This document shows, piece by piece, positions 1-23,158 of a stretch of DNA of 23,158 bases. The translations under genes were made by a program, and so were the position numbers. Source of the DNA: Microbotryum violaceum (taxonomy: Eukaryota); NCBI GenBank assembly GCA_001244265.2, contig CDLV01000005.1:3038001-3061158 (forward strand), read 5' to 3'. Positions within the stretch are counted from its first letter, which is position 1. Each line of letters opens with the position of its first letter. The notes beneath the pieces were generated by a model. The model was not told where the DNA came from and searched no databases. It worked only from the letters and a program-made list of their open reading frames with translations.

Positions 1-284
1 CGTTCGGATCTACTGCCTACGTTCTCGTCCCCAAGGCGATTCGTAAGAAGCTCGATGACCATACTGTCAAGGGTACTTTCCTCGGCTATTCGGGGGAGTA
101 CAACTACAAGGTTCGCGTCGAACACGGTCGGTCTTTCAAGATCGTCGTCTCTTCCGATGTCACCTTCTCCGACAAGGCTCCTTCGATTGCGGACTCGGCT
201 GTCGAGCCTCGCATCTACGAAGTTGAACCTCTACAGGAACACGAGTTAGTACACCAACTACCGTTTCCTGGCTTGGAGCAGATT

Positions 285-420
285 CCGGCTTTACGGCCTG
301 CTCCCCTACCCGAGGCAGGTTTGGCTTTTCAGCCTGCGCTCTTTCCCGAGGCAGAAGTTCCGGCTTTACGGCCTGCGCTCGTACCCGAGCTTGGTCCGGC
401 TTTTCGGCCAGCTCCCGCTC
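285..420 (+). repeat. Degenerate 36-39 bp tandem repeat encoding a Pro/Ala-rich linker in pol
   Basis: Units start at 285, 321, 360 and 396 (ccggctttacggcctgc... variants). Translation: PALRPAPLPEAG/LAFQPALFPEAEV/PALRPALVPELG/PAFRPAP. Confidence 0.8.
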
Positions 421-2352
421 CTCTTCCTCGTTTCCAACATATGGACGATGACGACGTTGCTCCTCCTCCTTTCCCGGCTGTCAGTCCATTGGCCGAAGAC
501 GCTGAAGTTGAAGAGGACCCGATCGATCATTGACGCGAGGAAGCTGTTGAGGCTATCGGCAGTGACGACGACGACAGCCCTGCGGAACACGATCAACCAT
601 TACCTCCTGAGGATGGTTACGAGTATCGACCTTACCGTGTCGGCCGCAACCCTGGTGCGCTCGAGAACGTCGATGCAGGTAACATTTTACCGACTTGCCT
701 GCGTGCTCAGCATCACACAGGCGCCCTTCGTGTCGTGTCTACTCGCTCGGTCTACCGTCATCCACCAGAGCTCATTGCTATGGTTTCGTCTCGTCACCCC
801 CCGCTTCCCAAGAATTTTGTGGAGGCGATGGCCTCTCCTGAGGCCAAACACTGGATGGCCGCTTCTGAAAAGGAGTTGGGCTCATTCAAATTGCACAAGG
901 TCTTCAAGCTTACGAGGCTACCCACCGGGGCTCGCGCCCTGGGCTATCGTTGGGTGTTCACTCGCAAAGAAGACGCTGAAGGCAATATCATCAGCTACAA
1001 GGCTCGGCTCGTTATCCAAGGCTTCGCTCAACGACTTGGGATCGACTACAACGAGACGTTTGCTCCTGTCTCGTCGATCACGACGATTTTGTTTCTCATT
1101 GCCATCTCTGCCGCTCTCGGACTCGTCCTCGAACAGTTCGACTATGATTCTGCGTTTCTCAACGGGATCATGGAGGAGGATGTCTACATGAAGATTCCTG
1201 AAGGATGGACTGGTGGCTCTCAGCCCGGTCACGCTCTCAAGCTCCTTAAATCTATGTACGGCACCAAGCAGGCTCCTCGGCAATGGAACGCGGCTCTCCA
1301 CAAGCTGATGACGGATCGCGGCTATACGCGCTCCAATGTCGATGCTTGTCTGTACTTCAAGTATCATGGCAAGTCGTTCGCAATCATCACTTTGTACGTT
1401 GATGATGGGCTTGCTGCATCGAACAACCAGGCTTTTCTGGACTCCGAGATTTCGGCTTTCGATGCGGTCTACAAGCTCAAGCGACTTGGCCCGGTCAAGA
1501 CGTTCCTCGGTCTCGAGTTTATTCGTACCAAGGATTTCATCTTTGTCCACCAGTCTAAGTACATTAGAGGCTTACTCGAGCACTACACGTTCGAAAGCAA
1601 GTCGAAGAAGCCGGTCGCGACTCCAATGGAGGATCGCGTCGTTTCGTCTTCTACTGCTCCGTTCGCCGACATTCTCGTTTATCAATCGGCTGTGGGAGCG
1701 CTTCAATATGCTGCGCAACGTGTTCGTCCCGATATCGCGACTGCTGTTCGTGCGGTGGCGAAGTGCGTGGCTGCTCCAACCGAAGGAGACTGGATCTGCG
1801 TCAAGCGAATCTTTCGCTATCTTTCTGACACCGTCGACTATGGGCTACTCTACCGCGTAGGCGGTTCTACCAAATTCGAGGTGTACAGTGACGCGTCGTT
1901 TGGTTGCGATCACGACAACGGAAGATCTGTGGGAGCGTATGTCGTCATTATGGCTGGCGCTGCCATTTCCTGGAAGTCGAAGCAACAAACGATGGTCGCT
2001 TCTTCTACAGCAGAGTCTGAGACTCTGGCTGCTTCAACCGCAGCAAAGGAGGCTATCGGTCTTCGCAACCTGGCGTCCGAACTTCGCATCAATCAAGGTC
2101 AATCTACTGTTCTGCACAAGGACAACCAACCTTGCATCGATTTGGCGAAGAATCCCGGAGCTCGAGGTCGTACACGCCATTGGAATGTGCATCATTTCTA
2201 TCTACGCGAACGAATCGAGGTTGGCGATATCGATCTCCGCTACTGTCCGACCAATCTGAACACGGCCGACATTTTCACGAAACCCCTGCCCAAACTCAAG
2301 TTCGCTACGCATCGCGAGGGACTCGGGATGGTCTCGCTGGCTACCTTGGCAT

Positions 2353-2359
2353 GGGGGAG
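2353..2359 (+). other. Polypurine tract (plus-strand primer) of the copia element
   Basis: GGGGGAG directly followed by TGTCG at the end of RNase H, the typical copia PPT/LTR junction. Confidence 0.8.
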
Positions 2360-2705
2360 TGTCGTTTGATATGTGTCTGTGCCTGTGGTATCTGCGCGGA
2401 TGCGCGTGCGTTTAGTCATTAGTCACTTTGGTATTGTAGTTTGATCTGTTTAAGTTCGGGAGCGCGCGGGGCTTTCTTCCAGCGCGGCTGTTTACTCTTG
2501 ATAGCTTTCTCATCACTCGCTCTACATTGTGGTCCTGACTTCTCGGCGTCGTGCACCCTCACCTATCGGAAGGTTAGTTACTGGAATACTTATGATCACT
2601 CGCTCTACATTGTGGTCCTGACTTCTCGGCGTCGTGCACCCTCACCTATCGGAAGGCTTTACTTCCGCGCTCGCATCTTTTCTGCGTTAAAGGCATTGAA
2701 CGACG
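2360..2705 (+). repeat. 3' LTR (start well supported, end uncertain: CA at 2674-2675 or about 2705)
   Basis: Begins with TG right after the PPT. TTGAACGACG (2696-2705) is a 7/10 inverted match to the LTR start TGTCGTTTGA. There is no 5' LTR in the window to confirm the end. Confidence 0.6.
2512..2656 (+). repeat. Perfect 62-bp direct repeat inside the LTR (2512-2573 and 2595-2656, 21-bp spacer)
   Basis: ATCACTCGCTCTACATTGTGGTCCTGACTTCTCGGCGTCGTGCACCCTCACCTATCGGAAGG occurs twice, 83 bp apart. Confidence 0.95.
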
Positions 2706-4256
2706 CCGAACTGGGGGCTGGAGGGGCGCCCTTCGATGCGACTTTGAAACTTCATTGAGGCGCCATGGAGCCATTTTCCAGGTGCATAACTTTTTATTCG
2801 CGTTTATTGCCCAGCTTCATGACTAGCTACTCGTTATATACGTTTCCCGAGCGCACCCATTGCACGTTCCATCGTGATGTCAAATTGAACGCGTTACCGA
2901 TTGGATCAGTGGTCTTTTGATGTGGCTTGACCTTGGCAATTCCACACCAAGATACCCCACTCGCGGTATCAAATTCTCTCGAAAGTGTCAGAACGGGTCT
3001 GCCGACAGATGAAAAGATCGATTTGACCCTCCACGCTCACTCTCTCGTCGCTCTCCTTTCACAAAAATAAATCGTTCACGCGACCGAGCTTCGGTGGAAT
3101 ACCCGAGGCGCTTAACGTCTGAGCTCACCGGTCCGCTTGGGAGATCTCTTTCGTCAGCGCTTCGTTTCGGTAGGCGTATTGTCATGTGATCAACCGTACC
3201 GTCCTCGCGTTTTTTCAGGGGCTTTCGCACTCTGGTCGATGTACCTCGGTTGCGGACGACCCGGTGGGCGGCGGATGGTTGCCCCGCCGTATTGTCCAAC
3301 GAGAAGCGCCAGGCGTCTCGATGCTCCTGAGCGGAAACTCGAATCACTCTTTGCACGTCGAGTAAGGTCGTCGATGTTGCGAGGTCTTGTCTCCTTCCCG
3401 ATCGTTGCTTTCATTCATCCCCTTCACCATTTCACCACCGCAGTTGCGCTCTGAGCAAGCAGTATGCTTCGATCGACGAAACTTCCCGCCCTCCTCCCGC
3501 TCCTCGCGTGGCTCGTCACTCACTCGACCCCTATTCAAGCGTGGTCCTTCTGCGTGTACGTAATCGTAACCGTGTTCCCCCAAAAAACGATAACGTCTTC
3601 TCAAACTTCCTTACACTCCATTCATTTCATTATCTCGTCCGACAAAAAGGTTCGGCAATTCCGCCGGCGAACTCGCAACCTGCTCAGGGCTCTGTCAACT
3701 CACGTGTCATGATCCCAAAATGGGTAAAGTCGAGTCAAGTCACCCTTCACCTCGCCCCCGACCCCTTTCCGGAACTGAGTTCTCTTGAATACTGATACTC
3801 TCGGTGATGAAAATATAGTAAGCAATGTGCTGATCACTGCCTAGGATCATTCGGACCGATGCGTAATCACTTCGCCGAAAACGAGTGCCTATCGACGTGC
3901 GATTTGGACATCAAAGCTTGTGCTACTATGTCAGTACTGATCAGCCCGAGGAATGTAGCCGAGTAGAGGGGGTTTCCATTGACTTTGACTGGGTCTTCCC
4001 CCTTTCTTCAGGAACGGCCACGACAATTCGCAGCGGAACAGATGCAACCTTTGCAAACAGGATTGCAACAAGTGGTTCGGTAAGGCGACGAAGTAGGCCG
4101 CAGCGCCGCTGAGAAAGGGGCCCGTACGAGTCGCTCAGAGGCCCGAGGGTTATTTCGCTGCGGCAATTCTAGATCTTCTCTCGACATACCCGTAGCTCGC
4201 GTCTCTGCTCGTGCATGAATTTGGAATAACATTCGTGTTTGTCGTTATAGCGTCTT

Positions 4257-6014
4257 TCATTCCCACACCCTCGCCTTCTTGCTTAGACGCATCGGGAAAG
4301 TCTGCAACTGAACCTGCAGTTGTCCCTGCCCTGCTTCCTGGGCCCTGTCCTTACAATCCCCCCTTTCCCCATTCCTACACCTCTTCATATCTCCGTCCAT
4401 ATTCACATCCGTGTTCAAATCCACGTCCGCTCCACTTCCTTTCGTCGTAAATCTCCCCTCACCTCCTAACCCACCACTAAACCCCTCTTTCCCTTCCCCA
4501 TCCCTATTCCCAAATTCCCAAAGCGCTGTTCTCAGATTAGCGCAAATCCGTCGACTTTCGTCCAAAGCGGATTTGAGAGTTTCGACTTGTACTTCGAGGT
4601 CGTGCGCGTGTTGACGACTTTGTTGGAGAGCGTGATGAAGGGAGGGGAGGGAGGGTTCGTCAGAGGAGGTCGAGGGTGGAGGGGATTCGGCAAGGTGTCG
4701 AGGCGGTGGGAAAGGTTGAACTTTGGGGAGATCTCGGTCCGGTAGGGTGGCGTGACATCTTGAACAGGGTAAAGAGGAAGAAGAGAACAGAGCGCGTGGT
4801 TTGTAGAAAAGTTCACGTTCGAGCTGGTCGATGCGTTGGAGGTGCTTTTGCTCGCGGACTTGATATTCTTCCACGAGGCCAGCTTTGGTTTCAAGGTCCC
4901 TGTTCAGCATAGGGGGGCGGTATCAGTTCAGGATCATCATCAAAAAGTCTGTAAAAATGACGCACTTCACGTGTTTTTCTCTTCTCTCCCGGAATGCCCG
5001 CTGCGCTGCACGGTTCTGCACCGCTCGTTCTGAAAAGAGTAGTAGCCAGTCTTCGGGGGTCAGCTCCGCTCAACTATCTCATAGGATCCTTCGTCTACTT
5101 CTGAACGTACTATTCGTCTTCAAGCCCGTGCCCAAAGGATTTGCCTTTGAATACGGTTCATTCGGATTCAACAGATCGACATCGTCCTGACTCGCGGCGA
5201 CACTGGTTGAATCTGGGCTGGACTCCGCAGGTGGCGGTGAGGCTTCGAGCGAAGGGTGATCGATCTGGAGGGATCGAGGGGAGGGGAGGATCGGTCGGGG
5301 TGGGTTGGGGTGGGAAGGTATGGAGTTTGAGTACGGAGTTGGGATGAGGATATGTTTTGAGGCTGTGTGGCTGAGGCAGGGGCGATGGTGATGCTGCTGC
5401 TGCTGCTGCGCTGAGGTTGAATTCGGGGACACCGAGCGTGAGCCTGAGGCTATTGGGGCCGGTGTGAGTGTAGGCGAAAAATCATGGGATGGGACGAGCG
5501 GTGTAGGTGCGAAAGGGTTGAGATCAGGCGAGATGGCCAAGGTAGTGGCTACTGGTGTAGGTGGCATTTGCTGAGTCAGCACATGCGATCGTGCTGTTGT
5601 GCCATCCGCGGCGGCGGGTGTGCCGGCCATTAGGTGAGCCGCCGACTCGGATCCGATCTGTGTCATCGCGGCGGAGTGATTCCGAGTCGCTGATCGTGCA
5701 GCAATCGTGCGATCGAGTGGCGTAGAAGTAGTGTCTATCGTAGTGGGAGGGCTGGCCTGTGCTTGCGCGAGTCCATGCATTGCTGTTGAGCGCTGATCAG
5801 CGTGACTGTTGTGACCACCCGGGCCGGCGTGATTGGTGCGGTTGCCGTTATTGCTGGCGGTGGCGAGCTCACTGAGCTGCTGCAACGCCGAGATCCCGCC
5901 GGCGCCGGCGCCGCGGCTCGTGCTTGTGCTCTTGCTGGGATTAGAGCTCGAGCTAATAAAGCTCGGGCGGTGGTGGCTGCTGCTGTCCTTGACGCCGACA
6001 GCGGCGTCCGACAT
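4257..6014 (-). CDS. Yap/AP-1-type bZIP transcription factor, about 536 aa; exons 6014-5111, 5029-4966, 4899-4257
   Basis: Splicing GTACGT..TTTTCAG and GTGCGT..GAACAG introns gives KTNKRAVQNRAAQRAFRERREKHVKDLETKA, the Yap-family basic region (NRAAQRAFRER) plus a zipper. Phases are consistent (904+64+643 nt). The N-terminus is long and low-complexity with a poly-Q/H tract. Confidence 0.88.
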
Positions 6015-6190
6015 GGTGGATGAACGGGCGGAACCAGTCTGGAGTGTGGTGTGTGCCTCTAAAAAGCTGAGCTTCCAGTTGAAAGCAGCGATCCCCAGGT
6101 GGTGAGAGGTGTCACACCCCAAGTCAATGGGCAAATGGGAGGAGCAAGCAAGCAAAACTCGGCAGAGCCTGGGCCCGGCCCACGAATGGA

Positions 6191-6221
6191 TGACTAAGGC
6201 CCCCTAGCGCGAATTACATAA
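6191..6221. promoter_or_regulatory. Candidate bZIP sites TGACTAA (6191-6197) and TTACATAA (6214-6221) upstream of the bZIP gene
   Basis: TGACTAA is a known Yap response element variant, and TTACATAA is one mismatch from TTACGTAA. Both lie 180-210 bp upstream of ATG 6014. The motifs are short and function is not shown. Confidence 0.35.
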
Positions 6222-7288
6222 GGGGCGCTGGCGTTGTCTAGGAAGCGCCAACCTTGTCAGCTTAAGGCGCGCGCGCGAGCGAGGCCCAGCCCGTTGGCAA
6301 AGGCGTGGGGGAAGTTGGTGCAAAGGTGGGGGGGTGGGGCGGGGAAAACTTTACCCAAGGCCCAACAGGCTATAGGTCACGTGGCGCCCAGGGCGTGACG
6401 ATCGCCCGGACCTTTTTCTTTCTCGGCATCCCATGTCACGTTCAGTTAATCAATTGTGCGACGGTGTTCAGAATCCAAAATGTGCTCTGACGAATACGAG
6501 CGCGACGAAACGGTCCTTGAGAAGTGTACTTCAAGATTCCGAGCCTCCGGCCTGGCAGCCTGCAGGTTCGACGTCCCATTTCTCAGGCTTTGGCGTTGAA
6601 CACGACTACGTTCACTTGGAACAACTGTCCTGGCGACACCACGCATTCACGACTTTAAGAGCTCGACAAAAAAGTACGATGACATCATGTATCGCCGGCA
6701 ACTTCCTGACCATGGCTCACGGCCCTTACATGGCCATGGCGGTGACCAATCACCGAAGGGCGAATGCCGAAATACTCTCCTCTCGGAGTCGAGTTGAGTT
6801 GCGATGCGCTTGCCGCTTTGGTGCAGTGATCTTGCCGATTCCTCGGAGTACGTAACCGATCCTCTCCGAGAGCGAGAGTCGAGAGAAAGCTTGAAAAGCT
6901 GGTCAAGGCGATCATGGGCAATGCGGATAATGATAATTTAGCATTATAGCTGGGGAAAGGATTGTCGCTTTGATTGCGTTGGTAGGGGGTGGGGTGAGAA
7001 AGGAGCTCATTTCGGCACTCGGCCTCGACGGCGCTTTGAAAGCGCGCCGAGAAGTTGCTTTTCGTCGATCGTGGGTTTCAAAGAACACCAAATCCTAGTC
7101 ATCACCGATCGGATCTCGCCGGCTCGGGCCGAGGAACTTATCATCGGCGCCGGATGGATTTGCCGGTGCGACCGCTTCTCACGATCTCACGGGCTTTGGC
7201 GCGGCTCGGGCTGGCTTGTGCTCCGTGCCCCCACTTTCACTTTGTCCGCCCCTCGCACCGGCTCGAAAAGTGAGAGCCGCTCAAATCA

Positions 7289-8446
7289 ATGGTCCTACCC
7301 GATTTGGATACGCAATTCTTCGTGCCGAGTTTGAAACGCGCAAAAACGAATTTCAAAGGCTCGTCATTAATTCTGGTCAGTTGAAATCCGGGTCGCGTCG
7401 TCATCGCTTTGAGAAGAGCAGCACCCTGACGCGTCGCCCGATTCCCACTCACCCAATTGCATTACACAACAACCACCACCTATTTTGGCAAAAAACAGCC
7501 TCAACCTTCCCTAGGCTCCCTCCCTCAACTCGCATTGGATCTTTACGTGCACACGTTCCAACTCGAGCTCGTGGGCTCTGCCGCGTTGAGGGATACGATA
7601 CCCTGTGTTGGCGGAGTGGATGTGGTCGAGGGTGAGGAGAGGCAAAGTGTACAAGGTGGTTTCAGTTGGGCTACACAAGGTCCGTCTTTTGGTGCGGTTC
7701 AGCTGGTATGTGGAGCAGGAATTGAACCAGTCTGAGGAACTCCCCCACCCAGTTTATCAAACGCCTTCCAGCGCAAGCAACGGTGATTCAATCACCCTGC
7801 TGCTGCCTCGAGCACCGATCATTCAAGCGAGGAAACGGCACTACTTTGATGCGTTGACAGCGTGGATACGACAGTCCGAGTTCAGGGACGTCTTGATCGT
7901 TGGCGCTGTCGATGCAGCGATGCGTGGCGACGAGGGCTTGAGAGAGTCAGTTGCCAGGTTATAGGCCGTCGTTTACCTGATCAAACTGCTCATGACGTGG
8001 GACTTTTTGGTGGACGCTGTAGAACCAATCCCTTTCGATCGATCGTCCTCCCGACCCGAGAAGGTGCCGACCTCTCACCCCTCCTCGAGCGACTATCGAA
8101 ATCCGTACGACCCTATTTCGAAGCATCAGATCCATCACTGAAGATGATGATCCCCGCAATCCCACATGGCGGTCTAACGCGATCCCTCTTACAACACTTG
8201 TCTACCTCGGAGGACGGAGCGTCGCTCCCACCTGTCGGAGCGTTGTTGGTCTATACCGCCGAAGGAGAGAACGAGGTATTGGCGAAAGGATTGGGGGAGG
8301 TGTTTAGGTCTTTGATCATTGGTATCGACGGTAGTGATCTCGCTGGGACAGGGAGTGGGACGAAGTGGAAGGTCCCGAAGAGTTGGAGGCTGGGTTTGAT
8401 GGGTGAGGAGTTGGGTAGTCAGAGGAGGAGCGAGATGTATGGCTGA
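7289..8446 (+). CDS. Proteasome assembly chaperone 2 (PAC2/PSMG2 family), about 294 aa; exons 7289-7375, 7499-7679, 7753-7945, 8023-8446
   Basis: Spliced product MVLPDLDTQFFVPSLKRAKTNFKGSSLILPQPSLGSLPQLALDLYVHTFQLELVG...RAPIIQ...VLIVGAVDAAMR...GGLTRSLL...AEGEN...WKVPKSW...MYG. This fits PAC2 motifs and ends in an HbYX-like tail. All introns are GT-AG and phase-consistent. Confidence 0.85.
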
Positions 8447-9335
8447 TTGAAGGTGGGTCGGTGTCAAGTCGGTGGGTGTGGAGAGCTCGGTGTGGCTGGA
8501 ATGTAGACAAGAGTCATCATGCGTGGAACGGCAATGAGCGAGCCGATATCGACTCTTGGGTAATCAATTTGACAACAGCCATCTTCAACGCGTGCTAGAG
8601 AGTACACATACGGTTCCGATCTGCGCACTGGCTGCCTATCGCTTCAGACTCGAAGAATAGCTCATACTTGACCACAGGGCCTTTCAACGAACCATGGAAA
8701 CCCTTTTTGAGCATTGCTGGACAGCGTCCAGTCCACGCAGGTTTCTAAGCGTATGTCGACTCGCAAGAGCCTAGAGACCTCAGCTCGGCAGGCCGCCTAC
8801 ATGTCGAACCTCATGAGCGGGCCGTAGGGGTCTTGACAGCTTGCTAAACACGGGTTGGTAGGATTGTATTTGTTAAGGCGTTGAAGTAAAAGGGAGTTGC
8901 GGAAGTCAATCTGAAATGGGCTAACTTCCAAGTCGTTGAGATGCCTGACGAAAGAAAAATTTGTGCGCCTATGACGAGCCACAGCCGTTTTCCTTTCGTT
9001 CTTTCTATGAGCTTATCGGACACGAGTTTGTTTTTGTTCGCTCGATTGTCTCGTCACTTCGTTACAGCCGAATCGAAACCCGCCGGAGCGGAATCGAACT
9101 GAGTGGACTTTTCTTCCGCAGCAGTCCGAGTCGATCGAACAATTCGATAACGACTCATTTCGCTGACGAGATGCTCGAGAGCGCAAGACTTCCCAGCAAT
9201 GAAGGGAGACAGATCTGACCAGAGTGTATTGAAACCAGGAGTTCGAAGGGTGTTCATCAATCAAGACGCGATTAGCAGCGTTGCAGATTCTCTAACCCGA
9301 ATTGATACGGGCCTTGGTCAGTCTGCTGCACATTC

Positions 9336-10855
9336 CTACGTATCCCCACCGTCCACCTTATCCGCCGCGCCTGTTCCTACTCCCGCTACGACACCCGAAC
9401 CTCTCTTCCTCTTCCTCTTTCTCTTCGCGCGTTCCCCACTCCCTTCCCCGGCCTCACTCGTGCCCACCGAAAGCGCCATAACCCCTCTCTCCGCCCCTCT
9501 CCTCGACGAACTCGTCACAACGACAGCCTCATTCTCCGCCCTCCTCTTCTTGCGATCGAAACCACTCTGCGTCCCTTGATTGAGGTCCGAATTGTCTTCG
9601 GAACGAGGTCGTTTCTTCCCCTTTCCCGAGCCAGAGCCAGAACTGGGGTCGGAGGCGTTGGCGTTGGTAGTTCCGATGGCAGGTTTCTTCTTCTTCTTCT
9701 TGATCGATAAAGGATTCGGACCGCTAGGACCTTTCGGTCCTTTTTTCTTCTTCTTCGGTACTACGACCTCCATCTTACCCACTCCTTCCTCGGGTAAGGT
9801 CGAAGTAGAAGCGTCGTTCGAAGCTTTGGTGAGGTTCGAAGAGTTGTAGGAATCGATCAAAGAGGTCGAATTCGAAGTCGAAGGGATCGAACCTTGCGAT
9901 GCTAGAGTAGCAAGTTCGAACGAAGGTACGTGTAGTTTGGCGTTCTCCATCTGTGTAGGTGAAGACACTTTTTTTTAAATGTTACTTCGTGCGTGGAAGG
10001 GTTTAGAGGTGAGGGAGGAGGAAGACTTACGGCTAGCTTTTTCTTCATCGTTTGGTCAGAGGGGGATTCGAGTAACACGACTGAACGGTTGAGGTAAACG
10101 ATCGGTAGACCGGGAACGGTGCGTAAGTGTTTACGCAAGGTGAGGGATTGGGTCGCGATGACGTAGCGGTGCGGATTGTCTTTGCCTGGGCCCACAGGCG
10201 GGGGGGAGGAGCGAAAACGTGTCAGTGAAGAGGTCCGAGGAAGAGGTTCGGGGTGATAAAAAGGGACGGCTCACCTGCCATAGCGGTCAGACATTGTTCT
10301 GCGGGTCGGGCTTTGAGATGGTTGCACTTTCGTCGTTCGAATTCCTTGGCGAGGTTGACGCTTGGTTGACCCGACGGTCCGAGGTCGTACAGGACTTGCA
10401 TGCAGCATTGGGTGATCACTGGTGGGGGCGGGCCAACGCTGTGAGGGCGATCAGTGGACGAGACTGTCGCATAGGATGCACAGTTGGACTGACTGGGTTT
10501 CAACGTCCCCTGTAGCACGTCCATCAGGCGGGCTTGGAGGTCGAGTTTTTGAGCGACGATTGCGTTGACAAACTCGGCGTCAACTGCAGAGCGGAGGTTG
10601 GCTCAGTACGGCGCGGGAGAGAGAGAGAGGAAGGGAGAGTGCCTACTAGAACGTACCGAGGAGTTGGTAGGGCTCCCTGTAACAAGTCGTACGAGGTAAC
10701 AAGCGGGACAAGCAGCAGTTTGGCGCTAGGGATCAAGTCAGTTCACCAGGGCGCGGTGGCAGAAGGTGACCGTCTGGGGTAACTGACCTGAACTTGAAGC
10801 TGGACTGGTACATCTGCATCACCTTGCGGTACGACTTGACTCGCTTTTGGCGCAT
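9336..10855 (-). CDS. UTP23: rRNA-processing PIN-domain protein Utp23 (Fcf1 family), about 363 aa; exons 10855-10788, 10676-10657, 10583-10494, 10418-10275, 10185-10031, 9950-9336
   Basis: MRQKRVKSYRKVMQMYQSSFKFREPYQLLVDAEF...KPMITQCCM...FERRKCNH...NPHRYVIATQ...LRTVPGLPIVYLNRSVVLLESPS, plus the Utp23-typical C-terminal KGPKGPSGPNPLSIKKKKK. Five GT-AG introns, phase-consistent. Confidence 0.93.
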
Positions 10856-11088
10856 GGTGGCAGGGAGGTGGAACTCGAGATGGGGGTATGGCGTAGAAGG
10901 TGCGCGGATAGGAGGTTGGATGTGTAGTTGGAAAGTTTGGTTGGTGCTGACCGCGTATCGCAACGCTGCGGCGAGTAACGCTGGTGACGTCTTGCGCGCG
11001 GCGGCTCGCGGCGGTCTGTGCGCGCCTGCGAAGCTTGACCGGGCTCGACCCAGCCAGCTCAAGCGCAGAGAAGCGCCGACTCGAGCTG

Positions 11089-12546
11089 CCTCCCGAAATT
11101 CAGGCCATTTTGGGGTGATCTTCGGTAACTTGGCAAGTAGGCGCATCCCAAAGTGAAGGACTCTATTTGTTGTAAAAATGACATACCCCAAGTGGCGAGA
11201 GCTTTCGTAAGCTGTGGGTGGAGCTGCAGCGATCCGACGTCTGCGATTTTGGTCGATCCGGTCTCAGATGGTCCGGGCGCATCGTGTACGTGGCGCTGAT
11301 GATCGATGATGGGCGAGCCTGCTCCTTTCGGCTTGCTCTCTTTCCGCACGCTTCGCTATTCTCCTCTTTCCACGATCATCCGTCGGCCACGTTAAGCGCG
11401 ACAATATCTGAAACCGAAAATGACCCGAACAAGCAGACGCCATACCTCATCAACTCGCCAGAACAATCGCCGCGAGGCGGATCTATTCGCTGAATATTCT
11501 ACTAACCGCGATCCCTCGCTATGTCAATACCTGTCGTGGTACTTCAGCCCATAGCACATCCACACGATTTGAAGGCGTTCCACAACAGCAACTGGTTCAG
11601 CCTCAAGCGTGTACTTGATCTCATTCTACAACTTGCATGCGAGCACTGCATGGCGCACTGGCAGTCAAGAAGCCGAGTCAATCACTGCCATCGCCGAGCC
11701 TGCTCGGTTTTTTCAGAGACAGAACACGCAGATACACTCTGGGGATACTTGAATGTGATGAAGGAACTTCAATGCTCGTCGAGTCACTCCGCAAAAATCG
11801 CTACCCTTTTAGAAAGCTCTGCCATGGGCTGGGCTCTGTGATTAGCGTTGAAGTTCCTTCATCGATCGCATTCAAGTATCCGTAGAGAATCTGCGTATTC
11901 TGTCTCTGAAAGATCAAGCATGCTCGGCGATCCAGTCATTGATTCGGCTGCTTGACTCTGCGCCATCCTCACGTGCAAGTCGTAGAATCAGATCAAGCAC
12001 ACGCTTGAGGCTGGACCAGGTGCTGTTGAACAGCTTTGGTCGGTGTGTTTGAACGCCTTCAAAGCGTGTGGAAGGGCTGAAGTACCACGACAGGTATTGA
12101 AACAGCGAAAGATCGCGGTTAGTAGAATATTCAGCGAATAGATCCGCCTCGCGGCGATTGTTCTGGCGAGTTGATGAGGTATGGCGTCTGCTTGTTCGGG
12201 TCATTTTTGGTTTTAAATATTGTCGCGCTTGAGGTGGACGACGGTGATCGTGAAAAGAGAAGAACAGCGAAGCGTACGCAAGGAGATCAAGCCGAACGGA
12301 GCAGGCTCGCCGATGACTATGAGAGCGCCACGTACACGATGCGCTCGGGCCATCTGAGGCGCGATCGACCGAAATCGCAGACTTTGGATCGCTGCAGCTC
12401 CACCCACAGCTTATGAAAGCTCTCGCCACTTGGGGGTATGTCATTTTTACAACATGAAGGAAAATAAAGTCCTTTGCCTTTGCATGGATGCGCCTACTTT
12501 CCAAGTTACAGAGAACCACCCCAAAATGGCCCTGAAATTTCGGAGG
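11089..12546. repeat. Large imperfect inverted repeat (foldback): arms ~11089-11776 and ~11844-12546, 67-bp spacer
   Basis: The arms match as reverse complements along their length. Examples: CCCCAAGTGGCGAGAGCTTTCGTAAGCTGTGGGTGGAGCTGCAGCGATCC vs GGATCGCTGCAGCTCCACCCACAGCTTATGAAAGCTCTCGCCACTTGGGG; inner ends GATGAAGGAACTTCAATGCT vs AGCGTTGAAGTTCCTTCATC. Confidence 0.95.
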
Positions 12547-12864
12547 GGCGCGCCGATTACTCGTAAGCCCCAGAGGGAGGGCTTAGTTGAGCGTAGGTCT
12601 TAGCTGAGTTGCGACTTATAGATTCGAGCGTCAAGTCGCGCGCCGAGTCGAGTGGCAGTCAAGATCCGACGCAGGCCCTTGGCTTGCTTGCGATCCCGCC
12701 GTCACCAATTGAGCACCTCAGCCCCTATACACTCCCGGACGGGCGTCAGAGGTTGGGAGTTCGGACGTGAGCAAGACGAGAAGAGCACACTGCGTCGAGG
12801 TTGAGCAAATCATAGAGCATCCTAGACCTCGTATTCTTGCACCGACAACTCCCGGGAAGAGGCC

Positions 12865-13777
12865 ATGGCGCGTACGTTCCTCCGTTCCTCAGCGCTCAGC
12901 GCTAGTTGGGCGACGCTCTCGTCTCTCGTGTATGCACATACTTACCCTTGTCCTGGTGCCATATCAACTTGTTCTCATACGCCATCCGGACCCCACGATC
13001 CTCACTTTTTGGACGTACTTCACGCCGCTCACGTGACCCGGACCGACCCTCTTCATCCTCGAATCAAACTGCTCGCCTTTCGTCCTAAACGACCCCCCAT
13101 CTCAACTCGATCGAAACAGGCGGTAATCAACGTGAGAATGTAAGCTATCCCCTCAAAAAGCAAAACCTTACCACTGCATTTCGTCTTGGGCCGAATCGCG
13201 GTTCGGCTCGAGAGACGATCTTTGAACGAGTTGGGGAGAACGAGGAAACTGATCCCCCCCGCTCTTTCGCTCTCTTTCTTTCTTCTTCTTTTTCCTGTAC
13301 TTTCGGTTCGGAAATCGCACCTCTATCTCTCGCCCAAATCTCTCTCGACGCGCGTGGTATCTCTATTCAACCTCGCCTTACCTGCTTCTTTGGACGTCTC
13401 GTAATGGCCGATTCGCTTAACTCTTTTCACGCCCGCTCTTACTTGCTCTTTTTACCGAACCCATTGTTGAACTTGGGTAGGATCGAGCCAAGGTGTGTTC
13501 GTCGTCATTCTCCCCCCCCACCAGCCTCTAAAAACATAAAAACATATCATTCATCAACATCTTACTTCACCTAACCCCCCTTGACAACAAAAACGAAAAC
13601 AAAAAGGCCCAAAAGAAAGCTATGTCGATGAACAAGGGTCCTAAAGAATCGGGAACGACTTTGAAGAAACGTCAAGAGGAGGATGCGGAGAAGATGAGGG
13701 AGAAGAATCGATTGGCGGTGGAGAAAAGACAGAAGGAGGAGGAGGAAAAGGCGAGTTTGGCTAGGGGGGGTAAGTAG
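12865..13777 (+). CDS. Small EDRK-rich factor (SERF/4F5 family), 69 aa; exons 12865-12871, 13120-13139, 13481-13492, 13607-13777
   Basis: Spliced product MARGNQRENDRAKAQKKAMSMNKGPKESGTTLKKRQEEDAEKMREKNRLAVEKRQKEEEEKASLARGGK carries the family signature M(A/T)RGNQRE...R.K...DAE.MR.K. All introns are GT-AG. The gene is invisible in the ORF track. Confidence 0.88.
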
Positions 13778-14220
13778 GGGTTTTTGGGGGAGGGGGGGAT
13801 ATGAAGGCGTAGTCGTGTAGTCGGGGTGTGGGAGGGGTTGTACTGTTCTTGAGGAGAGGTCGGTGTCATGCATCTTTAAAATGACGTTGGGTCCGGAGTC
13901 CCTCACTGGGATTAATTCGTTCCAGAGACTGCGCCCACAGGAGAAGCGAACGAGTCGAGATGACAAGAAAGAGCTCACTCTCTTTCTCGCAGCATTTTTT
14001 GCTCGAACAAAGATTGGTCTCGATAGGGAATCACATCTTTACATCACGAGAACGTCATCCCAAGTCGAGGAGAGATCGGATCGGATCATAAAGTTCCTCA
14101 TCACTGCACTCTGGGGTGAATTCTCCTTCCCTTCTCGCTGTTCTCTCTGAACCCCCATCCGTCGAGTATCTAATCTCTCTATATCAATCTTCAATCTCAA
14201 GCCAACGACCCCAAACCATT

Positions 14221-15836
14221 CTAACACAACCCCTCCAAATCACCCCTCTTCTCAACCCTCCCACCCCTCTTCACCTTACACCCCTTAACCCACTCCAATC
14301 CCTCTCCCGCATAACTAACCAAAGCACTCAATTCAACTTGAACCCCTTCATCAACCTCCGCTCCAGCTTCAATCAACCATCGTCGATGTTCATTCAATAA
14401 ATCGCGTCGAGAAGTAAAAGGATCATCGTTTCCGGTTCCAGGAGCGTTTTTCAAAGGGGAGAAGTCTGTCGTACGTGAAACTTGAAGAAGAGCAAAAGAA
14501 GTTGGTTCGACGAAGGGGAAAACGTCAAAGATGAATAATTCGAGTTTGATACCGTTCGGTGTGGTTGGTTTGATCAGATTGCCAGATGGGATTGAAATGT
14601 GAGGGATTTTTTTGGTCGCGATGTGGTAGGTTAATTGGTCAGAGAAGGTACGGATTGAGGTGAGGAAATCGAGTGAGTAGAAATGGTTCGCAATGTTGGC
14701 GGCGCGGTAGGCTAAATCCCCTTTATCGTCGCGTAATTCGGAGAGGGAGGTGGGTAGTTCGGAGTATTCGATAACGGTGTAACGATTGTTTTTGAGAGCC
14801 ACGACGCCGACGGATTCGGTTGGTTGAGTTTTGGTCACTACTTTGGCGCCGCAGGAGGCGTTCTGGGAAATGCAGTAGCCGAGAAAGGTCGGGTCGCTGA
14901 CTCGAACGAGGCAGTTGTCGACACAGTAGGCGTGTAGGTACTTGATGCCTCGGGCTTGAAGATCCGAGAGAACTGTAGTCGAGAAGGTGGAAGAGAGAGG
15001 AGAGTCGAGAGCAGAGTAGAGACCACCGTTGCCGTCCGGTGCGACCGCGACCGAGGACGGGGTGTCGAGTAGGATCTTGCCGTCGTTCGAGAGGCAGGGC
15101 AACACACCTGTGAAAATGTCTCTCAGACGCGCTTAGCATGCCTGATTGGTTATCGTACTTGACCTCAACGGTCAACCTGAGACGCACCCTGCTCAAAAAA
15201 GACGACCTGTCCTTCCTCCAATCCAAAGTAACGATTCTCCCTGAAAAACTGCTCCGTCGGTCCCCTCGTCGGACCACTCGTCATAATATACCACACCAAA
15301 TTCTTCCCCTCTCCAACTCCTTCTCCACCACCAGCTTCTTGAGCTACGATTTGCAACCTCTTGATCCTTTCGGCTTGTAATTGGAACAAACTCTTGTGAG
15401 AAGGGAGACCAATGTCGTAACAACCTTTCGGGGCTGAACTACCTAGACGGGTACCTTGCCCTCCGGCGAGGAGGAGGATCGCTACTTGGCCGAGACGGAT
15501 CGAGGAGAGACCCTGGGAGGTCCAATTTTGTACTTGGGGTGAGTTGGACGAGTCGGGAGTGATGACGCCGACGCGGTCTCGGGGTGGAGGGGAGAAGGTA
15601 ATACTCTCGCTTTCGCTTTCGCTCGGGGAAGAGGAAGAGGAAGAAGAGGCGTCCACCTCGCGTGCTTTGGCGTAGATGCGATTCACACGCTCTGGATCGA
15701 TCGTGGAGAGTTGGGAGAGGAGGGAGTCTTGTTGAGTCGGGCTGAGAGTGTCGTAAAAGTGGAGAACGTGCGATTGATTCGCGGCGGCGTAGCGCGCTCG
15801 GATCGAGTCTAGCGTCGCAGTGGAGGGGGATGACAT
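14221..15836 (-). CDS. UAP1: UDP-N-acetylglucosamine pyrophosphorylase, about 511 aa; exons 15836-15188, 15107-14221
   Basis: Motifs LLAGGQGTRLGSSAPKGCYDIGLPSHKSLFQLQAERI, WYIMTS, FFEQGVLPC, APDGNGGLY, YCVDN, IEYSEL, ANIANH, NGIKLELFIFDVFPF, FSPLKNA and SYAGEGLE. One GTGCGT..CACAG intron. Confidence 0.96.
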
Positions 15837-16375
15837 GGTGCGTCTAGTCTGTGCGAGAAAGAGCATAGGTCTGGAATGAGCACATGCGTCATGGTGAGTT
15901 GACTGTACGACGTCGCACCGTCGTCGCCCGCTCCGAGTCGAAGGGGGGGCGACGCGTCACTTTCGGTAACAGTCGACTCACGGGAGATTCGAGGTACTCG
16001 CAAGTTGAAGAGCCCGAACAAGTAAGCGAGCGAGATGGGGGAAAGAAGCCAAGAACGGCGTGCGGCGTGCTCAGTTCGCGCTCCGGACTGCGGACGATCC
16101 GATGACCCCCGATCCGATCCGATGATCGTCGCACGCCTGTCACTCGTGTCTCGGTCTGTCAAACCTTTTCAAGCGCTTCCGTAGGGCTTCCATTCATGAA
16201 TTCATCTCTCTTTACTTTCAGTCTATGTACAGATATCGAATCAAAGTCTTACATTCACAGTGAAGCCGACTACCCACCGATCGCTCCGAGTCGAACACGA
16301 ACGAATCTTCACCCAAACGCGCAACCTCTCTCTAAATCTAACCCCCTAACCCCCCTTGCGACGAACATCCTACTC

Positions 16376-17969
16376 TTAGCCTAAAACCCTGACCACGCCA
16401 CCGACCCACCCATCCGCGCCGGCCAAACAAGCGCCCAACCAACCCACCTCCGTATCTAAAGGTACGATCACCCCTTGAACGATTAATTCTGCGAGAACGG
16501 GTTTAGGCGCCTCGAAGGAGAGTTCTGAGAGTGATGGGGGGAATAAGAGGGGGAGGAGATGTTGGAGGTGGGTAAGGAGGGGGAGAGGTTGACCTTTTCG
16601 AATGTCAAGGGAGGTGTGTCAGACTCGATTCGTTCATTAGAGCAGAGCGAGCGGACTTGCCGTTTTCTCCTAAAGGCGGGCATTGGTCTTGTAGGACTGG
16701 ACCGCCGTCCGGGAGGTAGAGCCGTAGAGGTACTGATTTGACCAAGTTGTACGTCTCTGAAGAGGGGGCGGAGGCTCTTGAGGAGGTCGTGAAGGAGGAA
16801 GAGGAGTTATGATGGGTCGGGGTCGGCGGTGGGGGTGGGACGAGCCGAGAGGCGATGTTCCAGAATTTGTCGAGGTCATCTGTGAGGGCGAGAAGAGCCG
16901 TCTTAGCCTGTGTAGGATCAAACGAGCCCGATTTCAAGTTGTATATGCACTGTTGACGACACCTTCCCACAGACCGTCTTGCTGCTCTTTACGAAGATTC
17001 GTCACGCGTTTGACCGAACCCCATCGCACGTAATCCGCTTCCTGTTCGGTTCGAAAGCCAGATCAGCATTTTACTCCAAACTCGTTCCCTCGTCGACTGA
17101 CCTTGACCATATTCATAAAACACGCCCGACAACCTTCGACGCCATTACCCAACAATAACGCATCCTTGGGGGGGTCCTTTAGGTGCAAAGTGAGCTTCCA
17201 CGGTAATTCGAGAGGCTTGAAGAGTTTGGATGATGAGGTGGAGGAGGGAGAGGAAGATGATAGGTGAGGGACGGAGAGCAATTCGCGAGTTGGGGAAGAG
17301 CGAGGAGAGGCGCGGGTCGAACTGGGGGTGGGGGAGGGGGAGGAGGAGGAAGAGGTAGGTTTTGTCGAAGGGGAGGAGGAGGAAGAGGCGGAGTGATAGT
17401 CGTATAGAAGCCCTATCGGCCAGTGCCTGCATGAAAGACATGGGCCGCTATGAGTAAGGTCGTGGTTCGCTCGCTCGGGAACACGCACCATTTGAGAGGG
17501 ACGCCGTTGTATTCGAACCAGAGATCGTGCAAGTTGATGGTGGCTGCTGTCGCTTGGTCGAGGGCAAGGTCGAGGAAATGGGCTTTGATGTCGTGTAGCA
17601 AGAGGGGTAGGTAGCTGATACGACTGGCTTGGGTCTGTGCGAGGGAGATTGATTAGCTCTGGGAAAAGAGTAGAGAAGGAAGAGTGCACGTACGTAATAG
17701 GCTGCTATGAGTGCGGGATCGACATTGCTCGGCAGCTCGTTGGGGGCCACGTGGATCTGCAACGGGAGCGAGCCGTGGTAGACGAGCGAACGCAGCTCGG
17801 AAGCGGTCACGGTCGACGGGGTCGCCGCCGAAGAGGACGAGGCCCAGGTGGAGGTGGATGGGGTGGTGAAGGACGAGGCGCGGGATTTGGCGGGGAGGTA
17901 GCGAGAGGTGGACAGCGAGGAGGACACTGCGCCGACAGGGGCGAGGGAAGTGGGGGGCAGCGGAGCCAT
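16376..17969 (-). CDS. ATG5: Autophagy protein Atg5, about 424 aa; exons 17969-17694, 17634-17489, 17426-17102, 17041-16951, 16879-16661, 16593-16376
   Basis: RISYLPLLL...[22 protein letters not shown]...LPWKLTLH...FMNMVKEADYVRWG (region of the conjugated lysine)...DKFWNIASRL...SVPLRLYLPDG...LLPLLFP...VQGVIVPLDTEVGWL...ADGWV. The last intron is GC-AG. Confidence 0.93.
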
Positions 17970-18301
17970 GTGGGGAGACAGCCTGCGACAGGTGACTAGT
18001 GGTCAGCACTGAGCCAAGAGGCGATGATGAGCGCAGGATGCGCACTTGCTGACGGGAGTGGCTAGGTCGTGGCCCCTGTCGTGTCGAGTCGCGAGAGGTC
18101 AGTCCCAAGCACAGCCGGCAGAAAGCCAACACGCGCCGCGCGCGCTTCAGGCCTTCAGGTCACGCGACTTGTAAGCAGCTTGTAGTCTCTTGTAACAACG
18201 GTTAGTAAAGCTGGGATATATCGCTAGTCGCCAGCCTGTCCACGCGCCTGTTCCGCCCGCCTGCCCCCCACCCACCCACCCGCACGCACCCCCCACCGAC
18301 C

Positions 18302-19637
18302 ATGACGGTTCCGACCACGCTCGCCACCCCGTCCAGCTCGACCCCCGTGCTGATCCACGAACTGCAACACCTACGCAACGCCAACGTCGATGATCCCCAC
18401 AGAGTCGTCACGTTGGCGACGGCGTTGATTGAGCGAGGGTACGCCAAGAGGAATGATGATGATGGTACGTCAGCTGGCACCGATCGTTCTCAGCGTTGAG
18501 CGTCGAACCCTGATGAACTGCTTTTGCTGTCTTTTGGTCATCAGTGTGGGCCTTCTTGGAACAAGCGGCTCAGGCAGCGCTGCAATGCGGGCAGGTCTCC
18601 TTGGCTCAGGTGAGCTGTCGGTCACTGCAACTCCCGCTATCCCACACCTGTATCTAATCCATACCCTTCCCTTAGGTCTGCGTCCAACGCCTCTCGTCCC
18701 AATTCCCCAACTCGAACCGCGTCGCCGCCCTACAAGGCATGCTCTACGAAGCTCAAGCCGAAACGCACAAGGCATGGGCTCACTATCGAGAATGGCTCAC
18801 CAGGGACGAGGCGGATGTGGTTAGTCGAGCTTGATCATCGGGATGTGCGTTCGAGTGCAGAGCTAATTGGGTGCACTTTGTGATCAGATGATGAGAAAAC
18901 GTCTCATCGCCATTCACCTCAGCTCGAACGAATTATCCTCACCGCCTGTATCAAAAGCAGACTCGTCGCCTTCCGAGCCGAATCGGGAACACGGTCTGCG
19001 CATGTTGGTCGAATACCTCGAGACGTACTATCAGGACCCAGAGGCGTGGAGTATGGCTGCTAGAACGTATGCCGAAATGGGGTCGTACGTTCGCTAGGGG
19101 ACGTGCTTTCTCTTTAGAAAGATCAATCAAATCTGATGCTCTTTATCTGGGATCTCGTGATCAAACAGTTATGCGCAATCCCTAACAGCCCTCTCGCACC
19201 TCATCCTCCTCGCACCTCATAACCCCTTTCACCTCCTTCATCATGCCGAAACGGCCTACACGCTCAGACAATACGATTTGGCCTTCAAGGAGTTCCTCAG
19301 GGTCATAGAGATGAGTGATGGGATGCAAGGCGCGGGGAGGAGGGCGGGCACGGGCGCGAGATTGGTGAGTTGGGACGAAAGACTGCCTAAACCAGGGTGC
19401 CGAGGGGAGAGATGGAACTGATGCGGGTTTGGTTTGGTGGGCGCGCTTCCTTTCGCTCAGTGCATCGAACGGTTACGATCAATCACCACGGCTAGTTCGG
19501 ATCCCTTATTGAAACCTCAACGAATTAACGAGCTCGAGAGGATGTTGACGAGGTTATTGATGGAGGGATCCGCCAAGGGTGCACAGAAAGAGGTGTGGGG
19601 CAAGTGGTTGGGAGGGACACAGGAGAAGAGGGGTTGA
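18302..19637 (+). CDS. EMC2: ER membrane protein complex subunit 2 (TPR protein), about 313 aa; exons 18302-18464, 18545-18609, 18676-18819, 18888-19084, 19169-19364, 19461-19637
   Basis: VWAFLEQAAQAALQCG...CVQRLSSQFPNSNRVAALQGMLYEA...RKRLIAI...LVEYLETYYQDPEAW...YAQSLTALSHLILLAPHNPF...AETAYT...LAFKEFLRVIE matches the EMC2/TTC35 pattern. Five GT-AG introns, phase-consistent. Confidence 0.88.
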
Positions 19638-19897
19638 GCTTTGGTGAGGGATGGGATGGGATTGGGGACGAAGGATTTATTGTATTTACATGAAATATAC
19701 GGGCAATTGGAGGGGAGAACTATTCGTTGTTTGAAACGACAGGGCCGCCGTCCCTTCGCTTCATGCCGATGACTCGGAGGAAGACCCCGGTCAGGGAGTT
19801 CGATCGCGACGGGGAAACACGACAACTCATCTACATGCATCGTTTGAAGGTGGGGGGGAAACGGTCGCAGACGAAGGTGTGCCCCACTTGGTTGGGC

Positions 19898-19988
19898 AGT
19901 ATATACGTATCATAGGTGGGGTACAGGCCAATTCCGGGATACGTTTTGGAATAGAACCCCAAATTCCCAGTGAAAATGAAAATTGACA
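19898..19988. repeat. Leader/terminal segment of the array module, copy 1 (91 bp)
   Basis: AGTATATACGTATCATAGGTGGGGTACAGGCC...GAAAATTGACA is identical to 22700-22789 except for one extra C. The flanks to the left of the two copies are unrelated. Confidence 0.92.
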
Positions 19989-21102
19989 GTGCACGGTCAA
20001 TTGCTCGTGCACTGCTGAAATCCACTTTTTCGACTCTGAAGGGCGGCACAAGTCAAAAACCGTCAAATCGAGGTGCACGGTCGATTGCTCGTGCACTGCT
20101 GAAATCCACTTTTTTGGCAAAACCGTCAAATCGAGGTGCACGGTCAATTGCTCGTGCACTGCTGAAATCCACTTTTTCGACTCTGAAGGGCGGCACAAGC
20201 CAAAAACCGTCAAATCGAGGTGCACGGTCAATTGCTCGTGCACTGCTGAAATCCACTTTTCGACTCTGAAGGGCGGCACAAGTCAAAAACCGTCAAATCG
20301 AGGTGCACGGTCGATTGCTCGTGCACTGCTGAAATCCACTTTTTTGGCAAAACCGTCAGATCGAGGTGCACGGTCGATTGCTCGTGCACTGCTGAAATCC
20401 ACTTTTCGACTCTGAAGGGCGGCACAAGCCAAAAACCGTCAAATCGAGGTGCACGGTCAATTGCTCGTGCACTGCTGAAATCCACTTTTTCGACTCTGAA
20501 GGGCGGCACAAGTCAAAAACCGTCAAATCGAGGTGCACGGTCGATTGCTCGTGCACTGCTAAAATCCACTTTTTCGACTCTGAAGGGCGGCACAAGCCAA
20601 AAACCGTCTAATCGAGGTGCACGGTCGATTGCTCGTGCACTGCTGAAATCCACTTTTTTGGCAAAACCGTCAAATCGAGGTGCACGGTCGATTGCTCGTG
20701 CACTGCTGAAATCCACTTTTTCGACTCTGAAGGGCGGCACAAGTCAAAAACCGTCAAATCGAGGTGCACGGTCGATTGCTCGTGCACTGCTGAAATCCAC
20801 TTTTTTGGCAAAACCGTCAAATCGAGGTGCACGGTCGATTGCTCGTGCACTGCTGAAATCCACTTTTTCGACTCTGAAGGGCGGCACAAGCCAAAAACCG
20901 TCAAATCGAGGTGCACGGTCAATTCCCCGTGCACTGCTGAAATCCACTTTTTCGACTGTGAAGGGCGGAACAGGTCGAAAACCGTCAAATCGAGGTGCAC
21001 GGGAAATTCCTCGTGCACTGCTGAAATCCACTTTTTCGACTCTGAAGGCCCCAACAAGGCGAAAACCGTCAAATCGAGGTGCACGGGGAATTCCTCGGGC
21101 AT
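19989..21102. repeat. Tandem array 1: 15 palindrome-bearing units with periods of 84/83 and 63 bp
   Basis: GTGCACG-N10-CGTGCAC starts at 19989, 20073, 20136, 20220, 20303, 20366, 20449, 20533, 20617, 20680, 20764, 20827, 20911, 20995 and 21079 (last copy degenerate). Spacings: 84,63,84,83,63,83,84,84,63,84,63,84,84,84. Confidence 0.97.
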
Positions 21103-21177
21103 TGCGAGATGGCAGTGCAGCGTGAAACTTTGTGCACCGAGTAACCCTGAGCCCAGAGCGCTGAACCGGGATTGGAT

Positions 21178-21199
21178 CCGAAATGGGTTTCCATTTCGG
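21178..21199. other. Perfect 9-bp-stem hairpin CCGAAATGG-GTTT-CCATTTCGG
   Basis: Seen directly, about 75 bp after the last array unit and 14 nt before a CTAG (21214-21217). Confidence 0.7.
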
Positions 21200-21780
21200 G
21201 CTTCGGCGTGGCGCTAGAGCTGAGACACGGCAGACTTGAGGACTTGTAGACGTTGATAAGTTTATCGCAACTCTGTCACGATCACAGCTGGCTTGTATAC
21301 GCTTCATTTGTGCTATTCTGCGTTGTTTTTTCAGTATACTCAATTACACTAGTCGTTGTGGCCTTGACGACTTTGGAGCGCCCGCGCGGTCCACTGCTTC
21401 TTGTCCTCGGCCCAGAACAAATGTACGGACATGTCCGTCTACTTGCTTTTAGGTACACAAGTTGAACAATTGTATGAGTAGACCCACTTTGAATCTGCAA
21501 GGAGAACATGATAGCATGGGTATTTTAGTACTCTTGAGCTTCGAAACTGTCATGTGCGTACCGCAACCCATGTCCGTCCACTTGTCGGTCGCGGGTGCGG
21601 ACACGGCGGTCTTGCGGGACGGACAATGAGTGAGGCTGCCGCCAACAACGCCGCGGTCGCGCGACCACTGGCGTGAGTGTGGGAAAGACGCGCGAGACCA
21701 CGGCGCATGGTTTTTGGAGCGCGAGCGGGTAATTACATTACATTAGCTCTTTCACTGGCTTAGACCTTACATTCCACTAA

Positions 21781-22696
21781 TTGACAATGTGTTTCGGTAA
21801 TGGGTCCAAGCTCACCAGCCAAAGTTTTGACGGGATACCCGTCAAAACCACGAGGAATCGTGTCTTCAATCGCATCTCACAAGCTCACACGCACATTTGG
21901 TCATCACAAGAGAACCATATACTTGAGTACACCAACAACATGTTCAGCACCCAAGAATGGCTCGAAAGCGACGTGGTGAGGGTCTGTGAAGTTGGCCCAC
22001 GTTTCAGGTCCATGTTCCAGGCCCACGTTCCCAGCCTTGATGTCGTCGTGGGGGAAAACATAGACGGCCTAGCCATCACGAACAATGACGATGACGGTGA
22101 CATTTACTTGGCCCGGAACCGAACTCGGATCCTGACCCGCGCCCGGACCTCTACTTGTGCTCGCGTTCGCCTTCAGACGCCTCGACCGGTTACGTCTCTG
22201 ACTGCGATGACTACCTCGGATGTCCACGTCACATGCTTTCACATCGTTCACATGCGTCATGCAATCTGCGAGATGCAACTCGATCTCTCCCAACTGCAGC
22301 TCGACGTGTCACCTGGACCCGACTCTGATGCGCGCACGGTGCGACGTCGCACAACACGGTTAATGACATGTCCAACATTGCCATCATCAACACCGTACAA
22401 CTGAAACTGCACCCTGAGAGGGCGTGGTCACTTTCAGCAGCGTCCAAGCACACGTCGATGCTTCGCTCGAGCGTTCTCGGTCGTACACGTGCCCGGTCAG
22501 CGCATCGCCTCGTTCACCCCGGTCGCCCTCTCGCTGCTCGACCGATGAATGTGGTGAGCTCTTCATTCAGATCGTACCAAGCTCTCACCTTCTTCGCTCA
22601 CCTCATGCCTGTCTTTGCTACTTATCACTCTAGTTCAGATCGCGCGTTGGCCGACTCGCTGGCATCCGAGCTTCGCACCGAACCGCTCTGTGACTT
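21781..22696 (+). pseudogene. Decayed intron-containing gene of unknown function (possible TE cargo), interrupted by the second array module
   Basis: A candidate intron 22097-22176 (GTGACA..CCTGAC..CTTCAG) joins ORF 21781 in frame to the frame of ORF 22368-22700, leaving one TGA (22326-22328). A second possible intron is 22496-22570. The frame ends at a GTAAGT-like donor overlapping the leader. No family recognised. Confidence 0.4.
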
Positions 22697-22699
22697 GTA

Positions 22700-22789
22700 A
22701 GTATATACGTATCATAGGTGGGGTACAGGCCAATTCCGGGATACGTTTTGGAATAGAACCCAAATTCCCAGTGAAAATGAAAATTGACA
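22700..22789. repeat. Leader/terminal segment of the array module, copy 2 (90 bp)
   Basis: Direct copy of 19898-19988. Confidence 0.92.
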
Positions 22790-23158
22790 GTGCACGGTCA
22801 ATTGCTCGTGCACTGTTAAAATCCACTTTTTCGACTCTGAAGGGCGGCACAAGCCAAAAACCGTCAAATCGAGGTGCACGGTCAATTGCTCGTGCACTGC
22901 TGAAATCCACTTTTTTGGCAAAACCGTCAAATCGAGGTGCACGGTCAATTGCTCGTGCACTGCTGAAATCCACTTTTTCGACTCTGAAGGGCGGCACAAG
23001 CCAAAAACCGTCAAATCGAGGTGCACGGTCAATTGCTCGTGCACTGCTGAAATCCACTTTTCGACTCTGAAGGGCGGCACAAGTCAAAAACCGTCAAATC
23101 GAGGTGCACGGTCGATTGCTCGTGCACTGCTGAAATCCACTTTTTTGGCAAAACGTCA
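22790..23158. repeat. Tandem array 2 (runs off the window end)
   Basis: Palindromes at 22790, 22874, 22937, 23021 and 23104. Spacings 84,63,84,83 followed by a short-type unit, the same order as the start of array 1. Confidence 0.97.

Follow-up and report, generated by a model that had tools for sequence, protein, structure and literature searches.

The analysed window is a stretch of 23,158 nucleotides of Microbotryum violaceum (contig CDLV01000005.1, positions 3,038,001 to 3,061,158), which is gene-rich up to 19.6 kb and ends, together with its contig, inside a tandem array. Near this end we observed the same arrangement twice, a leader followed by an array of palindromic units, with another repeat lying between the two copies (Table 1). 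The leader sequence AGTATATACGTATCATAGG gave two exact matches in the window, at 19898 and 22700 and both on the + strand, and none in 100 shuffles; the two leader starts are separated by 2802 bp. Upstream of the leader start the flanks of the two copies are unrelated, whereas downstream both copies align up to the contig end at 23158, where the window stops 459 bp into copy 2. Over these 459-460 nt the copies differ by four substitutions, all of them transitions, by one single-base indel in the leader and by one indel 4 nt from the contig end. The original prediction that both copies begin at the same base after unrelated flanks was thus borne out.

Measured from palindrome to palindrome, array 1 comprises 14 full units (84, 63, 84, 83, 63, 83, 84, 84, 63, 84, 63, 84, 84 and 84 bp) followed by a partial 15th, and array 2 runs 84, 63, 84 and 83 bp before a 63-type unit is interrupted by the contig end. 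These measurements agree with the identical unit order proposed for the two copies, down to the equal rank of the 83-bp unit. At up to 3 mismatches, the window contains 19 occurrences of the palindrome GTGCACG-N10-CGTGCAC, with 0 expected, and the tandem-repeat periods given by TRF were 63, 83/84, 146/147 and 231 bp, pairs of 84 and 63 bp units giving the 147-bp period. The last ~20 nt of the copy 1 leader are themselves a degenerate partial unit. Across the units, four of the six reading frames are open, which we judged unremarkable.

Table 1. Features at the end of the window (positions are those of the window).
Feature	Coordinates	Strand	Description
Leader, copy 1	19898..19988	+	Sharp 5' end AGTATATACGTAT; 7-bp inverted repeat ACGTATC..GATACGT
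Array 1, homogeneous part	19989..20910	+	11 units (84, 83 or 63 bp), all carrying GTGCACG-N10-CGTGCAC
Degenerate distal units of array 1	20911..21105	+	Two 84-bp units and one partial unit; palindrome cores GGTCAATTCCCC, GGGAAATTCCTC, GGGGAATTCCTC
Tail of module	21106..21199	+	Closing hairpin CCGAAATGG-gttt-CCATTTCGG at 21178-21199, candidate right end
Spacer S	21200..22699	+	Separate 1.5-kb repeat, mosaic with 85-94% paralogs; 154-codon ORF at 21940-22401
Leader, copy 2	22700..22789	+	One C fewer than copy 1; other flanks reach the same base in X1, X9, X11 and X20
Array 2	22790..23158	+	Unit order as in array 1; interrupted by the contig end

The leader and array, with the tail described below, are hereafter called module E. 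The annotation of M. silenes-dioicae contains 15 gene models, spread over 13 contigs, that are translations of the array and most likely annotation artefacts. Twelve of the 15 read through the leader, cease matching at the same terminal base and then enter about ten different flanks; the peptide ..ALSIFIFTGNLGFYSKTYPGIGLYPTYDTYIL, encoded by the minus strand of the copy 1 leader, is present in 12/15. The copy 1 site has an ortholog in this species, as the P0121 flank is identical (22/22) to positions 19899-19834 of the window. Contigs of sequencing runs of four other strains (X1, X9, X11 and X20), compared with the window stretch 21000-22800 only, which leaves the long array out, showed different flanks at 22700/22701 in all four runs (2, 1, 2 and 2 contigs, respectively). 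Summed contig depths in X1 were 5151 for the leader, 106860 for the unit and ~170-370 for the spacer, values that are indicative since depth sums are not copy numbers. Read with the same limit, the leader depth was 5-20 times that of the spacer in all four runs, so that most leaders are not tied to spacer S. The leader flank of P0141, considered as a spacer end (an E-S-E arrangement elsewhere), proved by tblastn to be a degenerate array unit, and module E adjoins another E array there; P0142 carries two leaders 24 codons apart. Two leader flanks were each seen on a second contig (P0125/P0140 and, in part, P0124/P0142), and segmental duplication therefore contributes to the spread. A retroelement polymerase was considered for the P0125 and P0140 flanks, for which Pfam gave no such match. 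Exactly at the leader junction, we observed an extra stretch of 6 nt ('NL') in P0121 relative to the window and of 12 nt in P0142 relative to P0124. Array translations were found only in M. silenes-dioicae and were absent from the M. saponariae and M. intermedium proteomes in the same protein database, and two scans of metagenome contigs, for the exact and for the degenerate form of the unit palindrome, returned 0 loci. Overall, module E has spread as one piece, always with the same terminal base, into at least about ten sequence contexts, among them unique DNA and other E copies. The proposal that leader and array were copied together holds for many loci with unrelated flanks and a precise end. 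A leader restricted to this locus would have contradicted the original prediction, and this is not what we found; array translations on 13 M. silenes-dioicae contigs, with about ten flanks at the same base, argue against a local duplication.

The degenerate distal units of array 1, together with the tail, recur with 94-97% amino-acid identity in P0127, P0128 and P0138, on three other M. silenes-dioicae contigs, and the degeneracy of these units is therefore not a local decay. The hairpin that closes the tail has a 9-bp stem and a 4-nt loop, occurs once in the window and is present in both the MFE and the centroid folds. Among the 15 M. silenes-dioicae models, 13 begin with (M)G(F/N)PFR, a peptide encoded by this hairpin, and these models have two different tail types. 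In run X20, a paralog of 21199-21367 (86% identical) is preceded by unrelated sequence, which points to a boundary at 21198/21199. On the basis of this one paralog in one run and of the conservation of the hairpin, the latter is a candidate right end of the module, and its presence in both tail types argues that the module ends there. Folding whole segments as DNA revealed no extra stability relative to shuffles (z -0.07 to -1.16). The best inverted match between leader and tail is 10 nt long with 1 mismatch (19928-19937 against 21166-21175). Since 43 of 300 shuffles reached it, this match is not above chance, and the idea of a subterminal inverted repeat linking leader and tail was dropped. 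A CTAG is located at 21214-21217, 14 nt downstream of the hairpin, and its next base is A; in a canonical Helitron1 the 3'-CTRR follows the hairpin by 10-12 nt and precedes a host T.

The ORF of spacer S was found at eight M. silenes-dioicae loci with 96-99% identity and is intact in the seven full-length models. Copy 2 had been thought to cut a decayed gene; its left flank is instead this repeat, with its intact 154-codon ORF, and the claim was abandoned. At 7/8 of these loci the gene number of spacer S comes directly after that of an array gene model, so spacer S usually follows module E. The ORF belongs to no Pfam family and had no usable Atlas match, and among 1.84 billion representatives it retrieved only itself below E 1e-10, plus five short fragments (64-68%). 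In X1, X9 and X20, one contig each matches the spacer S flank up to 22701 and continues without the leader into the same 30 nt (agreement 1.0). The 8-mer GACTTGTA, found before leader 2 and also at 21241, was considered as a target site duplication (TSD) or end motif and carries no weight, because it occurs four times in the window.

We then compared the termini with the hallmarks of known transposons. Module E starts with AGTATATACG, that is with AG and not with TC. The base before the leader is C in copy 1, A in copy 2 and C, C and G in other copies (contig loose ends), and the 5' flanks end in GGGC, TGTA, GGAC, ACAAC and AAGGG, neither TT nor T-rich; a TA or TWA target would fit copy 2 only. 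By eye, a possible GGC is present on both sides of copy 1. The leader end has no inverted partner in the window at up to 3 mismatches, and a TG..CA end is absent, the module beginning with AG. Pfam analysis of the 15 window ORFs of at least 123 aa gave RVT_2, UDPGP and one weak UTP23_sensor match, and no transposase. Rfam returned 0 matches, at the gathering threshold and at E<=1, as did a tRNA search. Motif search, Pfam scan and leader/tail comparison thus support the earlier statement that the window holds no TIR partner, TG..CA end or transposase. The hallmarks of an LTR or solo LTR are missing, given the AG end and a copy 2 flank that runs on unchanged in the leaderless form, and so are those of TIR transposons (hAT, Tc1/mariner, PIF, Mutator, CACTA), given the lack of an inverted leader partner and of a significant leader/tail match. 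Helitron2, Helentron and HINE elements have inverted repeats of about 11-16 bp, asymmetric or subterminal, which we also did not find in module E. The terminus had been described in the original prediction as rolling-circle-like: the terminal hairpin at the other end is in line with this, whereas the AG start in place of TC, the preceding bases C/A/C/C/G, which do not follow the A of Helitron1 or the T of Helentron sites, and an inverted match at chance level are not.

Taken together, these results define a module E of ~1.3 kb in the window, from 19898 to about 21199. Its 5' end is invariant and opens a 90-bp leader; this is followed by an expandable 84/63-bp minisatellite, whose units all contain a palindrome with 7-bp arms, by the fixed set of degenerate distal units and by a ~95-bp tail with a hairpin of 9-10 bp stem. 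Our preferred reading, to which we give a probability of roughly one half, is that the window runs into the border of a cluster formed by a non-coding, non-autonomous and Microbotryum-specific module E, mobilised in trans and probably by a single-strand route. The mobilising enzyme would be encoded elsewhere, and copy 2 would be a second E that landed inside spacer S, behind copy 1. Given the lack of a TIR and the hairpin at the end of module E, the most likely mechanism would be a single-strand route of the rolling-circle type, as in the Helitron2/Helentron-derived HINE/DINE elements. The array may expand and homogenise on the leader side through slippage or unequal exchange. The clusters probably lie at contig ends and correspond to the putative centromere regions of these anther-smut fungi. 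The E-S linkage at 7/8 loci means that E-S could spread as a duplicated block, rather than E by transposition.

Another explanation, which we regard as possible though rather unlikely, is that the locus is a complex (peri)centromeric satellite and not a transposon. Fixed-edge 84/63-bp blocks would alternate with a ~1.5-kb spacer (a composite of 2802 bp here), would spread within and between chromosomes through unequal exchange, segmental duplication and gene conversion, and would be the published putative centromere-specific repeat. A 147-bp dimer period and dyad symmetry suit centromere-type satellites, and the array has both. Spacer S follows E at most of its loci, the contig of the window ends inside the second block, and the M. 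silenes-dioicae gene numbers fit contig ends: judging from the numbering and the sizes of the contigs, no more than 17 genes separate C022g09586/7 from C023g09604 across a contig boundary, and the numbers of C046g12283 and C047g12286 differ by 3. A subtelomeric location would produce this contig-end pattern too, and the window is rich in genes up to 19.6 kb. The coordinates in Table S3 of PMC10078771 describe centromeric-repeat blocks of 1.2-3.2 kb recurring with gaps of ~1.57-1.74 kb, for example 1331-bp blocks every 3074 bp or 1690-bp blocks every 3258 bp. The window resembles this layout with its 1208-bp block and 1594-bp gap; the text of that table, which consists of coordinates only, did not contain the array motifs. 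By contrast, about ten unrelated sequences meet the exact leader base, one of them a unique sequence located 260 bp downstream from a gene, and such an exact edge is unexpected for a satellite. The spacer that continues without a leader in three runs and the excess of leader over spacer depth in four runs also argue against this explanation, as does the species distribution: E translations are confined to M. silenes-dioicae and missing from M. saponariae and M. intermedium, whereas the published centromeric repeats do give BLAST matches in M. intermedium, according to PMC10078771.

The same linkage of E and S at 7/8 loci would also be expected if both were the 5' part of a longer element, with its body and possibly a gene beyond the contig end and with copy 2 as a nested or head-to-tail second element. 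The S ORF is open in all seven full-length copies, other copies of S run on past 22701 into one and the same sequence, and tandem, truncated Helitron copies have been reported, including in plant centromeres (passages of PMC5148889 and PMC7492417). Head-to-tail joining is seen among rolling-circle elements, the inner copies of which are truncated. However, leader depth is far above that of S, the leaders of P0141 and P0142 have other arrays only tens of bases away on their far side, and the hairpin common to two tail types argues for a module that ends there. The S ORF itself has no Pfam family, no usable Atlas match and only short relatives at 64-68%. We consider this longer element quite unlikely.

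Even lower is the standing of a retroposon read on the minus strand, in which the leader would be the fixed 3' end where reverse transcription starts and the other end would vary. One invariant end, an undefined other end and the lack of TIRs are consistent with it, as are the extra 6 and 12 nt exactly at the leader junction. However, the leader end bears no poly(A) or simple-repeat tail, the RNA-family and tRNA searches gave no match, the far end is not variable (hairpin start in 13/15 models) and no TSD was seen for copy 1 apart from the possible GGC, which makes this origin very improbable.

Finally, that the pair arose only by duplication in place, or by misassembly at the contig end, is hardly credible and, for the family as a whole, largely refuted: the contig does stop within copy 2, and a 1-nt deletion that looks like an error lies 4 nt before its end, and the 22699/22700 junction rests on the window's own assembly, as none among the 32 contig pieces listed (200 more pieces exist) bridges it, but leader, array and tail are present on 13 contigs of M. 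silenes-dioicae, other flanks appear in 4/4 runs and the copy 1 site is common to M. silenes-dioicae.

Microbotryum is a main model in studies of how non-recombining mating-type chromosomes evolve, and in these studies the positions of its centromeres are inferred solely from 'centromere-specific repeats'. If module E is, or sits among, the centromere repeat, knowledge of its parts, from the fixed head and expandable array to the hairpin tail and the spacer that accompanies it, would be of use in closing assembly gaps, and annotations could be cleaned, since at least 15 array models and eight spacer-ORF entries in M. silenes-dioicae are repeat translations. It would also become testable whether the centromere repeats of the genus come from a mobile element. 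If module E is merely another unclassified non-autonomous element, the finding is ordinary. A bolder reading, which we hold to be unlikely, is that E is an unclassified, TIR-less and hairpin-ended basidiomycete mobile element with a single-strand, rolling-circle-like route and termini unlike those of any described Helitron group, whose 84/63-bp (147-bp dimer) palindromic array seeds the centromere satellite blocks of Microbotryum. If true, a transition from transposon to centromere satellite would still be in progress in a fungus. Insects, bivalves and plants are known to have mobile elements that carry satellite arrays, and we found no fungal account in the literature searched.

Compared by description, module E resembles the putative centromere-specific repeats of Microbotryum (Badouin et al., 2015, as cited in passages of later papers) in its genus, its apparently abundant tandem blocks with gaps of ~1.6 kb and its probable position at contig ends. 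It differs from them in that its translations are not in M. intermedium or M. saponariae, and the published passages on these repeats hold no mention that we found of a leader, tail and hairpin anatomy or of many flanks. Helitrons are abundant in Microbotryum, with 10% of the TE space (according to a passage of PMC4469406). Like a canonical Helitron1, module E has a hairpin near one end with a CTAG downstream and no TIR, but its 5' end is AG instead of TC, the flanking bases are not A..T and the paralog boundary falls at the hairpin, not after CTAG. The fungal non-canonical Helitrons FoHeli1-5, of the Helitron2 group, start with TCAG or TGCCT, have 12-16-bp asymmetric TIRs (ATIRs), measure 5-11 kb and encode Rep-Hel, as described in passages of PMC5148889; module E, by contrast, starts with AGTATATACG and has neither an ATIR nor a gene. 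What it has in common with them, going by the same passages, are termini other than TC..CTRR, terminal hairpins, and tandem or near-tandem copies at which assemblies break. From the HINE/DINE elements, the non-autonomous Helentron/Helitron2 derivatives described in passages of PMC7492417, module E differs in that the defining 11-12-bp subterminal inverted repeats are not above chance, that its left module has no microsatellite and that its 5' flanks are not T-rich or TT; its host is a basidiomycete fungus and not the Pacific oyster of Cg_HINE, and no Helentron protein is linked to it in the window. The published HINE layout has a central tandem array, a right module closing in a palindrome and no TSD. 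The likeness to HINE/DINE, within what those passages describe, extends to a left module, a central tandem array and a short right module with a terminal palindrome, to the absence of TIRs at the very ends, to dispersed short arrays with conserved flanks and to copies inserting close together. In module E, this layout is found in the array at 19989-21105 and in the hairpin conserved in 13/15 M. silenes-dioicae models.

An exact search of the 23158-base window for the leader start AGTATATACGTATCATAGG gave two matches only, at 19898 (copy 1) and 22700 (copy 2), with no match in 100 shuffles. The flanks 5' of the two positions are unrelated and, 3' of both, the copies can be aligned as far as the contig end. 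Over these 459-460 nt, we observed four substitutions, all transitions, and two indels, one of a single base in the leader (the fixed head of the module) and the other 4 nt before the end of the contig. When the arrays were cut palindrome to palindrome, both showed the same succession of units after the leader; the palindrome GTGCACG-N10-CGTGCAC was present 19 times in the window, and TRF returned periods of 63, 83/84, 146/147 and 231. The exact matches, the alignment and the unit cutting thus bear out the original prediction, in which both copies began at the same base after unrelated flanks and carried the same unit order, and its description of the pair was right on all the points that could be checked.

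We then considered the sites occupied by the leader. The region is contained in 20 public sequencing runs, and for four of these (X1, X9, X11 and X20) the contigs were aligned on 21000-22800, a stretch that excludes the long array. In all four runs, contigs matched from 22700 or 22701 onward with other upstream sequences (2, 1, 2 and 2 contigs, respectively), which showed low agreement (0.63-0.70) where two contigs were pooled; the same leader boundary therefore exists beside other flanks. A leaderless form was represented by one contig each in X1, X9 and X20, which could be aligned with the sequence 5' of copy 2 as far as 22701 and then took another continuation, identical in the three runs, the AG at 22700-22701 being compatible with both forms. 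In X1, the summed contig depth was 5151 for the leader and 106860 for the array unit, compared to approximately 170-370 for the inter-copy stretch, and it was also higher over the leader than over this stretch in X9, X11 and X20; such sums are not copy numbers and are only a sign of many leader and unit copies.

Using a protein search, the minus-strand frame across array and leader matched annotated proteins of M. silenes-dioicae only, 10 in number and located on 10 contigs, and their clusters contributed five further models, resulting in 15 array models on 13 contigs. The leader peptide ..ALSIFIFTGNLGFYSKTYPGIGLYPTYDTYIL is read by 12 of the 15 models and is followed by about 10 different continuations. 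As the codons Y-I-L correspond to TATATACT, the models and the window share the base at which the match to the leader stops. Beyond the leader, P0121 is 22/22 identical to window 19899-19834, and M. silenes-dioicae therefore has a module copy at the site orthologous to that of copy 1. At this junction (19897/19898 versus P0121), 6 extra bases (codons N-L) are present precisely where the flank meets the leader end. The codons N-L were also seen in P0126, at another site, and the P0142 junction is 12 bases longer than that of P0124. Two continuations were each found twice, on different contigs (P0125/P0140 and, partially, P0124/P0142), indicating that block duplication also occurs. In P0141, the leader runs into a degenerate array unit, and two leaders 24 codons apart were seen in P0142; module copies often lie within or adjoining other copies. 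Overall, the alternative named in the original prediction, a leader present at this locus alone, does not hold, in view of the other flanks in the four runs and of the copies in M. silenes-dioicae. As a side observation, at least 15 annotated "proteins" of this species (P0121-P0130, P0138-P0142) are minisatellite translations and 8 further entries (P0131-P0137) are the spacer ORF; these entries are probably annotation artefacts inflating species-specific gene counts.

At the far end of the module, the distal units of array 1 (20911-21105) are decayed in appearance. As P0127, P0128 and P0138, which are on other contigs, encode both these degenerate units and the tail after them (94-97% identity), the units belong to the module as a fixed component and do not reflect local decay. 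Compared to the main-unit core GGTCAATTGCTC, distal cores such as GGGGAATTCCTC come closer to a perfect 24-bp palindrome; the array ancestor may have been a perfect palindrome, with older units at the end distal to the leader. The hairpin closing the tail occurs once in the window, is present in both the MFE and centroid folds, and encodes the (M)G(F/N)PFR start in 13 of the 15 models. As the hairpin-bearing models have two different tail sequences between hairpin and array, the hairpin is the shared feature. Its loop (21187-21190) reads TTT in the window versus AAA and an extra C in X1 and X9, i.e., the reverse complement of the window loop, in agreement with the M. silenes-dioicae reading (MGFPFR); template switching at a palindrome would be expected to produce such a flipped loop on a kept stem. 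In X20, a paralog of 21199-21367 (86% identical) is preceded by unrelated sequence. From this single paralog boundary and the hairpin conservation, we placed the right end at approximately 21199, as a candidate and not a proven end.

In the original prediction, copy 2 was considered to interrupt a decayed gene; the inter-copy stretch (21200-22699) is instead a repeat, with pieces (85-94% identity) in long contigs where the context is different and its ORF at 8 M. silenes-dioicae loci (96-99% identity). For 7 of the 8, the number of the ORF gene comes next after that of an array model, which we read as physical adjacency to the array, assuming that genes are numbered in contig order. The Pfam scan of this ORF returned no family, the Atlas search no usable match, and its relatives among 1.84 billion representatives were short 64-68% fragments only; we took it to be non-coding or genus-specific. 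The leaderless continuation common to three runs suggests that this companion repeat runs beyond 22701 and that copy 2 sits within it.

The remaining features of the window are collected in the table. The window is eukaryotic, with a copia-type frame and an intron-split pyrophosphorylase gene, and the best relatives of this gene assign it to a Microbotryum anther-smut fungus. Judged by its reverse transcriptase domain, the copia-type frame is a retrotransposon fragment at the window end opposite to the module, and the large inverted repeat looks like a foldback element.

Features of the window
Feature	Position	Strand	Description
Tandem repeat	278-421		36-bp, 3.6 copies (TRF)
Copia-type reverse transcriptase open frame	534-2366	+	RVT_2, E 2.5e-59 (Pfam)
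Direct pair	2507-2656		67 bp, 83 bp spacing
Large inverted repeat	11103-12531		arms ~11103-11643 and 11968-12531; five collinear pieces, 87-94% complementary
UDP-N-acetylglucosamine (UDP-GlcNAc) pyrophosphorylase gene, intron-split	14224-15956	-	Pfam and best relatives (M. saponariae 93%, M. intermedium 84% identity)
Array 1 units			84, 63, 84, 83, 63, 83, 84, 84, 63, 84, 63, 84, 84, 84, partial unit
Tail hairpin	21178-21199		CCGAAATGG-gttt-CCATTTCGG, tail end
Spacer ORF	21940-22401		154 codons
Array 2 units			84, 63, 84, 83, 63-type unit interrupted by contig end

In later Microbotryum papers, centromeres are located through BLAST of the "centromere-specific repeats" of Badouin 2015, and assemblies are often broken at these repeats. 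Table S3 of PMC10078771 gives centromeric-repeat blocks of 1.2-3.2 kb recurring with gaps of ~1.57-1.74 kb, to which the 1208-bp block and 1594-bp gap of the window are comparable. The contig ends in the second block, and the gene numbers of the M. silenes-dioicae models fit contig ends; according to the consulted part of PMC5967549, contigs extending to telomeric repeats are few in that assembly. The block and gap sizes, the contig end in the second block and the contig-end gene numbers point toward putative centromere regions. By contrast, no array translation was found outside M. silenes-dioicae in the protein search, whereas the published repeat has BLAST matches in M. intermedium (PMC10078771), which points against identity. 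We give about one chance in two to the module being the published centromere repeat or belonging to those regions.

Regarding the element type, no inverted partner of the leader end was found in the window, as originally noted for terminal inverted repeats (TIRs), and the best leader/tail inverted match (10 nt, one mismatch) was equalled in 43 of 300 shuffles. RNA-family and tRNA searches of the window gave no match. Overall, the family is real, has many copies, is common to at least two species, and combines a precise head with a hairpin tail that is conserved. It can best be viewed as a non-autonomous repeat that carries a satellite and occurs in clusters, probably within centromere regions. 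Because TIRs are lacking and a terminal hairpin is present, a rolling-circle mechanism can reasonably be proposed. The part consulted of PMC5148889 describes fungal Helitron2 elements with unusual hairpin-bearing termini that break assemblies, and that of PMC4469406 attributes 10% of the M. lychnidis-dioicae TE space to Helitrons and 42% to unclassified elements. However, Helitrons start with TC and LTRs with TG, whereas the module starts with AG, and neither A|T nor TT as target is compatible with the bases preceding it (C, A, C, C and G). The layout, in which a central tandem array stands between a left module and a short, palindrome-closed right module and in which copies lie near each other, is like that of the Helentron-derived HINEs as described in the available portion of PMC7492417; the defining inverted repeats and target of HINEs were looked for here and not found, and the module was therefore not filed as a member. 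Satellite-carrying elements are a known kind, of which this module would be a new fungal member.
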